Assembly: GCA_947625725.1 (NCBI GenBank)
Contig: CANQPI010000007.1
Location: 2,168 to 66,167, forward strand
DNA: 64,000 nucleotides
Origin: an uncultured Clostridia bacterium
Lineage (GTDB): Bacteria > Bacillota > Clostridia > Christensenellales > CAG-314
Direction: 5' to 3'
This document shows positions 1-64,000 of this stretch, one piece after another; positions within the stretch are counted from its first letter, which is position 1, and each line of letters begins with the position of its first letter. Both the position numbers and the translations under genes were made by a program. Under the pieces are notes generated by a model. The model made no database searches. It had not been told where the DNA came from and saw nothing but the letters and a program-made list of their open reading frames with translations.

Positions 1-874
1 CGATCTCTATATCGTAAGCGCGGCGCACGTTGTCGTCCAAAGTGCAAAAAATCTGCGCTTTGCCCGGCTTAATCTCCCCTATATCCGCAACGCGGATCGT
101 TTCGGTGCAAAATTGCGGCAACGTGTTGAAAGTGCCGAACGCGCCGAACTTGTTGTTGGAATACAAATTTCCTATGCGCTTGTCAAAGCAGAATCCGCCT
201 TTCAGTTCTCCCGCCGCGCCTTTTTGTCCCTTTTCGATACCGTCGATCGTGCAACCGAAAACGCCGCCGTTCTTGCAGGAAATGACTGCGCCCTTGGCGT
301 CGCAAATGGGATGTCCCAGACTGCCGAAATTGAGGTTTTTGCGCACGTAAGTCAAAGTGCCTATGCCGCTGGAAGAATCTCTTGTCCACAATCCCAACCG
401 ATATTGTCCTGCGGCAAGATCTTTTTGCGGGGTGATCTCCGTTTCTTTGAGGACTCCCTCGCGCAAGTATTTTATTTTGAGCGTTCTGCCGTCGGATTGA
501 GAGGATATTTCCGTCAATCTTGCCGAGCCGTAAATTTTGTGTCCGTCCAACTCCACTATCACGTCGTTTATTTCCAATTCGGATAGCAACGCCGGGCAGC
601 AAAGTTTGCCGTCCTCGCCGATAAATTCGTTCAATCCTATCACGGTAACGCCGTCGCCGTCTATCGTTATTCCCAACGGATACCCTCCGAGATACACTTC
701 CTCGTCGATTTTTGTTTGCGCCTGACCGACGAACAGTTCGCCGACGTCTTGAAGAAATTCGCCCGCGCCGCCCTCAAACGTGCTTGCCGCGCAAACTTGC
801 CCGCCGACAAACAAACAGCCTGCCGCTTGCAACAAAATCAACAATGAAAAAAATATCAAAAGGAATTTTTTCAT
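1..874 (-). CDS. spoIVB: Stage IV sporulation protein B (SpoIVB, S55 peptidase), 5' part only; gene continues past the left window edge
   Basis: Absent from the ORF track because no stop codon lies in the window. Hand translation of the reverse strand from ATG 874-872 (GAGGTG 6 nt upstream) stays open to position 2: MKKFLLIFFSLLILLQAAGC..GGYPLGITIDGDGVTVIGL..DVIVELDGHKIYG..GLWTRDSSSGIGTLTYVR.. It shows a signal/TM segment, a PDZ-like segment and the RDSxxGIGTLT motif typical of SpoIVB. It lies directly downstream of recN, as in Bacillus subtilis. Confidence 0.8.
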   Translation of the reverse strand, partial: MKKFLLIFFSLLILLQAAGCLFVGGQVCAASTFEGGAGEFLQDVGELFVGQAQTKIDEEVYLGGYPLGITIDGDGVTVIGLNEFIGEDGKLCCPALLSELEINDVIVELDGHKIYGSARLTEISSQSDGRTLKIKYLREGVLKETEITPQKDLAAGQYRLGLWTRDSSSGIGTLTYVRKNLNFGSLGHPICDAKGAVISCKNGGVFGCTIDGIEKGQKGAAGELKGGFCFDKRIGNLYSNNKFGAFGTFNTLPQFCTETIRVADIGEIKPGKAQIFCTLDDNVRRAYDIEI

Positions 875-980
875 ATTCACCTCGAATTGCTAGAAGTAGT
901 TTGTGAATTTGACACCGTATTATACAAAAAAAAAGACAACCGCGCCGAGCGATTGCCTTGAAACAACAAATATATGGGTA

Positions 981-2696
981 TTAGCCGAGTTTTCGTTGAA
1001 GTTTGTAGTTTTGCGACCGATCCAACAGTTCTTTGGCGTTGACAAGCGCGTATTCGCCCACGCCGCCCATCAAACGCGCGACCTCGGCGGCACGCTGTTC
1101 GCGATCCGTCAGCACGTCTACCGTCGTGTAGGTCTTGCCGTCTTTTTGGTATTTTCTTATGTAAAAATTTACGTCCGCCATTGCGGCGATTTGCGGCAAA
1201 TGCGTGATAACTATGCACTGATAGCCGTTTTCTTCCGCAGAAGAAACGTTTGCAAGTTTGTCGGCGACCATTTGCGCCATATTGCCTGATATGCCTGCGT
1301 CTATTTCGTCGAAGATCATTGTGGGAATTTTTTCCGCCAACGCGGTAATGTTTTTTACCGCCAACATAAACCGCGACATTTCTCCGCCGGAAATGACCTT
1401 TGCTAGCGGTTTGAGCGGCTCGCCGACGTTTGCCGACATCAAAAATTCCACCTTGTCAAAGCCGTCTGCGGCGGGCGACAGGGCAAACTCCTGCGCGGTG
1501 GGCGTTTCGTTGAATTTTACGCAGAATTTTGTGCCTCGCATACCCAATTCGTCCAACTCGCGCATTATGTCTTGCGCAAGGCGGTCGGCGGTGGCTTTGC
1601 GTTCGGCGGATTTGTCCAGCGCAAGTTTGTACAACCGCGTTATAACGTCGTTTTTTTGCGCGTTAAGTTGCTCTATTTTTTCGGCGGCATTTGATAAATT
1701 GTCGTACTTGGCTTGCGCGTCGCGCAAAAATTGCAAAACGGAAGCCACGCTACCGCCGTATTTGCGTTTGAGTTGGCGGTATTTTTCCAAACGTTCTTCC
1801 ACCCTGTCCACTTCTGCCGCGCTGAATTCCATTGAGGAAATGATTTCTTGGATCTGCGTCGCCACGTCGTCCACGTCCAACCGCGCCGAATCTATCCGTT
1901 GGCACATTTCGTCGGCGGTATCTTCCAAATTCGATACGGATCTGAGCAAATTGCCGCTTTGCGCCAACAAACCGAGCGCGCCGTTTTCGCCGTTGAGGCA
2001 ACCGACGGCTTGTCCGAGCGCAGTTGTAAGTTTTTCGGCGTTGACCATGCGTTTGTGCGCCGACAAAAGTTCTTCTTCTTCCTCCTCCGTCGGATCTACG
2101 GCGGAAATTTCCGTTATTTGATATTGGAGTATGTCCAACAAACGTTCTCGCTCGGCGTCATCTCCGCCGAGAGATTTCAGTTCCTTGTTGATTTTGGTCA
2201 GTTGCGGATACAAGTCGGCGCGCATTTCGTCGCATATAGCGGCATGATCGCAAAATTCGTCCAAAACGGACAGTTGATTTTTTTCGTTAAGCAACGCCAA
2301 ATGCTGACCCTGACCGAATATATCCACGAGTTCGGCGCAAATTTCTTTGAGAATGGCAAGCGTTGCGGGTCTGCCCTGTATGCGAATTTCGTTTTTTCCC
2401 GCGACGGACATCTTGCGATACAGCAAAATTTCGCCGTCGGTGCCGTAGCCGTATTCTTCCAACTTGCGCAGTACCGAGCCGTCGGTTACTTGGAACAACG
2501 CCGTAACTTCCGCCGCGTCCTCGCCGTATTTTATCAATGTTTTGTCCGCTCTGTCCCCCAACACAAAGGAAAGCGAATCGATAATGATGGATTTGCCGCT
2601 GCCCGTTTCGCCGCTCAAAACGGTAAGTCCCTCCGAAAATTCCAATTCGAGGTGATCGATCAGAGCAATATTGTCGATAACAAGTTGTTTTAACAT
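981..2696 (-). CDS. recN: DNA repair protein RecN
   Basis: 571-aa ORF with Walker A GETGSGKS, a long central coiled coil, and C-terminal ISGGEMSRFMLA / MIFDEIDAGISG signature and Walker B motifs. Gene order argR-recN-spoIVB. Confidence 0.95.
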   Translation of the reverse strand: MLKQLVIDNIALIDHLELEFSEGLTVLSGETGSGKSIIIDSLSFVLGDRADKTLIKYGEDAAEVTALFQVTDGSVLRKLEEYGYGTDGEILLYRKMSVAGKNEIRIQGRPATLAILKEICAELVDIFGQGQHLALLNEKNQLSVLDEFCDHAAICDEMRADLYPQLTKINKELKSLGGDDAERERLLDILQYQITEISAVDPTEEEEEELLSAHKRMVNAEKLTTALGQAVGCLNGENGALGLLAQSGNLLRSVSNLEDTADEMCQRIDSARLDVDDVATQIQEIISSMEFSAAEVDRVEERLEKYRQLKRKYGGSVASVLQFLRDAQAKYDNLSNAAEKIEQLNAQKNDVITRLYKLALDKSAERKATADRLAQDIMRELDELGMRGTKFCVKFNETPTAQEFALSPAADGFDKVEFLMSANVGEPLKPLAKVISGGEMSRFMLAVKNITALAEKIPTMIFDEIDAGISGNMAQMVADKLANVSSAEENGYQCIVITHLPQIAAMADVNFYIRKYQKDGKTYTTVDVLTDREQRAAEVARLMGGVGEYALVNAKELLDRSQNYKLQRKLG

Positions 2697-2712
2697 AATC
2701 TTCCGAATAATA

Positions 2713-3159
2713 TCAGAGCAATTGATTTATCTTGCTCTGCACAAAGTTTGCGTCGTGCGCGTTTGCACATACGATCAAAATCGTGCTTTTGTCCGCTAAT
2801 ATACCCAAAATTTCACTCAAACCGAGTTGTTCGATAGCCCCCGAAACCACCGACGCGCCATCTCCGATCGTTTTGACAACGACAAGGTTTTCCGCAGTAA
2901 CGACGGATATGACCGTTTCTCTGACAACGCTTTTGAGTTTGGCGGACAACGCGCTCATGGATTGCTTGGTGACATATTTGTATTTGTTGCCTGCCGCAAG
3001 CGTTTTGAGCAGTCCAAGTTCCTTGATGTCGCGCGAAATGGTCGCTTGCGTAACGTCAAAACCTTGACGTTTGAGTTCGGCTACAAGTTCGTCCTGCGTT
3101 TCTATATCCTTGGACGCAATGATAGCAAGGATCGCCGATTGTCTTGAAGTACGTGACAT
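2713..3159 (-). CDS. argR: Arginine repressor ArgR/AhrC
   Basis: 148-aa ORF with the N-terminal winged-helix segment QDELVAELKRQGFDVTQATISRDIKELGL. GTGAGG RBS before ATG 3159. Sits upstream of recN as in Bacillus. Confidence 0.9.
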   Translation of the reverse strand: MSRTSRQSAILAIIASKDIETQDELVAELKRQGFDVTQATISRDIKELGLLKTLAAGNKYKYVTKQSMSALSAKLKSVVRETVISVVTAENLVVVKTIGDGASVVSGAIEQLGLSEILGILADKSTILIVCANAHDANFVQSKINQLL

Positions 3160-3202
3160 TTTTACCTCACTGCCGCTAAATTAGCGAGTTTTTGCTGATT
3201 TT

Positions 3203-3237
3203 AATAATACTATGTCTGACATATTATTATTTATTTC
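3203..3237. repeat. Copy C of a recurrent AT-rich quasi-palindromic element (perfect core TATGTC-T-GACATA)
   Basis: Plus strand reads AATAATACTATGTCTGACATATTATTATTTATTTC. Lies in the dxs/argR intergenic region about 58 nt upstream of the argR start. See the copies at 13961, 37441 and 51883. Confidence 0.5.
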
Positions 3238-3319
3238 TCAAAATTCGAGAGTAGTTCGGTGATTTGACGGTTTGTTCGGCCGACAAGCGATATTCCGATA
3301 ATTACCCGCGACAAGTTTT

Positions 3320-5116
3320 TTACGGTCTGAGCAACGCGGATATTTTGTCGAAAAGGCTGTCGAAATCCAAACCGCACAAAGCCAATTGTTGTTCGACGGT
3401 CGCATGTCGAACATAGGTATCTTCCACGCCGAAGGAAACGACTTTGATTTTCTTGGGAGATAGATACGCCGCAACCGTTTGACCGAAACCGCCCTGCAAG
3501 ACGTTTTCTTCGAGAGTAACCACCGTTTCGCCGCGTATTCCGTCGAGATAATCTACGCACAACGGTTTGACCTGCAAAACGCACACCGCTTCCACGCCGT
3601 CGATACTTTGCGCCAGCCTCTGCGCGGTTTCGGAAAGTTTTGCGCCGACGGCGAGAATTTTTATCTTGGCGTTCTCGCAACTTTTCAAAATTTGCACCGC
3701 GCCGTCAAAGCGTCCGTCGCGACCGCTCAAATACTTGGAATATCTGATGGCTGTCGGACCGACTTCCGTCAGACTTTGCTCGATCATTTGAGAAAGTTGT
3801 TTGTAGGTCGCGGGAGTGAGTATTGTGAGATTGGGTATTTGCCCGAGATAGGACAGATCGAACAGCCCTTGGTGAGTCTGACCGTCCTCTCCCACAAACC
3901 CCGCTCTGTCCAACAAAAAGGTTACGGGCAGGTTTTGTATCGCTACGTCGTGTAAAATTTGGTCATAACTCCGTTGCAAAAAGGAGGAATATATCGCGAC
4001 AAAGGGTCTTGCGCCGCCCTTTGCCAGCCCCGCCGCAAAGGTAACGGCATGTTCCTCGGCAATTCCCACGTCGAAAAACCTGTCGGGAAAGCGTTTTTGG
4101 AAAGAGGCTAGCCCCGTAGCGCGCGCCATTGCCGCCGTGATCGCCACAACGCGGTCGTCTTGCTCGGCTATTTTGCAAAGCGTATCTCCCACCACAGCCG
4201 CGCTTTCCAACGAGTCCGTCGAACTCCCCGCGCGGGGGACAGAGTGAAAACTTTCGGGATCTTCCTCAGCGGGGGAATAGCCCTTGCCCTTTTTGGTAAC
4301 TATCTGCATGACCGTGGGCTTGACGACGTTCTTTTTGATTTTGGAAAAGTAGTAAACCAGATCCTTAACTTCGTTGCCGTCCACGATCCCTATGTATTTC
4401 AAATCGAAATTGTCAAAGTAATTGTTGCGTACAAATCTTGCTTTGGCGCGACGTTTGCACCACCGCAAAAATTTGTAGGTAGGTTTGCCCAACAGCGGTA
4501 CTTTGAGCAAAAATTTTTTCAGACGCTGTTTGTTGCGGTCGTATTTTCCCACCCGCAATTTAGACATGTTGAGCGTTGCCGAACCGACGTTGTCCCCAAT
4601 CGACATGTTGTTGTCGTTTATGACGATCAACATATTTGTATCCTTGACGTTGTTCAACGCCTCGTACACCATGCCGTTGGTCATAGATCCGTCGCCGACG
4701 ACGGCGATAACATTGTAGTTTTCGCCCAGAGCGTCGCGCGCTTTGGCTAAACCGAGCGCGGCGGAGATCGCAGTGCCCGCATGCCCCGTGTTGAAAGAGT
4801 CGTGCTCGTCCTCGCTGCAATCGGGAAAGCCGCTTATGCCGTTTTGTTGCCTTAACGAAGAAAAATTCTCACCTCGTGAGGTAAGAATTTTGTGTACGTA
4901 ACTTTGATGTCCCACATCCCACACGATCTTGTCGTTTTCATCAAATACGTAATGCAACGCGACAGTCAGTTCCACAACGCCCAGATTGCTTGCCAAATGT
5001 CCGCCGCTTTGCATAACGTCGGCGATAAGTTTGTCGCGGATTTCCGCGCAAAGTGTCGGCAACTGTTTTACCGAGAGTTTTTTGAGGTCTTCGATTGTCT
5101 TTACTTGTTCTAACAC
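3320..5116 (-). CDS. dxs: 1-deoxy-D-xylulose-5-phosphate synthase
   Basis: 598-aa ORF with DVGHQSYVHKIL and the TPP-binding GDGSMTNGM motif. GTG start one nt after the upstream stop, with an AAGGA Shine-Dalgarno. Confidence 0.95.
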   Translation of the reverse strand: MLEQVKTIEDLKKLSVKQLPTLCAEIRDKLIADVMQSGGHLASNLGVVELTVALHYVFDENDKIVWDVGHQSYVHKILTSRGENFSSLRQQNGISGFPDCSEDEHDSFNTGHAGTAISAALGLAKARDALGENYNVIAVVGDGSMTNGMVYEALNNVKDTNMLIVINDNNMSIGDNVGSATLNMSKLRVGKYDRNKQRLKKFLLKVPLLGKPTYKFLRWCKRRAKARFVRNNYFDNFDLKYIGIVDGNEVKDLVYYFSKIKKNVVKPTVMQIVTKKGKGYSPAEEDPESFHSVPRAGSSTDSLESAAVVGDTLCKIAEQDDRVVAITAAMARATGLASFQKRFPDRFFDVGIAEEHAVTFAAGLAKGGARPFVAIYSSFLQRSYDQILHDVAIQNLPVTFLLDRAGFVGEDGQTHQGLFDLSYLGQIPNLTILTPATYKQLSQMIEQSLTEVGPTAIRYSKYLSGRDGRFDGAVQILKSCENAKIKILAVGAKLSETAQRLAQSIDGVEAVCVLQVKPLCVDYLDGIRGETVVTLEENVLQGGFGQTVAAYLSPKKIKVVSFGVEDTYVRHATVEQQLALCGLDFDSLFDKISALLRP

Positions 5117-5117
5117 G

Positions 5118-5771
5118 TCATCCTTCTTTACGGAAGATACTCAATACTTTTGCAACGCCCAAGATGATTTTGTTCGCATTTTTAACAGCGACGTTTTTGC
5201 CTATCGCTTTGAAAGTGATAGTCAGCGTGGATATGACCGAATAGATCAAAACTTTGATCACGACGTTCCAGGTTTGAGAAAGGTTCACGCCCTCTATCGC
5301 CTCAACCGCCAACGCCGCGCCGCACACGCCGGATACGATTCCGCAAATATCTCCCACAATGTCGCAACAAACGGAAGAAACGATATCCTTCTTTTTTGCG
5401 AGGCGCACTGCCGTTTTGCCGCCGCGAACGCGTCTTGACGCCATGGAGTGGAAAGGTCCTATGTCGCACGCCGTAGCCGCCGTGCCGATAATATCGAACA
5501 CAACGCCGAGCAACAAGATTATCACCGTCAAAATCGTCGCAAGCCACCACTGCGAATCGGTCAACGCAAGTTCAGACCCCGTGTTGACTGCGGCAGCCAA
5601 AACCAACGTAATAAAAAAGGCTTTGAGCGGCCACAAATTGCGTTTTTTCTTCTTTTTGTCCGATTTGTCCTTTTCTTTCCTCTTGGACTCGTTTAGTTGC
5701 GCCTCTTGCGCGACTTCCTCGCTTTGATCTGTTGCCTCGTTACTTCGCGGAACGGAATCTTTGTTTTTCAT
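5118..5771 (-). CDS. oapA: OLE-associated protein A-like small membrane protein (4 predicted TM helices, Lys/Glu-rich N-terminus)
   Basis: 217-aa ORF with RBS GGAG before ATG 5771. Four hydrophobic segments: LWPLKAFFITLVLAAAV, WWLATILTVIILLLGVVFDIIG, VCCDIVGDICGIVSGVCGAALAV, VVIKVLIYSVISTLTITF. Located immediately downstream of the putative OLE RNA and upstream of dxs, the conserved position of oapA. The assignment rests on context and topology, not on a database hit. Confidence 0.65.
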   Translation of the reverse strand: MKNKDSVPRSNEATDQSEEVAQEAQLNESKRKEKDKSDKKKKKRNLWPLKAFFITLVLAAAVNTGSELALTDSQWWLATILTVIILLLGVVFDIIGTAATACDIGPFHSMASRRVRGGKTAVRLAKKKDIVSSVCCDIVGDICGIVSGVCGAALAVEAIEGVNLSQTWNVVIKVLIYSVISTLTITFKAIGKNVAVKNANKIILGVAKVLSIFRKEG

Positions 5772-5844
5772 AATTCTCCAAATATATAATGTCGGCAGAA
5801 AAAATTGTGTGAACGTTTTTTTTCCGCAAATTAAAATAAAAAAA

Positions 5845-6424
5845 GGTGGTGACTCGTCAGATAAACCTTACGGCATAGGTTCAGTAGGGTTTCCCAAGCG
5901 AAAACTTCCCGTCGCCGAAGAAGCAGTTTCCTCTTAGTTTCGCTTATGCGGCGTCACCGCTCGCATAACTGAATCGCCACTTAGTCCGTACTATAATCTC
6001 CGATAAGCCTGAATTGCAGTCTAGAAGATTTCCTTTGCAGAACTCGGCATGTTTTAGTTTCTTTTGCAGAATTCATTTCGTAAAGCATTCGCACACGGTC
6101 TTTTAGGCCAACGGACCGTGCCGTTCAGTACTCCCAAAATTCCACTCAAAACAAGCTACACTGTACACAGCTTTGTATTCACCGCATAGCAGGTTTAACC
6201 TCAGAGAGTAGTTGCTTATTTATTAGGCAACCACCCCGTAGAGTCTCCGCGATTGATGGGGATAGAGCGTATGCCATTACACCTTACCCACCAATCTTAA
6301 CTTCCAGCACCAGCCCCCGTTTGGGCAACGAAAGCAAGCACAAGAAACTTCATCGTTGTGCCCGTCGACGGTCTTTTAGGCCCGCCTTCAACATGTCAAT
6401 TTCTGACTAGAATACTGCACCACC
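5845..6424 (-). ncRNA. ole: Putative OLE (ornate, large, extremophilic) RNA, about 580 nt core; exact ends uncertain
   Basis: This is the largest ORF-free gap in the window, with no ORF of 60 aa or more on either strand between 5772 and 6357. It lies between ispA and the 4-TM protein gene inside the nusB-folD-xseAB-ispA-[ ]-dxs-recN cluster, the published context of OLE RNA. The reverse-strand sequence is helix-rich. Its termini pair (GGUGGUG 6424-6418 with CACCACC 5851-5845). Other helices include UUAUGCG..CGCAUAA, GCACGGUC..GACCGUG and GGGCA(ca)ACGA..UCGUUGCCC. GGCCUAAAAGACCGU occurs twice. No covariance model was run. Confidence 0.7.
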
Positions 6425-6465
6425 AAATTTTTATTCGATTTTCGAGCATATTACGCTCGTTTAGT

Positions 6466-6494
6466 ATTGTATCATATTTTTTGCAAAAATGCAA
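6466..6494 (-). promoter_or_regulatory. Sigma-A-type promoter candidate just upstream of the putative OLE RNA (TTGCAT-17-TACAAT)
   Basis: On the reverse strand, -35 TTGCAT is at 6494-6489 and -10 TACAAT at 6471-6466, with a 17-nt spacer. It lies between the ispA stop (6540) and the structured RNA. Confidence 0.4.
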
Positions 6495-6539
6495 ACGTTT
6501 GTTAATTATGCAGGATACAACGCTTTTTTTACTGCCGAT

Positions 6540-7349
6540 CTACTTTTGTCGAGCGATATTTTTAGCGCAAAACTCTTTGATATACTCCAAATCATAGGGC
6601 AGTCGGTCGCAAATCTTGTCGATCTCCGAATTGAGATACAAAACGTGATCAAAAAGATCCTTTTCAGAGTAGACGTCCAAGAAAGATCTCTCGCACTTTT
6701 TCGAATCGAGTATATCGTCGATTATCTGGTAACAAACGCCGAGTTTGCAACCTATTTCGTCGAACAACGCCGCTTCGTCCTCCGACGCGCCGCCCACCAA
6801 CGCGCCGCATACCAACGCCGCGCGAATGAGCGTGCCCGTTTTGGCAACGGCAAGTTCCGTTGCGTCGTCAACGTTTTTCGTTTCGGAAAACAGATCCAAC
6901 GACTGACCGTGTACCAAACCCTCGATACCGCTCATCTTGAACAAAAACGCGCATGCCGCTCTGTACGCATTGTTGGACATAGGTCCTTGGAGCGCAGTTT
7001 CGAACGCCAGATTGAGCAAAGCGTCGCCCGCAAGCACAGCCGAAGCCTCGCCGAACTGCATGTGACAGGAACGCATGCCTCTGCGCATGTCGTCGTTGTC
7101 CATACAGGGCAAATCGTCGTGTATCAACGAATACGTGTGTACAAACTCCAATGCCGCGGCAAGTATCTTTGCGTTGTTTCCGATACGTCCGCCGACGGCT
7201 TTTGCCGTGTTGAGCAAAAGCATAGGACGGAAACGCTTGCCGCCGCTGAACAGGCTGTACTCCATTGCCTGCAACACTTTATCTCTGTTTTTGGGCAGAT
7301 AGCCTCTCAAAATTTCGTCGATATAACTAGGAGTAATATTAGTTTTCAT
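6540..7349 (-). CDS. ispA: Farnesyl/geranyl diphosphate synthase (polyprenyl synthetase)
   Basis: 269-aa ORF with both Asp-rich motifs, LIHDDLPCMDNDDMRRG and YQIIDDILD. Confidence 0.9.
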   Translation of the reverse strand: MKTNITPSYIDEILRGYLPKNRDKVLQAMEYSLFSGGKRFRPMLLLNTAKAVGGRIGNNAKILAAALEFVHTYSLIHDDLPCMDNDDMRRGMRSCHMQFGEASAVLAGDALLNLAFETALQGPMSNNAYRAACAFLFKMSGIEGLVHGQSLDLFSETKNVDDATELAVAKTGTLIRAALVCGALVGGASEDEAALFDEIGCKLGVCYQIIDDILDSKKCERSFLDVYSEKDLFDHVLYLNSEIDKICDRLPYDLEYIKEFCAKNIARQK

Positions 7350-7533
7350 CCGTCAACCTCACTTTTTCTTGCAAAACGGAAAGTTTGCCCTTGCAATCGT
7401 TGAGAGCCGTCAGGCACTCGTTTGCCAAGGTAACGCTCTGTTCAAAGATTTTGAGCGCGTCTTCCAACGTTACGTCCCCTTCTATTTTGTCCGCAAGTTC
7501 GTCCAACTTGTCGATTTTTTGTTCCAAAGTCAT
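7339..7533 (-). CDS. xseB: Exodeoxyribonuclease VII small subunit
   Basis: Track ORF 7339..7566 trimmed to MTLEQKIDKLDELADKIEGD.. (ATG 7533, AAGGAG RBS). Directly follows xseA. Small helical protein typical of XseB. Confidence 0.85.
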   Translation of the reverse strand: MTLEQKIDKLDELADKIEGDVTLEDALKIFEQSVTLANECLTALNDCKGKLSVLQEKVRLTDEN

Positions 7534-8705
7534 TGTTTTTTCTCCTTTTGAGTTACTCGCGCGCAAAATTTTCCGTCCGATAAAGTTACGGTGACGCTGT
7601 CGCCTACATCTATTTGACGGACGGACTTTACCGCGCCTTTCGGACCGTGTACATAGCCGTATCCTCGTTGCAACACGTTGGTCGGGTTGATGGAACGCAG
7701 TTTTTCCGTCACTTTTTCCAACTTCGAAGAAAGTTTTTCCGACAACGAAACGGTTGCGTTTTCCACTCGGACAAGATCCGACTTGACGGCGTTTTGCATT
7801 TCGTCAAGTTTGCGACCTACGCCGAAGTACAACAATCGGCAACTGTTCAACACTCGCTGTCGGCGACTTTCGAGCAACGAAACTACTCCGCCGTTTATTC
7901 TTTCCAAACACATGGCGACGCGCATTTTTTCCCTTTCGCAATCCAACGTGACAAATTCCGCCGCTTCGCTGGGAGTAACGGCTCGCTTGTCGGCGGCAAA
8001 ATCGGACAAAGTAAAATCGATACCGTGCCCCACCGCGGAAACGATCGGCTTGGAACATGCGGCGATTGCCCGAACGACTATCTCCGAATTGAACGCGGAC
8101 AGATCTTCGTTGGATCCGCCGCCCCGTCCCACTATCACCGCGTCCACGTCGGACTTGTCAAAGTAGGCGATACCTTGGGCTATCTCCTTGTCTGCGCCCA
8201 CGCCTTGCACCTTGACGGGATACAAAATTATATCCGAAAAAGGTTGTCTGCGTAACGCCACATTGGTAATATCGTGTATCACCGCGCCCGTTTCGCTGGT
8301 TACGACGCCGATCTTGGACGCGCTGTGAGGAACGGGCTTTTTGCGCTGTTCGTCAAACAGTCCCTCTTTGCCGAGTTTTTGTTTCAACTCCACAAAGCGC
8401 AAGTAAGCCGCGCCCGTGTCCGTCGTAGCGGCAAGACGTCTAACAAAAAAGGACACGCTGCCCGACTTGGCAAAATAGTTCAACTCGCCCTCGGCAACAG
8501 CCACCATACCGATAACGGGTTCGGACGAGTTGGCATAGCAAAAACAGTTTACCGCCGCGTCGTTGTCTTTGAGAGTAAAATACCACCCGTTGTAGGAGCG
8601 TTTGACATTGGTGATCTCGCCGCATACCGACAAGTCGCTCAAAACGGCGTCCATGTCGAAAATGCCCTTTACGTAATTATTCAGTTGAGTTACGCTTATC
8701 GTCAT
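7530..8705 (-). CDS. xseA: Exodeoxyribonuclease VII large subunit
   Basis: 391-aa ORF with an N-terminal OB-fold region and the VGRGGGSNEDL motif. ATGA overlap with the folD stop. Confidence 0.9.
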   Translation of the reverse strand: MTISVTQLNNYVKGIFDMDAVLSDLSVCGEITNVKRSYNGWYFTLKDNDAAVNCFCYANSSEPVIGMVAVAEGELNYFAKSGSVSFFVRRLAATTDTGAAYLRFVELKQKLGKEGLFDEQRKKPVPHSASKIGVVTSETGAVIHDITNVALRRQPFSDIILYPVKVQGVGADKEIAQGIAYFDKSDVDAVIVGRGGGSNEDLSAFNSEIVVRAIAACSKPIVSAVGHGIDFTLSDFAADKRAVTPSEAAEFVTLDCEREKMRVAMCLERINGGVVSLLESRRQRVLNSCRLLYFGVGRKLDEMQNAVKSDLVRVENATVSLSEKLSSKLEKVTEKLRSINPTNVLQRGYGYVHGPKGAVKSVRQIDVGDSVTVTLSDGKFCARVTQKEKKQ

Positions 8706-9505
8706 TTGGCAAGTTTGTAAAGATTTTCAAACAAAACGGCTCGCGTTACGGGTCCGACGCCTCCCGGAACGGGAGAAATCGCGCGGCATTTTTCGTACGC
8801 GTCGGAAGAAACGTCGCCGTGCGTTTTTCCGTTGACAAAACTCAATCCCACGTCCACGACTACCGTTTTGTCCGTTACAAATTCGTCGGTTATCAAATCG
8901 GGAACGCCGCATGCCGATACCAAAATATCCGCAGTGCGACAAACGGCGGGCAAATTTACCGTTTTGGTGTGACATACCGTAACGGTGGCGTCGGCAGATA
9001 GCATTATGTGAATGAGAGGCTTGCCGACGGCGTTGCCGCGCCCCACGATCACAACGTGTTTTCCCGACAGTCCCACGCCGTAGTGATCCAACAATTCTTT
9101 TACCGCCGAAGGCGTTGCGGGACAAACTTTGGCTTGTCCCTCGTACATACTTGCAACGGACAGCGGATTGCAACAGTCAAGATCTTTGTTGACGTCCGCA
9201 AATCGGTAAGCCGCACTGAATTCGCGCGGCAAGGGTTGCTGTATCAAAATGCCGTCTATTCGACTGTCTTTGGCGGCGGTATCGACTAGTTCGCAAAATT
9301 CTTGCGGAAGCACGTCGTCGGATACGGTGCGATTTTGACAATTCACGCCGATTTTTTGCGCGCTTTTGGTCAAAGAGGAAGTATATTGCGTCCACTTGGG
9401 CTCGTCAAAACCCAACGTAAACAATGTCGCGCCCGCCACTCGTTGAGAGATCTTGGCGTAAATCGCGTCCGCGCAAGGCTTTCCCGCAAGTAAAAGCGCG
9501 CTCAT
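8702..9505 (-). CDS. folD: Bifunctional methylenetetrahydrofolate dehydrogenase/cyclohydrolase
   Basis: 267-aa ORF with VVIVGRGNAVGKP and PVPGGVGPVT motifs. Gene order nusB-folD-xseA. Confidence 0.9.
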   Translation of the reverse strand: MSALLLAGKPCADAIYAKISQRVAGATLFTLGFDEPKWTQYTSSLTKSAQKIGVNCQNRTVSDDVLPQEFCELVDTAAKDSRIDGILIQQPLPREFSAAYRFADVNKDLDCCNPLSVASMYEGQAKVCPATPSAVKELLDHYGVGLSGKHVVIVGRGNAVGKPLIHIMLSADATVTVCHTKTVNLPAVCRTADILVSACGVPDLITDEFVTDKTVVVDVGLSFVNGKTHGDVSSDAYEKCRAISPVPGGVGPVTRAVLFENLYKLAK

Positions 9506-9891
9506 TGTCTGCTCCCGTTATAAGCGGCTAGTATCCCGTTTACGTAGGAAACGCTTTTTTCCGTGGAATATTTTTTCGCAAAAGAAACGGCTTCGTTTAT
9601 TATCACGGGGACGGGAGTATCGAGGTTGTTCATTTCCCAAATCGCCATTTCGATTGCGGCAAGATCCGGTCTGTAAATACGCGACAGTTTGAAGGAACGC
9701 GAAAATTCGCCGACGACGGAATCCAATTGCGATTTTTGCTCGATCACGCCGTTGACAAGCGCGTTGGCGAATTGAATATCCTGTTCGTCCAACATTTTTT
9801 GATCGAACTGCGAATAGTCGCCGTCGAAACGACCGCTGATCAAGTAAGCGTATATTTTGCAAAATGCAACTTCTCTTGCGTAACTTCTCAT
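9502..9891 (-). CDS. nusB: Transcription antitermination factor NusB
   Basis: Track ORF 9502..9945 trimmed to MRSYAREVAFCKIYAYL.. (ATG 9891, GGAG upstream). NusB-like length and sequence. Sits upstream of folD. Confidence 0.85.
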   Translation of the reverse strand: MRSYAREVAFCKIYAYLISGRFDGDYSQFDQKMLDEQDIQFANALVNGVIEQKSQLDSVVGEFSRSFKLSRIYRPDLAAIEMAIWEMNNLDTPVPVIINEAVSFAKKYSTEKSVSYVNGILAAYNGSRQ

Positions 9892-9956
9892 ACACGTAAC
9901 TCCGTCTGTTTGTTCACAAAACGCGCAAAACCCTTTGTTTGCCAAAGGGTTGCGAG

Positions 9957-10286
9957 TTAATTTTCTTCAAATTCAACTTCGATCACATGAACGTTGACGT
10001 CCTTGACCTTGAACTCCGTCATGCTTTCTATGGTGTTTTTGACGGTGCTTTGAATGTTGCTTGCGACGTCGCTCACTTCCACGTTGTAGGCGAGTTTGAC
10101 GTAAACGTCAACATACACCTCGTCGTCAACGTATTCCACCTTGATCGAATCTCTCGACTGCTTGGAATTGGCGGGATATTTCACCACGCCGTCCACTTCG
10201 TTCAGCGCGCAGTCCACAATGTCGCGGATAATTTCGCTGCTGTACACAAGTCTGCCGGATTCGTCAAATCTGTTTACTACTTTCAT
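9957..10286 (-). CDS. Asp23/Gls24 family envelope stress protein (YqhY-like)
   Basis: 109-aa ORF with ..VYSSEIIRDIVDCALNEVDGVV.. typical of the Asp23 family. Same position as yqhY, upstream of nusB, in Bacillus. Confidence 0.85.
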   Translation of the reverse strand: MKVVNRFDESGRLVYSSEIIRDIVDCALNEVDGVVKYPANSKQSRDSIKVEYVDDEVYVDVYVKLAYNVEVSDVASNIQSTVKNTIESMTEFKVKDVNVHVIEVEFEEN

Positions 10287-10358
10287 AAGTAACTCCCGTT
10301 TTGTCTTTTAAGCGGATCTGGCGCATGTTCCCCACTGCGACTCCGATCGCTTTTATGT

Positions 10359-10387
10359 ATTATAGCACACTTTTTGTAAAATTACAA
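10359..10387 (-). promoter_or_regulatory. Sigma-A-type promoter candidate for the asp23-nusB-folD-xseAB-ispA unit (TTGTAA-17-TATAAT)
   Basis: On the reverse strand, -35 TTGTAA is at 10387-10382 and -10 TATAAT at 10364-10359, with a 17-nt spacer. It starts 4 nt after the spoIIIAH stop. Confidence 0.45.
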
Positions 10388-10390
10388 TAA

Positions 10391-10867
10391 TTATACTGAG
10401 AGTATTCCCACGTATTCGGGTTCGATAGCCGTTTCGGTCGCGATGATATTGTAAATGCGAATGGTATCGTCCAGCGTAAGTTCGTCCTTGTCCACGATCA
10501 CGCTCACGTTGTCCATGTTGGTGTTGACGGTGACAAGCACGTCTTCGAAGCCTTGCGCTTTGAGCAACGTTTCCAACAGCATTTCCGTATCCATGGCGTT
10601 TACGATTTTTTGCTTTTGCGCAAGGGCGTTTTGTCTTGCCTCGGCATATTCGTCGCCTTCCATGTTGAGTATCTCGTTCAATTCGGCAATTTCGTAGTCG
10701 CGAGTGGTCTGTCTGTTCAAACGGGACGTTGAGAAAAAGCCGGTCTGCACGGTACTGCCCTGCGCCTCACTCTTGTTGTCCGTCAACAAGACAACGTTAA
10801 GAACGGCTGCCACCACCAATACGGCTACCATCGAAACGATCAGTGCGATTTTCTTTCCTTTTGACAT
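10391..10867 (-). CDS. spoIIIAH: Stage III sporulation protein AH
   Basis: 158-aa ORF with an N-terminal TM segment, then FFSTSRLNRQTTRD.. and ..ETLLKAQGFEDVLV.. typical of SpoIIIAH. Last gene of an AA-AH operon. GGGAGG RBS. Confidence 0.8.
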   Translation of the reverse strand: MSKGKKIALIVSMVAVLVVAAVLNVVLLTDNKSEAQGSTVQTGFFSTSRLNRQTTRDYEIAELNEILNMEGDEYAEARQNALAQKQKIVNAMDTEMLLETLLKAQGFEDVLVTVNTNMDNVSVIVDKDELTLDDTIRIYNIIATETAIEPEYVGILSV

Positions 10868-10879
10868 ATTCGGTCCTCC

Positions 10880-11371
10880 CTAACTTTTATATGTAAACAC
10901 CTGTACGTCCTGCGAGGAAACGTCCAGAAGCGTTACAACGACATTGACTATTTTGAATTTTACCACGGGGTCGTCTGCGCCTTCGGCTACGACCACCACT
11001 CCGAGGATCTTGGGCGGAAGCGTTTTGGTGACGAGCGGCTCGCCTTTCATAGAAACGACGCTGCTCGTTTGTTTTGTCACTCCGCCCGAGGTTGTAGTTT
11101 CCGTTTCGTAGGCGTACACCTTTTCCCCGTCGCTTTCGTAGGAGATCGCGACGCGAACCTTTCCGCAGCCGTCGATTTTTTCTACTACGCTACAAATTTT
11201 ATGCTCCATTTGGGCGATATATGATTCGTCTGCGGTGTTTTTTTCGGTTTGTTTTGCATTGTTGCCTACAAACACCGCCACGATCACCGCCAAAGCGAGC
11301 GTCAAAGCAATATACAGTTCGATATTTTTTACCGTTTTCAGTTTTTTGAAAAAGTTTTTTATTTTTTCCAT
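10880..11371 (-). CDS. spoIIIAG: Stage III sporulation protein AG
   Basis: Track ORF 10880..11497 trimmed to MEKIKNFFKKLKT.. (ATG 11371, after the spoIIIAF stop). TM segment plus the C-terminal ..PPKILGVVVVAEGADDPVVK.. motif. Confidence 0.8.
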   Translation of the reverse strand: MEKIKNFFKKLKTVKNIELYIALTLALAVIVAVFVGNNAKQTEKNTADESYIAQMEHKICSVVEKIDGCGKVRVAISYESDGEKVYAYETETTTSGGVTKQTSSVVSMKGEPLVTKTLPPKILGVVVVAEGADDPVVKFKIVNVVVTLLDVSSQDVQVFTYKS

Positions 11372-11379
11372 ATCGACAC

Positions 11380-11802
11380 CTACGTCCATACAATACTCAG
11401 TTCGTACCGAGAAAAATGACTTGCCATGACCGATTTGACGGTATTTTCTTTCGAACTTTCCTTTCGACTCAACGTGAGAGCGATTTTGCCGTCGCAAACC
11501 CGAACTTCGACGGGCGAAACGCCGTTGCTCAAAAGCAACGTTTGAACGGATCTTGCGACTTCCGCGTTTTGTCTGTCCTCAACGTTAGCGAGATATTGTT
11601 GTTGCACTTCCGTTTCCGTTTCGGTATTCCACAAATCGAAATCGCCGTCCAACAGCCCGACGATCGGCTGCACTATGACCAACGTGACGACAATGCCAAA
11701 GACGGTCCTGACGTATTTGCGCGTTTGCCCCTCGGGCAAAATTACGTCGCACAAAACGGAAAGAATTGCTATCCCCGCCACAGTAACGACCCATTGTCCC
11801 AT
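11380..11802 (-). CDS. spoIIIAF: Stage III sporulation protein AF
   Basis: 140-aa ORF with two N-terminal TM segments. Position between spoIIIAE and spoIIIAG. Confidence 0.75.
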   Translation of the reverse strand: MGQWVVTVAGIAILSVLCDVILPEGQTRKYVRTVFGIVVTLVIVQPIVGLLDGDFDLWNTETETEVQQQYLANVEDRQNAEVARSVQTLLLSNGVSPVEVRVCDGKIALTLSRKESSKENTVKSVMASHFSRYELSIVWT

Positions 11803-11803
11803 A

Positions 11804-12943
11804 CTACACTCCGTTTACCGTACAAATGGCGATCAACGTCAGAATACTGAACATAAATGCGACCGCTAGTATCAACACTGCCAAAAAAGTGAGCGTTTTG
11901 CTCATTCCGCCGAGTATTTTGACGTATTTTTCGTTTGCAACGGGTTCCGCCAACGCCGAAACGGCTTGCAGACCCAAATTAAGACAAAGCACGCTTACGA
12001 GAGGCTTGACTATCGCAAACAACAACGCCAACAACGTTACCGCTCCAAAGGCGTTTTTTATCAACGAGGTGCTGGCGGCTACCATGTCGAAACCGTCCGC
12101 GAGATACCCGCCCAAAATGGGAATGTAACTTTTTGTCGCAAATTTTGCCGCGCGAAAAGATACCCCGTCGATCGTGGCGGCGGATATACCCTGCACCGTC
12201 GTTACCGCGGAAAACAGCATAAACAACACGCCCAAAATCCACCCCGAGGCGTTTGTAAAAAATTCGGACGCCTTTGTTACGCGCACATTGGAAGAAATGT
12301 TGCTCACCACGGCAAATACCAGAGCGAAAATAGACAAAGGCAACACAACGGAGCGCACGATCTGAATTATCCCCGTGGAAAACATCACCATTGACGGCTG
12401 GCACACCGAGGACGTTACGTTAGCGCCGTTGGCGACAAGCAACGTCAACAAAATCGGCGACGCCGCCTCGCTCAACGCCGAAACTTTGTTGAGCAAGTCA
12501 AAGACCTGCCTGTAAACGTTTACGACCATGGCAAGCACCGCGCCGATAACGACCGTTGCGCCCACAAAGGAAACAACGCTGTCGGTGCTTTCCGAAATGA
12601 GTCCGCCGTTTGTTTTGCGGAGCAATCCGAGAATTACCATAACGGCAAAAACAGCAACGAGTTGAGGCGTCAGGTCTTTTATCCCCTCTCCGAAAAGTGA
12701 TACGATAACTTGCCAAAAACTCTCGGCGGAGTCGAATTCGCCGTTGATTATGCTGCGCACCTTGCTTGCCACGCCGTCGAAAAAGCCCTTCGACGCATCC
12801 TCCATATCGGAAAAATCTATGTTGCCCAGCCCTTGGTTTACGTTGTTTTCCAACTCCTCCATCAGGTCGGTTTCGGCATGCGCAACCGCGGGTATCAACA
12901 ACGTCGCCAGCAAAACGGCAATTATCAGCAAACGCAATTTCAT
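11804..12943 (-). CDS. spoIIIAE: Stage III sporulation protein AE (polytopic membrane protein)
   Basis: Track ORF 11804..13198 trimmed to MKLRLLIIAVLLATLLIPAVAHAETD.. (ATG 12943, ATGA overlap with the spoIIIAD stop). The upstream 85 codons are Arg-rich and overlap spoIIIAD. Confidence 0.9.
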   Translation of the reverse strand: MKLRLLIIAVLLATLLIPAVAHAETDLMEELENNVNQGLGNIDFSDMEDASKGFFDGVASKVRSIINGEFDSAESFWQVIVSLFGEGIKDLTPQLVAVFAVMVILGLLRKTNGGLISESTDSVVSFVGATVVIGAVLAMVVNVYRQVFDLLNKVSALSEAASPILLTLLVANGANVTSSVCQPSMVMFSTGIIQIVRSVVLPLSIFALVFAVVSNISSNVRVTKASEFFTNASGWILGVLFMLFSAVTTVQGISAATIDGVSFRAAKFATKSYIPILGGYLADGFDMVAASTSLIKNAFGAVTLLALLFAIVKPLVSVLCLNLGLQAVSALAEPVANEKYVKILGGMSKTLTFLAVLILAVAFMFSILTLIAICTVNGV

Positions 12944-13326
12944 AGCACCAAACCAAATATCAAGCGGAAAAGTTTTTCGACAAGGGGCAACGCGCAGAAC
13001 AAAATGGCGACCTTGGAGGCAAGCAAAACCTTGTCGCCTATGCTCTTGCAGTTGGCGTCTATGCAAAGGTTGTTGCCGAATTCCGCAAGATAACCGATAC
13101 CCACCACTTTGATAACGCAACCTATCGCTTCGCCGTCTATCCCCGACTGTTCCGCAAAGTTGTAGAAAACGTACACAACGTCGTAGAGCGCGTCGCAAAC
13201 GGCAAGCAACAACACTACCGAAACGCCCACAGTGAGAGGCAACGCAAACTCCGGTTTCAGTTGGCGAATTAGCGCAATCCCCGCCACGGCGACAAGCGCG
13301 AGCAAGACGATCTTGTAGAAATCCAT
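12940..13326 (-). CDS. spoIIIAD: Stage III sporulation protein AD
   Basis: 128-aa hydrophobic ORF at the expected position in the operon. Confidence 0.85.
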   Translation of the reverse strand: MDFYKIVLLALVAVAGIALIRQLKPEFALPLTVGVSVVLLLAVCDALYDVVYVFYNFAEQSGIDGEAIGCVIKVVGIGYLAEFGNNLCIDANCKSIGDKVLLASKVAILFCALPLVEKLFRLIFGLVL

Positions 13327-13328
13327 AA

Positions 13329-13523
13329 CTACAAACCGAACAAGGAGCGCACAGTGTCGTAGAGTTGAACGATAACGTCCAACATCATGACCAAAGCGAC
13401 GACAAGCCCCACGACGGATACTACGGTAGCGATCTCATCTCTGCCTGAACGTTTGAGCAACATCGAAGCGATTGCGGTTATTATGCCGATTGCGGCGATT
13501 TTCAAAATTACGGAGATTTCCAT
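13329..13523 (-). CDS. spoIIIAC: Stage III sporulation protein AC
   Basis: 64-aa two-TM ORF (MEISVILKIAAIGIITAIASMLLKRSGRDEIA..) typical of SpoIIIAC. Confidence 0.85.
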   Translation of the reverse strand: MEISVILKIAAIGIITAIASMLLKRSGRDEIATVVSVVGLVVALVMMLDVIVQLYDTVRSLFGL

Positions 13524-13533
13524 ATCACCCCTG

Positions 13534-13980
13534 TCAAATGAGCAAAATTCCCACCGAAACGCCCAACAAAATACCCAACTTGGGATATATCGCGGCTTTT
13601 GTCGATTTGTCCGAACATTCCTTTGCCTGCGCGGAAAATATCGCCTTGTAGTACGCTATGTGATTTGCCAATTCTCTGCTTCCCAGTGCGCCGAGATTGG
13701 CAAAAAATTCCTCCATAGATCTCTTTTGCGAAGGGACAAGTTTTACCCGAAGTTTGTTTTGCAACAAATATTCGCCGAAACTTTCGCCGCAACTTTCGGC
13801 AAAACGCTCGTTGAAAAGAGGCAACGCGGTTTGTTTCGACTCCACGTTTAGCGCAAGCAACTCCGCGTATTTGGTGAGATCGGAGTAAAAGGACGTCAAC
13901 ATTCGGGCGCGACGTTCCAAGTACTTTCCTATCGCAAAACCGCACAGCGAACATGCTATCAGTATTACTATGTCTAACAT
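13534..13980 (-). CDS. spoIIIAB: Stage III sporulation protein AB
   Basis: 148-aa ORF with an N-terminal TM segment, at the expected position in the operon. Confidence 0.75.
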   Translation of the reverse strand: MLDIVILIACSLCGFAIGKYLERRARMLTSFYSDLTKYAELLALNVESKQTALPLFNERFAESCGESFGEYLLQNKLRVKLVPSQKRSMEEFFANLGALGSRELANHIAYYKAIFSAQAKECSDKSTKAAIYPKLGILLGVSVGILLI

Positions 13981-13996
13981 ATTATTCTACAAAACG
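13961..13996. repeat. Copy D of the recurrent quasi-palindromic element, embedded at the spoIIIAA stop / spoIIIAB start junction
   Basis: Plus strand reads AGTATTACTATGTCTAACATATTATTCTACAAAACG. 24/29 identical to copy C. An ungapped 50-nt alignment (13961-14010 vs 51883-51932) gives 35/50 identity to copy B. Confidence 0.4.
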
Positions 13997-14839
13997 ATAT
14001 TTTTCGTCATTGTCAAGTGCCTTTTTACAGAAAATCTTGGGTTTGTCGCCAATTTGACTCAAAACAACAAACGTCGCGAACTCTTTGAATCGCCCGATTT
14101 TTTGTTCGAAATCTTCAATATTTTTTCCGTGCAGACTGCAAGCCAAGTTTACGCCGCTGTTCAGACAGTACCTCACTGCGTCGGCGTCATCCGAACAGAG
14201 TTCGTCGCACACAATCCATTGGGGCGACATTGCCCTCACCGCTACGTCGAACGCGTAGGATTTGCTTGCCCATTTGAGGACGTCGCAGTCGGAATTGTCC
14301 GAAACATTGCCGTCGAAGAACAGTTCGCCGCGCTCGTCCGCCACCAAAACATTGTAGCGCCGCGACAGTTTTGTCGATAGATCTCTCAAAAAAGTCGTCT
14401 TGCCGCTGCAAGGAGGACCTATTACGGCTACGCTACCTCGGCAAACAATGTCGAACGTTTTTTCATCTACTACGCGCAAATTGTGCGGGATACGAAAACA
14501 CAGAGAGGAGTAACTTTGAAACACGGGTTCTTTTGCGCCCGCAACCGCGCCGCACACCCCCACTCGCACTCCGTCGTCCATGGTAAAAAAGCCGCTTGCC
14601 AACATTTTTTCGTAAGTGTAAACGGAATTGAAACAAGCGCGGCGGACTATTTGGTCGCAAGATTCTTTGAGAACAATACCGCCGCCGTTTTGACTCAGGC
14701 AGTTTGTTCCCACAAAGTACCAAGTTCCCGCAACGTTCACGCGGACGGGACGGTTGTTTCGAATACGAATTTCCCTCACATCCGTCAGTCCGCGCAGTTT
14801 GTCCGATATTTCCGACGGCAAACAGTCCCACGCTTTCAT
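13982..14839 (-). CDS. spoIIIAA: Stage III sporulation protein AA (ATPase)
   Basis: Track ORF 13982..14959 (TTG start) trimmed to MKAWDCLPSEISDKLRGL.. (ATG 14839). Walker A GPPCSGKTTFLRD. The start choice is uncertain because no strong SD is present. Confidence 0.85.
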   Translation of the reverse strand: MKAWDCLPSEISDKLRGLTDVREIRIRNNRPVRVNVAGTWYFVGTNCLSQNGGGIVLKESCDQIVRRACFNSVYTYEKMLASGFFTMDDGVRVGVCGAVAGAKEPVFQSYSSLCFRIPHNLRVVDEKTFDIVCRGSVAVIGPPCSGKTTFLRDLSTKLSRRYNVLVADERGELFFDGNVSDNSDCDVLKWASKSYAFDVAVRAMSPQWIVCDELCSDDADAVRYCLNSGVNLACSLHGKNIEDFEQKIGRFKEFATFVVLSQIGDKPKIFCKKALDNDEKYRFVE

Positions 14840-14864
14840 ACCATAGATTATTGGACAAGCCTCG

Positions 14865-14894
14865 AATTTATGCAAAGTAAATATTGGACTATGA
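14865..14894 (-). promoter_or_regulatory. Weak candidate mother-cell (sigma-E-like) promoter for spoIIIA
   Basis: Reverse strand reads TCATAGT-N15-CATAAATT, about 25 nt upstream of ATG 14839. It loosely resembles the Bacillus sigma-E consensus (ATA..CATACAnT). Match made by eye only. Confidence 0.2.
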
Positions 14895-15233
14895 GTCGCG
14901 ACGTCGCTAAACGACTGTTGCAAACTCTTGAATAAAAAAGGCCGTCGCACTTTCCGCAACGGTTTTACTTGTAAAGAATTCTATTTTTCTGTTCCCAAGC
15001 GGATAAAAGTATCACAACAGTTCGGTCGCACGGTCAGAGTTCGTTGATACGATCATGTCGTTTTTCAGCGATATAACAACAAAATCCAACTAAATTCGCA
15101 GATTCCCTTGGGGCAACATTCCCTCAATAGTTGGCGTAACCTCAAAATACGCCGCTAATGTATGTATTTACAATTTTTACAATCTACAACTTTTTTTGGG
15201 AATTTCACTTGAAAGTATAATTCACCACAATAC

Positions 15234-15261
15234 AAAAGCGAGCGATCATTCGATCGCTCGC
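15234..15261 (-). terminator. Rho-independent terminator after efp
   Basis: On the reverse strand, a 10-bp perfect stem GCGAGCGATC/GATCGCTCGC with a 4-nt loop is followed by UUUU, 13 nt after the efp stop. Confidence 0.75.
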
Positions 15262-15273
15262 CGTTTTGCCAAA

Positions 15274-15834
15274 TTACTTTGCGCGCTCCATGTATTCCCC
15301 TGTGCGGGTGTCAATGCGGATCTTGTCGCCCTCGTTGACAAACATAGGCACCATCAACGTGTAGCCTGTTTCCACGGTCGCGGGTTTGGTGGCGTTTGTA
15401 GCCGTGTTGCCCGCAACGGCAAGTTCGCAACTTGTTACTTCCAACACAACAAAGTTGGGAGGTTCAACGGAGAAAGCCTCGCCCTTGTAGAACTTGATGG
15501 TCGCCATCATGTTCTCTTTGAGGAATTGCAACGCGTCCTCTACCTGTCCCTTGTTGAGGGGTACTTGCTCGTAGGTTTCGTTGTCCATAAAGTAATACAG
15601 ATCGCCGTCGGAATACAGATATTCCATTTCCTTGTTTTCGATGTGAGCAAGTTCGAACTTTTCGGACGGGTTGAAAGTTTCCTCACGAACAGCGCCCGTA
15701 ACAACGTTCTTGATCTTTGTTCTCACAAACGCCGCGCCCTTGCCCGGCTTGACATGTTGGAAATCCACGATCACATAAATACCGTTGTTATAAACGAACG
15801 TTACGCCTTTTCTGAAATCGCCTGCTAAAATCAT
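15274..15834 (-). CDS. efp: Elongation factor P
   Basis: 186-aa ORF with the [17 protein letters not shown] loop. GGGAGG RBS. Confidence 0.95.
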
Positions 15835-15858
15835 AAAAATGTAGCCTCCCTTTTTATC

Positions 15859-16923
15859 CTATAACATTATAATAGATTTGTCGGAAGTTGTCAAGTCGGT
15901 TATGCCATCTTCCTCAATAAGCAACAAATCTTCTATTCTTACGCCGCCTACTCCCGGGATATATATACCCGGTTCGCACGTGATAAACTGTCTTGCAGTA
16001 AGAATATCGGCAGAACGCGCCGAAGCCGTGGGCGTTTCGTGTATGTCAATGCCCAAACTGTGTCCCGTGCTATGTACAAAATATTGTTCGTAACCGTTGG
16101 ACATAATCACCTCGCGGCAAAACGAATCGAATTCTCTGCCGCCCATGCCGCAGTAGGCGTTGTTGATGCCGATAGTCTGCGCAAGTTTTACAATGTTGTA
16201 AATTTTGCGCAATTCCTCGCTTGGCGTGCCCACAAACACGGTGCGAGTCATATCCGAGCAGTAACCGTGATACCTTGCGCCGAAGTCCATAGTGACGGGA
16301 TCGCCCAATTCGATAAGTTTGTCCGTCGGGTGCGCGTGCGGTTTGGAAGAATTGACGCCCGAGGCGATTATCGTATCGAAAGCCAGCCCCTCCGCGCCGT
16401 TTTTTGCCATTTGATACTCCAACTCCACCGCTATGTCCCTCTCAGAAACTCCCACTTTGATGTAATTGAGAATTTCGGAAAAAGCCTTGTCGGTGATGGA
16501 CTGCGCTTTTTTGATAAAGGAAATTTCCTCGTCCGTTTTGAAACTGCGGACATAACAAATATCCTTGCCAACGCCCGTCATTTTGAAGTCGGACAACTCC
16601 CTTTTGAGCGCGTTAAATTCGCTTACGGTAAGTTCGTTATCCTCGTATCCGACCGTTTTGACGCCGTTTTTGGCAAGCACTTGTCTGAGGACGTCCGTCG
16701 CGCCCGCGCCGTTTGATATTTGCAAAACCTCTACGCCTTGCTCGACGAGGCTTTGAGCCATTTCGTAATATCTCGGGTCGGTGATAAACACGTTTTTGTC
16801 GTGCAAAAGCACGAGGTATCCAAATGTTGACGCAAATCCCGTAAAATACATACGGTTCTTTTCGCTGACGACCAATACGGCGTCTACCTTTGCCAATTCA
16901 AACAGTTTGTCGGTTTGTTTCAT
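15859..16923 (-). CDS. Xaa-Pro aminopeptidase (M24B family)
   Basis: Track ORF trimmed to MKQTDKLFEL.. (ATG 16923, GGGAGG RBS). M24 metal-ligand motif HSTGHSLGIDIHE. Pairing with efp as in Bacillus (yqhT-efp). Confidence 0.85.
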   Translation of the reverse strand: MKQTDKLFELAKVDAVLVVSEKNRMYFTGFASTFGYLVLLHDKNVFITDPRYYEMAQSLVEQGVEVLQISNGAGATDVLRQVLAKNGVKTVGYEDNELTVSEFNALKRELSDFKMTGVGKDICYVRSFKTDEEISFIKKAQSITDKAFSEILNYIKVGVSERDIAVELEYQMAKNGAEGLAFDTIIASGVNSSKPHAHPTDKLIELGDPVTMDFGARYHGYCSDMTRTVFVGTPSEELRKIYNIVKLAQTIGINNAYCGMGGREFDSFCREVIMSNGYEQYFVHSTGHSLGIDIHETPTASARSADILTARQFITCEPGIYIPGVGGVRIEDLLLIEEDGITDLTTSDKSIIML

Positions 16924-16935
16924 AATTCCTCCCAA

Positions 16936-17781
16936 CTAAACGCTTTCGTAGATGTGTTTCATTTGCAACGCGTCGTCGGCTTGGGTACCGTCCGACTCGC
17001 AAATGACGACGGGCGACAATTTGTATTTTTTCAAAACTTTTGCCAAGGGCGCAAATTCCGGTCCGAACACCGTATCGGCAAACGTGAGGTGTCGCACCTC
17101 TCCGCCCGCGGAATACTCTATTTTGGAAAAATGAATATGCACTTTGTCGGCGCGTTCAAAGCCCAAATTGTCGATCAGATGAAGAATGATACGTTCAAAA
17201 TCTTCTTCGGTTTTGAGGCTGCCGTAGGTGCGCGCGTTGATGTGTCCGAAATCGATCGTCGGCACAAAAAAGTCCGCTGTCTTGCAAAACGACGTAACTT
17301 CCTCCACATCTCCGATCTGATTGATCTTGCCCATTGTTTCGGGACAGAATATGCAGTCGTCCATTTTGTTGTCAACGATCAGGTTTGCCAATGTTTCCAT
17401 GCGCTTTTGCGTCAATTCGATAGCGTCCTTTCGCGTCATTTTGCCGACGGTCGCGGGGTGAAACACAACGCGATTACCGCCAAAGGCGCGTGCCTTTTCG
17501 CAACTGCGCAACACGTATCCGAAAGATTTTTGCGCCATTTCGTCCGACGGGTTTGCCAAATTGATGTAGTACGGCGCGTGTACCGAGATCGCCACGTCAA
17601 AAGTTTTGCCCAACTCGCCTATGGCCGCGGCTTTTTCGTTGCTGATATTTATGCCCCGCCCGAAAGAATATTCGTAGGCGTTTAACCCCTGTTCCGCAAG
17701 CCACTTGGGGGCGTCCATGCTCGAAACATGTCCCTCGTCGTAAAATCTTGCGCTGTTGCCGCTTGGACCGAATCTAATCAT
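16936..17781 (-). CDS. TIM-barrel AP endonuclease family 2 / endonuclease IV-like protein
   Basis: 281-aa ORF. The pattern ..ISVHAPYYINLA..RVVFHP..PETMGK..DFGHINAR.. resembles the xylose-isomerase-like or Nfo fold. Function not established. Confidence 0.55.
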   Translation of the reverse strand: MIRFGPSGNSARFYDEGHVSSMDAPKWLAEQGLNAYEYSFGRGINISNEKAAAIGELGKTFDVAISVHAPYYINLANPSDEMAQKSFGYVLRSCEKARAFGGNRVVFHPATVGKMTRKDAIELTQKRMETLANLIVDNKMDDCIFCPETMGKINQIGDVEEVTSFCKTADFFVPTIDFGHINARTYGSLKTEEDFERIILHLIDNLGFERADKVHIHFSKIEYSAGGEVRHLTFADTVFGPEFAPLAKVLKKYKLSPVVICESDGTQADDALQMKHIYESV

Positions 17782-18661
17782 TCAAAACCGCTTCCTTGTC
17801 TTTTTGTAGTTGTGTTACAAGCGCGCGAGCGTTTTCAAAACGTTGCGTTTGCCGCAAAAATTTGCGTATAGACAGTTTGATTTTTTTTCCGTACAAATCT
17901 CCGTCGAAATCCAGCAAATGCGCTTCCACATTGACGCAATTCAAATCGAACGTCGGTTTTTGCCCTATATTCACTATAACGCGGTACTGCTTGCCGTTCA
18001 CGACAGTTGTCGCGCCGTAAACGCCCAACGGCAAAAATTTTTCGCCGTCAACCGATATGTTCGCGGTGGGAAAGCCCAACCGATTGCCCAAATGCCTGCC
18101 GCAAACCACCGTTCCCTCGACGAAAAAGTCCTCCGACAGCAATTCGTTGGCTTGCTCGACGTTGTTTTCTTTCAAATAAGAGCGCACCAGCGTTGTGCTT
18201 ATTTTTTGTCCGTTTCGGCACACGGGCTCTACCACGTCAACCGAACAAATGCCCGCAAGTTGTCTGCGCAAAGCGTTGCAATCGGCTCTGTCGCTGCCGC
18301 ACGTGTAATCGAAGCCGCAAACGACGCCGCGCAAATCGTAACCGCACAACGCGTCAACAAACTCGCGACCGCTCTTTTGACGAAATTTTTCGTCAAACTC
18401 CGCCGCGACAACATAGTCCACGCCCAAACTTTCGTATATACTCAACCGCTCGTCGAAAGTGTAAACCACTTTGTCTTGTCTGCCCATAACCGCCAAATGA
18501 TTGTTGGAAAAAGTAAACAACGCAACTTTTGCGAAGGTTTGTTCGGCGCGACTCTTTGCCACTTGCAACAGTTTGACATGCCCCGTGTGCATACAGCCGA
18601 AATAGCCCAAACATATAACTATGGGACAATTAAGTTTTTCTTCAAAGCGTACTACTTTCAC
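17774..18661 (-). CDS. ribF: Bifunctional riboflavin kinase / FAD synthetase
   Basis: Track ORF trimmed to a GTG at 18661 (GGGAG upstream, GTGA overlap with the truB stop). Motifs GYFGCMHTGH and GFPTANI. Confidence 0.85.
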   Translation of the reverse strand: MKVVRFEEKLNCPIVICLGYFGCMHTGHVKLLQVAKSRAEQTFAKVALFTFSNNHLAVMGRQDKVVYTFDERLSIYESLGVDYVVAAEFDEKFRQKSGREFVDALCGYDLRGVVCGFDYTCGSDRADCNALRRQLAGICSVDVVEPVCRNGQKISTTLVRSYLKENNVEQANELLSEDFFVEGTVVCGRHLGNRLGFPTANISVDGEKFLPLGVYGATTVVNGKQYRVIVNIGQKPTFDLNCVNVEAHLLDFDGDLYGKKIKLSIRKFLRQTQRFENARALVTQLQKDKEAVLND

Positions 18662-19521
18662 TTTTCTCCCGTTTCGGCGCACCTCAAATAGTAATCCAAT
18701 TTAAGACAGCCGTTGTAACTTTTTCCCAATCCCCAAAATTCGTTTCCGCAATAAATTTTGCGCAGTCCGTCGAAATCCGCGCGAACCGTCCTGCCGCACG
18801 CCAGATCTTTCGAAAAGGCGTCGGGCAAAACAAAGTCTGGCATGTCGCTCAACGGATAAGTGACGTCCAACAGACAATCGACGCCCTTGTCGCGGATCTC
18901 GTCCAACGTGTAAGCGTCGGCAATGTCGAAACGCCCCGAGGACAAACGGATAAGCCCGCTCATAAAGCCCACGGTGTTGCAATTTGCAGCCAAATCTCTC
19001 GCGAGCGACCGAACATAAGTTCCGCCGCTGCACTCGATATCGAAAACAAACGTGTTTTGACTTTGACGTCGCAACAGCGAAAAACGGTACACATCTATAT
19101 TTCTGGGCGAAAGCGTCACCTGCTGTCCGCTCCGCGCAAACTTGTAGGCGCGCACTCCTCCGACGGAGATCGCCGAATATTGCGGCGGTACTTGTTGAAT
19201 TTTTCCCGTAAGTAGCGACGTTGCGCGCGCCAATTCCGCTTCGTCGGGAATTTTGTCGCAGGTATCCGTCACTTCGCCGTAAGCGTCCAACGTATCGGTC
19301 GTTTTGCCAAAGGTAAAAAAGGCTCGGTAATATTTGATTTTGTTGGTCAGCAAATCAAACAATTTGGTCGCTTTCCCCACAGCCACGGGCAGTACGCCGC
19401 TTGCCCCCGGATCCAACGTGCCGAGATGACCTACTTTTTCGTGCAAGATGTGTTTTAGGCAAACCACCACGTCGCTTGCGGTTGCTCCGACGGGTTTTAG
19501 CACATTGACAAATCCGTTCAT
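18658..19521 (-). CDS. truB: tRNA pseudouridine(55) synthase
   Basis: 287-aa ORF with the GHLGTLDPGASGVL catalytic Asp motif. Confidence 0.9.
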   Translation of the reverse strand: MNGFVNVLKPVGATASDVVVCLKHILHEKVGHLGTLDPGASGVLPVAVGKATKLFDLLTNKIKYYRAFFTFGKTTDTLDAYGEVTDTCDKIPDEAELARATSLLTGKIQQVPPQYSAISVGGVRAYKFARSGQQVTLSPRNIDVYRFSLLRRQSQNTFVFDIECSGGTYVRSLARDLAANCNTVGFMSGLIRLSSGRFDIADAYTLDEIRDKGVDCLLDVTYPLSDMPDFVLPDAFSKDLACGRTVRADFDGLRKIYCGNEFWGLGKSYNGCLKLDYYLRCAETGEK

Positions 19522-20483
19522 AGTTCAAAACCAACCGCGCGGACGATTTTTTCTATCACGTCCTCCAAAAATCCGCCGATCATACAGCCCGAGGCAAACT
19601 TGTGACCGCCCCCGCCGAATTGATTGCATACGTTCCTTACGTCGAAATCCTTGCCCCTCATGCTGATTTTGTAGACATTGGGGGAGTATTCAGTGAGCAT
19701 AACGCCCGCGAGCGCGGTATCTACGTTTATCGCAGTCTGCACTATACCCGAGGTTTCGTTCAATGTCGCGCCGAATTCTTTCAAATCGGCTTGCGTCAAA
19801 TACATTACTATGAGCCGACCGTCGAAATAACTTCGCAAATTACTGATCGCGCGCCCCAAAAGTTGTGTTTCGACGAGCGTTGTATCCTTGAAGAACACTC
19901 TGTTGACCTTTTCCGTCTGCGCGCCGTACTGCCACATATCCGCCGCCATCAAAAAGGCGTTTTTGTCGGTGTTGTTGTGCGAAAAGTTGCCCGTATCGGT
20001 GCATAGACCCATGTATAAGTAGGTCGCAATATCCTTGTCTATGGTCAAACGCAATTCTTTCAGTATTTCGTAAACCATCTGACAAGTGCTGGCATAGTTC
20101 GTTACCAGATTGTATTTGGAATAGTAACTGCCGCCGTGATGATCCACGGTGAGAGTTTCGGCAAATCTGTCGTAGACAGGCGAAAACGTTCCCAAGCGAG
20201 AAAGATCGCCGCAGTCCACCGCGATCATAAAGTCGTACTTGCCGTCGAATGTTCCTTTTATCTCGCCTAGTTCGGTAAAATTAGCCAAAAGTTTGTCGCC
20301 GACGGGCGTATCGCAAAAGACGCTTACGCTTTTGCGCATGTTACGCAACGCGACAGCCAATGCGACGGACGCGCCCAACGTATCTCCGTCGGGGTTGGTA
20401 TGAGCAAAAAGCGCAATGCTGTTTTTGCTTGCGATCAAGGCGGCCGCCTCAGCGACCGTTACCGTCTTTTTTGTTGATTTCAT
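19518..20483 (-). CDS. nrnA: DHH-family phosphoesterase (NrnA-type oligoribonuclease/pAp phosphatase)
   Basis: 321-aa ORF with HTNPDGDTLGA, VDHHGG and FGGGGHKFASG motifs. Confidence 0.8.
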   Translation of the reverse strand: MKSTKKTVTVAEAAALIASKNSIALFAHTNPDGDTLGASVALAVALRNMRKSVSVFCDTPVGDKLLANFTELGEIKGTFDGKYDFMIAVDCGDLSRLGTFSPVYDRFAETLTVDHHGGSYYSKYNLVTNYASTCQMVYEILKELRLTIDKDIATYLYMGLCTDTGNFSHNNTDKNAFLMAADMWQYGAQTEKVNRVFFKDTTLVETQLLGRAISNLRSYFDGRLIVMYLTQADLKEFGATLNETSGIVQTAINVDTALAGVMLTEYSPNVYKISMRGKDFDVRNVCNQFGGGGHKFASGCMIGGFLEDVIEKIVRAVGFEL

Positions 20484-20811
20484 AGAGCAACTCGTCTATT
20501 TTTTGACCGTATTCCATAGATGTATCCGAAACAAAGCGGAATTCCGGAACTTTGCGTATGTGCATCGATTTGGAAATTTCTCTGCGAATTAACGGTTCGT
20601 TTTCCTTTATCGCGGTAAAAGTGTTTGCGGCTTTGGCGGGGTCAACGGAATAAACGCTGACGTACACTTTGGCAGAGGACAATTCCTTGTCGCAGTCAAC
20701 GTCCAAAATCGTAAACATCTCGGTTATACGCGGGTCTTTGACCTTTTTGGTGAGTATTTCCACGATCAACCGCTTAAACTCCGAATTAAGTTTGTCTGTT
20801 CTCACATTCAT
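20449..20811 (-). CDS. rbfA: Ribosome-binding factor A
   Basis: 120-aa ORF with RbfA-like sequence (..[27 protein letters not shown]..). ATGA overlap with the infB stop. Confidence 0.9.
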
Positions 20812-23369
20812 TGCTCGATTTCTTCCATTTGATAAATTTCAAACACGTCGCCGACCTTGATGTCGTTGTAATTCTCTATCGAAATACCGCACTCGTAGCC
20901 CGACGCAACTTCCTTTACGTCGTCTTTGAAACGCTTCAACGCGAGAATGTTGCCGTCGTAAATGCTGACGTCGTTGCGATAAATACGAACTTTGCCGCTA
21001 CGCACAACTTTGCCGTTGGTCACATAGCAACCCGCAACAGACCCAACGCCCGTGATCTTGAATACCTCGCGCACTTCCGCACTGCCCAAAACTTGTTCGC
21101 GGAACTTGGGCGCAAGCATTCCTTTCATTGCGGACGTAACGTCGTCCACCGCGTCGTAAATGACGTTGTACAAACGCACGTCAACGCCCTCTTTTTCGGC
21201 GAGGGCCTTTGCGTTGTTGTCGGCGCGCACGTTAAACCCGATTATGATAGCGTCGGAGGCTTTTGCCAACATAACGTCCGTTTCGGTGATCGCGCCCACG
21301 CCCCCGTGGATCGCGCTGACTTTCACTTCGTCGTTGGAGATCTTTTCCAAACTGCTTTTCAACGCTTCCAAACTGCCTTGAACGTCGGTTTTGATGATAA
21401 TGTTGAGCGTTTTGAGTTGACCTTCGGAAATACGTCCGAACAAATCTCCCAGACTGATAGAGGGGGTTTGGCGAGCGTTTTCCAATTTGATTTTGTTTTT
21501 GCGTTCTTCCGCCGCCTTTTTGACGAGTTTTTCGTCTGCCACGTACATATAGTCGCCCGCTTGCGGAACTTCGGAAAAGCCCAGCACCTCTACCGGCATG
21601 GAGGGTCCCGCGCTCTTTACCTTGCGCCCCTTGTCGTCGAACATTGCACGAATTTTGCCCGTGGCATACCCCGCAATGAGGCTGTCGCCGACGTACAACG
21701 TACCGTTACTGACAAGCACGGTCGCAACGGGACCTCTGCCCTTGTCCAACTTGGCTTCCAAAACGGTACCCGTGGCACGTTTGGCGGGATTGGCTTTGAG
21801 ATCCTTGATTTCCGTAACAAGCAACAGACTTTCCAACAACTTGTCAAGTCCCATTCCCGTTTTGGCGGAAACAGGCACCATTATCGTGTCGCCGCCCCAT
21901 TCTTCGGGAACGAGTTCGTACTCCGTCAATTGTTGTTTTACCCTGTCGGGATCGACGTGCGGCTTGTCCATCTTGTTGATGGCGACGACAATGGAAACGC
22001 CCGCGGCCTTGGCATGGTTGATAGCCTCGATCGTTTGCGGCATAACGCCGTCGTCTGCGGCTACGACAATGATCGCAACGTCGGTGATTTTCGCGCCGCG
22101 AGCGCGCATTGCGGTAAACGCCGCGTGTCCCGGCGTGTCGATAAAGGTAATCGTTTCGCCGTTTGCCGTGACCGTATATGCGCCGATATGTTGCGTGATG
22201 CCGCCCGCCTCTCCCTCGGTAACGTTTGTGTTGCGGATAGCGTCCAGCAACGACGTTTTGCCGTGGTCAACGTGTCCCATTACCGTTACAATGGGAGGAC
22301 GTTTGGTATTGTTTTCCAATCCGTCGTCGGCGTCCGCTTCTTTCAAAATAATGTCTTCGGCAGTCTGTTCTTCCTTTAACTCCAACGTTACGCCGTGCAG
22401 ACCCGCGATATACTCCGCATAGTCAAAGTCCACGGTATCGTTGATGGTTTTCATTATACCCTCTTTGAACAGTTGCTTGATTATCTCCGACGCGGATACG
22501 CCTATGCGTTCGCTGAGCAACTTGATCGGAACTTCCTTGTCGTTGACGACGGCATGGGTAATTTTGGGAGCGGTAACGACCGTCGTTTCCGTCTTTTTGG
22601 TGCGCGCGCGCCTTACTACTCTGTCCTCGTCGTAGTCCGCCGAGTAATCGCGCGTGAGCAATATCTTTTTGGAGTTCACCTGACGTTTTTCGTCGGGATG
22701 ATCCTTGGTTTTGTTTTTGTTGCCGTGAGATTTTTGCGGCGCGTTTTGCGGAATATCTATTGCGGGAACAAATTTCTTTGCTCCTTGTTGCGACCGCTGT
22801 TGAGAACGCGCGCCTTGATCGTCTTTGCCGCTCGGTTTGTTCCCCGCGCCCTGCGACTTGCCGCCCTGCGGACGCTCACGCTTGGCGTTGCCGCCCGAGG
22901 AAGACGTCTTTTTGACGGGGTTGAGATCAATGAAAGTACGTATCTTGATATTACCTTTTTCGTCGGTGTACTTTTTGATCTCTCTGCCGTTTTCGACGAT
23001 AGTTTCCACGCTCACTTTGGGCTTGACTTCTTCCGTGGGAGCGGGTTTTTCCTCCTCTTTGACCGTCGGCTCGACTGTTTGCGGTTGTTGCTGTTCCTCG
23101 ACCGTCGGCTCGACAACGGGTTCGACGATCGGCTCTTGCACGACTTCCGCCGCTTCGTTTTGAGTCGCAAGTTCGTTTGCCGCCGCTTCCATTTCCTGCT
23201 GTCTGAATTCGATCCTCTTTTGCTGAATGGTTTCGGACAAAGCGTTGGCGCGTTGCTTGACGTTGGACAACGTTTGTTGCAACGCGCGAGCGACGTTCAA
23301 AACGTTCGATTTGACCGTTTTGACGTTTTCAAAACTTCTCGGTTTTTGTGTATTAGTTGTATTTGCCAT
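20808..23369 (-). CDS. infB: Translation initiation factor IF-2
   Basis: Track ORF 20808..23585 trimmed to [13 protein letters not shown].. (ATG 23369, GGAGGAAAAAT RBS). G-domain motifs [21 protein letters not shown]. Confidence 0.95.
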
Positions 23370-23386
23370 ATTTTTCCTCCCGGCAT

Positions 23387-23665
23387 CTACATCAAATTCT
23401 TTATTGCGTCGGCTAACGATTTGTCGCAAATAGCCAATGCTTTGCAATTTCTCTTTGCAAGGATACTGTATTCGTCGATTTGCAACAACGGACAACCCGT
23501 TCGCTTGGCGACAAGTTGCAAAACCGACTGCGAATTGTCCGACAAATCGGCGGTGTACAGCAACAAACAGGGTTTTTTGCGGCACGCCTTGATATTGTCC
23601 ACGCCGAACAGTACCGAACCTTTCTTTATGGCGAAGCCGATATAAGTTTCTATTTTACCGTTCAA
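23387..23665 (-). CDS. ylxQ: L7Ae-family RNA-binding protein YlxQ
   Basis: 92-aa ORF with a TTG start and GGAG upstream. Position between ylxR and infB. Confidence 0.75.
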
Positions 23666-23912
23666 TCAAGTTCTCCAATTGTTCCGCGACGCTTTCCAGC
23701 GAAAAGCCGTGTTGCTTGACAAAGCCTTTTTTTTGCGCTTTCGCGATACATTCTCGGCATTTGCAAAGGTACACGCCTCTGCCGTTGAGTTTGCCGCTCA
23801 GATCCACCACAACGCCGTCGGGGGTGTTTACGATCCTAATCAAAGCGTTTTTCGGTTTCATCTGACGGCAGATCACGCACATACGCTCGGGCGTTTTTTT
23901 GACAGTACTCAC
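23655..23912 (-). CDS. ylxR: YlxR (DUF448) RNA-binding protein
   Basis: 85-aa ORF with a GTG start. ..PERMCVICRQMKPKNALIRIV..NGRGVYLC.. typical of YlxR. Sits downstream of nusA. Confidence 0.8.
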   Translation of the reverse strand: MSTVKKTPERMCVICRQMKPKNALIRIVNTPDGVVVDLSGKLNGRGVYLCKCRECIAKAQKKGFVKQHGFSLESVAEQLENLIER

Positions 23913-23918
23913 GTCCTA

Positions 23919-24995
23919 TCACTCTCCGTCGCTATCGAACATACCGCTTTGAAGCGCGGCGGTATAGGATTTTACGTCTATCTTCCAACCCGTCAAACGA
24001 GCGGCAAGACGAGCGTTTTGTCCCTCTTTGCCAATGGCGAGCGACAGTTTTTCGTCGGGAACGACGACTTTCGCTTCCTTGGCTTCCTCATCCGCCTGCA
24101 CTATCAATACCTTTGCGGGGGACAGGGCGCGCGCAATGTAATCGAGAATATCGCTGCTCCAAGGAATGATGTCGATCTTTTCTCCGCCGATCTCGGCGAC
24201 AATGGCGTTTACGCGGATACCCTTGTTGCCGACGCATGCGCCCACCGCGTCAATATCGGGGTCGGTGGAATACACCGCCATTTTTGTACGGAAGCCCGCC
24301 TCGCGCACGATACTTTTGATTTGTACGATCTCGGCGCGGATCTCGGGCACTTCGTTTTCGAACAAACGCTTGATAAACATATAACTTGCGCGGGACAAAA
24401 TGACCTGCGTACCGCCTATGCCTTCGCGTACGCGCTTGACAAGCACCTTGATTTTGTCGCCGACGTGAAATTTTTCGCCGGGGATCTGCTCCTGTACGGT
24501 AAGCACGCCTTCCATTTGATTTTTACCGATTTCGACATAGATCGTTCCGTCGTCCTTGACGCGAGAAACAATACCGATGATCAATTCGTTTTCCTTGTCC
24601 ATATATTGGCTGTAAGTGGCGTCTTTTTCCACCTGGTGCAAACTGTTTTTGATGACCTGAACGGCATTTTGAGCGGCAATACGACTGAAATTGTGAGGAT
24701 TGATCTCCGTCAAAACTTCGTCGCCGATTTTGTAAGATTTTTTTATTGCCTGCGCGTCTTCGAGAGAAATTTCCTTTTCGGGAGTTTCGACCGTTTCCAC
24801 CACGGTTTTGCTGATGTAAATTTTGATAGTGGTTTTTTCGGGATTGATTTTTACGACAATGTTAGACGCCTCTCCGTAGTTCTTTTTGCATGCAATTGTC
24901 AATGCCGTTTCCAAGGATTCGATAACCTTTTCTTTGCTGATACCTTTTGTTTCTTCAAGTTCGTCCAGTGCAAGAAAGAATTCTTTGCTGATCAT
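23919..24995 (-). CDS. nusA: Transcription termination/antitermination factor NusA
   Basis: 358-aa ORF with the NusA N-terminal, S1 and two KH regions (..VGACVGNKGIRV..). AGGAGG RBS. Confidence 0.95.
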   Translation of the reverse strand: MISKEFFLALDELEETKGISKEKVIESLETALTIACKKNYGEASNIVVKINPEKTTIKIYISKTVVETVETPEKEISLEDAQAIKKSYKIGDEVLTEINPHNFSRIAAQNAVQVIKNSLHQVEKDATYSQYMDKENELIIGIVSRVKDDGTIYVEIGKNQMEGVLTVQEQIPGEKFHVGDKIKVLVKRVREGIGGTQVILSRASYMFIKRLFENEVPEIRAEIVQIKSIVREAGFRTKMAVYSTDPDIDAVGACVGNKGIRVNAIVAEIGGEKIDIIPWSSDILDYIARALSPAKVLIVQADEEAKEAKVVVPDEKLSLAIGKEGQNARLAARLTGWKIDVKSYTAALQSGMFDSDGE

Positions 24996-25006
24996 GATTG
25001 TTCCTC

Positions 25007-25465
25007 CTAAAACTCGATAATCGGCTCTACTTTTGCCGTATCTTTTTTGTAAAATGAAATTTGTTTTCCTTTTTCCGTTTCAACGGTGAACGCGTCGTCG
25101 TCGTAACCGACCAACACGCCGCTGAAAGTTTTTTTGCCGTCGCGCGGACTGTAAAGTTTTACGGAAATTTTTCTGTTGAGATTTCGTCGGTAGTCCCTTT
25201 CCGTTTTGAGCGGACGGTCTATCCCCGGCGAGGAAACGTTGAGCGTATAGGACTCCGCTATTGGGTCCAATTCATCCAACGGAGCGTCGATGGCTCGGTG
25301 CAATCTTTCGCAATCGTCGATCGTTACGCCGCCGTCCTTGTCGATAACTACCGTCAGGTTCATTCCGTCAAACTTTTTTTCGTACAGAACTTCGATCACT
25401 TCCAACCCCAACCGCCGAGCGATGGGATCGACCAGAGCGAATACCTGTTCGGAAATTTTTCCCAT
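25007..25465 (-). CDS. rimP: Ribosome maturation factor RimP
   Basis: 152-aa ORF with ..LNVSSPGIDRPL.. AGGAGG RBS. First gene of the rimP-nusA-infB operon. Confidence 0.9.
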   Translation of the reverse strand: MGKISEQVFALVDPIARRLGLEVIEVLYEKKFDGMNLTVVIDKDGGVTIDDCERLHRAIDAPLDELDPIAESYTLNVSSPGIDRPLKTERDYRRNLNRKISVKLYSPRDGKKTFSGVLVGYDDDAFTVETEKGKQISFYKKDTAKVEPIIEF

Positions 25466-25486
25466 AAAACCTCCTTACATCAAGTT

Positions 25487-25510
25487 GAGAGTGGAGAAAC
25501 CTCCACTCTC
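25487..25510 (-). other. Perfect 10-bp hairpin in the rimP 5' leader
   Basis: Reverse strand reads GAGAGUGGAG-guuu-CUCCACUCUC, ending about 13 nt before the AGGAGG RBS. No U-tract follows. Confidence 0.4.
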
Positions 25511-25596
25511 ACCAAATAACGATTAAATGGCGATTCGTGTACGACTTGCACGCAAGCGCAAACCGTATGTAACAAATTTCTCAATTTGTCAAGTTA

Positions 25597-25625
25597 ATTA
25601 TACCACAGCAAATCGCGTTTGACAA
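25597..25625 (-). promoter_or_regulatory. Sigma-A-type promoter for rimP-nusA-infB (TTGTCA-17-TATAAT with TG extension)
   Basis: On the reverse strand, -35 TTGTCA is at 25625-20 and -10 TATAAT at 25602-25597, with a 17-nt spacer ending in TGG. Confidence 0.55.
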
Positions 25626-25648
25626 GTATTTATATAAAAATAGATAAA

Positions 25649-27289
25649 TTACTTGGATTTCGAGTTCAAAAAAGCAATACATTTGGCAACGGCAAGCGCG
25701 GTATCGCGGCATAACACGGTGCTGTTGTACGAAACTTTGCATTTTTTTGTCAAGTCTTCGAGTCGGGCGACGTTTACGCTTGTCGAACTCAACGCGCTTC
25801 CGTTCCAAAGCGCGTCCAACAACTCGTTTTGCGCGACGGTTTTGTTGGCAAAGCGGTAATTCATCGGAGCAGCATAGTAGTTTAGCAGATCCAACGTCTG
25901 AGTCAAATCGTTGCCGACCAATTCAAATCCGTACAAAAATTTGTACAGGTCGGAAATTATTTCCGTCAGCGTCGGATAGAATATAAGTTTGTTTTGAGCA
26001 AGTCCGCACGCTTTGAGCGCATGCTCGTCGATCTCTTTTTCGGGGTTTACGTAACCGAACAGCCTTTGAGTGACATGTCCGCGTTCGACTTTTACGGCGC
26101 AAATTGCATAGAGTTTGTCCTCTATCACTTTGCCGAAACCCGTCGAGTTGACGTGCAACACCGCCAACTTTCTGTCGGCGACGAGGGGACTTTCGGAATC
26201 GAAGTCCACAAAATTTATCTGCCTGTATTCCGTGCAATCTTCGGGCTGTATCAAAATATAATCGTCGGCGACTTTGCGGTTGAATTGCGCCGAGGGCGAA
26301 ACGGGATCTATTTTGCATCTGCACAGGTCGTAAACGCGCATTTCCAACTGACCGTTCAGATCGTACGCCACCTTTCCCCTCACGACGACGGAAGAATTGT
26401 CGGCGAGCCAGGTAATTTCTTTCAACTTTTTGTCGTTTGCCAAAATGCGCTTTTGCGAGAGCGTCTTTGCTTCCGCCTCGCCGCGCCCCGTTTCGCTCAT
26501 GATGGTTTGGACGTCGGTAATTTGCATGTTGACAAATACCACGCAGGAGATGGTTGCGCCGCTTGCGTCCGTCAAAGCGAACTTGCATAAGTACAACAAC
26601 GGGTTATTTTTGGCTTGACGGCAGGTTTTGCCTGAAACCGTTCCGCAAATTACGCAACTATCCGCGGGATTGCGCAGATCCGAAATGTACATAGGGTCGG
26701 AGGAAATGACTTTTCCGATCAGCGGGTCGCAACCGCTTACGTGAAAAAATCTCGACGGTTTGAGCAATTCCTTGTTAATTGCAAGTTGAACGAGTTTTTC
26801 CTGCTCGGTCAGATCGGACGACGAGCCGCTTTCGTCGGTGACGAAAGAAAAATCTATCGCGTAACTTGTGTAATCTTTGTAGTGATCGTTCAAAATTTCG
26901 GCGAACTCGACGTTTTCCAGATTTTTTTCGGTGACGGCGTCCACATTGATTTTGACGTCGATATGTCGTCCGTCTATTTTCACGTTGATCTTGTTTTTGT
27001 TTACGTTTACGAAAACGGGAAAGCGCGTTTTGATAAATTCCGTAAGATTGCGGGTAAAACTTACTTGACTGAACACATCTTCGACAATGCGCAACGAATA
27101 AAAGTACCCTTTGGGCAACAGCGAAGAAACGATTTCCTCTATACGCGAGCGGACGGATCGATCGAGGGAAGTCGCGTCGGGGTAAGAAAGCGTGCAAAAC
27201 ACCGTGCGTTGCTGTTTGTCCACACGGATCTCCCTGATACGCATATCGGCAAGTTGCGGTATTTGCTTGTGAATTTCGTCAATTATCAT
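25649..27289 (-). CDS. PolC N-terminal-region homologue: N-terminal domain + OB fold + degenerate DnaQ-like exonuclease domain; no PHP or polymerase core
   Basis: 546-aa ORF occupying the polC slot (ispG/rseP upstream, rimP downstream). Residues about 205-325 match the PolC OB fold (..VICGTVSG..FALTDASGATISCVVF..VVVRGKVAYDLNGQLEMRVYDL). Residues about 373-546 align with the PolC exonuclease, but its motifs are altered: LAVLHVNSTGFG (D-x-E becomes H-x-N), ELVGNDLTQTLD and VLCRDTALAVAKC. The call as a real CDS is strong. The functional label is inference. Confidence 0.6.
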   Translation of the reverse strand: MIIDEIHKQIPQLADMRIREIRVDKQQRTVFCTLSYPDATSLDRSVRSRIEEIVSSLLPKGYFYSLRIVEDVFSQVSFTRNLTEFIKTRFPVFVNVNKNKINVKIDGRHIDVKINVDAVTEKNLENVEFAEILNDHYKDYTSYAIDFSFVTDESGSSSDLTEQEKLVQLAINKELLKPSRFFHVSGCDPLIGKVISSDPMYISDLRNPADSCVICGTVSGKTCRQAKNNPLLYLCKFALTDASGATISCVVFVNMQITDVQTIMSETGRGEAEAKTLSQKRILANDKKLKEITWLADNSSVVVRGKVAYDLNGQLEMRVYDLCRCKIDPVSPSAQFNRKVADDYILIQPEDCTEYRQINFVDFDSESPLVADRKLAVLHVNSTGFGKVIEDKLYAICAVKVERGHVTQRLFGYVNPEKEIDEHALKACGLAQNKLIFYPTLTEIISDLYKFLYGFELVGNDLTQTLDLLNYYAAPMNYRFANKTVAQNELLDALWNGSALSSTSVNVARLEDLTKKCKVSYNSTVLCRDTALAVAKCIAFLNSKSK

Positions 27290-28325
27290 TTGTCAGAGCG
27301 TCTATTTCCTTTTTGAATTGTTCGATTGCCTCGTCTGCATTTACTGTTCTGTAACGTTTGCCGCGCTTGAAAAACACAAATTTTCCGTTTGCGCCAGCAA
27401 GTCCCAAATCGGCGTCGGCGCACTCCCCCGGACCGTTTACTTCGCACCCCATTACGGCAATTTTGACGTTTTTGTCCAAGTTTTTTACGTAGTCGTAAAT
27501 TTCCTTTGCCACGTTTTCGAGGTCGATACTGCACCGCCCGCACTTAGGGCAGGACACGAACGTAACGCCGTCTTTCAAGCCGAGCGATACCAAAATATCC
27601 TTTGCGGCGATCACTTCCTCAACGGGATCTGCCGTCAACGAAACGCGCACGGTATCGCCTATTCCGTCCAAAAGCAACGCGCCGATACCTATCGAATTTT
27701 TTACAATGCCCTGTTTAACCAGCCCCGCCTCGGTAACGCCCAAGTGAACGGGATAGCCGAGTTGAGCGACAAGACGGTTAGTCCGCACCGTTTCCGTCAC
27801 GTCGGTACTCTTGACGGACAGCACTATATCGTCGAAATTGCGACTCTCGAAATATCTGACGTACTCCGTCAAACTTTCGTACATAGCCTGCGCTCTGCTG
27901 CCCGTGCGCGCCAAAACGTCTTTGTTGATTGAACCGCCGTTCACTCCTATGCGAATGGGTATTCGGTGCATTTTGGCGCAATCGATCACGCTGTCCAACT
28001 GCGACAAGGACATATTGCCGGGATTGACGCGTATTTTGTCCGCGCCGTTTTCCGTTGCGGCTATCGCCAGACGATAGTCGAAATGTATGTCGGCGACGAG
28101 AGGCATGTCCGTTTGAGCGCGCACCTGTTTGAAAGCGCGCGCCGCGGCAATATTGGGAACGGCAATGCGCATAATATCGCAACCCGCCTCGCCGCACAAA
28201 GTTATCTGCGCCAGCGTTGCCTCGACGTCGGTCACGGCGATATTTGTCATTGATTGTATCGCAATGGGATTTTGCGCGCCTATTTTTAGATTGCGAACGG
28301 CAATTTCTTTGGTAATTTTTCTCAT
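27279..28325 (-). CDS. ispG: 4-hydroxy-3-methylbut-2-enyl diphosphate synthase (GcpE)
   Basis: Track ORF trimmed to MRKITKEIAVRNLKIGAQNPIAIQSMTN.. (ATG 28325, overlapping the rseP stop). C-terminal Cys cluster ..FVSCPKCGRC... Confidence 0.9.
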   Translation of the reverse strand: MRKITKEIAVRNLKIGAQNPIAIQSMTNIAVTDVEATLAQITLCGEAGCDIMRIAVPNIAAARAFKQVRAQTDMPLVADIHFDYRLAIAATENGADKIRVNPGNMSLSQLDSVIDCAKMHRIPIRIGVNGGSINKDVLARTGSRAQAMYESLTEYVRYFESRNFDDIVLSVKSTDVTETVRTNRLVAQLGYPVHLGVTEAGLVKQGIVKNSIGIGALLLDGIGDTVRVSLTADPVEEVIAAKDILVSLGLKDGVTFVSCPKCGRCSIDLENVAKEIYDYVKNLDKNVKIAVMGCEVNGPGECADADLGLAGANGKFVFFKRGKRYRTVNADEAIEQFKKEIDALTNDN

Positions 28326-29611
28326 AGTTTCAGTATATCCACAAGGAACATCAACAAAATCAACACCACAAAGCCGATACCGTTGATGTAACTTTGCACC
28401 TTTCGGTTGATGGGTTTGCCCGCTATCCATTCGATAATTACGAATATCATCTGGCAACCGTCAAGGGCGGGCACGGGCAGCAAATTGAACACAGCCAAGT
28501 TGACGGAGATCAGCACTATCAACATAAGCACGTTGCCGAAACCCGTCGAAACGATTTGCGTAGTCATTGCTATCGTGGAAATAGGTCCGCTCACGTTCTC
28601 GATACCGACGGCTCCCGTCAGCAAGCCGCCGATCGTGCGCAGAACAAGCATGCCCACTTCGCAACAGTACGGGACGACGCGCAACAGCACTTCGCCGAAC
28701 CCGAATTTGTATTTTGCATATCCGACGGACATACCGATTCCCTCGTAGGGTTGTTCTTCCGCCGCGATAAAACGTTCGAAATCCGCCTTGGATAGCGTGT
28801 AGTCGTAGTATTTTGTGCCGTCGGTCACGGTAAAATTTATCGTTTCGCCCGCATTACGCAACGCGTTTTCGAGGTCGCCCGCTTGACTGAGCAACTTGCC
28901 GTCGATACTGTACAGCACGTCCTGCGCCGCAAGTTTTCGGTCGCCGTTATCGAAATTGCCGTTGACGGCGGTCAAAACAACGGTATAGTACTTGCGTTTG
29001 ACGATGTTTTTGAGTTCCACTTGTTTGTAAACGGTTTTACCGTTTTCCTCTGTCGGGCGCAACACGGTAAAAGTCATGTCGTCGTCGGACAAATAACGCG
29101 AAAGGTCGTCCAACATATAAACGCGCCGACCGTTGACTTTGTAGATCACGTCGCCCGAAAGTAACTGCCGATTGGAAGCGGGAACGTAGTCGTAGACGTT
29201 ATTGACCACGGCGACCGTTTCGCCGTAAGCGGCAAACACGATTATCGCTATCAAAATCGCCGAAACAAAGTTGAACAAAGCCCCCGAAACCAACACTATC
29301 AAACGCTTCCAAGGCTTTTGAGAGTTGAACGCTTTGGGATTTTTGTTGTCCTCGCCCTCGCCCTCGAACGCGCAAAAACCGCCCAGCGGCAAAAGACGCA
29401 AAGAAAAAACCTCGCCGTTTTTCTTTGTTTTGGAAAATATTTTCGGTCCCATGCCGACGGAAAATTCCGATATTTTGAAACCGAGTATTTTTCCTGCCGT
29501 GTAGTGTCCCGTTTCGTGGATAAGCACCATTACCATCAACACTACAAACGCCAGCAGTACGTAGCCTATCGTCTTGAATACCGAGGCTGCGTCGCAAATG
29601 AGATTCAGCAT
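28322..29611 (-). CDS. rseP: RIP metalloprotease RseP/RasP (site-2 protease, M50)
   Basis: 429-aa ORF with the HETGHY zinc motif, a PDZ-like middle region, and NLLPVPALDG. Confidence 0.9.
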   Translation of the reverse strand: MLNLICDAASVFKTIGYVLLAFVVLMVMVLIHETGHYTAGKILGFKISEFSVGMGPKIFSKTKKNGEVFSLRLLPLGGFCAFEGEGEDNKNPKAFNSQKPWKRLIVLVSGALFNFVSAILIAIIVFAAYGETVAVVNNVYDYVPASNRQLLSGDVIYKVNGRRVYMLDDLSRYLSDDDMTFTVLRPTEENGKTVYKQVELKNIVKRKYYTVVLTAVNGNFDNGDRKLAAQDVLYSIDGKLLSQAGDLENALRNAGETINFTVTDGTKYYDYTLSKADFERFIAAEEQPYEGIGMSVGYAKYKFGFGEVLLRVVPYCCEVGMLVLRTIGGLLTGAVGIENVSGPISTIAMTTQIVSTGFGNVLMLIVLISVNLAVFNLLPVPALDGCQMIFVIIEWIAGKPINRKVQSYINGIGFVVLILLMFLVDILKL

Positions 29612-30705
29612 AACTCTCCGTCCAATAGCCGTTTTACGTAAGTTTTTGTTTCCGCTTCGAAACGTCGGATATTTTCAACGCTCAACTCGACGTTTTGCGC
29701 CCTTTGTCCGAAAGCGTCCACCGCATTTTGTATTATACTGTCAAAACGCACAAAAGAAAACTTTCCCTGCAAAAAACTTTCCACGCAAACGTCGTTTGCC
29801 GAGTTCATAACCGTTCTGCAAAGAGGCGGGTAGCGCATTATTTTGTATCCCCACTCCGCGCAGGGGAATTTGGCAAAGTTCGGCTTGTCGAAAGTGAGTT
29901 GAAGAAAATCGGCAAAGTTGATTTTGTCGCAGGAATAACTCCCGCTCTCCCCCAGCAAAGCGATCTGAATAGGCAAACGCATATCGGGCATTGCAAGTTG
30001 CGCGACCACTTCGCCGTCGGCAAACTGTACCATAGAGTGAACGACGCTTTGTTGGTGCAACACTATCTGTATGTTCGTTACAGGCACGGAAAACAAAAAA
30101 CTCGCCTCGATCACCTCTAACGCTTTGTTCATCATAGTTGCGCTATCCACGCAAATTTTCGACCCCATGTGCCAATTTGGGTGTTTCAAAGCGTCCTGCG
30201 CGGTAACGCGCGAAAGTTCCTCGACGGGCGCGTCGGCAAACGGACCGCCGCTTGCGGTGAGCAAAATTTTGTCAACGTCGCTCCGCTTGCGCCCCGACAG
30301 ACATTGAGAAATAGCGCAATGTTCGCTGTCAACGGGTATCAACTTGGCTTTGCCTGCTTTTTGCATGATAAGTTCGCCCGCGCAAACAAGTGTTTCCTTG
30401 TTGGCGAGCGCAACGTCGATACCGTTTTTCAGACAATAAAGAACGGCGTCGATAGCCACCGTTCCTCGCGTAGCCACTACCGCAACGTCGCAATTTTGTA
30501 CTGCCGAAACAAGACAGTCCTTGCCGTCGCGAGCGATCAAAGCGGTATATTCGGGCGCAAATTCTTTCGCCTGAGCGGCAAGTTTGGAGTCGTCGGAAAA
30601 AGCGACAAGCGAAACCGCTTTCAACTTGTCGGCGTTTTGTCTGACTATATCCAAAGTTTGCGTACCTATCGAGCCGGTACTGCCGAGTATTGCGATTTTT
30701 TTCAT
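29605..30705 (-). CDS. dxr: 1-deoxy-D-xylulose-5-phosphate reductoisomerase
   Basis: 366-aa ORF with ILGSTGSIGTQTLD and ..LIPVDSEH... Confidence 0.95.
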   Translation of the reverse strand: MKKIAILGSTGSIGTQTLDIVRQNADKLKAVSLVAFSDDSKLAAQAKEFAPEYTALIARDGKDCLVSAVQNCDVAVVATRGTVAIDAVLYCLKNGIDVALANKETLVCAGELIMQKAGKAKLIPVDSEHCAISQCLSGRKRSDVDKILLTASGGPFADAPVEELSRVTAQDALKHPNWHMGSKICVDSATMMNKALEVIEASFLFSVPVTNIQIVLHQQSVVHSMVQFADGEVVAQLAMPDMRLPIQIALLGESGSYSCDKINFADFLQLTFDKPNFAKFPCAEWGYKIMRYPPLCRTVMNSANDVCVESFLQGKFSFVRFDSIIQNAVDAFGQRAQNVELSVENIRRFEAETKTYVKRLLDGELC

Positions 30706-31766
30706 TACAAAATAAACATAAACACAAACGACACAAATACCGAATTGAGCATAATTCCGTCAAAACGGTCGATTATGCCGCCGTGTTCGCCCAAAAGTCT
30801 GCTGTAATCTTTTATTCCGCAGTAGCGTTTGACCATGCTGGCAAGCAGATCGCCTATCTGAGTAACTACCGAGCCCAACAAACCTATGATGACGTAAGTG
30901 AACACCGTGTTGAACGTTGACAAGCCCAAGCCCTCGAACGTCAATCCGAACTGCGCTCCGTAACCGAAAAAGTGCGTCAAGTCAAATATGACATACACCA
31001 AAAACGACCCCAACGCTCCGCCGAAAATGCCACCGATAGCCCCCTCCACCGTTTTGTTGGGAGAAATATGCGGGCAAAGTTTGTGCTTGCCGAACAAGCC
31101 GCCCACAAAGTAGGCGAACATATCGGTAAAAGTTGACACCGCAAACACAAAGGATAGCGCGATAGCGTTGAGCGGCAACAAATAACTTTGCCGAGAAAAT
31201 GGATGTATTTTGAGTTGTCCGAAAACGTCGTTTATGTAATACCAGATGTCCGCTTCCAGATAGGGATACATCTTGTTTGTCGCCGAGTCGAGAGTCAGTT
31301 CGAGATGCGTGTTTGCGCTGCGGTTGAGATACAACAACGTTGCCATGAACAGACCGGGGTACACCAACATAAACGCTATGTATATCAAACTGTCCGCACG
31401 GTTGCGAACAAGCGCGGTTATCACCGACGTTATGAACACTATCAACGAAAAGAACAGTATCCCCACAAAACCGAACAGGACGTAGGCGGGCATCAAGCCA
31501 ATGCCGTACAGCCACAGCAACCAACTGAAACAGTTCGGGATACGCTCCGTACCGAGAGCGCGGCGCATCTCTATGACGGACAGCAAAATGAGCGCGCCTA
31601 TCAAAAACGAATTTATCGCCCTGCCGCTGACAAAGCCGCGCCAAGTTCCTGCGTCTTGGGCATAGTTCGGCAAAAATATGTTCAACAGTATCATGCCGAT
31701 CATAATTATAAAAATCACAATGCCCACCAAAACGCGGTTGAGCAATGATTTTTTATTCAGAGCCAT
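30705..31766 (-). CDS. cdsA: Phosphatidate cytidylyltransferase (long form)
   Basis: 353-aa ORF with the C-terminal CDS signature SMVKRYCGIKDYSRLLGEHGGIIDRFDG. Longer than the usual 260-290 aa. Confidence 0.85.
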   Translation of the reverse strand: MALNKKSLLNRVLVGIVIFIIMIGMILLNIFLPNYAQDAGTWRGFVSGRAINSFLIGALILLSVIEMRRALGTERIPNCFSWLLWLYGIGLMPAYVLFGFVGILFFSLIVFITSVITALVRNRADSLIYIAFMLVYPGLFMATLLYLNRSANTHLELTLDSATNKMYPYLEADIWYYINDVFGQLKIHPFSRQSYLLPLNAIALSFVFAVSTFTDMFAYFVGGLFGKHKLCPHISPNKTVEGAIGGIFGGALGSFLVYVIFDLTHFFGYGAQFGLTFEGLGLSTFNTVFTYVIIGLLGSVVTQIGDLLASMVKRYCGIKDYSRLLGEHGGIIDRFDGIMLNSVFVSFVFMFIL

Positions 31767-32436
31767 TTATTCCTCCGTAATTGCGCGCGCGCCGTCTGTA
31801 ATCGTCGATAATTTCGTCGTACTCGCGCGGCGTAAAATCCGGCCACAAAGTATCGGTGAAATACAACTCGGTGTACGCGCTTTGAAACAGCAGAAAGTTG
31901 GACAGACGTTTTTGTCCGCCTGTACGTATTATCAAATCGGGGTCGGGCAACCTTTGATAAAGGTTTTGTTCGATACCTTCCGCCGTGATTTCCTTTCCCT
32001 GACGGTTGAGTTTTTTTACCGCCTCGACGATTTCCCTCTGTCCGCCGTAATTGATACAAAGATTGACGCAAATCGCGTCGAAACTTTGCGTAAGTTTTTC
32101 GATACGATCTATTTTTTTGACAAGTCCGTCGGGCAAGCCCTCGCGCTCTCCCGATACCACCACTCGCACCCTGTCTTTGCAAAACTTTTCAAAGCGGCTC
32201 AAATACCTGTCGGCAAGCGCAAAAAGATTGTTTACCTCGGACGCGGGGCGTTTCCAATTTTCGGTGCTGAACACAAACAGCGACAGATACCTCACACCTA
32301 CTTGCAGCGAGCGATCTATTATTTGTTCGGCAACGTCCAAACCGCGTTTGTGACCGTGCAATCGGGCAAGTCCTTGCGCCTTTGCCCAACGTCCGTTGCC
32401 GTCCATTATGATTGCTATGTGTGCGGGATCGTTCAT
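31753..32436 (-). CDS. uppS: Undecaprenyl diphosphate synthase
   Basis: Track TTG start trimmed to ATG 32436 (MNDPAHIAIIMDGNGRWA..). Classic cis-prenyltransferase motifs. Confidence 0.95.
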   Translation of the reverse strand: MNDPAHIAIIMDGNGRWAKAQGLARLHGHKRGLDVAEQIIDRSLQVGVRYLSLFVFSTENWKRPASEVNNLFALADRYLSRFEKFCKDRVRVVVSGEREGLPDGLVKKIDRIEKLTQSFDAICVNLCINYGGQREIVEAVKKLNRQGKEITAEGIEQNLYQRLPDPDLIIRTGGQKRLSNFLLFQSAYTELYFTDTLWPDFTPREYDEIIDDYRRRARNYGGINGSE

Positions 32437-32633
32437 CAAACCTCAAATTTGTAACGGCAAACGATCAATTCCAATCCTGCGTCCGACGAACGCACCGCCG
32501 TTACCAACTCCCTGTCAAAATTTTGTTGTTTTCTGTCTACATAATAAACAAACTTGAAGTTTGTTATACCCTGCCTACGCAATACGTCTTGGGCTTGGCA
32601 AACTTCAAGTCCGATCAAATCGTTGAAATTCAT
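32436..32633 (-). CDS. Hypothetical 65-aa protein (PASTA-like pattern by eye), coupled between frr and uppS
   Basis: ORF MNFNDLIGLEVCQAQDVLRRQGITNFKFVYYVDRKQQNFDRELVTAVRSSDAGLELIVCRYKFEV. It starts 6 nt after the frr stop with no SD, and its stop overlaps the uppS ATG (TGATG). No homology search was done. Confidence 0.4.
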   Translation of the reverse strand: MNFNDLIGLEVCQAQDVLRRQGITNFKFVYYVDRKQQNFDRELVTAVRSSDAGLELIVCRYKFEV

Positions 32634-32639
32634 TTCGAA

Positions 32640-33215
32640 CTAAACGGACATCACGTCTGTTTCTTTGTCACGGGCAAGTTTGTCTACCGATTCGATTTGT
32701 TTGGACAGCGACTTGTCTATTTGTTCCTCGTAATCGGCAATGATATCTTCCGATACGGTTTTGGCGTTCTTTTCCTTTTTGAGTCCGTCCATAGCGTCCC
32801 TGCGCGCGTTGCGCAACACCACTTTGGTATCCTCAGCCAACTTTTTGACCTGTTTTACAAGTTCCTTGCGGCGTTCCTCCGTCAGCACGGGGAAAGTCAA
32901 CCTTATGAGCGTGCCGTCGTTTTGGGGCGTAACGCCGATATTGGCAGCCAAAATCGCCTTTTCGATTTCTTTGAGAGAAGATTTGTCCCAAGGCGTAATC
33001 ACCAGACATCTCGGCTCGGGAATGGAAATGTTGCCCATCATTTTGATTGGCGTGGGAGTTCCGTAGTAGTTTACGCGAATACTCTCCACCAATTTGGGAT
33101 TTGCTCTGCCTGCGCGCATAAGGTTGTATTCGTTTTTCATATAGTCGATTGCTTTTTCGCAATCCATGTCGAAACTCAAAAATATTTCTTCGATTTGCGG
33201 TGTAGCGTAATCCAT
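32640..33215 (-). CDS. frr: Ribosome recycling factor
   Basis: Track ORF trimmed to MDYATPQIEE.. (ATG 33215). The upstream ATG lies inside the GGAGG RBS. Confidence 0.95.
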   Translation of the reverse strand: MDYATPQIEEIFLSFDMDCEKAIDYMKNEYNLMRAGRANPKLVESIRVNYYGTPTPIKMMGNISIPEPRCLVITPWDKSSLKEIEKAILAANIGVTPQNDGTLIRLTFPVLTEERRKELVKQVKKLAEDTKVVLRNARRDAMDGLKKEKNAKTVSEDIIADYEEQIDKSLSKQIESVDKLARDKETDVMSV

Positions 33216-33275
33216 AACACCCTCCATATAGTATATTGTAATTATTTTACAACAAATGCAAATTTAATTCAATAG

Positions 33276-33974
33276 TTATTTGATTATTGTGCCGAGTTTT
33301 TCGCCGCGAAGGACGCGCAACACGCCGTCGGGCTCGTCCTTGCCGATAGTTATCACCTTTACTCCGAACTCCCTGCACATGGCTATCGCGGTAAGATCCA
33401 ACGCTTTGAGGTCGTCGGCGATCACTTTGTCGTAGGAAATTTCCTCAAACTTTTTCGCCCGAGGATTTGTTTTGGGGTCGCTGTCGTAGATCCCGTCCAC
33501 CGCTTTGAGGCAGACGAGCGCATCGGCGTGTATCTCGCACGCGCGGAGCGACGCCGCAGTATCCGTCGAAAAGTACGGCGAACCCGTCCCGCCCACGAAA
33601 ATGACCACTTTGCCCTCGTCGAGATACCTGTTGACGTTGGGCAAAAAGTAGGTTTCGGCAACTTTGTCTATTGCAAAGGACGAAACGACTCTGTTGTCCA
33701 CTCCGCAAACGTTGAGCGATTCGCCGAGAGCCAACCCGTTCATAACGGTAGCCAGCATGCCTATGTAGTCCGCCGTGGCTCTGTCCATAGAGTCGTTCGT
33801 TCTGCCGCGCCAGATGTTGCCGCCGCCCACCACAACGCCCAAACCAACGCCCGTGGCGACGATTTGAGCAATTTGTTTTGACAACTTGTCAACGCTTGCG
33901 TCGTGTATGTTCGCGTTTCCGTCCGAAAGCGCCTCGCCGCTGATTTTGAGTAAGATACGTTTGTATTTTGGCAT
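33276..33974 (-). CDS. pyrH: UMP kinase
   Basis: Track ORF trimmed to MPKYKRILLKISGEAL.. (ATG 33974, GAGGAA RBS). Confidence 0.95.
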   Translation of the reverse strand: MPKYKRILLKISGEALSDGNANIHDASVDKLSKQIAQIVATGVGLGVVVGGGNIWRGRTNDSMDRATADYIGMLATVMNGLALGESLNVCGVDNRVVSSFAIDKVAETYFLPNVNRYLDEGKVVIFVGGTGSPYFSTDTAASLRACEIHADALVCLKAVDGIYDSDPKTNPRAKKFEEISYDKVIADDLKALDLTAIAMCREFGVKVITIGKDEPDGVLRVLRGEKLGTIIK

Positions 33975-33998
33975 AGTTTCCTCACAAAACGATTTTGC

Positions 33999-34032
33999 AA
34001 AAAAGGGAACAAGCAAAAAACTGTTGTTCCCT
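33999..34032 (-). terminator. Hairpin plus U-tract between tsf and pyrH (terminator/attenuator)
   Basis: Reverse strand reads GGGAACAA-loop-UUGUUCCC followed by UUUUUU. Confidence 0.55.
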
Positions 34033-34047
34033 TTGTCTGTTCGAATA

Positions 34048-34980
34048 TTACTTGATACTTTTGAGTTGCTCGGCAATCTCGTCTACAAAGTTGTCAACGC
34101 GCTTTTCGATACCTTCGCCCATTTCGTAGCGAACAAATCTCGTAACGGTAATGGCGTGACCCGTTTTCTTGGCGACGTCGGCAATGACCTGTTTGACGGA
34201 GAACGCGGGATCGCGAACGTATTCCTGCTCCAACAGGCAAACTTCCTTGTAGTACTTGTGGATACGTCCTTCCACCATTTTTTCGATAATGGCTTCGTTC
34301 TTGCCCTCGTTGCGAGCCTGAACGGACAGTATTTCCTTTTCCTGCTCCAACTGAGAGGCGTCCACGTCGGCAATGTTGATAACTTGCGGTTTGCTGGCGG
34401 CAATTTGCATGCACACGTTGAAAGCAAGTTCGGCAATGTCGTCCTGAGCGGCGTCGCTGACGAATTCCGCCAAAACGCCGATTTTGCCGCCCATGTGAAT
34501 GTAACTCGAAACAAGTCCGTTGCCGTCAAGGGTAAATTTGGTAAATCTGCGCAGAGAAAGTTTTTCGCCGATAGCCGCAGTCGCTTCCGCGATCAAAACG
34601 TTGACGGTCTTGCCGCAATCTTTGCAGCAAACTTCTTCGAGTACTTGCTCTACCGTCGTGGCGTCCGACGTCAAAAGGTGATTGGCGATCGCGTCCACAA
34701 GTTCCACAAACTGATCGCTGCGCGCGACGAAGTCCGTTTCGCAGTTTACTTCTACCGCAACGCCCGTCTTTCTGTCCGACGAAATCACGCACTTTACCAA
34801 GCCTTCCGCGGCAACGCGGCCGGCTTTTTTGGCGGCGGAAGCCATACCCTTTTCGCGAAGGTACTTTATCGCTTCGTCAAAGTTGCCGTCGGTGGCGACG
34901 AGCGCTTTTTTGCAGTCCATCATGCCGACGCCTGTTTGTTCGCGGAGTTTCATAATATCTTGGTTTGTAAAATTAGCCAT
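34048..34980 (-). CDS. tsf: Elongation factor Ts
   Basis: 310-aa ORF with ..[16 protein letters not shown]... Confidence 0.95.
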
Positions 34981-35737
34981 TGTCAGTTTCCTCCTCGGGT
35001 TGAATTTCTTCCGTCTTGACGGGTTCGTCCTCGTCCTCGGGCGCGCTCATAACGATACCTTCCTTAGCCTCGATAACCGCTCCGGAAATGATGGACGCAA
35101 TAACTTTGATCGCGCCGATAGCGTCGTCGTTGGCGGGGATAACTACGTCAACTTGGTCGGGATCGCAGTTTGTATCGACGATAGCGACGATGGGAATGTT
35201 GAGGGAGTGAGCCTCCGCAACCGCAATCGCTTCCATCTTGGGGTCTACTATGAAAAGACAACCGGGCATACCCTTCATATCCTTGATACCGCCGAGGTTG
35301 GCTTCCAACTTGTCGCGCTCCTCCAACAGTTTAGCCACTTCTTTCTTGGGCAAAACGTCCAACTCGCCCAACTTTTCCATTTGGTTAAGTTGATGCAGAC
35401 GGTCGATACGCGACTTGATGGTCTTGTAGTTGGTGAGCGTGCCGCCCAGCCAACGGTTGTTTACGTAGTACATTCCGCAACGCTCCGCCTCTGTCTTGAT
35501 GGCGTCCTGCGCTTGCTTTTTGGTGCCGACAAACAAAATGGGCTTGCCTTCCGCAGCAATGTCGCGAACGAATTTGTACGCAACCTCCGCTTGGGCTACC
35601 GTTTGTTGAAGGTCAATGATGTGTATATCGTTACGCTCGGTGTAGATATACTTTTTCATTTTGGGGTTCCATCTTCTGGTTTGGTGTCCAAAGTGAACGC
35701 CCGCTTCCAAAAGTTGTTTCATTGATACAACTGCCAT
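34973..35737 (-). CDS. rpsB: 30S ribosomal protein S2
   Basis: 254-aa ORF with ..[19 protein letters not shown].. AAGGAG RBS. Confidence 0.95.
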
Positions 35738-35859
35738 TTTTCCAATTCTCCTTTTTTTGTTGTTTTTAACCTCTTTGCGCCGTCAACTCCGCCCGCAACC
35801 GAGAGGCAAACCTCGGCACAACGAACAAATCTTGCGCAAATGCGAATTAAACCTTGTAA

Positions 35860-35888
35860 ATTATAGCACAAGCGCCTGTATTTTGCAA
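35860..35888 (-). promoter_or_regulatory. Strong sigma-A-type promoter for rpsB-tsf (TTGCAA-17-TATAAT with TG extension)
   Basis: On the reverse strand, -35 TTGCAA is at 35888-83 and -10 TATAAT at 35865-60, with a 17-nt spacer ending in TGC. This leaves a leader of about 115 nt. Confidence 0.55.
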
Positions 35889-36043
35889 TCAAAAAACAGG
35901 CACTTTTTATTTATTATATTTAGATATTTTTCCGCAGGACAGGCTTGTTGCGCGCTTGGCGGGCGACTCGGGTCGGCAAGCGTAGCAATGGCAACGCAAA
36001 CCAACGCCAACAAAACAATTACAAATATTCGTGAATTTTTCAT
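35861..36043 (-). CDS. Candidate 60-aa secreted Cys-containing peptide (speculative)
   Basis: ORF MKNSRIFVIVLLALVCVAIATLA/DPSRPPSAQQACPAEKYLNIINKKCLFFDCKIQALVL. GGGGAG RBS 7 nt before the ATG, with its own upstream promoter. The 3' end overlaps the rpsB promoter, which weakens the call. Confidence 0.3.
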   Translation of the reverse strand: MKNSRIFVIVLLALVCVAIATLADPSRPPSAQQACPAEKYLNIINKKCLFFDCKIQALVL

Positions 36044-36074
36044 AAGAAATCTCCCCTGTTTTGTATATAAATAT

Positions 36075-36104
36075 AATATAGCCCCCCCCCTCGCCGATTG
36101 TCAA
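36075..36104 (-). promoter_or_regulatory. Promoter candidate TTGACA-18-TATATT whose spacer contains a G9 run
   Basis: On the reverse strand, -35 TTGACA is at 36104-36099 and -10 TATATT at 36080-75. The 18-nt spacer is ATCGGCGAGGGGGGGGGC. Confidence 0.45.
36082..36090. repeat. Homopolymer C9 (G9 on the coding-sense strand)
   Basis: Direct count of nine consecutive C at 36082-36090. I did not notice a longer G/C homopolymer elsewhere in the window. Confidence 0.95.
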
Positions 36105-36216
36105 CAAGGGGAAGCAAAATTGTAGAGCGAATTTTTGAAAAAAACAAAAATTCAAAGAAATTATGCCGCCAATTGCCCCGCTTTCGCCGCCGAAAGCAGA
36201 AAGCCCCGACACAAAC

Positions 36217-36254
36217 AAAAAAAATACTCCCCGTTGCAAAATTGCAACAGGGAG
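36217..36254 (-). terminator. Rho-independent terminator after the DUF1292 gene
   Basis: On the reverse strand, a 13-bp stem CUCCCUGUUGCAA/UUGCAACGGGGAG is followed by UAUUUUUUUU. Confidence 0.8.
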
Positions 36255-36284
36255 CATTGGTCGGAAAATTTACCGCGCCGCGTG

Positions 36285-36656
36285 TTAGTCGTCGTGATGA
36301 TGGCACTCGCAATCGGGGTCGTCGCACTCATCGTCGGACATTGCAGCAACTTCTTCTTCCAACTGTTTGTACAGTTCGTCGTAGAGGTCGTCGTCTATCG
36401 GCAAAAAGTTGTAGTACACTTCGTCGCCCTCCTCGACTTCTTGCAGTTCGAAGATCTCCACAATGGGGTCCTCGTCGTCGGCTTGTTGCAAGCAAGCGTA
36501 TTCCTTGCCGTCGCGATCGAGCGTTGCAATGTGATAGAAAGGAATTTGATTTCCGTCCTCGTCCTCCAACATAACGACGTCTTCGTCTACGGTTTCGCAG
36601 TCGCACTCGTCGTGTTCGCAGTCACATTCGTGTTGCTTCTTTTCGTTCTCGTCCAT
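36285..36656 (-). CDS. DUF1292 (YrzB-like) acidic protein with Cys/His-rich N- and C-terminal tails
   Basis: 123-aa ORF. The core ..VVMLEDEDGNQIPFYHIATLDRDGKEYACLQ..IVEIFEL..YNFLPIDDDLYDELY.. fits the DUF1292 pattern. Tails are HECDCEHDECDCE and DECDDPDCECHHHDD. Adjacent to ruvX as in Bacillus (yrrK-yrzB). Confidence 0.75.
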   Translation of the reverse strand: MDENEKKQHECDCEHDECDCETVDEDVVMLEDEDGNQIPFYHIATLDRDGKEYACLQQADDEDPIVEIFELQEVEEGDEVYYNFLPIDDDLYDELYKQLEEEVAAMSDDECDDPDCECHHHDD

Positions 36657-36671
36657 TTTGTTACCTCCAAA

Positions 36672-37088
36672 TTAACTATTTTTGTCCAAATAATTTTGCA
36701 AAATTATCGTTGCGGCGACCTTGTCGATTACCTTTTTGCGGTTTTCGCGGCGAACGTTCCCTTCGATAAGCACGCGCTCGGCGGATAAGGTAGTAAAGCG
36801 TTCGTCCAAAAACTCTATCGGAATGGCGCAAACGGAGCGCAAAATATCGACAAACTCGCGCGTTTTTGCCGTTTGAACGTTTTCGTTACCGTCCAACGAG
36901 AGGGGCAACCCCGAAACGATTTTGTCAACTTGATTTTGTTCCGCCAAATCGGCGATATACCTCGCGTCGCGCTCTACGTCGCCCTTGCGAACGTATGTTT
37001 CCAACGGATTGGCGATTATTTTCATCAGATCCGATACGGCAACGCCTATGCGAACGTCGCCGACGTCCAACGCCATTATTCTGCCCAT
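36672..37088 (-). CDS. ruvX: Holliday-junction-resolvase-like nuclease RuvX/YqgF
   Basis: 138-aa ORF with ..MALDVGDVRIGVAVSD.. The true start may be the second Met (37076). Confidence 0.9.
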   Translation of the reverse strand: MGRIMALDVGDVRIGVAVSDLMKIIANPLETYVRKGDVERDARYIADLAEQNQVDKIVSGLPLSLDGNENVQTAKTREFVDILRSVCAIPIEFLDERFTTLSAERVLIEGNVRRENRKKVIDKVAATIILQNYLDKNS

Positions 37089-37159
37089 AGCAAAAACATT
37101 TTACCACAGGTATTTTGATTTTGACAATACAATTTGAACATTTTGGCAAAGAATTTTGC

Positions 37160-37183
37160 AAAAAGACCGCCACAAAGCGGTCT
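37160..37183 (-). terminator. Rho-independent terminator after the 40-aa ORF
   Basis: Reverse strand reads AGACCGC-uuugug-GCGGUCU followed by UUUU. Two further GC hairpins precede it (37192-37207 and about 37210-37240). Confidence 0.7.
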
Positions 37184-37245
37184 TTGAGCATTGCGCCCCT
37201 GCGGGCGCGGTTTGTCCGAAACGACTCGCGCAAACCGTCGGAACG

Positions 37246-37368
37246 TTACTTCGTCATGTCTTTTACTTTCTTTTTGCCCTTGTTGAGCAACTTTTGCACT
37301 TGCGGTATCTCCGCAACGATCATTCCTGCCGCCGCACCGAGAGCCATACCTATCAAAAGTTTTTTCAT
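37246..37368 (-). CDS. Candidate 40-aa small membrane/amphipathic protein (below the ORF-track size cutoff)
   Basis: Hand translation gives MKKLLIGMALGAAAGMIVAEIPQVQKLLNKGKKKVKDMTK. Strong RBS AAGGGAGG 5 nt before ATG 37368, and a terminator 62 nt after the stop. Confidence 0.45.
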   Translation of the reverse strand: MKKLLIGMALGAAAGMIVAEIPQVQKLLNKGKKKVKDMTK

Positions 37369-37440
37369 ACATTCCTCCCTTAACGTTTCTGCTGTTAGTG
37401 TGTAAAACGTGCGGAAATATATACATTTTTGTCAAAAATT

Positions 37441-37474
37441 GAATACTATGTCAGAAATAGTATTATATAAAACG
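37441..37474. repeat. Copy A of the recurrent quasi-palindromic element
   Basis: Plus strand reads GAATACTATGTCAGAAATAGTATTATATAAAACG. It contains the 8-bp inverted repeat AATACTAT/ATAGTATT. On the reverse strand, 26/28 nt are identical to copy B. Confidence 0.55.
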
Positions 37475-37597
37475 ACCGAAACAAGCATAGTTTGCTATTT
37501 TTGCGGCAAATAAAAAGGCATACCGCCTTGCGACGATCTGCCCGTAAATAACTGTTTGCTGTCAAATAACAATTCTTTTTCGTTCAAAGACGGCGTA

Positions 37598-38002
37598 TCA
37601 AACGTACTCCACTTTGGATTTGTCCACTTGTTTGCCCTCTTTCTTGGCGCGGTAGTCCTCGATCGCTTTCTTGATGGCTTCCTCGGCAAGCACCGAACAG
37701 TGTATCTTTTGGGGAGGCAGACCTTCGAGTTCCTCTACAACGCGCGCATTGGTGAGTTTGAGCGCCTCGTCAACGGTCATGCCTATCACCATTTGCGTTG
37801 CGGTAGAACTCGTCGCGATTGCCGCGGCACAACCGAAAGTCTGAAATTTGGCGTCTACTATCACGTCGTTTTCGATACGGAGCGTTATGCGCATGATGTC
37901 GCCGCAAGTGGCGTTGCCTACCGTGCCCTCTCCGTCGGGGTTTTCGATCTCTCCGACATTTTGGGGATGGGCAAAAGCGTCCAAAACTTTTTGATTATAC
38001 AT
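37598..38002 (-). CDS. iscU: Fe-S cluster scaffold protein IscU/NifU-type
   Basis: 134-aa ORF with ..NATCGDIM.., ..FGCAAAIA.. and ..IHCS.. Cys ligands. Confidence 0.9.
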   Translation of the reverse strand: MYNQKVLDAFAHPQNVGEIENPDGEGTVGNATCGDIMRITLRIENDVIVDAKFQTFGCAAAIATSSTATQMVIGMTVDEALKLTNARVVEELEGLPPQKIHCSVLAEEAIKKAIEDYRAKKEGKQVDKSKVEYV

Positions 38003-39176
38003 TGTAAGTTCCTCCTTTTTTCAAGTCAAACAGCGGCGACATTTCGCGCAGGCGCGATATTGTCTGTTTGAGAGTATCGACGATATAGTCCACTTGCTCC
38101 GCTGTGTTGTGTTTGCCAAAACTAAAACGAATAGAGCCGTGCGACACCTCGATCGGCACGCCCATTGCAAGCAGTACGTGCGAGGGGTCCAGACTGCCGC
38201 TACTGCACGCGGAACCGCTACTGACGGCAATTCCGTTGAAGTCCAACAACATAAGTATTCCCTCGCCCTCCACAAACTCAAAACTGTAATTGGCAATGCT
38301 CGGCACGCGGTGCGCTTTGTTGCCGTTTTGACGAATGAAAGGTATCTCCCTCTCCACGCGCTGTTCGAAGTGATCGCGCAATGCGGCGATATACGCGTTG
38401 TTCTCCGCAAGATTTTCTCGCGAGAGTTGCAATGCGCGCGCCATTCCGACCACCGCAGGGGTGTTTGTCGTGCCGCCGCGCTGTGCGCGCTCCTGTCCTC
38501 CGCCGCAAATAAGTTTGTCGATCTTGACCCCGTTGCGAATGTATAGCGCGCCGACGCCTTTCGGACCGTAGAACTTGTGCCCCGAAATCGTCAGCAGATC
38601 CACGCCCAACTCCTTGACGTCGATATTCATGTATGGTATTGCCTGTACCGCGTCGGTATGGAACAGCGCGCCGTGCTTGTGAGCCGCTTCCGCAAGTTGC
38701 TTTATCGGCTGGATAGTCCCCACTTCGTTGTTGGCATACATAACGGAAACGATCGTCGTTTGATCGTCCAACGCCTTTTCCAAGTCTTCGACATGCACAA
38801 GTCCCGTGCCGTCCACAGGCAGGCGCGTCACACGGAAGCCGTTGTTTTCCAACCATTCGGCGGCAACAAGTATCGCGTGGTGTTCTATCGACGAGATTAT
38901 TACGTGATTGCCCTTGTCCTTTCGGTGCAGGGCGACGCCTTTGAGAGCCCAATTGTCCGCTTCAGTCCCGCTACCCGTAAAATACAGTTCGTTGGGTTTG
39001 CAACCGAGTATTTTCGCCACGGTGTCGCGCGCGTCGGCAACGGCTTTTGCCGTTTCTCTGCCGAAACAATGCTGACTGTCCGCGTTGCCGAATTCGTCGG
39101 TAAAATAGGGAAGCATTGCCTGTACTACCCTGTTGTCGCAGGGCGTTGACGCGGCGTAATCCGCATAAACTTTCAT
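37995..39176 (-). CDS. iscS: Cysteine desulfurase (NifS/IscS type)
   Basis: Track ORF trimmed to MKVYADYAASTP.. (ATG 39176, overlapping the regulator stop). PLP-Lys motif SGHKFYGPKG and catalytic SSGSACSS. Confidence 0.9.
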   Translation of the reverse strand: MKVYADYAASTPCDNRVVQAMLPYFTDEFGNADSQHCFGRETAKAVADARDTVAKILGCKPNELYFTGSGTEADNWALKGVALHRKDKGNHVIISSIEHHAILVAAEWLENNGFRVTRLPVDGTGLVHVEDLEKALDDQTTIVSVMYANNEVGTIQPIKQLAEAAHKHGALFHTDAVQAIPYMNIDVKELGVDLLTISGHKFYGPKGVGALYIRNGVKIDKLICGGGQERAQRGGTTNTPAVVGMARALQLSRENLAENNAYIAALRDHFEQRVEREIPFIRQNGNKAHRVPSIANYSFEFVEGEGILMLLDFNGIAVSSGSACSSGSLDPSHVLLAMGVPIEVSHGSIRFSFGKHNTAEQVDYIVDTLKQTISRLREMSPLFDLKKGGTYNV

Positions 39177-39577
39177 ATATTGTCCTCCGCAAGTTGAGAA
39201 AGAGTTACCGTATCCAAGTAGGAATTGATGTTTTCGTACAGTTTGCCCCACAAATTGTGCGCGACGCACGTTCCGCGTTGAGCGCACTCGCCGTGCAGAC
39301 AATCGACGATCTCCAAATTGTCCTCAACAGCCCTCAACACGCGACCGACCGTCAACGTGTAGGGACTTTCCGTCAATTTGTATCCGCCCGTTGCGCCCCT
39401 CGTTGCCGTAACAATGTTTTGCTTTTTCATCAAAGCGATTATCTGTTCGAGGTATTTTTCCGACACGCCGGTCTTTTGCGACAGGGTGGTTACGTTGGTG
39501 TACTCGTCTTTGTTGTAGTTTTGGGCGAGTTCCACGGCAACATACAAGCCGTATCTCGCTTTTGACGACATTTTCAT
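39173..39577 (-). CDS. iscR: Rrf2-family transcriptional regulator (IscR/CymR-like)
   Basis: Track TTG start trimmed to ATG 39577 (MKMSSKARYGLY..). Rrf2 wHTH region, and three Cys (..CLHGECAQRGTC..) consistent with Fe-S ligation. Confidence 0.8.
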   Translation of the reverse strand: MKMSSKARYGLYVAVELAQNYNKDEYTNVTTLSQKTGVSEKYLEQIIALMKKQNIVTATRGATGGYKLTESPYTLTVGRVLRAVEDNLEIVDCLHGECAQRGTCVAHNLWGKLYENINSYLDTVTLSQLAEDNI

Positions 39578-39596
39578 CTTCAATTCCTACCAATTT

Positions 39597-39634
39597 ACTA
39601 TGAATAGTTTACTACTATTGTAATCGTGTGTCAA
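39597..39634 (-). promoter_or_regulatory. Promoter candidate TTGACA-17-TAAACT with an overlapping palindrome ACTAT-GA-ATAGT (possible Rrf2 operator)
   Basis: On the reverse strand, -35 is at 39634-29 and -10 at 39611-06. The palindrome at 39597-39608 spans the -10/+1 region. Direct repeats of TAGTAAA flank it. Confidence 0.4.
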
Positions 39635-39716
39635 ACATTTTAGACAACTACAAGCAAAGTTAACGACAAAATATTTTTTTTTGCGGAATTTTCGCATACC
39701 GCCTAATAACGCGAAC

Positions 39717-39744
39717 AAAAAAGGCGACTTAATACCAAGTCGCC
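39717..39744 (-). terminator. Rho-independent terminator after trxA
   Basis: Reverse strand reads GGCGACUU-gguauu-AAGUCGCC followed by UUUUUU. Confidence 0.8.
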
Positions 39745-39768
39745 CAAATTTTTGCTACAAATTATTTG

Positions 39769-40080
39769 TTAAATGTGTTTGGAAATGGTATCCGTCAGTT
39801 CGTCCTCGTCGCACAAACCGATAAGGCGATCGACAAGTTCACCGTCTTTGAATATGCAAACGTTGGGAATGGACACGATTTTGAAACGCTTGGCAAGATC
39901 CATTGCGTTGTCCACGTCCACCTTGCCGAACTTGACGTCCGTCATTTTGTCCGCCACCTCGTCGAGAATGGGCGCGAGCATTTTGCAAGGTCCGCACCAA
40001 TTAGCCCAAAAGTCCACCACGACGGTGCCTTGCGAAATAAATTGATCGAAATTTTCCGTTACATCGGGTAATTTACTCAT
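39769..40080 (-). CDS. trxA: Thioredoxin
   Basis: 103-aa ORF with the WANWCGPCKM active site. Confidence 0.9.
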   Translation of the reverse strand: MSKLPDVTENFDQFISQGTVVVDFWANWCGPCKMLAPILDEVADKMTDVKFGKVDVDNAMDLAKRFKIVSIPNVCIFKDGELVDRLIGLCDEDELTDTISKHI

Positions 40081-40606
40081 TGTTATCTCCTTTTTCGTTA
40101 TTTTCGTTTTTGTTGTCCGATATTTCTTGGTCGATACCGTCGGGGAGTTGTTCCGTCCCTGTGTCCGCGCCGTTGACGTCGGTTTGTCGCGAACCGTTTG
40201 ACGTGCCGACGATTTCCACTATACGCGGCGTTTCCATCCATTTGTGACGGCGCAATTTGTCTATCAAAGCGACGACGGCAAATCCCACAGCCAAACCGCC
40301 CGCAAACATAACCGCCGCCGCCCAATCGGGCAAATGTATGCCGATAGCGACAAAAAGAAATGCAAGCGCGGGTATCAGCGGAATGAAATACCCCACCAAC
40401 GCCAATTTTGCGCTGTTGGTTTCGGGTATATCCAACGCCACCGTATCGCCGACAGACGCGCCCGCTTCGTTGGAGGCGAGAAAATCTACGTGTTTTTGAT
40501 TTTCCGTCATACCGCATTTTCCGCACGAACCGCAAGCGGAATTTCTGCCGACGCGCACTTTGGCAAAGTCCTTTTGGACGTCAAGCACCACACCGCGCTC
40601 AATCAT
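40073..40606 (-). CDS. RseC/MucC-family (SoxR-reducing-system-like) membrane protein
   Basis: Track ORF trimmed to MIERGVVLDVQKDFAKVRVGRNSACGSCGKCG.. (ATG 40606, GAGGAA RBS). N-terminal Cys cluster, two TM helices, and a low-complexity acidic tail. 8-nt overlap with the trxA start. Confidence 0.7.
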   Translation of the reverse strand: MIERGVVLDVQKDFAKVRVGRNSACGSCGKCGMTENQKHVDFLASNEAGASVGDTVALDIPETNSAKLALVGYFIPLIPALAFLFVAIGIHLPDWAAAVMFAGGLAVGFAVVALIDKLRRHKWMETPRIVEIVGTSNGSRQTDVNGADTGTEQLPDGIDQEISDNKNENNEKGDNNE

Positions 40607-42395
40607 TGTGTTCCTCGCAAACAATGGCAAGTTCTTTGAGTTGTTTGTCGTCCACGGGGGAGGGGGCGTCGCTCATCATATCGCTGGCGTTTTGCATTTT
40701 GGGGAAGGCAATTACGTCCTTGATGTTGTTGGTATCCGTCAGCACCATGACCAAACGGTCCAGCCCGAGAGCCAAACCGCCGTGAGGGGGCGTTCCGTAT
40801 TTGAACGCGTCCACGAAAAAGCCGAAACGTTCGGCGATCTGCTCGTCGGTAAAGCCCAACGCCTCGAACATCAACGTTTGCACGTCGCGATTGTAGATAC
40901 GCATAGATCCGCCGCCCATCTCGTCGCCGTTGATAACAACGTCGTACGCTTTGGCGCGAACGCGCGCGGGATCGGTTTTCATATAGGGCAAATCTTCGTT
41001 TTTGGGGCTGGTAAACGGGTGATGCATAGCGACATAACGTCCTTCCTCCTCCGAATACTCGAACAGCGGAAAATCCACCACCCACAACGCGGCAAAGTCG
41101 CCCTTGCGATACATTTCGAACCTGGCAGCCAAGTGGCAACGCAACGCGCCGAGAGATACGACCGCCGTTTGCCAATCGGCGTCGGCGACGATCAGGGCAA
41201 TGTCGCCCTGCTCCATTTGCAGACTATTGCCGATAGCCGCAAGTTCCTGTTCGGTAACTGCCTTGGCGAAACTGCACTTTACGCCATCCTTGCCCAAACC
41301 GTACCAGGCAAGCCCTTTCGCCTTGTAGGTTTTGACAAATTCCGCAAGTTTGTCCAAATCCTTGCGGGACAACTTGTCCGCGCCCTGTTTCAAAACGATA
41401 GCGCGCACCGTGCCGCCCTCTTTGAGCGCGTTGGCAAACACGACGAAATTGCTGTTTGATACAGTTTCGTCCAAACGTTGAATTTCCATACCGAAGCGAA
41501 GATCGGGCTTGTCCGATCCGAACCTGTTCATACACTCCGTCCAGGGCAAGCGTTGAAAATGTTCGGGCAACTCCACGCCGCGAATTTCGCGGAATATCTT
41601 GACGAGCAAACCCTCGGTCAAAGTCATAACTTCTTCTTCGCGGTCCACAAAACTCATTTCCAAGTCGATTTGCGTAAACTCCGGTTGACGGTTTGCGCGC
41701 AAGTCCTCGTCGCGGAAGCACTTGGCGATTTGAAAATATCTGTCCATGCCGCCTATCATCAACAACTGTTTGTACAGTTGCGGCGATTGCGGCAAGGCGT
41801 AGAAACTTCCTTGGCGAATACGGCTGGGTACAAGATAATCTCGCGCGCCCTCGGGAGTGGATTTGCCGAGCATGGGCGTTTCCACTTCGATAAAGCCGTT
41901 TTCCGCAAGATAATTGCGCGTGATTTGGCAAATTTTGCTGCGCGTTATGAGATTTTGCTGCAACTCGGGTCTGCGAAGATCCAAATATCTGTATTTGAGC
42001 CGAAGCGTTTCGTTTGCGCCGTCATCACCGACGGAGAAAGGAGTCGTGTCCGCTTCGGAAAGTATTTTCAGTTCTTCGGCGACAAGTTCTACTTCGCCCG
42101 TTTTCATGTTGGGATTGACGTTGTTTCCCACGCGGCGACGCACTTTGCCTCTGACGCAAATTACGTATTCCAATTTGAGCGTGGCCGCTTTGTCAAGCAA
42201 ATTTTGATCGCAAAAATCGGTATCGAACACGATTTGAACAATGCCGCTGCGATCCCTCAATTGCAAAAATATGAGTCCGCCCAAATCTCTGCGCCTGTGT
42301 ACCCACCCCATCAAGGTGAGTTCTTTGCCTATATGCTCTGTCGAAACCTCTCCGCACATCAAACTGCGGCGTTGTCCGTTCAGTAGTTCTGCCAT
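40599..42395 (-). CDS. aspS: Aspartate--tRNA ligase
   Basis: 598-aa ORF, class II AspRS with an N-terminal OB fold (..GWVHRRRDLGGLIFLQLRD..) and ..GGGSMRI... Confidence 0.95.
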   Translation of the reverse strand: MAELLNGQRRSLMCGEVSTEHIGKELTLMGWVHRRRDLGGLIFLQLRDRSGIVQIVFDTDFCDQNLLDKAATLKLEYVICVRGKVRRRVGNNVNPNMKTGEVELVAEELKILSEADTTPFSVGDDGANETLRLKYRYLDLRRPELQQNLITRSKICQITRNYLAENGFIEVETPMLGKSTPEGARDYLVPSRIRQGSFYALPQSPQLYKQLLMIGGMDRYFQIAKCFRDEDLRANRQPEFTQIDLEMSFVDREEEVMTLTEGLLVKIFREIRGVELPEHFQRLPWTECMNRFGSDKPDLRFGMEIQRLDETVSNSNFVVFANALKEGGTVRAIVLKQGADKLSRKDLDKLAEFVKTYKAKGLAWYGLGKDGVKCSFAKAVTEQELAAIGNSLQMEQGDIALIVADADWQTAVVSLGALRCHLAARFEMYRKGDFAALWVVDFPLFEYSEEEGRYVAMHHPFTSPKNEDLPYMKTDPARVRAKAYDVVINGDEMGGGSMRIYNRDVQTLMFEALGFTDEQIAERFGFFVDAFKYGTPPHGGLALGLDRLVMVLTDTNNIKDVIAFPKMQNASDMMSDAPSPVDDKQLKELAIVCEEHND

Positions 42396-42409
42396 TGCTT
42401 TCTCCTGTT

Positions 42410-43693
42410 TTACAAAACGTATTTTTTGAGATTACGGGACTCGGTACGGAAGTTGTTGATAACGTACTCTCTGTCGATAACAACTTTCTTTTGCTGTCCG
42501 TCCTCGTCTATGTCGTACGAAATATCCTCGACTATGTGTTCCATTATGCTTTGAAGGCGGCGCGCGCCGATATCCTCCAAGGTGTTGTTTTGGTCAAAGG
42601 CGACGTTGGCGATCTCCTCTATACCGTCCTCGGTGAAACTGAGGTCGATATTGTCCACCGCAAGAAGTTTTTTGTACTGTTGAGTGATGGCGTTTTCCGG
42701 CACGGTGAGGATTTTGATAAAATCTTCCACGCCAAGGCTGTCCAACTCCACCAGAACGGGAAAACGACCTTGCAATTCCGGTATCAGATCGGATACCTTG
42801 CTGACGTGAAATGCGCCGCTGGCAATGAACAAAATGTAGTCGGTTTTGATGTTTCCGTATTTGGTGGAAACGGTACACCCTTCCACTATCGGCAAGATGT
42901 CGCGCTGTACGCCCTCGCGAGAAACGTCCGGACCGTTTTGCGACGCTTTGCCCGCGATTTTGTCCATTTCGTCGATAAAAATTACGCCGTCGTTTTCGGC
43001 GCGCTTCAACGCCTCGCTCTCGACGCTGTCCAAATCAATGAGTTTTTCGCTTTCTTCCGAAGCCAAAATACGCAACGCTTCCTCTACCGTCACAGTGCGT
43101 TTTTTCGTTTTCTTGGGGAGCATATCGCCGAAAATACTGCCGATATTTATTTCTCCGCCGCCCGCTTGCAATTCGACGGGTTTAGGTATATCGGCGACGG
43201 AAATTTCCACCTGCATCTGATCGAGATTGTGCTTGGAAACTTCGTCTATCACGGCGACTTTGGTTATGCCCTCGGGCAATTCCTTTGATTGTTTGAGCAA
43301 CAACTCCGCCACTCTGTCCACTGCGCGCTCAAACGCGCGAGCCTCCACTTCCTTGTAGCGTTCGTCCTTGACAAGGCGTATGGACACCTCTACCAGATCG
43401 CGGATCATGCTTTCCACATCTCTGCCGACGTAGCCCACCTCGGTGTACTTTGTCGCTTCCACTTTGAGGAAAGGCGCTTTGACGAGTTTGGCAAGCCTGC
43501 GAGCGATCTCCGTCTTGCCCACGCCCGTGGGACCTTTCATAATGATATTTTTGGGAGTGATCTCCTCGCGATCGGCAAGGGGCAGTTTGCTACGGCGATA
43601 CCTGTTGCGCAAAGCGATCGCTACGGCTTTCTTTGCGTTGAACTGTCCGACAATGTATCTGTCAAGTTCGTTTACTATTTGTTTGGGCGTCAT
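42410..43693 (-). CDS. hslU: ATP-dependent protease ATPase subunit HslU (ClpY)
   Basis: 427-aa ORF with Walker A GPTGVGKTEIARRLA and IFIDEMDKI. Confidence 0.95.
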   Translation of the reverse strand: MTPKQIVNELDRYIVGQFNAKKAVAIALRNRYRRSKLPLADREEITPKNIIMKGPTGVGKTEIARRLAKLVKAPFLKVEATKYTEVGYVGRDVESMIRDLVEVSIRLVKDERYKEVEARAFERAVDRVAELLLKQSKELPEGITKVAVIDEVSKHNLDQMQVEISVADIPKPVELQAGGGEINIGSIFGDMLPKKTKKRTVTVEEALRILASEESEKLIDLDSVESEALKRAENDGVIFIDEMDKIAGKASQNGPDVSREGVQRDILPIVEGCTVSTKYGNIKTDYILFIASGAFHVSKVSDLIPELQGRFPVLVELDSLGVEDFIKILTVPENAITQQYKKLLAVDNIDLSFTEDGIEEIANVAFDQNNTLEDIGARRLQSIMEHIVEDISYDIDEDGQQKKVVIDREYVINNFRTESRNLKKYVL

Positions 43694-43694
43694 A

Positions 43695-44246
43695 CTAAGC
43701 CTCCTCTACGGTTATGTGACCGTTGGTAAACACGCATATTTCACTTGCGATTTCCAAAGATTTGCGCGCGATTTCCGTCGCGGACAAATCGGTGTTGCGG
43801 ATCAACGCCTTGGCTGCCGCCAGCGCGTAGTTGCCGCCGCTGCCGATTGCGCAAACTCCGTCGTCCGGTTCGATGACGTCGCCCGTTCCCGAAAGCAAAT
43901 AAATGCTTTCCTTGTCGGCGACGATCATCATTGCCTCCAACTTGCGCATTATGTTATCTCTGCGCCAAAGTTGAGCGACTTCCACTGCCGAACGCAGCAA
44001 ATTTCCGCTGAATTTTTGCAACATTTCTTCGAATTTTTCCGAAAGGGTAAACGCGTCCGCCACCGAGCCTGCAAAACCCGTGACGATCTTTCCGTCGTAG
44101 ATACGGCGAACTTTGACGGCGTTACCTTTCATAATTACATTTTGTCCTTGCGTTACCTGTCCGTCGCCCGCAACGGCGATTTTGCCGTCGCGTTTGACGG
44201 CGCATATTGTTGTTCCCTTGATAGTATCGGCAAAAACTTCTGACAT
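43695..44246 (-). CDS. hslV: ATP-dependent protease subunit HslV (ClpQ)
   Basis: 183-aa ORF with ..[22 protein letters not shown]... Confidence 0.95.
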
Positions 44247-44256
44247 AGTGTTCTCC

Positions 44257-45558
44257 TTACAAATTTTTTAACGTATTGGTTATTGATTTTATCGCCCTGT
44301 CCGAATAGGCGATCTTCCTTTGAGTTTTGTCGCGTATTTTTTCGCTTAACGGCGCCAATATCCCGAAACTGCCGTTCATGGGCGAGTATTCGCCGTAATC
44401 TACGGATACGTGTTTGCACAACGCGCCGACAATCGTTTCGTCGCCGAAATCCAAAGGTTGTTGACCGCCGAAAATGCGATATGCCTGAATCGCGGCTATC
44501 AAACCGCTTGCCGCCGATTCCATATTCCCCTCGACGCCCGTCAACTGTCCCGCAAAAAACAATTTCGGGTCGGTTTTCAACTGAAAGTTGCAATTCAAAA
44601 ATTTTGGCGCGTTGATATAGGTATTTCGGTGCATGACCCCGTAACGAACAAATTCCGCGTTTTTCAATGCGGGTATCATCGAAAAAACTCGCTTTTGTTC
44701 GCCGTATTTGAGATTGGTCTGAAATCCCACCAAGTTGTAGCGCGTGCCGTCGGCGTCCTCTTTGCGCAGTTGCAAAACCGCATAGGGCTTTGCTCCCGTG
44801 CGTTCGTCACGGAGTCCGACGGGTTTGAGCGGTCCGAAACGCATTGTATCCTCGCCGCGTTTTGCCATTACTTCGATCGGCATGCACCCCTCAAACACGT
44901 TGTTTTCAAAATCTTTCAACTCCACCGTTTGTGCGGATATGAGATTTTGATAGAAATCAAGGTACTGTTCTCGGTTCATAGGACAGTTTACGTAGTCCGC
45001 GTCGCCTTTGCCGTAACGGCTGGCGACAAACGCGCTGTCGAAGTCGATACTGTCGGCTTGCACAATGGGGGCGACCGCGTCAAAGAAGTACAAAAATTCT
45101 TTGCCGAATATATTGCGGAAAGCGGGGATCAACGCCTCGTCGGTCAGCGGACCCGTTGCAACTATCACAAAATCGTAGCCGTCGATATCAAGCGAGTTTT
45201 CCGTTTTGTCCACGCGGACAAAGTTCGGAAATTCTTGCAAAGTTTGCGTTACCTTTTGAGAAAATGCAAACCTGTCAACCGCCAACGCGCTGCCTGCGGG
45301 AACGCGAGTTTGCTCGGCTGTTTTGACGACAAGACTGTCCAACAAACGCATTTCCGCTTTGAGCAGTCCGCTCGACGTGGCAACGTCGTCGCTCTTGAAT
45401 GAATTGGAGCAAACGACTTCGCACAATGTTTCCAAATGATGAGCGGGAGAAAATTTTGTGGGTTTCATTTCCGCAAGGGTGACGTCCACGCCCCGTTTGA
45501 GCAATTGATAGCAAGCCTCGCAACCGGCAAAACCGCCTCCGATAACCTTAACTTTCAC
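44257..45558 (-). CDS. trmFO: Methylenetetrahydrofolate--tRNA-(uracil-5)-methyltransferase TrmFO
   Basis: 433-aa ORF with the [14 protein letters not shown] motif. Gene order topA-trmFO-hslVU. Confidence 0.95.
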
Positions 45559-47770
45559 TCACTTCACCGCCGTCAAAACCGCACTCTTTGTTGGAACAGC
45601 GCACGTATTTTTTTCCGCGAAGGGTTTTGTACACCAAATGCGCGCCGCACTTTGGACAAAGTTTGCCCGTGGGCACGTCCCACGAAACGAAATCGCAATT
45701 GGGATACCCTGTGCAACCGTAGAAAGTGATCCCTCGCTTGGATACGCGCTTTGTGACGTCCTTGCCACATTTGGGACACTTGGCGACTACTTCCGTAATC
45801 GGTTTGGTGTTGCGACAGTTGGGATAATTGCTGCAAGACAGGTACTTGCCGTATTTGCCCTCGCGCTCCAACATTTTTGCTCCGCAAACTTCGCAAATTA
45901 TATTTGTTTCCTTGGGGGGAGTTTTTTCTTTCAAACTCTTGATGTTCGAGCATGCGGGGTAGTTGCTGCAAGCAAGATACTTGCCGTACTTGCCTGTTTT
46001 TATTACCATCTGAGCGCCACACTTGTCGCAAATAACGTCGGACATTTCGTCCTGCAACGCAACTTTGTGACCGTGCATTGCGACGTCAACTTCCTTTAAC
46101 AACGGCTTGTAGAAACTGTCCACGACGTTGTACCAAGGCTCGTTGTCGTCCTCGATAGCGTCCAGACGGTCTTCCATTTCCGCGGTAAACTGAACGTCCA
46201 CCACCTCGCTGAAATATTTTTGCAAATATTCCGTCACCTGCACGCCCAGATTGCTGGGGACAAGCGCCTTGCCCTCTTTGTTTACGTAGTCGCGCTTGTA
46301 CAAAGTTTGCATTATCGTCGCGTAGGTACTCGGACGTCCGATACCCTTTTCTTCCATTGCTTTGATAATGCTTGCCTCGGTGTAGCGCGCGGGCGGTTTG
46401 GTAAATCTTTGCTCGGGGTTGAGTTTGATAAGTTTGAGGTTGTCCCCCACGACAAGTTGCGGCAAATTGGGATTTTCGTCCTCTTCGTCCTTATCCTTGG
46501 ATTTGATTTCGCCGTATATCGCCAAATACCCGTCAAACGTCAACGTTTTGCCCGTAACGGACAATCCGTAATTACCGCAGGCAACTCCAACGGAAACGCT
46601 GTTGTACGTTGCGGGAGCGGCTTGACTTGCGAGAAACCGCTCGTATATGAGTTTGTACAACAAATATTGATTGCGCTGTACCTTGTCTTTGATGGAATCG
46701 GGCGTAAGATCCAGGTTTATCGGACGGATAGCCTCGTGAGCGTCCTGCGCCTGTTTTTTCGTGGCGTAAAAATTGGGTTTTTCGGGAATATAATTGCTTC
46801 CGTATTTATGCGCGATATGGTCGCGAGCGGCAAACACGGCGTCGGTAGATACGCGCACCGAGTCGGTACGAATGTATGTCACCAAAGCGACATGCCCCAT
46901 TCCCGCGATATCGAAACCCTCGTACAACTGTTGCGCCACGGACATTACCACGTTAGAGGACATACGCAGTTTGTTTACCGCGTCCTGTTGCATAGTGCTT
47001 GTGGTAAAGGGCGGTTGCGGACGGGAAACGGTGACGGATTTTTTGACTGAGGACACCGTGTATTCGGCGGAATTGAGCGTTTTGAGCGCCTCGTCGCATT
47101 GCTCTTTGTTTTTGAGTTTGAGTTTTTTCCCGTCTTTTTCCGTTAGCGTAGCGTTGAACTGCGGCTTGAATTTGGGTTTTTCCAACAGAGCGGAAACGTG
47201 CCAAAACTCCTCGGGCTTGAACTTTTGAATTTCCTTTTCCCTATCCACGATAATGCGCAACGCGGCGGATTGAACGCGCCCCGCGGACAATTTGTTCGTA
47301 ATTTTTTTGCACAACACGGGCGAAAGCGTGTAGCCCACGAGTCTGTCCAAAACGCGCCGCGCCTGCTGTGCGTTTACCAGACCCTTGTTGATATAGTCGG
47401 GATTTTGTATCGCGTTGTTGACGGCTTTTTTGGAAATTTCGTTGAACATAATGCGGTTTTTCTCTTTGGGATCGAGATTGAGCGCGCATTGCAAGTGAAA
47501 AGATATCGCTTCGCCCTCGCGGTCAGGGTCGGTCGCGAGATACACGCGTTCCGCTTGCGCCACTTCCTTTTTGAGCCGTTCGATAGTTTCGTTTTGTTCC
47601 GATTTGCGCGCAGAAAGTTGCGGTTCGTAGTTGTTGTTGAAATCAATGCCCATTTCTTTGTCGGGCAAATCCCAAATGTGTCCGCGCGACGCGTCTACGC
47701 GGTATTCCGGTCCGAGATATTTTCCTATTGTCTTTGCCTTCGCCGGCGATTCGACAATTACAAGTTTCAT
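45548..47770 (-). CDS. topA: DNA topoisomerase I
   Basis: 740-aa ORF with Toprim LVIVESPAKAKTI, the catalytic ..YIRTDS.., and three C-terminal C4 zinc ribbons. Confidence 0.95.
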   Translation of the reverse strand: MKLVIVESPAKAKTIGKYLGPEYRVDASRGHIWDLPDKEMGIDFNNNYEPQLSARKSEQNETIERLKKEVAQAERVYLATDPDREGEAISFHLQCALNLDPKEKNRIMFNEISKKAVNNAIQNPDYINKGLVNAQQARRVLDRLVGYTLSPVLCKKITNKLSAGRVQSAALRIIVDREKEIQKFKPEEFWHVSALLEKPKFKPQFNATLTEKDGKKLKLKNKEQCDEALKTLNSAEYTVSSVKKSVTVSRPQPPFTTSTMQQDAVNKLRMSSNVVMSVAQQLYEGFDIAGMGHVALVTYIRTDSVRVSTDAVFAARDHIAHKYGSNYIPEKPNFYATKKQAQDAHEAIRPINLDLTPDSIKDKVQRNQYLLYKLIYERFLASQAAPATYNSVSVGVACGNYGLSVTGKTLTFDGYLAIYGEIKSKDKDEEDENPNLPQLVVGDNLKLIKLNPEQRFTKPPARYTEASIIKAMEEKGIGRPSTYATIMQTLYKRDYVNKEGKALVPSNLGVQVTEYLQKYFSEVVDVQFTAEMEDRLDAIEDDNEPWYNVVDSFYKPLLKEVDVAMHGHKVALQDEMSDVICDKCGAQMVIKTGKYGKYLACSNYPACSNIKSLKEKTPPKETNIICEVCGAKMLEREGKYGKYLSCSNYPNCRNTKPITEVVAKCPKCGKDVTKRVSKRGITFYGCTGYPNCDFVSWDVPTGKLCPKCGAHLVYKTLRGKKYVRCSNKECGFDGGEVSES

Positions 47771-48858
47771 TCTACTCCTCCATAAAGTCGGTAGGAATTG
47801 CCTGCCGACTTTGCAATTATACTCCTTAATTCCAAATTTGCCAACAAAAAATTCATATCGGCGGGAGATATTCCCGTTTGGGCGATCAACTCGTCAAAAG
47901 ACAACTGTCCGCCGACCGTCAGAGCGTTGACTATCTTCTGTTCGTCGATACTCATCTGGTAGACCTGTTTTTCGTGCGGCGTAACGTCCAATCCGTAAAA
48001 ATCCACTATATCTCTCGGCGTGGTTACGCAAGCCGCCTGCAATGATTTTATCAATGCGTTGCTTCCCCAAAATCCTGGGTCGTAAATTTCTCCCGGTACG
48101 GAAAACACGTCCCTGCCCTGTTCCAAAGCCAACTCCACCGTAGAGTTAGTGCCGCTCTTTGCAGGGGCTTGACACACGAGAACGCCCTTGGACAAACCGG
48201 AAACTATTCGGTTGCGATGCGGAAATCGGTACGCAAAAGGCGGAGCCGTCAAGCCGTACTCCGATACCAGCAGTCCCTCGTTGGCGACAATTCTGTCCGC
48301 CAGACCTTGATTTGTCGCAGGATACACGTTGAGGATACCGCCGCCGAGTACGGCGATCGTTTTTCCGTTTTCTTCCAACGTCGTTTCGTGAGCGACGCTG
48401 TCCACGCCGTAAGCAAGTCCGCTTACGATAGTAAAATATTCGCACAAAATCGCGCTGAAATCCTTTGCGACGCGCCTTCCGTAAGAAGAAACTTTGCGAG
48501 TGCCTACAACTGCCAAACAGTCGCTTGACAGCAAAGAGGTATCCCCTTTGCAAAAAAGCACATAGGGCGGGTCGTCGATCGTTCGTAGTTGCTCGGGATA
48601 ATCCGCCGAATACCAAGTGACCGCAACGGCGTCGTGCGCGTTCAGTTCGTCGATAATTTTGTCAAATCTGTTATTTTTGATACCGTCCTTGATGTCGGAA
48701 TAGTTGGACTGCAAAATTTTTTCCGCCGAAACGTTCTTGCCCAAATTGACCGTCAATTCCTCGGCGCAGTCAAACAAATTTCGCGTTTCGAAAAACTTTG
48801 ACGACGGCACTCCCGCCGCTCCGAACAGCAAGCAAATTTTTTCTTCCGATGTGTACAT
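47767..48858 (-). CDS. dprA: DNA processing protein DprA (Smf)
   Basis: 363-aa ORF with ..AVVGTRKVSSYGR.. and ..GLAYGVDS.. plus a C-terminal winged-helix extension. Confidence 0.9.
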   Translation of the reverse strand: MYTSEEKICLLFGAAGVPSSKFFETRNLFDCAEELTVNLGKNVSAEKILQSNYSDIKDGIKNNRFDKIIDELNAHDAVAVTWYSADYPEQLRTIDDPPYVLFCKGDTSLLSSDCLAVVGTRKVSSYGRRVAKDFSAILCEYFTIVSGLAYGVDSVAHETTLEENGKTIAVLGGGILNVYPATNQGLADRIVANEGLLVSEYGLTAPPFAYRFPHRNRIVSGLSKGVLVCQAPAKSGTNSTVELALEQGRDVFSVPGEIYDPGFWGSNALIKSLQAACVTTPRDIVDFYGLDVTPHEKQVYQMSIDEQKIVNALTVGGQLSFDELIAQTGISPADMNFLLANLELRSIIAKSAGNSYRLYGGVE

Positions 48859-48859
48859 T

Positions 48860-50383
48860 TCAAACCCTGTATTTTCTGTCTAAGGCACGATACTGCAATG
48901 CCTCGGCGACATGCTTTACGGCTATATTCTGCGCTCCGTCCAAATCGGCTATCGTACGCGCGACTTTGAGTATGCGATTGTAGGCGCGCGCAGACAAATT
49001 GAGTATCTTGAAAGACTCCTCCAACAACTTTGCCCCCGAACTATCCAATTTGCAGTACTTTTTGATGTCCGCGGGAGTCATCTGCGCGTTGCAACGCCTA
49101 CCGACGGAGGCAAGGCGCGACATTTGCACATTACGAGCCTTGTTTACGCGGGCGCGTATCGCCGAAGAAGGTTCGGCAAGGTCGTCCTGCTGCAATTGAT
49201 CGTAAGTTACGTTGTCCACTTCGATGTGAATATCTATTCTGTCCAAAAGCGGTCCGGAAAGTTTGTTGAGATACTTGTGAATCTGCGCCGCGCTGCACTT
49301 GCACTCGGCGGTCGCGCTGCCGTAGTTACCGCAGGGACAGGGGTTCATGCTGGCGATCAGCATAAAATCGGCGGGATAGGTTACGGACAAGGCATTGCGC
49401 GAAACGGTTATTACTCCGTCCTCCAAGGGTTGGCGCAAAGTTTCCAACGCTTGCCTGCTGTACTCGGGCAATTCGTCCAAAAACAGCACTCCGTTGTGCG
49501 CCAGAGAAATTTCTCCCGGGCGCGCTTTGTTGCCGCCCCCTGTCAACGCCACCATCGTTGCCGAATGGTGAGGAGAACGGAACGGCCGTTCGTAAATAAA
49601 CCCGTCGAGTTGTCCGCAAACGCTGTGAATTTTGGCGACTTCCAACGCCTCGTCGAAGGTCAGGTTGGGCATTATGGACGGAACGGCGCGAGCCAACATC
49701 GTTTTTCCCGCTCCGGGAGGTCCTATCATTAAAATATTGTGTCCGCCCGCCACGGCTATCTCCATGGCGCGCTTTGCGGCATACTGCCCCTTGATATATT
49801 TGAAATCGTTGTCGGAGTGATTTACTTTGACATCGTTTTGCCAACTGCGGCAGGAAATCGGTTCCAAACTTGCCGCGCCCGTCAAAAAATCCACCGCCTG
49901 GCGCAAATTCTCAACGGCATAAATTTCCGCGCCCTCGATGAAAACCGCCTCGCCTGCGTTTTGCTTGGGAATGACGAAAAGTTTTTCTCCCTGTTGCGCG
50001 GCGGTAATAAGCATGGGGAGCAACCCGTTGACTTTGCGCACTTCGCCGTTGAGGGACAACTCGCCCAAAACAACCGCGCGCTTGATACTGTGGTAATCTA
50101 TTTGTTTGCTGGCGGCAAGCATGCCCACCGCAATGGGCAAATCGTACAGACTGCCCTCCTTCTTTACGTCGGCAGGCGCAAGATTGATAACCATGGCGGC
50201 GACGGGGTAACTGTATCCGCTGTTTTTGATCGCCGAGCGAACGCGTTCCTTGGATTCCTTGACGGCGGTGTCCGCCAAGCCCACTATGTCGTAGGAGGGT
50301 ATCCCCGCATGCAGATCCACCTCTGCCTGTACGGGAAAACCGTCAAGTCCTTTTAACCCAAAACTTTTGATCAACGCAAGCAT
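48860..50383 (-). CDS. comM: Mg-chelatase-like AAA+ protein YifB/ComM
   Basis: Track ORF trimmed to MLALIKSFGLKG.. (ATG 50383, GGAG RBS). Walker A GPPGAGKTMLA. Confidence 0.9.
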   Translation of the reverse strand: MLALIKSFGLKGLDGFPVQAEVDLHAGIPSYDIVGLADTAVKESKERVRSAIKNSGYSYPVAAMVINLAPADVKKEGSLYDLPIAVGMLAASKQIDYHSIKRAVVLGELSLNGEVRKVNGLLPMLITAAQQGEKLFVIPKQNAGEAVFIEGAEIYAVENLRQAVDFLTGAASLEPISCRSWQNDVKVNHSDNDFKYIKGQYAAKRAMEIAVAGGHNILMIGPPGAGKTMLARAVPSIMPNLTFDEALEVAKIHSVCGQLDGFIYERPFRSPHHSATMVALTGGGNKARPGEISLAHNGVLFLDELPEYSRQALETLRQPLEDGVITVSRNALSVTYPADFMLIASMNPCPCGNYGSATAECKCSAAQIHKYLNKLSGPLLDRIDIHIEVDNVTYDQLQQDDLAEPSSAIRARVNKARNVQMSRLASVGRRCNAQMTPADIKKYCKLDSSGAKLLEESFKILNLSARAYNRILKVARTIADLDGAQNIAVKHVAEALQYRALDRKYRV

Positions 50384-50536
50384 ACATTTCTCCATTGTAA
50401 AATATCTAAATATTAGTATAACGACCAAAACAAAATTTAGCAACAAATTTTTGAAATAAATATTTTAATATATTTCGAAAAAACGCAATCGAAATTTATT
50501 CGACTGTCCGATAGGCGCGAGGCGACTCGACTTGTT

Positions 50537-51286
50537 TTACTGTGCGGAGTGCGCAGACTGCCTGTTTTTACATCTCACAAACAACAAATAGACGGTGCAA
50601 TAACCCACAAAAATAACGACGTACGTCAAAACGAGTAAAAACACGGCAAGACCGCGCCCCACGTTTAGCATGGCGGCAAAACTGTCCAAATCGAAAATCA
50701 CGTAGGGAAACCACCTGATTTTGTAAGCAAATTCTCCCAAAAGTTTGACGGAAACGCAGTATATCGACGCATAAAGCGCAACGAGCGGCAAACCCAAACG
50801 AACGTTGCCTTTTGAGGCGGGGACTCGCAAAAAAGCAATCAACGAAAATACAAAATACACATAATGAGCAATGAGATTGCTGCCCAAATTGTGAATTGCC
50901 GACAAACTCGTATCCCACAAACCGAATGTGATCGGTTTGGAACAAAGTTCGAACACGGTATATAAAACCGTTGTCAAGCAGTAATTTGCGAAGGAAAAAG
51001 AAAGAACCGTGCTTTTGCAACAAAAAAGCCTTACTTTGTTCCATCTGCACAGCGAAGAAAGACCAAACAATATATTCCACGTTCCGAAAAACAGCAAAGT
51101 TTTATATGAGAAAAAAGTCAAGTCCGCCCAACCGACAACAACGTTCGTACCGATATACACGTCTACGTTAAAATCGATATGGTCCGTATTGTGAAAGTGA
51201 ATGATATGACTTACGACCAACCACCAGGCGATCGCTCCTACCGCTATGCAAGATATATATCCCAATGTTTTGCGAACACGCGTCAT
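50537..51286 (-). CDS. Hypothetical multi-pass membrane protein
   Basis: 249-aa ORF with several hydrophobic segments. I recognise no family motif. No SD. The promoter geometry suggests a leaderless mRNA. Confidence 0.6.
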   Translation of the reverse strand: MTRVRKTLGYISCIAVGAIAWWLVVSHIIHFHNTDHIDFNVDVYIGTNVVVGWADLTFFSYKTLLFFGTWNILFGLSSLCRWNKVRLFCCKSTVLSFSFANYCLTTVLYTVFELCSKPITFGLWDTSLSAIHNLGSNLIAHYVYFVFSLIAFLRVPASKGNVRLGLPLVALYASIYCVSVKLLGEFAYKIRWFPYVIFDLDSFAAMLNVGRGLAVFLLVLTYVVIFVGYCTVYLLFVRCKNRQSAHSAQ

Positions 51287-51292
51287 AAAGGT

Positions 51293-51321
51293 ATTTTAAT
51301 ATACAAAGCAATATTCGTCAA
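51293..51321 (-). promoter_or_regulatory. Promoter candidate TTGACG-17-TAAAAT placed for a leaderless transcript
   Basis: On the reverse strand, -35 is at 51321-16 and -10 at 51298-93. The A of ATG 51286 is the 7th nt after the -10 hexamer. Confidence 0.4.
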
Positions 51322-51326
51322 TATAC

Positions 51327-51351
51327 AAAAAAGCGACCCTGTGCGGATCGC
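51327..51351 (-). terminator. Terminator after rplS
   Basis: On the reverse strand, the imperfect stem GCGAUCC/GGGUCGC is followed by UUUUUU. Confidence 0.55.
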
Positions 51352-51365
51352 TTGTTTGTTTGAAG

Positions 51366-51704
51366 TTATTTAGAAGATTTGACTTTGGCGGCTTTGCCCG
51401 TGCGCTCGCGCAGGTAATACAACTTGGCGCGCCTCACGTCGCCTTGACGAACGACGACAATGCTTTCGATCTTGGGGCTGTGCAACGGGAAAGTTCTTTC
51501 CACGCCGATACCGCTGGAAATGCGCCTTACGGTAAAGGTTTCGCGAAGTCCGCCGTGTTTGCGAGAAATTACGATACCTTCGTATGCCTGAATTCTTTCC
51601 TTGTTACCTTCGATAACCTTAAAGTTGACGCGCACCGTGTCGCCCACTTTGAAACTCGCCACCTCTCTCAAAGATTCGGCTTCGATTTGATTGATGATGT
51701 CCAT
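51366..51704 (-). CDS. rplS: 50S ribosomal protein L19
   Basis: 112-aa ORF with ..[26 protein letters not shown]... Confidence 0.95.
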
Positions 51705-51788
51705 TTGACTTTTCCTCCAAAAAAATTTTTGTTAACTAAGCGTTCATACACTTGTTCAAGTCAGAGGACCGCCCGAAGTCACTTGTAT
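51705..51788 (-). promoter_or_regulatory. Structured rplS 5' leader (possible L19 autoregulatory leader)
   Basis: The reverse-strand leader contains CAAGU..C(UUCG)G..ACUUG and a direct repeat of ACAAGUG. An L19 leader motif is known in Firmicutes. No covariance model was run. Confidence 0.3.
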
Positions 51789-51817
51789 ATATTAACACAT
51801 TGCAACAAATTTGGCAA
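51789..51817 (-). promoter_or_regulatory. Promoter candidate for rplS (TTGCCA-17-TAATAT)
   Basis: On the reverse strand, -35 is at 51817-12 and -10 at 51794-89, with a 17-nt spacer. Confidence 0.45.
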
Positions 51818-51882
51818 CTAAAATCGCTAAACTTAATTTCAACAAATCTTTTTGCGATTTTGAGCATATTTTCGGGGCAAAA

Positions 51883-51918
51883 TACACTATTATGTCTGAA
51901 ATAGTAGTATATAAAACG
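51883..51918. repeat. Copy B of the recurrent quasi-palindromic element
   Basis: Plus strand reads TACACTATTATGTCTGAAATAGTAGTATATAAAACG. Lies 28 nt downstream of the yraN stop and upstream of the rplS promoter. Confidence 0.55.
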
Positions 51919-51945
51919 GCGATTTTCGTCATTGTAGTGACAAAA

Positions 51946-52290
51946 TCAAGGGCGATAAGCGTCTATGATATGAGTGACTGTCGAACGAAATATCTCCACT
52001 ACGTCAAACCTGACGGGTACGCCCGTAAGATTTTTTTTGAACAGCCAATACTGCGCGCATTTGATTATCGTTTGCTGTTTGTGCCAATTCACCGCCTCCC
52101 TCGGCAAGCCGAATTTGTCGTTTTGACGCGACTTGACTTCCACAAAGACGACATAAGTACCGTCGGATACGATCAAATCTATCTCGCCGAAATGACAGGA
52201 AAAATTGCGTTCCAAAATTTGATACTTTTTCTTTGACAAATATTTCGCGGCAATATCTTCGCCGCTACGTCCCGACTCCCGCGTGTTCAT
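51946..52290 (-). CDS. yraN: YraN-family (UPF0102) endonuclease-like protein
   Basis: Track ORF trimmed to MNTRESGRSGEDIAAKYL.. (ATG 52290, ATGA overlap with the rnhB stop). ..GEIDLIV..VFVEVK.. motif. Confidence 0.8.
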   Translation of the reverse strand: MNTRESGRSGEDIAAKYLSKKKYQILERNFSCHFGEIDLIVSDGTYVVFVEVKSRQNDKFGLPREAVNWHKQQTIIKCAQYWLFKKNLTGVPVRFDVVEIFRSTVTHIIDAYRP

Positions 52291-52886
52291 ACTTCGACGA
52301 AATGTCCGATAAAGGTTTTGCGATGTATCGGGCAAGGACCGTATTGTTTGAGCAAACGAATGTGCTCCGCCGTGCCGTAACCTTTGTGCTTGGCAAACCC
52401 ATACTGAGGATACTGTTTGTCAAATTCTTTCATCAACCTGTCGCGGGTGACTTTGGCGACAATGCTTGCCGCGGCAATGCTGTAACTCAAAGCGTCGCCG
52501 TGAATAATGGAGATAGTAGGTACTTGAACGTTAAGTTTGACCGCATCTATCAACACGGCATCCGCGTGGGAAAATTCGTCGATACACTGTATCATTCCCC
52601 GCTTGGTTGCATTGAGAATATTGATTTGATCTATCGTTTGATTGTCTATGACAGCGACCCTGACATCTATCGCCGCGCTTGTAATTTTGTCGAAAAGAAT
52701 TTCGCGTTTCTTTTCCGACAGTTTTTTGCTGTCGTTGACGCCCTCGATCAAATTATCCAAGGGCATTATTACTCCCGCCACTACTACGGGACCTGCCAAA
52801 GGACCCCTGCCCGCCTCGTCGATACCGCCTATAAACGCGGCTCCGCCGCGTAGCAGTTGATTTTCGTAATACATCATATCCGTCAT
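52287..52886 (-). CDS. rnhB: Ribonuclease HII
   Basis: 199-aa ORF with GIDEAGRGPLAGPVV. Confidence 0.95.
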   Translation of the reverse strand: MTDMMYYENQLLRGGAAFIGGIDEAGRGPLAGPVVVAGVIMPLDNLIEGVNDSKKLSEKKREILFDKITSAAIDVRVAVIDNQTIDQINILNATKRGMIQCIDEFSHADAVLIDAVKLNVQVPTISIIHGDALSYSIAAASIVAKVTRDRLMKEFDKQYPQYGFAKHKGYGTAEHIRLLKQYGPCPIHRKTFIGHFVEV

Positions 52887-52911
52887 CTTCCGTTCCCTCC
52901 GAAAATTCGCG

Positions 52912-53766
52912 CTATTGAATGATCTCGGGAGGTAAATCGAAAGTGATTTTTCCTATTTTGCCCTTACGAAAATCGTCCAATATCGCTTTTGCGCAACGCT
53001 CGCGATCGATTTCGCCGCCTTTGAGCAAAAAACCGCGCCTAACGGCTATTTCATCAAACAGTTCGTTCACTTTTTTGTCACGACATTGCGTTTTGTACCG
53101 CCGTTCCAAAAGTTCGGGATACAATTGACAAAGTTGTTCGAGAAGCGAATTCGCCACCTCGCACACGTCCACGACGTCGTCCTTGACGCTTCCGATAAAG
53201 CACAAACGCGAAGCAACCGTTTCGTTGTCGAATTTGGGCCAAAGCGTTCCGGGAGTATCCAACAGTTCCAGACCGGAACTCAATCTTACCCATTGTTTGC
53301 CCTTGGTCACGCCCGGTTTGTCGCCTGTGATCAAAGCCTTTTTGCCAGACAAGCAATTTATCAATGTGGATTTGCCGCAATTAGGCACGCCGATTATCAT
53401 AAAGCGAATGGGTTTGAATACGCCTTTGCTCCTCAATTTGTCTTTGAGGTTTTGCGTTGCCTGTTCGAACAAAGAGGCGATCTTGCCCGCCTCCGCAGAC
53501 ATAGTTGCCGTCACGCTTGCAAAAGGTTGATTTTGAGCGCGAAAATAGTTTCGCCAAATAGCGATTTTGCCATCATCCGCCAGATCGCATTTGTTGAGAA
53601 TAAACACGCACGGTTTGTTTCCTATCAGCGACTGAAAACTCGGATTGAAGCAAGACAAAGGAGCGCGTGCGTCCAGCACGTACCCCACGGCGTCTACTAT
53701 TTTTACATTTTCCTCCATCATTCGGAGCGCTTTGGTCATGTGACCGGGAAACCATTGTATATTCAT
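52912..53766 (-). CDS. rbgA: Ribosome biogenesis GTPase A (YlqF)
   Basis: 284-aa ORF with MNIQWFPGHM, a circularly permuted G domain (NKCDL..GVPNCGKST). Confidence 0.9.
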   Translation of the reverse strand: MNIQWFPGHMTKALRMMEENVKIVDAVGYVLDARAPLSCFNPSFQSLIGNKPCVFILNKCDLADDGKIAIWRNYFRAQNQPFASVTATMSAEAGKIASLFEQATQNLKDKLRSKGVFKPIRFMIIGVPNCGKSTLINCLSGKKALITGDKPGVTKGKQWVRLSSGLELLDTPGTLWPKFDNETVASRLCFIGSVKDDVVDVCEVANSLLEQLCQLYPELLERRYKTQCRDKKVNELFDEIAVRRGFLLKGGEIDRERCAKAILDDFRKGKIGKITFDLPPEIIQ

Positions 53767-54437
53767 TTTTTATCCAACAGATCGGGACGGTTTTTGCGCG
53801 TGATTTCCAACGATTGCTCGCGTCGCCATTTATCCACATTGGCGTGATTTCCGCTGACAAGTACTTCGGGGACCGTCCTTCCCAAAAAATTTTGCGGGCG
53901 CGTGTACTGAGGGTACTCCAACAGAGTTCCCGAAAATGACTCGTCTACCGTAGATTCAAGGTTGCCCAACACGTCGGGGACATATCGCAACATACTGTCG
54001 ATAAGCACCATTGCGGGGATCTCTCCTCCGCTCAACACGTAGTCGCCGATGGAAATTTCTTCATCTATATCCATATCGAGAACGCGCTGATCCACACCCT
54101 CATAGTGTCCGCAAAGCAACAAAATGCGTTCCTCCGACGAAAGTTCCCTTACCAAACTTTGCGTCAAAACTTTGCCGCGAGGCGACAAATAAATTCTTTT
54201 CGCGCGGTGATCGGGATCGACAAACGCAATGCAGTCATGTATCGGTTGCGGCGTCATTACCATGCCTGCGCCGCCGCCGAAAGGAGCGTCGTCGCATTTC
54301 TTGTGTTTGTCAGAAGAATAATCGCGTATGTTGTGACAGTTCAGTTCGTAAATTCCTTTTTCACGCGCTTTGCCCATAAGCGAGGAATTGAAAACGTCGA
54401 ACATCTCGGGGAAAAGCGTCAAAACGTCAATCTTCAT
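53763..54437 (-). CDS. trmD: tRNA (guanine37-N1)-methyltransferase
   Basis: Track ORF trimmed to MKIDVLTLFPEMF.. (ATG 54437). Confidence 0.95.
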   Translation of the reverse strand: MKIDVLTLFPEMFDVFNSSLMGKAREKGIYELNCHNIRDYSSDKHKKCDDAPFGGGAGMVMTPQPIHDCIAFVDPDHRAKRIYLSPRGKVLTQSLVRELSSEERILLLCGHYEGVDQRVLDMDIDEEISIGDYVLSGGEIPAMVLIDSMLRYVPDVLGNLESTVDESFSGTLLEYPQYTRPQNFLGRTVPEVLVSGNHANVDKWRREQSLEITRKNRPDLLDKK

Positions 54438-54924
54438 ACAAGGCGACCTCCGCAAAACGTTTGGCGTCGAGCGAAATAACTTTGCTTTGCAAATTTACCT
54501 GCCGAACCAAATCTTTCAAAAAGGGAAACGAAACGCTCTTTGCGCCGCTGCAAACAAAGACGTCCGCCGCGCCGTACTGCAAAATATCGGTCACTGTTCC
54601 CACCACGGAACCGTTGTCCAATACAACTTTGCAACCGACCAGGTCGGAAACAAAATATCTCTTGTCGGGCAAGGAAATGGAATCTTTATCCGCAAAAACA
54701 GTCCAACCTCGCAAAGCGTCGGCGGCGTTTCTGTCGGAAATGCCTGCGAATTTGACATAGCAAAACATACCGTCGGGACGAAGTTTTTCTACCACGTAAG
54801 CGTTGACTCCCACGTATAGCAACTCAACGCCCCGCAACATTTGCGGGTTGTCCAAAAAACACTCCATTTTCACTTCGCCTTTGACACCTTGCGATTTGAC
54901 TATTTTTCCAACTTCCAATTTCAT
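54427..54924 (-). CDS. rimM: 16S rRNA processing protein RimM
   Basis: 165-aa ORF with ..GKIVKSQGVKGEVK.. and a PRC barrel C-terminus. Confidence 0.9.
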   Translation of the reverse strand: MKLEVGKIVKSQGVKGEVKMECFLDNPQMLRGVELLYVGVNAYVVEKLRPDGMFCYVKFAGISDRNAADALRGWTVFADKDSISLPDKRYFVSDLVGCKVVLDNGSVVGTVTDILQYGAADVFVCSGAKSVSFPFLKDLVRQVNLQSKVISLDAKRFAEVALYED

Positions 54925-54934
54925 AGTAACAAAT

Positions 54935-54958
54935 TTGCCACAAGAAAACTTGTGGCAA
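54935..54958. other. Perfect 10-bp hairpin between ylqC and rimM
   Basis: TTGCCACAAG-aaaa-CTTGTGGCAA. The T6 run follows it on the plus strand and only a weak U-tract on the coding-sense strand. It may act as an attenuator or as a terminator for antisense transcription. Confidence 0.4.
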
Positions 54959-54963
54959 GTTTT

Positions 54964-55194
54964 TTAATCTTCGATTTCGATATTGTATTTTTTTCCTTCT
55001 TTTGCCCCGACGGCTTTTGCCAAGGTACGTATAGCCATGGCAATCTTGCCCTGCTTGCCTATGACCTTGCCGATATCCCCCTCCGCAACGCTGATGGAAA
55101 CGGTTTCGACGCCGTCGGCTGTTTGTGAAGTAACCTTGATCGCACTCTTGTCATCGACAAGTTGCTCGACAATGTAGGTAACAAGTTCTACCAT
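54964..55194 (-). CDS. ylqC: KH-domain RNA-binding protein (YlqC/KhpA-like)
   Basis: 76-aa ORF with the ..GKVIGKQGKIAMAIRTL.. GxxG KH motif. Lies between rpsP and rimM. Confidence 0.85.
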   Translation of the reverse strand: MVELVTYIVEQLVDDKSAIKVTSQTADGVETVSISVAEGDIGKVIGKQGKIAMAIRTLAKAVGAKEGKKYNIEIED

Positions 55195-55206
55195 AATTAC
55201 CTCTCG

Positions 55207-55467
55207 CTAAGCCTTGTGAACTTTTGTGGCTTCGATAATGTTTTCGCGAACAAGCAAAGATCTGACCGTTTCGGTCGGTTGAACGCCGCAAGCAACCCAC
55301 TTTTTTGCCTTTTCCGCGTCAAGATGTACTTGATCGTTAAGGGGATCGTAAGTGCCCACAAGGTCTACGTACTGTCCGTCGCGCGCTTTGTGGCTGTCGA
55401 TTACCACCACACGGTAGAAAGGACTTTTTTTGTCGCCCATTCTTGTCAATCTCATTTTTACTGCCAT
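55207..55467 (-). CDS. rpsP: 30S ribosomal protein S16
   Basis: Track ORF trimmed to MAVKMRLTRMG.. (ATG 55467, GGAGGAA RBS). Confidence 0.95.
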   Translation of the reverse strand: MAVKMRLTRMGDKKSPFYRVVVIDSHKARDGQYVDLVGTYDPLNDQVHLDAEKAKKWVACGVQPTETVRSLLVRENIIEATKVHKA

Positions 55468-55506
55468 TTTTTGTTCCTCCAATGTATTAGATTTTTTTTA
55501 TTTCGA

Positions 55507-56817
55507 TTAAAACGGCAAACGTTTTTGCTTGGTCATGCGTTTCATCATTTCGCACGTTTGCTCATACTGTTTTATCAATCGGTTGACGTCCTGAACCTGC
55601 AATCCGCACCCTTTTGCAATACGTTTGCGACGGGAGTAATTGAGTATTTTGGGATTGGTCCGTTCTTCTTTGGTCATTGATTGAATAATAGCCTTGTTTC
55701 GTTTGATTTGCGCCTCGTCAACTTTCTTATCTCCGAGTTTCAATCTGCTTGCGCCGGGGATCATGCCGACAATATCGTTGAGATCTCCCATCTTGGCTAT
55801 TTGCTCAAACTGTTCGAGGTAATCGTTCAGGTCAAAACTCGATTCGCGCAGTTTCCGCGCGAGATTGTTCGCTTGTTCCTCGTCAATAGCGGTTTGGGCT
55901 TTTTCGATGAGAGTAAGCACATCTCCCATGCCCAAAATGCGCGACGCCATTCTGTCGGGGTGGAAGGGTTCGATATCTTCCATTTTTTCGCCCGTACCCA
56001 CAAACTTGATGGGTTTGCCCGTTACCGCTTTGATCGACAGCGTTGCGCCGCCGCGAGTGTCGCCGTCCAACTTCGTCATGATAACGCCCGTGATGTCCAA
56101 CTCCTCGTCAAACGTTTTGGCAACGTTTACCGCGTCCTGACCGGTCATGGAGTCCACCACCAACAGCGTTTCGAAAACGTTTACCGCTTTCTTGATCGAT
56201 TTGAGTTCTTCCATTAACTCCGCGTTGATGTGCAAACGTCCCGCGGTATCGATAACGACCGTGTCAAAACCGTTCTTTTCGGCATGAGCAACGGCGTTTT
56301 GGGCTATTTTTGTGGGATTGCCTTGCCCCATTTCGAAAAATCCCGCTTTGGCTTTGCCCGCAACGATTTCCAACTGTTTTATCGCCGCAGGTCTGTATAT
56401 GTCGTCTGCGCAAAGCAAAACTTTTTTGCCGTGTTTTTGCAAATAGTACGCCAATTTGCCGCACATGGTAGTTTTGCCCGCGCCCTGCAAACCGCACATC
56501 ATGATAACCGTGGGCAACTTGGGACTAACGCCGAGTTTGCTCTGCGTGGAGCCCAACAACTCTATCAACTGTTCGTGGACGATCTTTATCACCTGTTGAC
56601 CGGGCGTAAGGCTTTTGAGAATTTCTTCTCCGACGGCGAGGTCCGTAACTTTGTTAATAAAATCCTTTGCAACGGCAAAGTTTACGTCCGCTTCGAGAAG
56701 CGCAACGCGTACCTCGCGCATTGCCTGCTTGATCTCCAACTCGGTGAGCGCGCCGCGATTTTTGAGTTTGGCAAATACGTGGTTTATTCTGTCCGTTAAA
56801 TTTGCAAATGCAGCCAA
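55507..56817 (-). CDS. ffh: Signal recognition particle protein Ffh
   Basis: 436-aa ORF with GLQGAGKTT, DTAGR, and a Met-rich M domain. Confidence 0.95.
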   Translation of the reverse strand: MAAFANLTDRINHVFAKLKNRGALTELEIKQAMREVRVALLEADVNFAVAKDFINKVTDLAVGEEILKSLTPGQQVIKIVHEQLIELLGSTQSKLGVSPKLPTVIMMCGLQGAGKTTMCGKLAYYLQKHGKKVLLCADDIYRPAAIKQLEIVAGKAKAGFFEMGQGNPTKIAQNAVAHAEKNGFDTVVIDTAGRLHINAELMEELKSIKKAVNVFETLLVVDSMTGQDAVNVAKTFDEELDITGVIMTKLDGDTRGGATLSIKAVTGKPIKFVGTGEKMEDIEPFHPDRMASRILGMGDVLTLIEKAQTAIDEEQANNLARKLRESSFDLNDYLEQFEQIAKMGDLNDIVGMIPGASRLKLGDKKVDEAQIKRNKAIIQSMTKEERTNPKILNYSRRKRIAKGCGLQVQDVNRLIKQYEQTCEMMKRMTKQKRLPF

Positions 56818-56820
56818 TTT

Positions 56821-57126
56821 CTACTCCTTTGAAACAAAATTTTTTGCAATGACAAATACTTGTTCCTTGTTTTCTCGCTCCACCGCCAACGACAACTGCT
56901 CGTACAGTTGCGCAAGGGCCAGCGCGTCCTCCAACTTGACGAGGGCGGACTCTCCTTTTACTATCGCGTCGCGAACGCCTTGCCGCGAAACACCTACTTC
57001 GTCGGCTATTTCGGACAGCGAACAATCGCAATCGCAGTACATAGTCAGCGCGTCGCGTTGCTTGTCGGTAAGCAGCCTGGAATAAACTTGCAGCAGTTGA
57101 GAAAGCCGAATCTTCGTCAATGCCAT
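56821..57126 (-). CDS. ylxM: YlxM (UPF0122) helix-turn-helix protein
   Basis: Track ORF trimmed to MALTKIRLSQLLQVYSRLLTDKQRDALTMY.. (ATG 57126). Sits upstream of ffh. Confidence 0.85.
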   Translation of the reverse strand: MALTKIRLSQLLQVYSRLLTDKQRDALTMYCDCDCSLSEIADEVGVSRQGVRDAIVKGESALVKLEDALALAQLYEQLSLAVERENKEQVFVIAKNFVSKE

Positions 57127-57174
57127 ACTTACCTCTCGAAATTGAACTGTAAAGCACTTTTGCTTTACACACAT

Positions 57175-57203
57175 AGTTTACAATACAATTTGCGTATTGT
57201 CAA
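57175..57203 (-). promoter_or_regulatory. Promoter candidate for ylxM-ffh (TTGACA-17-TAAACT)
   Basis: On the reverse strand, -35 is at 57203-57198 and -10 at 57180-75, with a 17-nt spacer. Confidence 0.4.
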
Positions 57204-57227
57204 CCGTTTGTACTGAATTTTATTTTG

Positions 57228-57262
57228 AAACAAACAAATTACCCCTCGGATATGCCGAGAGG
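57228..57262 (-). terminator. Terminator-like hairpin downstream of ftsY
   Basis: On the reverse strand, CCUCUCGG-cauau-CCGAGGGG (one mismatch) is followed by UAAUUUGUUUGUUU. Confidence 0.5.
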
Positions 57263-57398
57263 TAACGTTACACTCGTAAAAAACTTTGTTGCGGTTGTTA
57301 CGCCGCATTTTTTTGAGCCGACAAGGCGTGATTACCGACAAATTCAAAATAGCGAAGTTTTTTGTCGGTAAAATCGATCCGAAAAAATGTTCAAAGCG

Positions 57399-58292
57399 TC
57401 AAATTATCCCTTCGACGTAACTTGCGGCGTCAAATTCCATCAAATCGTCTATACCCTCGCCAACTCCCACAAAGTAAACGGGAATATCCATATCGTGTTT
57501 GATAGCCAACACCACGCCGCCCTTTGCCGTTCCGTCCAATTTGGTGAGTACAATACCGTCGATGTCGATCGCCTCGTTGAAAATGTCCACCTGCTGAATA
57601 GCGTTTTGCCCCGTCGTAGCGTCCAAAACGATTAGATTTTTGCGATCGGCTTGGGGAAATTCGCGCTCTATTACGCGGTTGATTTTTTTGAGTTCCTCCA
57701 TAAGGTTCTTTTTGTTGTGCAATCTACCGGCAGTATCCACCAACACAACGTCCGTACCGCGACTTTTCGCAGAGGAGATCGCGTCGAATACCACCGCGGC
57801 GGGATCGCTGCCCTCCTCGTGTTTTATTATGCGCACCTTGGCGCGATTTGCCCAAATTTCCAACTGTTCGCCCGCTGCCGCACGAAAAGTATCCGCGGCG
57901 GCAATCACCACCGATTTGCCTTGTTTGGTAAAGATATTGGCAAGTTTTCCGACGGTGGTCGTCTTGCCTACGCCGTTGACTCCCGCCACCAAAATGACAC
58001 ATGGGGTGGAAAAAGCGAACTTTTCGTCGCCCAAAATGTCGGCAAGCACTTCACGCAAATATTTGTTTGCCTTTTGCGGATCGGCTGTGCGGTCTTTGCC
58101 CATGCGCTCGCGCAATCTTTCGATGATTTCTTCGGTGGTTTCCTCGCCGATATCCGCCGACAACAGGATAAACTCCAACTCGTCGTAAAAATCCTCGTCA
58201 AAAATGCCGCGTTTGAAAAGTTGGCTTAACTTGAAACTGATTTTCTCCCTTGTCTTTTTGAGTCCGTCGATAATTTTTTGAAAAAATCCCAT
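57399..58292 (-). CDS. ftsY: Signal recognition particle receptor FtsY
   Basis: 297-aa ORF with GVNGVGKTTT, DTAGR, TKLDG. Confidence 0.95.
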   Translation of the reverse strand: MGFFQKIIDGLKKTREKISFKLSQLFKRGIFDEDFYDELEFILLSADIGEETTEEIIERLRERMGKDRTADPQKANKYLREVLADILGDEKFAFSTPCVILVAGVNGVGKTTTVGKLANIFTKQGKSVVIAAADTFRAAAGEQLEIWANRAKVRIIKHEEGSDPAAVVFDAISSAKSRGTDVVLVDTAGRLHNKKNLMEELKKINRVIEREFPQADRKNLIVLDATTGQNAIQQVDIFNEAIDIDGIVLTKLDGTAKGGVVLAIKHDMDIPVYFVGVGEGIDDLMEFDAASYVEGII

Positions 58293-58302
58293 AGTTCCTT
58301 CC

Positions 58303-61300
58303 TTACATTGCTTGTTTGATAGCGTCTGTCAACTTGACGGATACTATCTTGGATACGCCTTTTTCTTCCATTGTCACGCCGTAAAGCACGTCGGAGTGTT
58401 CCATAGTCGGCTTTTTGTGGGTGATAACCACAAACTGCGTGGACGTGGAAAATTTGCGCAAATATTTGGATATTCTTTCTGCGTTGGCGTCGTCCAAAGC
58501 CGCTTCGATCTCGTCCAACACGCAGAAAGGCATAGGATTGAATTTGAGGATAGAGAACAAGATAGCCGCCGCCGTCATTGTGCGCTCGCCGCCCGACAAC
58601 AACGATATGTTTTGCAATTTCTTTCCAGGGGGTTGCGCCTCGATTTCGATGCCTTGATCCAGCGAGTCTTTGGACGGGTCTTTGTCTACGTACAAACGCG
58701 CGTTTCCTCCGTTGAACAGTTCGCGGAAGATAAGTTTGAAGTTGTCGTTGATTTGAGTCATGCCGTCGTTGAAACGAGCCTCGATATCCACCGTCAACTC
58801 TTTAAGCGCGTTTTTGAGGTCGTCTTCGGCTTTTTTGAGGTCGTCCATCTGCGCGACAAGTTCGTCAAAACGTGCTTGCTCCACTTCGAGTTCCTGAATG
58901 GACGAAACGTTTACGTTGCCTAATTTTTGAATTTCCTGTTTCAACTGCGAAATGCGTTCTTTTCCCGATTCCTTGTTGTAATCATCCACTTTGTACTGCA
59001 TTGCCGCCGAATATGTTATTCCGTATTCGTCCAAAACGCGTTGTTGAAGTTCCAACAAGTCGTCGTCGATCTTGTTGATAATGTACTCTTGCTTGTCTAT
59101 TACGCCGTTCAGTTCCGCCAACTCCGTTGCAAGACGGTTGCGTTCCTCGTTGAGGAAATTGAAGTCCGCTTCCAACTTGGCTTTGGTTTCGTCCGACTGT
59201 TTGATCTGCTCCAAAACCTGCGCCATTTCTTCCTGCAAGGAACTATCCGTAACGCTTTGGTTCATTGCCGCGTACATATTGTCGATAGCGACGCGTACTT
59301 GCCCGATGTAGTCGGTGCGGGATTTGATGTTTTCCTGCAAGGTCAATATCTGCTTGCGATTGTCCTTGACGCCGTTTTCGGCAACCTCTATGTTGGTGTT
59401 AAGCACTGCCAAGCGGTATTTTTTTTCGGAAACGGTCGTGAACACGCCGTCTTTGGCGGTCATTTCCATTTGATGGATCTCTCTCAAATGATCGAACTTT
59501 TCGCGCAATTGTTTTTCCGCGGTATGCAGTTCTTTGCTTTTGAACTCTCCCTTCTTGATCGCGGCGTCGATCTGTTGCAAACGCTGAACGATTTTTTCTT
59601 TCTCGCCGGAAAGACGCAAAATATTGTTTTTTTCCGAATTGCTGAGAGTGTTGGAAGTTTCGATCTTTTCCTTTGCGGTGGCTATCTCCACTTTCAAAGT
59701 GCCGATATTTTCCGTCAACTGCGCGGCGTTGGCGCGAAGTTCTTCCAATTGCGCGTCCAATTCGTTCTTTTGTTCCTCAACGCTTTGCAACTCTCGCTGT
59801 AACAAAGCCAACTTTTCGTTATGCTCGTTCAGTTCCGTTTCGTACGAAAGAATACTGTGTCCCGATTGTTTGCGAGCGCTGCCGCCCTCGAACGATCCGT
59901 CGTTGGAAATTCTTTCGCCGGTCAAAGTTACCATACGGTGTGCGTATCTGTACTTGCGACTTATGCTGACGGCATTGTCGAAAGTATCCACCACGACGGT
60001 GCTTCCCAACAACGACTCCATTACGTTGCCGTAGTGCTTGTCGTAAGAAATAAGTTCCGAGGCGATACCCAAAACGCCCTTTTCTTTGAGAACGTCGGCA
60101 CGATCTATGCCGTGCGGCTTCATAGAACTGACGGGCAAGAACGTAGCCTTGCCGTAGTCGTTGATTTTGAGGTAATTGATCAAATACTTGACGTCTTGCT
60201 CGTTTTCGGTAACGATATTTTGCAATCTGCCGCCCAACGCCGCTTCGATCGCCTGTTGCAGGCGTTGCTCGACTTTTATGAGTTCGCCCACAGAGCCGCA
60301 AATGTGGCTTGCAAGTTCTTTGTCTTTTTTGGCGTCCTGCATCAAATATTGAATGGTCGCCTGATAACCTCTGTAATTATCGGCGAAATCTTTCAGCATG
60401 TCGATACTGCCTTTTTCGCCGGAATACGCTTGCTGTCTGCGGGTCAACTCTTTGTTCAGGTTGAATTGCTTGAATTCCAGATCTTTGATTTGCTGTTTGA
60501 GTTGGCGCAAAACGTTTTCCTTTTCGTCGCGTTCCTTGCGCAATGCGTCGTAGCGACCCACCAAATCGCCCTCTTCGCCTGCCGAAGTTTGCAGTTTTTG
60601 GGTGAGTTCTTCTTCCGAACGGGCAATTTGTTCCAACCGTTCGTTAAGCGTACTGCGCTCCGCTTGCGCGGCGACGATCTTGTTTTCCGTATCGGCGACG
60701 AGGCGCATTGCTTCTTCCAACTTGGAGCGCACGCTTTCGGAACGAGCGGCGATCTCGTCCACGCGCTTGCACACATCTGCATATTGTTCGTTGGCGGAAG
60801 TTATTTCCGCTTCGACCGTAGCGCGTTCTTCGTTGCGGCGCGCCAGCACATTGGCAAGTTCGTCGTTGGCTTGCGTCAAACGCTCGATTTCGCCGTTGTC
60901 CTGTTGAATAAGTTCCTCGTTGGAACGAATTTCCCGTTCGCAACCGTTGATACGTTCCTGAATAATGTTTTTCTCGCCGGCATTTTTTTGTACTTCCACT
61001 GCCAATGCGACTTGCTTGTCGCGCAAAGCGACGATCTCGGAATCGATATTGTTGCGACGGTGAAACATCTCGTCGTGCTTTTCGTTTACCTCGGCAAAGG
61101 TGGCTTCTTTGAGATTGTATTCCTCTTTGAGTCCGTCCAAGAATTTTTTGCCGTTTTCCTTTTCTTGGCTTGCATTATCGTAGCCGTAAATATAGGCGTT
61201 TATTTCCAACAAGCGGAGTTCATTGTAAAAGTCGATGTATTTCTTCGCAATGGTCGATTGACGTTTCAAATCGGGCAAATGACGTTTCATTTCCTCCATG

Positions 61301-61884
61301 AGGATATGTATTTGCTGCATATTGGTGCGAGTTTTTTCCAATTTACGTTCGGTTTCGACCTTTTGAACGCGGAATGTGGAAATACCGAGCGCTTCTTCGA
61401 AAATCGCGCGTCTGTCCTCGGGACGCGCGTTGAGTACGGCGTCCATTCTGCCCTGTCCCACTATCGAATAACCGTCTTTGCCAAGTCCTACGCCGCGCAA
61501 CAATGACAAAATGTCGCGCAAACGCACCACGTTGCGGTTGAGCAAATATTCGCTCTCGTTGTTGCGATAAAGTTTGCGGCTGATTATAATTTCGTCCATG
61601 GGAATTGCAAAAAGTCGCGTGGTATTGTCAAAATACAACGAAACCTCGCAGTAACTCATGGATTTGCGCGTGTCTGTACCGTTGAAAATAAGGTCCTGCA
61701 TTTGCTTGCCGCGCAAATTTTTGGTACTTTGCTCGCCCAAAACCCAACGTATGGCGTCGGAAATATTGCTTTTTCCGCAGCCGTTGGGACCGACGATACC
61801 CGTGATCGGTTGATCGAATTTCAGTTCCACCTTGTCGGCAAAACTTTTGAAACCATACATTTCTACTTTTTTAAGATAAAGCAC
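58303..61884 (-). CDS. smc: Chromosome partition protein Smc
   Basis: 1193-aa ORF with a GTG start. Walker A GPNGCGKSN, long coiled coils, a hinge, and C-terminal LSGGERTMTAAA / CVLDEIEAALD. Confidence 0.95.
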   Translation of the reverse strand: MLYLKKVEMYGFKSFADKVELKFDQPITGIVGPNGCGKSNISDAIRWVLGEQSTKNLRGKQMQDLIFNGTDTRKSMSYCEVSLYFDNTTRLFAIPMDEIIISRKLYRNNESEYLLNRNVVRLRDILSLLRGVGLGKDGYSIVGQGRMDAVLNARPEDRRAIFEEALGISTFRVQKVETERKLEKTRTNMQQIHILMEEMKRHLPDLKRQSTIAKKYIDFYNELRLLEINAYIYGYDNASQEKENGKKFLDGLKEEYNLKEATFAEVNEKHDEMFHRRNNIDSEIVALRDKQVALAVEVQKNAGEKNIIQERINGCEREIRSNEELIQQDNGEIERLTQANDELANVLARRNEERATVEAEITSANEQYADVCKRVDEIAARSESVRSKLEEAMRLVADTENKIVAAQAERSTLNERLEQIARSEEELTQKLQTSAGEEGDLVGRYDALRKERDEKENVLRQLKQQIKDLEFKQFNLNKELTRRQQAYSGEKGSIDMLKDFADNYRGYQATIQYLMQDAKKDKELASHICGSVGELIKVEQRLQQAIEAALGGRLQNIVTENEQDVKYLINYLKINDYGKATFLPVSSMKPHGIDRADVLKEKGVLGIASELISYDKHYGNVMESLLGSTVVVDTFDNAVSISRKYRYAHRMVTLTGERISNDGSFEGGSARKQSGHSILSYETELNEHNEKLALLQRELQSVEEQKNELDAQLEELRANAAQLTENIGTLKVEIATAKEKIETSNTLSNSEKNNILRLSGEKEKIVQRLQQIDAAIKKGEFKSKELHTAEKQLREKFDHLREIHQMEMTAKDGVFTTVSEKKYRLAVLNTNIEVAENGVKDNRKQILTLQENIKSRTDYIGQVRVAIDNMYAAMNQSVTDSSLQEEMAQVLEQIKQSDETKAKLEADFNFLNEERNRLATELAELNGVIDKQEYIINKIDDDLLELQQRVLDEYGITYSAAMQYKVDDYNKESGKERISQLKQEIQKLGNVNVSSIQELEVEQARFDELVAQMDDLKKAEDDLKNALKELTVDIEARFNDGMTQINDNFKLIFRELFNGGNARLYVDKDPSKDSLDQGIEIEAQPPGKKLQNISLLSGGERTMTAAAILFSILKFNPMPFCVLDEIEAALDDANAERISKYLRKFSTSTQFVVITHKKPTMEHSDVLYGVTMEEKGVSKIVSVKLTDAIKQAM

Positions 61885-62558
61885 TAATCAATTCTCCATT
61901 CGGTTACTATTTTATTTGCGGCGTCCTGCTCCGCTTCTTTTTTGGTAGATCCCTCGCCCGATACAAGATACTTGTTTTCAACGTACAATCCGCAACGAAA
62001 GGACGGTTGGTTATCCGGTCCGTCACGACCGAGAAGTTTGTATTCCAAACTCAATTTGCGTTTTTGACAATATTCCTGCAATCGCGTTTTGGCGTCTTTG
62101 CGCAAGGCGGACTCGGACAATGGAACAAATTCCCCCAAACTGCGCTCAAAAAATACTCTCGCGCACTCCGTGCCGCCGTCCAGATAGACGGCGCAAAGCA
62201 TCGCTTCGAACAAATTTGCCTTTGTTTTGCGCGATATTGCGGCTTGGGACTCGGCGGCGGCAACGCGTAGGTAACGCGCCAGATCCATTTTGTCAACAGC
62301 GGCGGCAAGCGTTTCCGCCGAAACGAGTTTTGCGCGCATTGCGGAAAGTTCGCCCTCGTTGTGCGAGCCGTAACGGCGATACAAATATTCAGTAGACAAA
62401 AATTCCAATATCGCGTCACCGAAGAACTCCATACGTTCGTTGTCGCCGACATGTTCGGTATTGGCAAAGGAGGAATGGGTAAACGCTTGCAAAAGTAATT
62501 GCTTGTCGTTGAAAATGTATCCGATTTTTTGTTCGATTTCCGTCAAACTGTCTTTCAT
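61884..62558 (-). CDS. rnc: Ribonuclease III
   Basis: Track ORF trimmed to MKDSLTEIEQKIGYIFNDKQLL.. (ATG 62558). Signature ERMEFFGDAILE, and a dsRBD C-terminus. Confidence 0.9.
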   Translation of the reverse strand: MKDSLTEIEQKIGYIFNDKQLLLQAFTHSSFANTEHVGDNERMEFFGDAILEFLSTEYLYRRYGSHNEGELSAMRAKLVSAETLAAAVDKMDLARYLRVAAAESQAAISRKTKANLFEAMLCAVYLDGGTECARVFFERSLGEFVPLSESALRKDAKTRLQEYCQKRKLSLEYKLLGRDGPDNQPSFRCGLYVENKYLVSGEGSTKKEAEQDAANKIVTEWRID

Positions 62559-62589
62559 ACACAAAACGCCGCATAAAGCGAGTATAAAT

Positions 62590-62618
62590 ATTATACAACA
62601 TATATTGATAATTTGCAA
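62590..62618 (-). promoter_or_regulatory. Sigma-A-type promoter for rnc-smc-ftsY (TTGCAA-17-TATAAT with TG extension)
   Basis: On the reverse strand, -35 is at 62618-13 and -10 at 62595-90, with a 17-nt spacer ending in TTG. Confidence 0.5.
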
Positions 62619-62686
62619 TGGAATAGAAGCAAAAACAATGTTTGTTTCACAAAATATAACAATATTGCCGCAATGTTTCACACAGC

Positions 62687-62714
62687 AAAAAGCCACCGAC
62701 ATCAGCCGATGGCT
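62687..62714 (-). terminator. Terminator after rpmF
   Basis: On the reverse strand, the imperfect stem GCCAUCG/CGGUGGC is followed by UUUUU. Confidence 0.55.
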
Positions 62715-62739
62715 CTGACTTTACAAATTTACGGAAAAA

Positions 62740-62928
62740 TTACTTCTTTTCTTCGGAAACTTCTACAACTTGTTTGCCGTCGTAATAACCGCAGTGTTCA
62801 CAAACCTTGTGAGCAACTTTGAGTTCGTGGCATTGAGGACATTCCACCAAAGAAGGGGACGTTGCCGTCCAATTCGCCGCTCTTGTATGCTTTCTTTGTT
62901 TGGATGTTTTTCTCTTGGGTACTGCCAT
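62740..62928 (-). CDS. rpmF: 50S ribosomal protein L32
   Basis: 62-aa ORF MAVPKRKTSKQRKHTRAANW.. with a CxxC..CxxC zinc ribbon. Confidence 0.95.
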   Translation of the reverse strand: MAVPKRKTSKQRKHTRAANWTATSPSLVECPQCHELKVAHKVCEHCGYYDGKQVVEVSEEKK

Positions 62929-62943
62929 AGTATCGCACCTCCG

Positions 62944-63438
62944 TTAGAATTTTAGATTTTTTAGTACGGAAAACGCATTGTCGGGCGTTTTGTCGCAATC
63001 GCACTGCGCCTCGTTAAGATTTGTTCCGCACTTCGGGCATAGCCCTTTGCAATCGGGCTTGCAAAGCAAACCGCTTGGAAGCCCCAACACGATCTCGTCG
63101 TTGACGGATTTAGTCGCGTCCAACTTGGATCCCGAATAGAAATATTCGCCGTCGCCCGCGCCGTCCTTGTAAAACACCTGACAGAAAGGCAAAACGAATT
63201 TACGCGATATATTTGCCAAACATCTGTCACAGTACCCGTCTACGTCGCAGACGATAGTTCCCTCCGCTTTGACATTCGGTTTGAGGTACGTTACCGCAAA
63301 CTGCACCGTTACGTTTTTGAGAGTGGCGTTTGGATACGGCAAAAGCCCGCTTTCCGCCCGATACTCGAATTCGTAACGGATAGGTTCGCCTGCATTGGAC
63401 AAATTTTCCGTCAAATCGACGATAACCTTATCAGACAC
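62944..63438 (-). CDS. yceD: YceD/DUF177 family protein (large-subunit rRNA accumulation protein)
   Basis: 164-aa ORF with C-terminal ..CKPDCKGLCPKCGTNLNEAQCDC.. Sits upstream of rpmF, as is universal. Confidence 0.85.
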   Translation of the reverse strand: MSDKVIVDLTENLSNAGEPIRYEFEYRAESGLLPYPNATLKNVTVQFAVTYLKPNVKAEGTIVCDVDGYCDRCLANISRKFVLPFCQVFYKDGAGDGEYFYSGSKLDATKSVNDEIVLGLPSGLLCKPDCKGLCPKCGTNLNEAQCDCDKTPDNAFSVLKNLKF

Positions 63439-63478
63439 GGTTTATATTATACAAAATAGCGTCGGGTTTGTCAACGGT

Positions 63479-64000
63479 TTAAGCCAAGTTTGCTTCGCGC
63501 ACAGTTTCGCGCGCTATGACAAGTTCTTCGTTGGTGGGAATTACCAAAATTTTGACCGCAGAGTCCGCAGCCTGAATTTCGGCGATTACGCCGCGAGGAC
63601 AATGGGAGTTTTTGTCCGCGTCCAACTTGACGCCCAAGTAGTCCATATTCGCGAGAACGCCCGCGCGAACTCTGTCGTCGTTTTCGCCGATACCTGCGGT
63701 AAACACTATCGCGTCAACGCCGTCGAGAGCCGCCGCATACGCGCCGATGTATTTTTTGGTTGCGTAAGCAAACATATCCAATGCCAGACGAGCGCGGTCG
63801 TTGCCGCCGTCCGCCGCAGCCGAAAGATCTCTGAAATCGCTGGACACGCCCGAAACGCCCAACATACCGCACTTTTTGTTGAGATAAGCGAGCGTTTGAG
63901 AAACGTCCATATTTTCTTTTTTGGCGAGGTACTCCGCCGCGGCAAAGTCTATGTCGCCGCTGCGCGTCCCCATAGGCACTCCCGCAAGGGGCGTAAATCC
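63479..64000 (-). CDS. ackA: Acetate kinase, C-terminal part; 5' end lies beyond the right window edge
   Basis: The frame is open from the stop at 63479 to the window end. ..[21 protein letters not shown].. and ..[11 protein letters not shown].. are AckA motifs. Confidence 0.9.

Follow-up and report, generated by a model that had tools for sequence, protein, structure and literature searches.

The window analysed here, a 64-kb stretch of DNA from an uncultured Clostridia bacterium, carries on its reverse strand a canonical full-length OLE RNA (5830-6439) followed by the gene for its membrane partner OapA (5118-5771). The full gene order around this pair is nusB-folD-xseA-xseB-ispA-[ole-oapA]-dxs-argR-recN-spoIVB. 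The cluster quoted in the original prediction, nusB-folD-xseAB-ispA-[ole-oapA]-dxs-recN, is present, with argR sitting between dxs and recN. The features of the locus are as follows.

3320-5116, reverse strand: dxs (TIGR00204, 597 bits; Pfam DXP_synthase_N)
5118-5771, reverse strand: oapA, encoding a 217-aa membrane protein with a lysine-rich N-terminal tail (Pfam, homologues, hydropathy, AF2)
5349-5363, reverse strand: codons of the DxxxD motif, D137-I-V-G-D141 (conservation)
5830-6439, reverse strand: OLE RNA gene, full-length type, 610 nt (Rfam match, pairing, covariation, conservation)
5838-5850, reverse strand: 3' strand of P1, ACCACC, followed directly by U7, a possible fold-dependent terminator or attenuator (sequence read)
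5904-5924, reverse strand: P14.1 hairpin with a GCGA tetraloop, putative weak second OapB site (Rfam alignment)
5946-5966, reverse strand: P13 hairpin AUGCG-A-GCG-GUGA-CGC-CGCAU, putative OapB site (Rfam alignment)
6296-6355, reverse strand: P5 region with its flanks J4a/5 and J5/6, predicted to be able to form the OapC k-turn (Rfam consensus match)
6367-6386, reverse strand: P2 hairpin GGCGGG-CCUAAAAG-ACCGUC (Rfam alignment; helix 2, 91.8% paired)
6419-6424, reverse strand: 5' strand GGUGGU of the closing helix P1 (helix 1), pairing with 5850-5845
6443-6459, reverse strand: 5' leader hairpin CGAGCG-UAAUA-UGCUCG, downstream of the predicted transcription start and ahead of the OLE body (clade-specific)
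6466-6494, reverse strand: sigma-70-type promoter of ole, TTGCAT (6494-6489), 17-nt spacer and extended -10 TGaTACAAT (6474-6466) (sequence read)
6540-7349, reverse strand: ispA (farnesyl diphosphate synthase), the upstream neighbour (Pfam polyprenyl_synt, E 1e-43)

The RNA had been put forward as a probable OLE RNA, to be checked with the Rfam OLE covariance model on the reverse strand. This model (RF01071, curated gathering score 50 bits) matches 5830-6439 with 439 bits (E 1.3e-125), and the alignment covers model positions 1-616 of 616 without truncation. The original prediction was also right that the class is already known and that the locus is not a new system. The Rfam model recovers OLE in all 11 related loci tested (437-539 bits), 10 to 190 nt upstream of an oapA homologue. 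With nhmmer, essentially all loci that extend far enough upstream of their oapA homologue show OLE there, and short ENA/Logan contigs share the same gene order. The genomes closest to the locus are rabbit-gut Clostridia MAGs, in keeping with the description of the host as uncultured, and an identical OapA protein is already present in public MAG data. A gut Clostridia MAG lineage fits the anaerobic or extremophilic Bacillota typical of OLE; we infer anaerobiosis from the gut origin. The description of the host as a spore former draws solely on spoIVB and the spoIIIA genes AA, AB, AC/AD, AE, AF and AH in the window.

Within the cluster, the TGA stop of oapA (5120-5118) lies 1 nt from the GTG start of dxs at 5116, and dxs is therefore probably co-transcribed and translationally coupled with oapA. 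The ispA translation shows both Asp-rich motifs. A Pfam scan of most predicted genes and 73 leftover ORFs did not find oapB, oapC or rpsU in the 64-kb window: there was no L7Ae, KOW/DUF2187-type or S21 match among the scanned ORFs, and no candidate among the genes judged by eye. That none of the three turned up in the window is expected.

As had been stated, the stretch that runs from the ispA stop (6540) to the start of oapA (5771) has no ORF of at least 60 aa inside it. ORFs do reach its edges. Two extend into the upstream edge, one of 79 aa with a GTG start on the forward strand (6358-6597) and one of 304 aa antisense to ispA (6489-7403), and a 58-aa ORF (forward strand, 5761-5937) overlaps the downstream edge. 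The many helices read by eye in about 580 nt of this stretch are supported by folding and by comparison. The folding energy of the 610-nt RNA is -194.2 kcal/mol, compared with -173.1 +/- 4.8 kcal/mol in 20 shuffles (z = -4.45), none of which was equally stable. Across 71 homologues, 88.9% of cells in the family structure are paired, versus 42-47% in slid-partner controls. Compensatory (double) changes occur in 113 of the 158 pairs (22 helices, 71 sequences), about 20 helices covary, in line with the 20-25 covariation-supported helices that typify OLE, and none of 500 shuffles reached the observed covariation values. The predicted pairing of the two ends of the RNA was recovered both in the minimum-energy fold and in the 71 homologues: GGUGGU (6424-6419) pairs with ACCACC (5850-5845) to form P1, with 99.8% of cells paired. 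Three of its six pairs covary, with changes from U-A to C-G and from G-C to A-U among the 71 sequences.

Of the 610 nucleotides, 150 are invariant in the 71 sequences and conservation reaches at least 97% at 198, in line with the roughly 25% of almost invariant nucleotides that mark the family. The window RNA possesses 152 of the 159 model pairs of RF01071, of which 137 are canonical, and agrees with the 70 other OLE RNAs wherever these are at least 95% conserved. The 15 non-canonical pairs of the 152 mapped, found mostly in the central P7-P9 helices, are what a decaying, non-functional OLE relic might display. However, these mispairs sit in helices that are variable throughout the family (helices 8 and 11-14, 31-81% paired in all sequences), the conserved positions show no deviation, and oapA is intact with all of its invariant residues kept. 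Compared with sister species, the window shows 88-92% identity in OLE and 75-81% in OapA, a pattern that fits purifying selection. We therefore reject decay, which we regard as extremely improbable.

The known protein-binding elements of OLE can be traced in the window RNA. The P2 region reportedly holds one of two OapA-binding palindromes (Block et al. 2011, as described in PMC12265935). A 15-nt internal repeat, seen in this species alone, copies the P2 loop and arm into the tip of P9, and this copy could represent an extra OapA docking site. The OapC k-turn has been assigned to nucleotides flanking P5 (PMC9723947). Both flanks, J4a/5 (CGAUGAAG, 6355-6348) and J5/6 (AGUUAAG, 6302-6296), match the Rfam consensus, and the k-turn-forming nucleotides are mostly invariant in alignment A2. 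The nucleotides of the putative OapC k-turn are present in the window RNA. Binding of OapB needs a GNRA loop and a bulge (PMC7936274); P13 carries a GNRA tetraloop (GUGA) and a one-nucleotide bulge, and its helices 19-20 are 92-95% paired with covariation at all pairs. P14.1, described as a weak second OapB site (PMC7936274), corresponds to helix 22, which is 91.7% paired.

These elements bear on the possibility that the RNA belongs to the reduced "variant 1" or "variant 2" OLE RNAs of TANB77 and RF39 gut symbionts, which would work with OapA alone, without OapB and OapC. The host is likewise an uncultured gut Clostridia MAG lineage, neither oapB nor oapC was found in the 64-kb window, and the score of 439 bits is below the 539 bits of a Clostridium OLE. 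Furthermore, only a few nucleotides stand in place of one small hairpin (model positions 424-436), and mispairs occur in a shortened P9-region stem. Published variants, however, have P7-P9 shortened or P7-P8 deleted and have often lost the OapB site (PMC11332333), whereas the 610 nt matched in the window reach from model position 1 to 616 and include the central helices. The k-turn nucleotides are likewise intact, as are the GNRA loop and the bulge of P13. Truly split matches, such as those in the relatives L067 and L077, differ in lacking about 180 nt. A reduced variant is thus very unlikely, and we reject it.

The gene downstream of OLE had been described as encoding a 217-aa protein with four transmembrane segments and as abutting dxs, and it does both. 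It is preceded by a ribosome-binding site, GGAG, at 5779-5776. Hydropathy identifies four hydrophobic segments at residues ~47-70, 77-100, 136-160 and 173-196, with the basic segments on one side. An AF2 model of the monomer, built from an 18-sequence alignment, places helices at 47-71, 75-104, 131-160 and 166-197 with low confidence (pLDDT 55.9, pTM 0.39). Searches returned 1561 homologues. The DxxxD motif, a distinctive feature of OapA (PMC11332333), is invariant in 18 close and 15 distant homologues, the latter with 32-40% identity. Over residues 80-214 the protein scores 25.4 bits (E 1.2e-5) with the Pfam CNNM family (PF01595), short of the cut-off of 28.4; it is a relative of this family that lies outside its curated membership. 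No NCBIfam model matches the protein, and a PDB sequence search found no relative. The N-terminal tail of ~45 residues, first acidic and then lysine-rich (KKKKKRN), is kept within the clade only; tblastn matches to Clostridium OapA start at residue 26-46. With its four transmembrane helices, invariant DxxxD motif, sub-threshold CNNM match and an OLE RNA directly upstream, the 217-aa protein is OapA, as originally proposed, and it carries the published hallmarks of that protein (PMC11332333).

The promoter proposed for ole, TTGCAT-17-TACAAT, is present, with TACAAT at 6471-6466 and a TG that makes it an extended -10; our promoter scan lists the same site as TTTGCA-18-TACAAT with TG. The pattern by itself lacks significance, since four promoter-like sites were found and 2.1 +/- 1.4 were expected. 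Across 12 related loci, TTGCA in the -35 and TG-n-TA in the -10 show no or almost no variation, whereas the surrounding intergenic DNA diverges. This conservation suggests that the extended -10 site at 6494-6466 would serve ole as a promoter of its own. Since no terminator separates ispA from ole, transcription may also read through from ispA. The ole transcript would begin with a small, putatively protective hairpin. Most close relatives have a stem in this position but build it from other sequences (for example GAGUG..ACUC, GAGCA..GCUC and CGGGU..ACCCG in alignment A4). Clostridium OLE loci lack this leader hairpin, because their TATAAT box lies only ~14 nt before GGUGGUG.

At the other end, the transcript may either stop at, or pass, the U7 tract directly after P1. 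At least six U in the eight nucleotides after P1 are found in 40 of the 71 OLE loci, including all close relatives. On the reverse strand, a simple scan for terminators reported no hairpin terminator downstream of OLE; it is blind to the U7 site because the stem of this site, P1, is long-range. Transcripts reading past U7 would include oapA and the abutting dxs. The oapA start lies 58 nt beyond the end of the OLE model with no conserved promoter in the gap. A promoter-like site between OLE and oapA (5813-5786) was considered and dismissed: it is weak, and the spacer is not conserved, being ~25 nt long in the relative L015.

This arrangement, in which oapA follows the OLE model closely and is itself abutted by dxs, is also what one would see if the region were merely a structured cis-acting leader or spacer of an oapA-dxs operon, giving rise to no discrete trans-acting RNA; the Halalkalibacterium halodurans cluster is indeed transcribed as one polycistronic RNA (PMC12265935). 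A spacer would not account for the 25-32% of nucleotides that are invariant or nearly so across lineages in which OapA is only 32-40% identical, or for the covariation of about 20 helices. The region also has its own conserved promoter and 3' U-tract, and experiments on the family have shown an abundant RNA that is bound by proteins and localises to the membrane (PMC12265935, PMC7936274, PMC9723947). We consider the spacer explanation highly improbable and reject it.

P1 can close only once all of the 600-nt RNA has been synthesised, and for this reason the correctly closed OLE fold could serve as a long-range intrinsic terminator or attenuator. The conserved promoter, the covarying 5' hairpin and the U7 tract directly after P1 might then define ole as a self-contained transcription unit with fold-dependent termination. 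If so, the attenuator would set the ratio of OLE to oapA-dxs and would couple expression of the isoprenoid pathway to RNA folding. We hold this proposal, and separately that of the 15-nt repeat as an OapA docking site, to be speculative and rather unlikely.

In H. halodurans, the ~600-nt OLE RNA folds into two domains and dimerises, and dimers of OapA hold it at the membrane (PMC12265935, PMC11332333). Two further proteins shape the RNA there: OapB binds the GNRA loop and bulge of P13, and OapC the k-turn at P5. The particle helps against cold, short-chain alcohols, excess Mg2+ and poor carbon sources (PMC12265935, PMC11332333). By analogy, OapA at the window locus would tether the OLE RNA to the membrane. 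The analogy may extend to the mechanism: OapA could be the core of a CNNM/MpfA-like transporter of divalent cations (Mg2+), with OLE RNA as a regulatory or sensing module replacing the CBS and CorC domains of MpfA/CorB. We give this model roughly even chances. It is the mechanism we regard as most likely.

A different role, in which OLE RNA is not the regulatory scaffold of a transporter but a ribozyme for a still unknown membrane reaction, is suggested by its size, structural complexity and conservation, which resemble those of known large ribozymes (Fernando and Breaker; PMC11332333, PMC12265935). Nearly 20 years have passed, however, without a substrate or reaction being found, and both the anticorrelation of OLE with MpfA and the relationship of OapA to CNNM proteins favour a role in ion homeostasis (PMC12265935, PMC11332333). 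The window holds nothing bearing on catalysis. We consider a ribozyme improbable, and the transporter-core model remains our preferred reading of the function.

Taken as a whole, the evidence is almost certainly best explained by a canonical ole-oapA locus in its conserved cluster, with predicted expression from its own promoter and a putative function of the H. halodurans type. The locus is real, was correctly recognised and was already known. It is an ordinary example that adds little new to a published survey of 2,822 OLE matches in Bacillota genomes. OLE is among the largest conserved bacterial RNAs of its kind, and each locus is of some comparative use. This one provides one more sequence for alignments, shows that gut Clostridia MAGs carry full-length OLE with the OapB and OapC sites intact, and offers a modest lead on OLE transcription and termination in the clade.

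Compared with full-length OLE RNAs such as that of H. halodurans, the window RNA is alike in its length of ~610 nt, in having all conserved nucleotides, about 20 covarying helices and the closing end-pairing, in the P13 GNRA loop and bulge and the P5 k-turn nucleotides, and in its place between ispA and oapA-dxs. It differs in the conserved promoter ~47 nt upstream of P1 and the extra leader hairpin, both shared by its clade, in U7 directly after P1, in the reduced 424-436 hairpin and shorter P9-region stem, and in the 15-nt internal repeat of this one species.

The protein resembles known OapA in its size of ~220 aa, four transmembrane helices, DxxxD motif, weak CNNM similarity and the position of its gene directly after ole. 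It differs from known OapA in its N-terminal tail of ~45 residues. The transmembrane domain of OapA is distantly related to that of MpfA, CorB and CNNM proteins (DUF21, PF01595), and a structural overlay with CorB 7M1U has been published (PMC11332333). Unlike these proteins, OapA has neither the CBS pair nor the CorC domain, and the window protein falls below the Pfam cut-off; OapA also has four transmembrane helices instead of three, possesses DxxxD and is without the conserved CNNM proline (PMC11332333).

With OLE variant 1 (TANB77) and variant 2 (RF39), the locus shares a host among uncultured gut Bacillota known from MAGs only. Variant-2-like split matches belong to the relatives L067 and L077 and not to the window RNA. 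Unlike the variants, the window RNA has lost neither its central helices nor the OapB site, and judged by its sequence it is of the full-length type rather than a reduced variant 1 or 2.

Searching the entire window against Rfam returned a single match, the OLE RNA (RF01071), at 5830-6439 on the minus strand. With 439 bits (gathering score 50; E 1.3e-125), the match spans model positions 1-616, without truncation. Of the model's 159 base pairs, 152 could be mapped onto the window RNA and 137 of these are canonical, with mismatches concentrated in the central variable helices. The folding energy is 4.45 standard deviations better than that of shuffled versions, and the minimum-energy fold joins the two ends. 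The original prediction of a probable OLE RNA is supported in its interpretation, and the observation behind it is confirmed.

The RNA occupies a non-coding gap in a long series of minus-strand genes.

Features surrounding the OLE locus
1-880, minus: spoIVB, cut by the window edge
981-2696, minus: recN
2713-3159, minus: argR, directly after dxs and two genes downstream of oapA
3320-5116, minus: dxs
5118-5771, minus: oapA, encoding a 217-aa membrane protein
5772-6539, minus: non-coding gap
6540-7349, minus: ispA
7339-7566, minus: xseB
7530-8705, minus: xseA
8702-9505, minus: folD
9502-9945, minus: nusB
9957-10286, minus: Asp23-family gene
10391-14959, minus: spoIIIA operon

The claim that this stretch lacks ORFs of at least 60 aa was borne out: none lies wholly inside the gap, though two ORFs on the opposite strand, of 79 aa and 304 aa, enter it at the upstream edge, and an ORF of 58 aa overlaps it at the other end, downstream. 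The gene for the 217-aa protein follows and abuts dxs as described, with the dxs start codon 1 nt past the oapA stop. The product of argR has been mentioned as an unpublished candidate OLE-binding partner (PMC12265935). At ispA (269 aa), the antisense ORF is longer than the gene (304 aa; 6489-7403, plus strand), and a naive longest-ORF call picks the wrong strand; several other parts of the window show the same error, among them nusA/rimP, tsf/pyrH/frr and rplS. IspA itself is short beyond the second Asp-rich motif, and both Asp-rich motifs are present.

Using the downstream protein OapA, we fetched 80 loci from species-representative genomes. A full-length OLE RNA was found just upstream of the oapA homologue in all 11 loci tested with Rfam (437-539 bits), and an nhmmer profile recovered it in essentially every locus having enough upstream DNA. 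We aligned 71 full-length copies, projected the Rfam structure onto them and added the end-pairing helix P1. Standard pairs occupy 88.9% of cells, compared with 42-47% when partners are slid by 1-3 columns. Both sides change in 113 of 158 pairs. Compensatory changes occur in 1974 cells, where the slid controls give 312-575; the observed values were not reached in any of 500 shuffles. The pairing of the RNA ends, first seen by eye, corresponds to P1, in which GGUGGU (6424-6419) faces ACCACC (5850-5845): standard pairs fill 99.8% of its cells, and three of the six base pairs covary. Across the aligned copies, 150 of 610 nucleotides never vary and 198 reach 97% conservation or more, in agreement with the published figure of >97% conservation at ~25% of OLE nucleotide identities (PMC12265935). 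The window copy shows no deviation at positions at least 95% conserved in the other copies.

The 217-aa protein has four hydrophobic segments (residues ~47-70, 77-100, 136-160 and 173-196), matching the four transmembrane helices proposed for it. Its Lys/Arg-rich parts are the N-terminal tail (KKKKKRN before the first helix), the loop 101-135 and the C-terminus; by the positive-inside rule, the inferred topology is N-in, with all basic segments cytoplasmic. The Pfam match to CNNM/DUF21, at 25.4 bits (E 1.2e-5), falls just short of the 28.4-bit threshold, and searches of NCBIfam and PDB sequences gave no match. OapA has been described as a distant CNNM relative scoring below MpfA, a CNNM-type Mg2+ transporter, and as having four rather than three transmembrane helices and a distinctive DxxxD motif (PMC11332333). 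The window protein fits this description in its four segments, weak CNNM match and DxxxD motif, upholding its assignment as OapA. The motif, D137-IVG-D141, does not vary among 18 close homologues or 15 distant ones (32-40% identity); GVxFDxxGTA and TxxxKAxxKxxA are invariant too. AlphaFold2 models the protein with four long helices, but at low confidence (pLDDT 55.9), and the model was therefore left out of fold comparison. A large protein database holds 1561 OapA homologues, and the exact window sequence is already present in NCBI, ENA and Logan assemblies. Residues 1-46 form an acidic, then very lysine-rich tail (…KEKDKSDKKKKKRN) before the first transmembrane helix. The start of the tail (MKN.DSVP) and the lysine run are kept across the clade, but Clostridium OapA has no such tail or a different one; the tail may provide an additional contact with RNA or membrane.

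The promoter predicted ahead of OLE consists of TTGCAT (6494-6489, minus strand), a 17-nt spacer and TACAAT (6471-6466), with TG two bases 5' of the -10 box. As a bare pattern it is insignificant (4 sites, where 2.1 +/- 1.4 would be expected). When 12 related loci are aligned, TTGCA of the -35 box and TG-n-TA of the -10 box are invariant or nearly so, and the DNA from the ispA stop to the promoter is not conserved. Between the -10 box, or predicted start, and P1 lies a leader hairpin (6459-6443, minus strand) that is outside the Rfam model. Its stem is kept in most close relatives (at the same place in loci L005-L020) with differing sequences, and therefore covaries. The Clostridium OLE loci have a TATAAT box just ~14 nt ahead of P1, leaving no leader hairpin there. 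The hairpin may serve to stabilise the 5' end. Directly 3' of P1 are seven U residues (5844-5838); a U-rich tract at this place is found in 40 of 71 OLE loci, including all close relatives, and is absent in more distant ones. P1 and the tract (5838-5850) resemble a terminator in which the entire folded RNA takes the place of the 'hairpin'. Since the OLE-oapA spacer varies from ~25 to 190 nt and contains no conserved promoter among the related loci, oapA is probably expressed by read-through. These signals point to a single putative unit of promoter, leader, OLE, partial stop, oapA and dxs, which could also be entered by read-through from ispA, as a terminator scan found no minus-strand terminator between ispA and OLE.

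In H. halodurans, OLE RNA dimerises, is bound and brought to the membrane by OapA dimers, needs the associated proteins OapB and OapC, and also contacts bS21; cells that lose it become sensitive to cold, short-chain alcohols, excess Mg2+ and poor carbon sources (PMC12265935). OLE anticorrelates with MpfA, and the CNNM domain of this transporter is OapA's closest relative (PMC11332333). It seems improbable that the RNA is a ribozyme. From the published H. halodurans work, the reading we favour, at about even chances, is that OapA forms the core of a divalent-cation transporter and that OLE RNA serves as its regulatory and sensing module, replacing the CBS and CorC domains of MpfA. Most predicted genes of the 64-kb window, together with 73 leftover ORFs, were scanned against Pfam and yielded no L7Ae-type, KOW/DUF2187-type or S21 protein; oapB, oapC and rpsU therefore do not lie within it. 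Their absence here is usual and carries no information on the remainder of the genome.

The presence of spoIVB and spoIIIA genes (AA, AB, AC/AD, AE, AF and AH) supports the guess that the host is a spore former, or at least keeps sporulation genes. A 546-aa ORF without a Pfam match (25649-27289, minus strand) separates ispG and rimP, the usual place of polC (~1400 aa) in Firmicutes. Its residues 378-472 are weakly similar to DnaQ/PolC-type exonuclease domains (E 0.003), and the product may be an inactive exonuclease-like protein because the first exonuclease motif is apparently replaced (LAVLHVNSTG). Among species-representative genomes, the closest are rabbit-gut MAGs of uncultured Clostridia ('Lapin' bins), with OapA identity of 75-81% and OLE identity of 88-92%; farther relatives carry the labels Christensenellaceae, Oscillospiraceae, Candidatus Fimimonas and Candidatus Limihabitans. 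Several MAGs with OLE-oapA loci are placed by NCBI taxonomy under Myxococcota (L030, L038 and L040 as Candidatus Fimimonas, in Myxococcaceae; L028 and L042 as 'Corallococcus sp.') and one, L067, under Bacteroidota ('Muribaculaceae'). These names look like mislabels, which could explain part of the 24 'non-Bacillota' OLE matches (PMC11332333).

The sites used by partner proteins are kept in the window RNA. P13 (5966-5946; AUGCG-A-GCG-GUGA-CGC-CGCAU) retains the GNRA tetraloop and single-nucleotide bulge that OapB needs (PMC7936274), so the predicted OapB site is intact. The P14.1 GCGA loop lies at 5924-5904. The junctions J4a/5 (CGAUGAAG) and J5/6 (AGUUAAG), whose nucleotides rearrange into the OapC k-turn (PMC9723947), agree with the consensus. 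Departures from the consensus are small: a short hairpin at model positions 424-436 is reduced and the stem of the P9 region is shorter. The gene also contains an exact 15-nt direct repeat, GGCCTAAAAGACCGT, at 6382-6368 and 6109-6095 (minus strand; OLE nucleotides 58-72 and 331-345). The first copy forms the loop and 3' arm of P2, and the second lies within the tip of the P9 region's long variable hairpin. In the other 70 RNAs of the alignment, internal repeats do not exceed 12 nt, making this one species-specific. Because P2 lies within one of two mapped OapA-binding regions (PMC12265935), the repeat could be a second P2-like site, or chance. Like the clade-specific leader hairpin and the U-tract after P1, it is a minor lead.

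Fernando and Breaker distinguished three OLE types: full-length; variant 1, with short P7-P9, often without the OapB site and typical of TANB77; and variant 2, without P7-P8 and typical of RF39 (PMC11332333). In two related loci (L067, 5463-5917; L077, 5526-5964) the profile match upstream of the OapA homologue is split and skips profile positions ~180-358; lacking ~180 central nucleotides, these copies fit variant 2. The window copy, in contrast, covers the model continuously and by its sequence is of the full-length type. It is a routine member of an already known and well-catalogued class, with 2,822 matches in Bacillota genomes (PMC11332333).

Follow-up and report, generated by a model that had tools for sequence, protein, structure and literature searches.

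PolC is treated as an essential and near-universal replicase of Firmicutes. Directly after ispG, where related Clostridia encode this enzyme, the 64-kb stretch of DNA from an uncultured Clostridia bacterium analysed here (the window) carries an ORF of 546 aa. Where does this protein come from, and what might it do? The initial annotation had assigned the ORF to the ancestral polC slot, with an 11-nt overlap with ispG and a gap of 183 nt before rimP, and these coordinates are confirmed (Table 1). The ATG start lies inside ...aATGATAATTGA..., the overlap with the ispG stop spans positions 27279-27289, and the gap ends at the rimP start at position 25465. The gene order is frr-uppS-cdsA-dxr-rseP-ispG-[ORF]-rimP-nusA-ylxR-ylxQ-infB-rbfA, with every gene on the minus strand. 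The true start of ispG is probably internal to its reading frame, as the protein is matched by its NCBIfam model only from residue 42 onwards. Overlap or close abutment of ispG and the ORF recurs in relatives.

No terminator-like hairpin is present in the 183-nt gap. A good promoter had been proposed there, and a site matching 11 of 12 consensus positions does exist, but this single promoter-like site does not exceed the 1.1 expected in shuffled sequence and is therefore only suggestive. The window also contains many long spurious antisense ORFs. Because these misled length-based gene calling, gene-strand bias was dropped as a proxy for the presence of PolC.

Table 1. Features of the ORF and its surroundings, with positions in the window and residues of the 546-aa protein
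Feature	Position	Strand	Basis or remark
PolC-derived ORF without PHP and polymerase, with degenerate exonuclease domain	25649..27289	minus	ATG start, 546 aa
ispG, flavodoxin-dependent HMBPP synthase	27279..28457	minus	stop overlaps ORF start by 11 nt
rimP	25007..25465	minus	first in downstream cluster rimP-nusA-ylxR-ylxQ-infB
Promoter-like site TTGTCA-17-TATAAT, TG extended -10	25597..25625	minus	consensus match only, 11/12
N-terminal domain (NTD), residues 1-155, a tandem pair of small alpha/beta modules, PolC NTD homologue	26825..27289	minus	hhalign
Conserved linker helix, residues 156-180, ...EQEKLVQLAINKELLKPSR	26750..26824	minus	several invariant residues
OB fold, residues 181-327, PolC OB domain homologue	26309..26749	minus	hhalign E=3e-24; Foldseek
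Helical insertion of about 40 aa within OB fold, residues 256-296	26402..26524	minus	kept in degenerate clade
Conserved linker motif Y344-x-x-V-x-P349	26243..26260	minus	common to intact and degenerate members; 4.1, 3.3, 4.25 bits
QINFV, residues 357-361, variant beta-clamp-binding-type motif in OB-Exo linker	26207..26221	minus	alignment
DnaQ-fold domain (Exo), predicted pseudo-exonuclease, residues 373-546	25652..26173	minus	NCBIfam, Foldseek
ExoI position LHVNSTG	26138..26158	minus	catalytic D to H379, E to N381
ExoII position GNDLTQTLD	25889..25915	minus	H to N460, N to D461, catalytic D to T465
ExoIII position STVLCRDTALA	25691..25723	minus	H to V525, D to T530

In the AlphaFold2 model of the protein (mean pLDDT 85.5), the N-terminal domain (residues 1-155) and a linker helix are followed by an OB barrel at about 181-327 and, over residues 373-546, by a DnaQ fold. 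This is the PolC-like layout that had been read from the sequence by eye, and profile comparisons support each part of it. The NTD alone aligns in register with 116 clostridial PolC NTDs over 131 columns (hhalign, 96.4% probability, E=1.4e-9), and the NTD of the window protein's own degenerate clade still matches at E=6e-7, compared with E values of 0.07-0.41 for the controls of these domain comparisons. A shallower profile built from 6 PolCs yielded only E=0.017 and was replaced by the deep one. The Pfam models for PolC NI and NII match none of 17 family members, and a Foldseek search with the NTD, whose separate AlphaFold2 model has a pLDDT of 92.8, returned generic neighbours only (BON, ring-building-motif and KH-like folds). 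In PolC structures the NTD is flexible and unresolved, and no solved structure of it exists.

The linker helix has the highest mean pairwise identity of all segments (0.61) and includes the invariant residues Q163, E164, L166, V167, A170, E174, P178 and R180; pLDDT is low at residues 150-180. The OB fold matches PolC (3f2b) and LysRS OB domains in Foldseek, and its C215-G216 pair is invariant throughout the whole family. The Exo-like domain matches the NCBIfam PolC model PRK00448 at E=4.9e-10 (query 370-537, profile 420-580) and the DnaQ domains 8h2f, 2gui, 1j53 and 2p1j in Foldseek (E=1e-8 to 1e-6, target TM about 0.7).

Over its whole length, the family aligns with PolC across 354 co-linear columns (99.6% probability, E=1.3e-23), and the PHP-N segment of PolC appears as an insertion relative to the family. 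The OB-Exo linker is only 45 aa long. The top Foldseek match of the full protein is likewise a PolC (9qpc_A, E=2.8e-13, 416 columns). Among NCBIfam models, that of PolC scores best with the window protein and with four of five intact relatives; in P0175 a single match covers both OB and Exo. The scores of the window protein fall below both curated PolC cut-offs (37.6 bits versus 873 for PRK00448 and 30.2 versus 1043 for TIGR01405).

In line with the initial statement that PHP and the polymerase core are lacking, the PHP domain (PF02811) and the Pol III alpha core (PF07733, fingers, HhH) have no Pfam match in the ORF, and tblastn with PHP and polymerase-core queries found no match within the 64-kb window, where the sole ORF longer than 1000 aa encodes SMC. 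Beyond the window, the contig ends hold recN/spoIVB and rnc/ackA-pta neighbourhoods and no polymerase. Together, the profile and fold comparisons show descent of the 546-aa protein from the N-terminal half of PolC, with the NTD, OB and DnaQ-type folds kept and both PHP halves and the polymerase lost. By the same alignments this is not a simple C-terminal truncation, because the PHP segment that lies ahead of Exo in PolC is also gone.

The exonuclease domain had been reported to carry substituted DEDDh motifs. In the family alignment all five catalytic positions are indeed replaced (H379, N381, T465, V525 and T530) and the right regions had been identified, although the residue equivalences at ExoII and ExoIII differ slightly from those first proposed. 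Across the clade these positions are occupied by H/F/Y, N, T/I/L, V and T, with several varying within the clade, and alignment A1 shows no other conserved group of acidic residues that could take their place. Around the former ExoI site, N381, T383, G384, D391 and K392 are nearly invariant. The domain is predicted to be catalytically dead.

The gene is nevertheless retained, as had been suggested. MAGs that represent 49 GTDB species of uncultured gut Clostridia carry it in the same slot. Protein length is conserved at 543-550 aa, and 113 homologous clusters are conserved in length. Omega (dN/dS) is 0.096 overall, 0.129 in the Exo-like domain and 0.07 in the OB fold, values that are approximate because dS is high (about 1.5). 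On the sequence evidence, the product of the ORF is functional and strongly conserved.

A profile search at E<1e-30 recovered at least 223 clusters (50% identity), and the full-length proteins among the top 150 matches are all 480-577 aa long. The five DEDDh residues are intact in 88% of the representative clusters of this wider family, and the window protein is not an isolated oddity. Identity between the window's clade and intact members does not exceed 25%, and a neighbour-joining tree places no intact members inside the 32-terminal degenerate clade. Family members carry no annotation more specific than 'exonuclease domain-containing protein' or 'RNase H-like domain-containing protein', and no published description of a stand-alone NTD-OB-Exo family was found in the literature, in agreement with the initial impression that no described family was involved. 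The window protein is a member of a degenerate sub-clade within a large and apparently undescribed family of stand-alone NTD-OB-linker-Exo proteins.

In uncultured Clostridia, genes of this family stand next to ispG in place of polC. The order ispG-X-rimP is found in the window, in all three degenerate loci with gene tables (L001-L003) and in the two intact-site lineages that were checked (P0150 and P0175); the gene tables covered are those of L001-L006. A tblastn search also located IspG in almost all of the 49 loci of the degenerate clade (L007-L055). In related Clostridia, PolC comes immediately after ispG in both its ordinary and its Exo-less form, as in L062, L063 and L064. A split enzyme, in which the stand-alone protein would act with an Exo-less PolC encoded elsewhere, is unsupported, since Exo-less PolCs are common but occupy the same post-ispG slot. 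The best 120 PolC protein matches are N-terminal fragments or Oscillospirales PolCs, none of them tied to a family-bearing genome, and this result is uninformative rather than negative.

The linker between OB and Exo contains two conserved motifs. The first is represented in the window protein by Y344, V/I347 and P349. At the second, a single aligned site carries the canonical clamp-binding pentapeptide Qxx[LMIF][FL] in 96 of 118 intact representative clusters (81%), versus 0.05 expected, with information content highest on Q, position 4 and position 5. Among non-intact members, Q is present in all 131 and F occupies position 4 in 111 of the 131. The form typical of the window's clade is Qx[SN]F[VT], in which Q and F are essentially invariant. 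In the window protein the site (QINFV, with Q and F kept and V as the final residue, set against the canonical QL[SD]LF or Qxx[LMI]F) is modelled as coil with a pLDDT of about 74. The family motif resembles C-terminal clamp motifs of clostridial PolCs (QMTFF, QMSFL and QLSFF). The initial annotation had overlooked this site. From this short linear motif we infer clamp binding in the family, and the Val or Thr that replaces the canonical terminal Phe in the window's clade could weaken or abolish it.

Because the five catalytic residues are replaced while the fold, the OB and N-terminal domains and the linker motif remain under purifying selection, the role of the window protein is most likely non-catalytic. 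The explanation that we favour, and consider reasonably probable, is a PolC-derived, clamp-associated accessory protein that has turned non-catalytic. Most family members are predicted to be active DEDDh 3'-5' exonucleases, which the canonical pentapeptide in a disordered linker would tether to the clamp in the manner of the epsilon subunit of E. coli Pol III. The window protein, with its modified linker motif, would dock at the replisome or clamp, with its OB fold and dead exonuclease groove holding single-stranded DNA or primer-template, and would give the C-family polymerase of the cell, whichever that is, a structural or gate-keeping subunit. The PHP domain of that polymerase would itself do the proofreading. 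Such a division is consistent with clostridial DnaE1 and PolC entries that have the full nine-residue PHP metal-site signature, which a 2026 survey scores as that of an active proofreader. A review describes E. coli epsilon as binding the clamp, boosting processivity and gating access to the clamp cleft. More tentatively, and with less confidence than we place in the accessory role itself, a radiation of uncultured gut Clostridia (Christensenellales-like and others, amounting to hundreds of species clusters) may have dropped the PolC polymerase and replicate with DnaE1 alone. The PolC remnant would then be an epsilon-like clamp-tethered subunit, which in most lineages would actively proofread and in that of the window would be a purely structural pseudo-exonuclease.

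An unlikely, though not negligible, alternative is that the conserved protein has been recruited away from the clamp and replisome, for example as a single-stranded DNA- or RNA-binding or regulatory factor of the ispG or rimP-nusA-infB operons that uses the OB and dead RNase H-like domains as binding modules. The overlap of its start with the ispG stop suggests translational coupling, and the gene lies immediately upstream of rimP-nusA-infB, but this neighbourhood was inherited from polC and therefore says little about function. The clamp-type motif of the clade lacks the canonical last Phe, yet the near-invariance of its Q and F argues that the ancestral interaction was kept. The conserved helical insertion gained in the OB fold and the KH-like, NusA-like folds among the weak structural neighbours of the NTD would also suit recruitment, against which stands the derivation of all three domains from a replisome enzyme. 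It is improbable that the protein is still an active nuclease or phosphoesterase with non-canonical residues in place of DEDDh. The Exo-like domain is constrained like the rest of the protein, and residues near the former ExoI site are nearly invariant; however, all five metal-ligand and general-base positions are now non-acidic, their variation within the clade is unlike a re-engineered active site, and the alignment offers no substitute acidic cluster.

Two further readings concern the origin of the ORF rather than its function. Convergence, through an independent fusion of OB and DnaQ exonuclease domains, would fit the failure of the Pfam PolC models, the faint NTD signal of the shallow profile and the fact that DnaQ domains of many families score nearly as high as PolC for the window protein. 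It is made very improbable by the in-register match of the NTD alone to the deep profile, the occurrence of three domains in PolC order, the preference of intact members for the PolC model and the position of the gene exactly where polC would be. A decaying pseudogene fragment, chance ORF or assembly artefact, which might be suspected from the degenerate catalytic motifs and the spurious antisense ORFs, we regard as already refuted. The recurrence of the gene in 49 species representatives with the same synteny, an omega of about 0.1 and the absence of nearby polymerase remnants, downstream included, argue that it is neither pseudogene nor mis-assembly, and the clusters of conserved length and the confident AlphaFold2 model point in the same direction.

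Comparison with known systems places the favoured accessory role in context. The window protein shares with PolC the homologous NTD, OB and DnaQ-type folds in the same order and the position after ispG. It differs in its length (546 aa versus about 1450), in the loss of the Exo catalytic residues and in the absence of PHP (strands either before or after the Exo insertion), palm, thumb, fingers, HhH and the C-terminal clamp motif; its own clamp-type motif lies between OB and Exo, at the place taken by PHP in PolC. E. coli DnaQ (epsilon) is likewise a stand-alone protein with a DnaQ fold, and its structural, processivity-raising and clamp-gating role goes beyond catalysis. In the wider family, too, the exonuclease adjoins a flexible linker with a Qxx[LM]F-type motif, although in the window protein the motif precedes the exonuclease domain whereas that of epsilon follows it. 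Unlike epsilon, the window protein has no DEDDh residues and no epsilon-like C-terminal alpha-binding tail, it carries an additional PolC-type NTD and OB, and its sequence is closer to the PolC Exo domain.

With the other members of its own family the window protein has architecture, length and linker motifs in common, and with the intact-site lineages that were checked (P0150 and P0175) also the genomic position; its clade differs from the intact members in the lost catalytic residues and the altered clamp motif. The Exo-less PolCs of Clostridia and Negativicutes (NTD+OB+PHP+Pol3+HhH, about 1200-1260 aa; Timinskas et al. 2014) are also natural PolC derivatives that lack a whole module, occupy the same post-ispG position and occur in uncultured gut Clostridia. 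The two deletions are complementary, as the Exo-less forms keep polymerase and PHP whereas the window protein keeps the exonuclease fold. ImuB, an inactive Y-family polymerase homologue that retains its fold and a clamp-binding motif as a pseudo-enzyme scaffold, provides an analogy for the proposed mode of action only. Its fold and ancestry are unrelated, and its known partners are ImuA and DnaE2.

These observations indicate that in many uncultured gut Clostridia the polC locus encodes only the non-polymerase half of the enzyme. Surveys of complete genomes name a few Firmicutes, thermophilic or sulfate-reducing, as lacking PolC. Whether the polymerase has moved elsewhere or DnaE1 acts alone, either outcome bears on the division of labour between PolC and DnaE1 in Clostridia. 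The family represents a natural dissection of PolC and shows that NTD, OB and Exo can work as a block in the absence of the polymerase; this block has apparently evolved its own clamp tether. As a pseudo-enzyme under selection, the window's clade has dispensed with exonuclease chemistry and kept the protein, which offers a handle on the role of the PolC NTD. Antibiotics directed at PolC, ibezapolstat among them, are in clinical development. If the possibility of replication by DnaE1 alone proves true, no gut Firmicutes before these organisms would have been found to lack PolC, and their insensitivity to such compounds would be intrinsic. Which gut commensals have, lack or have remodelled PolC affects predictions of how far these drugs spare the microbiome.

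The ORF under study starts with an ATG within aATGATAATTGA and is judged to be real. As the initial annotation had described, it overlaps the ispG stop codon by 11 nt and ends 183 nt before rimP. The gene order, entirely on the minus strand, is frr, uppS, cdsA, dxr, rseP, ispG, the ORF, rimP, nusA, ylxR, ylxQ, infB, rbfA and nrnA; other genes of the window include spoIIIAE, recN, dxs, topA, aspS and smc. In Bacillus and many Clostridia, rimP-nusA comes after polC. An ordinary PolC of 1446 aa directly follows ispG in the cultured relative Caproiciproducens galactitolivorans (frr-uppS-cdsA-dxr-rseP-ispG-polC), as do the exonuclease-less PolCs described below, which supports the view that the ORF occupies the ancestral polC slot. 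No polymerase gene is present in the 64-kb window or in the contig sequence directly outside it. The promoter proposed before rimP fares less well. A TTGTCA-17-TATAAT element with an extended -10 TG (11/12 matches) is indeed located in the gap, but it is only suggestive because shuffled sequence gives at least as many hits in a promoter scan. No terminator-like hairpin was found in this gap.

Two observations concern gene calling in the window. The ispG ORF opens with a TTG and overlaps rseP by ~135 nt; because the match to the ispG family model begins at residue 42, translation probably starts at an internal Met. Antisense 'shadow' ORFs of up to 522 aa run opposite infB, nusA, rimP and frr and mislead length-based gene calling. 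Every window gene identifiable by homology lies on the minus strand.

Coordinates of the features discussed, with approximate dN/dS (omega). NTD, N-terminal domain; OB, OB fold; Exo, DnaQ-type exonuclease domain. Positions refer to the window unless a locus of a compared genome (L number) is named.
Feature	Residues	Position	Strand	Omega
Window ORF, 546 aa		25649-27289	minus	0.096
NTD, two small alpha/beta modules	1-155			0.139
NTD-OB linker helix, EQEKLVQLAINKELLKPSR	156-180	26750-26824	minus	
Conserved helix (AlphaFold2)	158-175			
OB barrel with ~40-aa helical insertion	about 181-327			0.070
OB helical insertion, TGRGEAEAKTLSQKRILANDKKLK...	256-296	26402-26524	minus	
OB-Exo linker, largely unstructured	45 residues			0.134
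Y-x-x-V-x-P	344-349	26243-26260	minus	
QINFV	357-361			
DnaQ-type fold (Exo-like domain)	373-546			0.129
ispG ORF		27279-28457	minus	
Shadow ORFs		20811-22379, 23679-25010, 25061-25519, 32412-33275	plus	
Exo-less PolC		L061 696-4480		
Exo-less PolC		L062 6997-8663		
Exo-less PolC		L064 6001-9774		
N runs and frameshifts in polC		L061 2700-4700		

The AlphaFold2 model of the protein, built on a 37-sequence alignment, is confident (mean pLDDT 85.5). Foldseek ranks full-length E. faecium PolC first in the PDB (9qpc_A, E=2.8e-13, 416 aligned columns), ahead of DnaQ domains, both stand-alone and embedded (E about 1e-8, target TM about 0.7), and of the OB part of G. kaustophilus PolC. Among NCBIfam models PolC likewise scores best (PRK00448, E=4.9e-10, query 370-537 against profile 420-580), at 37.6 bits versus a cut-off of 873, and Pfam yields nothing significant. 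Using PolC N-terminal sequences from the available supplement of Timinskas et al. 2014, profile-profile comparison matched PolC to the protein and its relatives with 99.6% probability (E=1.3e-23) over 354 co-linear columns, in the order NTD, OB and start of Exo, with the first PHP segment of PolC as an insertion. Because the NTD alone was marginal against this six-PolC profile (E=0.017), deeper profiles were built from 116 clostridial PolC N-terminal fragments and 263 family members. With these, the NTD alone reached 96.4% probability (E=1.4e-9, 131 columns; E=6e-7 for the degenerate clade described below) and the OB fold E=3e-24. These values lie far beyond the reversed and cross-domain controls (E=0.07-0.41), and the profiles therefore identify PolC as the ancestor of all three domains.

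By tblastn, queries with PHP and polymerase core matched neither the window nor 1.1 Mb of related loci, except for two control loci with Exo-less PolC. PolC also has PHP strands ahead of its Exo insertion; since these are missing too, the protein is more than a simple C-terminal truncation. The mirror-image deletion also exists. Exo-less PolCs (NTD, OB, PHP and Pol3; 1250-1260 aa; P0416-P0424, P0429 and P0435 among the proteins retrieved) have a continuous PHP domain without exonuclease insertion, are widespread in uncultured Oscillospirales-like Clostridia, and have a core about 70-75% identical to ordinary 1446-aa PolCs. Those examined were rejected as partners of the window protein's family because they occupy the same slot after ispG, and are thus alternatives to it. 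In L061, an ENA scaffold, N runs and apparent frameshifts lie inside polC and an efp fragment follows immediately; this scaffold is probably mis-scaffolded, and its downstream context is therefore not relied upon. In the available part of a survey table, the DnaE1-only Firmicutes among complete genomes are thermophiles and sulfate reducers, with no gut lineages included. Christensenella minuta does not appear in the section that lists these DnaE1-only Firmicutes and is therefore presumably classed as PolC-containing.

An exhaustive profile search over 1.84 billion representative proteins yielded 223 clusters at E<1e-30 and 740 at E<1e-10. The full-length proteins among the best 150 all measure 480-577 aa, with none as long as PolC. 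Distant members, only 20-25% identical to the window protein, share its architecture and have intact motifs (VVFDxETTG, LVGHNxxFD, NAHRAxxDA). The DEDDh residues are complete in 118 of 134 near-full-length representative clusters (88%). PolC is the top NCBIfam model for four of five intact members (E=1e-44 to 3e-53), and in P0175 a single such match spans OB and Exo. The gene, of 500-580 aa, separates ispG from rimP in the window, in the gene tables of three degenerate-clade loci (L001-L003) and in those intact-site relatives that were checked; for nearly all the other 49 loci, tblastn detected IspG. Public annotation goes no further than 'exonuclease domain-containing protein', 'RNase H-like domain-containing protein' or 'hypothetical protein', and neither the available text of two dedicated surveys of bacterial C-family polymerases nor searchable full texts mention such a protein. 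This is apparently a widespread, undescribed family derived from the non-polymerase half of PolC.

After family alignment the window protein carries H379, N381, T465, V525 and T530 at the DEDDh positions, which upholds the substitutions originally read by eye. A neighbour-joining tree places it in a clade of 32 terminals, none of them intact; P0128, P0130, P0131, P0133 and P0145 are further non-intact sequences outside this clade. The first protein search had returned 113 clusters at 40-60% identity, almost all 543-550 aa, and the gene occurs in 49 loci of GTDB species-representative genomes, all of them MAGs of uncultured gut bacteria (rabbit, mouse, chicken, ruminants, humans) that carry the labels Christensenellaceae, Oscillospiraceae, Clostridia, Ca. 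Fimimonas or Ca. Limihabitans. Because their IspG is 58-75% identical to that of the window, they form one organismal lineage. In the NCBI taxonomy, Candidatus Fimimonas is placed in Myxococcaceae, and two of the MAGs bear the label 'Corallococcus sp.' (record titles of L020, L028, L030, L033 and L039). Judged by gene order (frr-uppS-cdsA-dxr-rseP-ispG...rimP-nusA) these are Clostridia, and this placement is therefore probably a taxonomy error.

A decaying pseudogene with polymerase remnants would also explain a lost active site. This reading is rejected by the 49 species-representative loci, the uniform lengths, the lack of remnants by tblastn and the low omega of the whole protein. Omega (Nei-Gojobori, 47 coding sequences, 28 usable pairs) is approximate at a dS of about 1.5, but the constraint is clear and, on these coding sequences, demonstrates purifying selection that includes the Exo-like domain. 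The window lineage is, by these comparisons, a catalytically degenerate yet strongly conserved family branch, and the original interpretation of a retained pseudo-exonuclease was essentially right.

Several conserved elements lie outside the former active site. In the otherwise poorly conserved OB-Exo linker one site stands out. At this aligned column 122 of the 132 intact members have Gln, and x-[DNS]-[LMFI]-F comes next (for example QTDMF, QTNLF, QMDLF, QVSLF). Qxx[LMIF][FL] occurs there in 96 of 118 intact representative clusters versus 0.05 expected from its frequency elsewhere in the same proteins, with information peaks of 3.7 bits at Q, 2.5 at position 4 and 3.2 at position 5. By sequence it is a classical beta-sliding-clamp-binding pentapeptide, resembling the C-terminal clamp motifs of clostridial PolC (QMTFF, QMSFL, QLSFF), so that the family appears to have its own clamp tether. 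The degenerate clade retains Gln in 131 of 131 sequences and Phe at position 4 in 111, and the final Phe is replaced by Val or Thr; the window protein reads QINFV here. A second linker motif, Y-x-x-V-x-P, is almost invariant in intact and degenerate members (about 4 bits at Y and P), with no obvious counterpart in PolC. The helical insertion in the OB fold, conserved in the degenerate clade and partly present in a few intact members, may be a new interaction surface. The NTD-OB linker helix is the most conserved segment of this clade (mean pairwise identity 0.61, eight invariant residues), and the low AlphaFold confidence over it is typical of a partner-binding element.

According to a review, E. 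coli epsilon not only binds the clamp but also increases processivity and gates access to the clamp cleft. By analogy, the family would consist of clamp-tethered exonucleases. Clostridial DnaE1 and PolC entries have the full nine-residue PHP metal-site signature, which a 2026 survey scores as an active proofreader, and a loss of DnaQ-type chemistry in Clostridia is therefore plausible. Under the clamp-tether interpretation, the window clade would keep only the non-catalytic part of the epsilon-like job. In the main rival reading the window protein would have been recruited for unrelated nucleic-acid binding, and the changed last residue of the linker motif leaves room for this. The full picture is of greater interest than one truncated gene.
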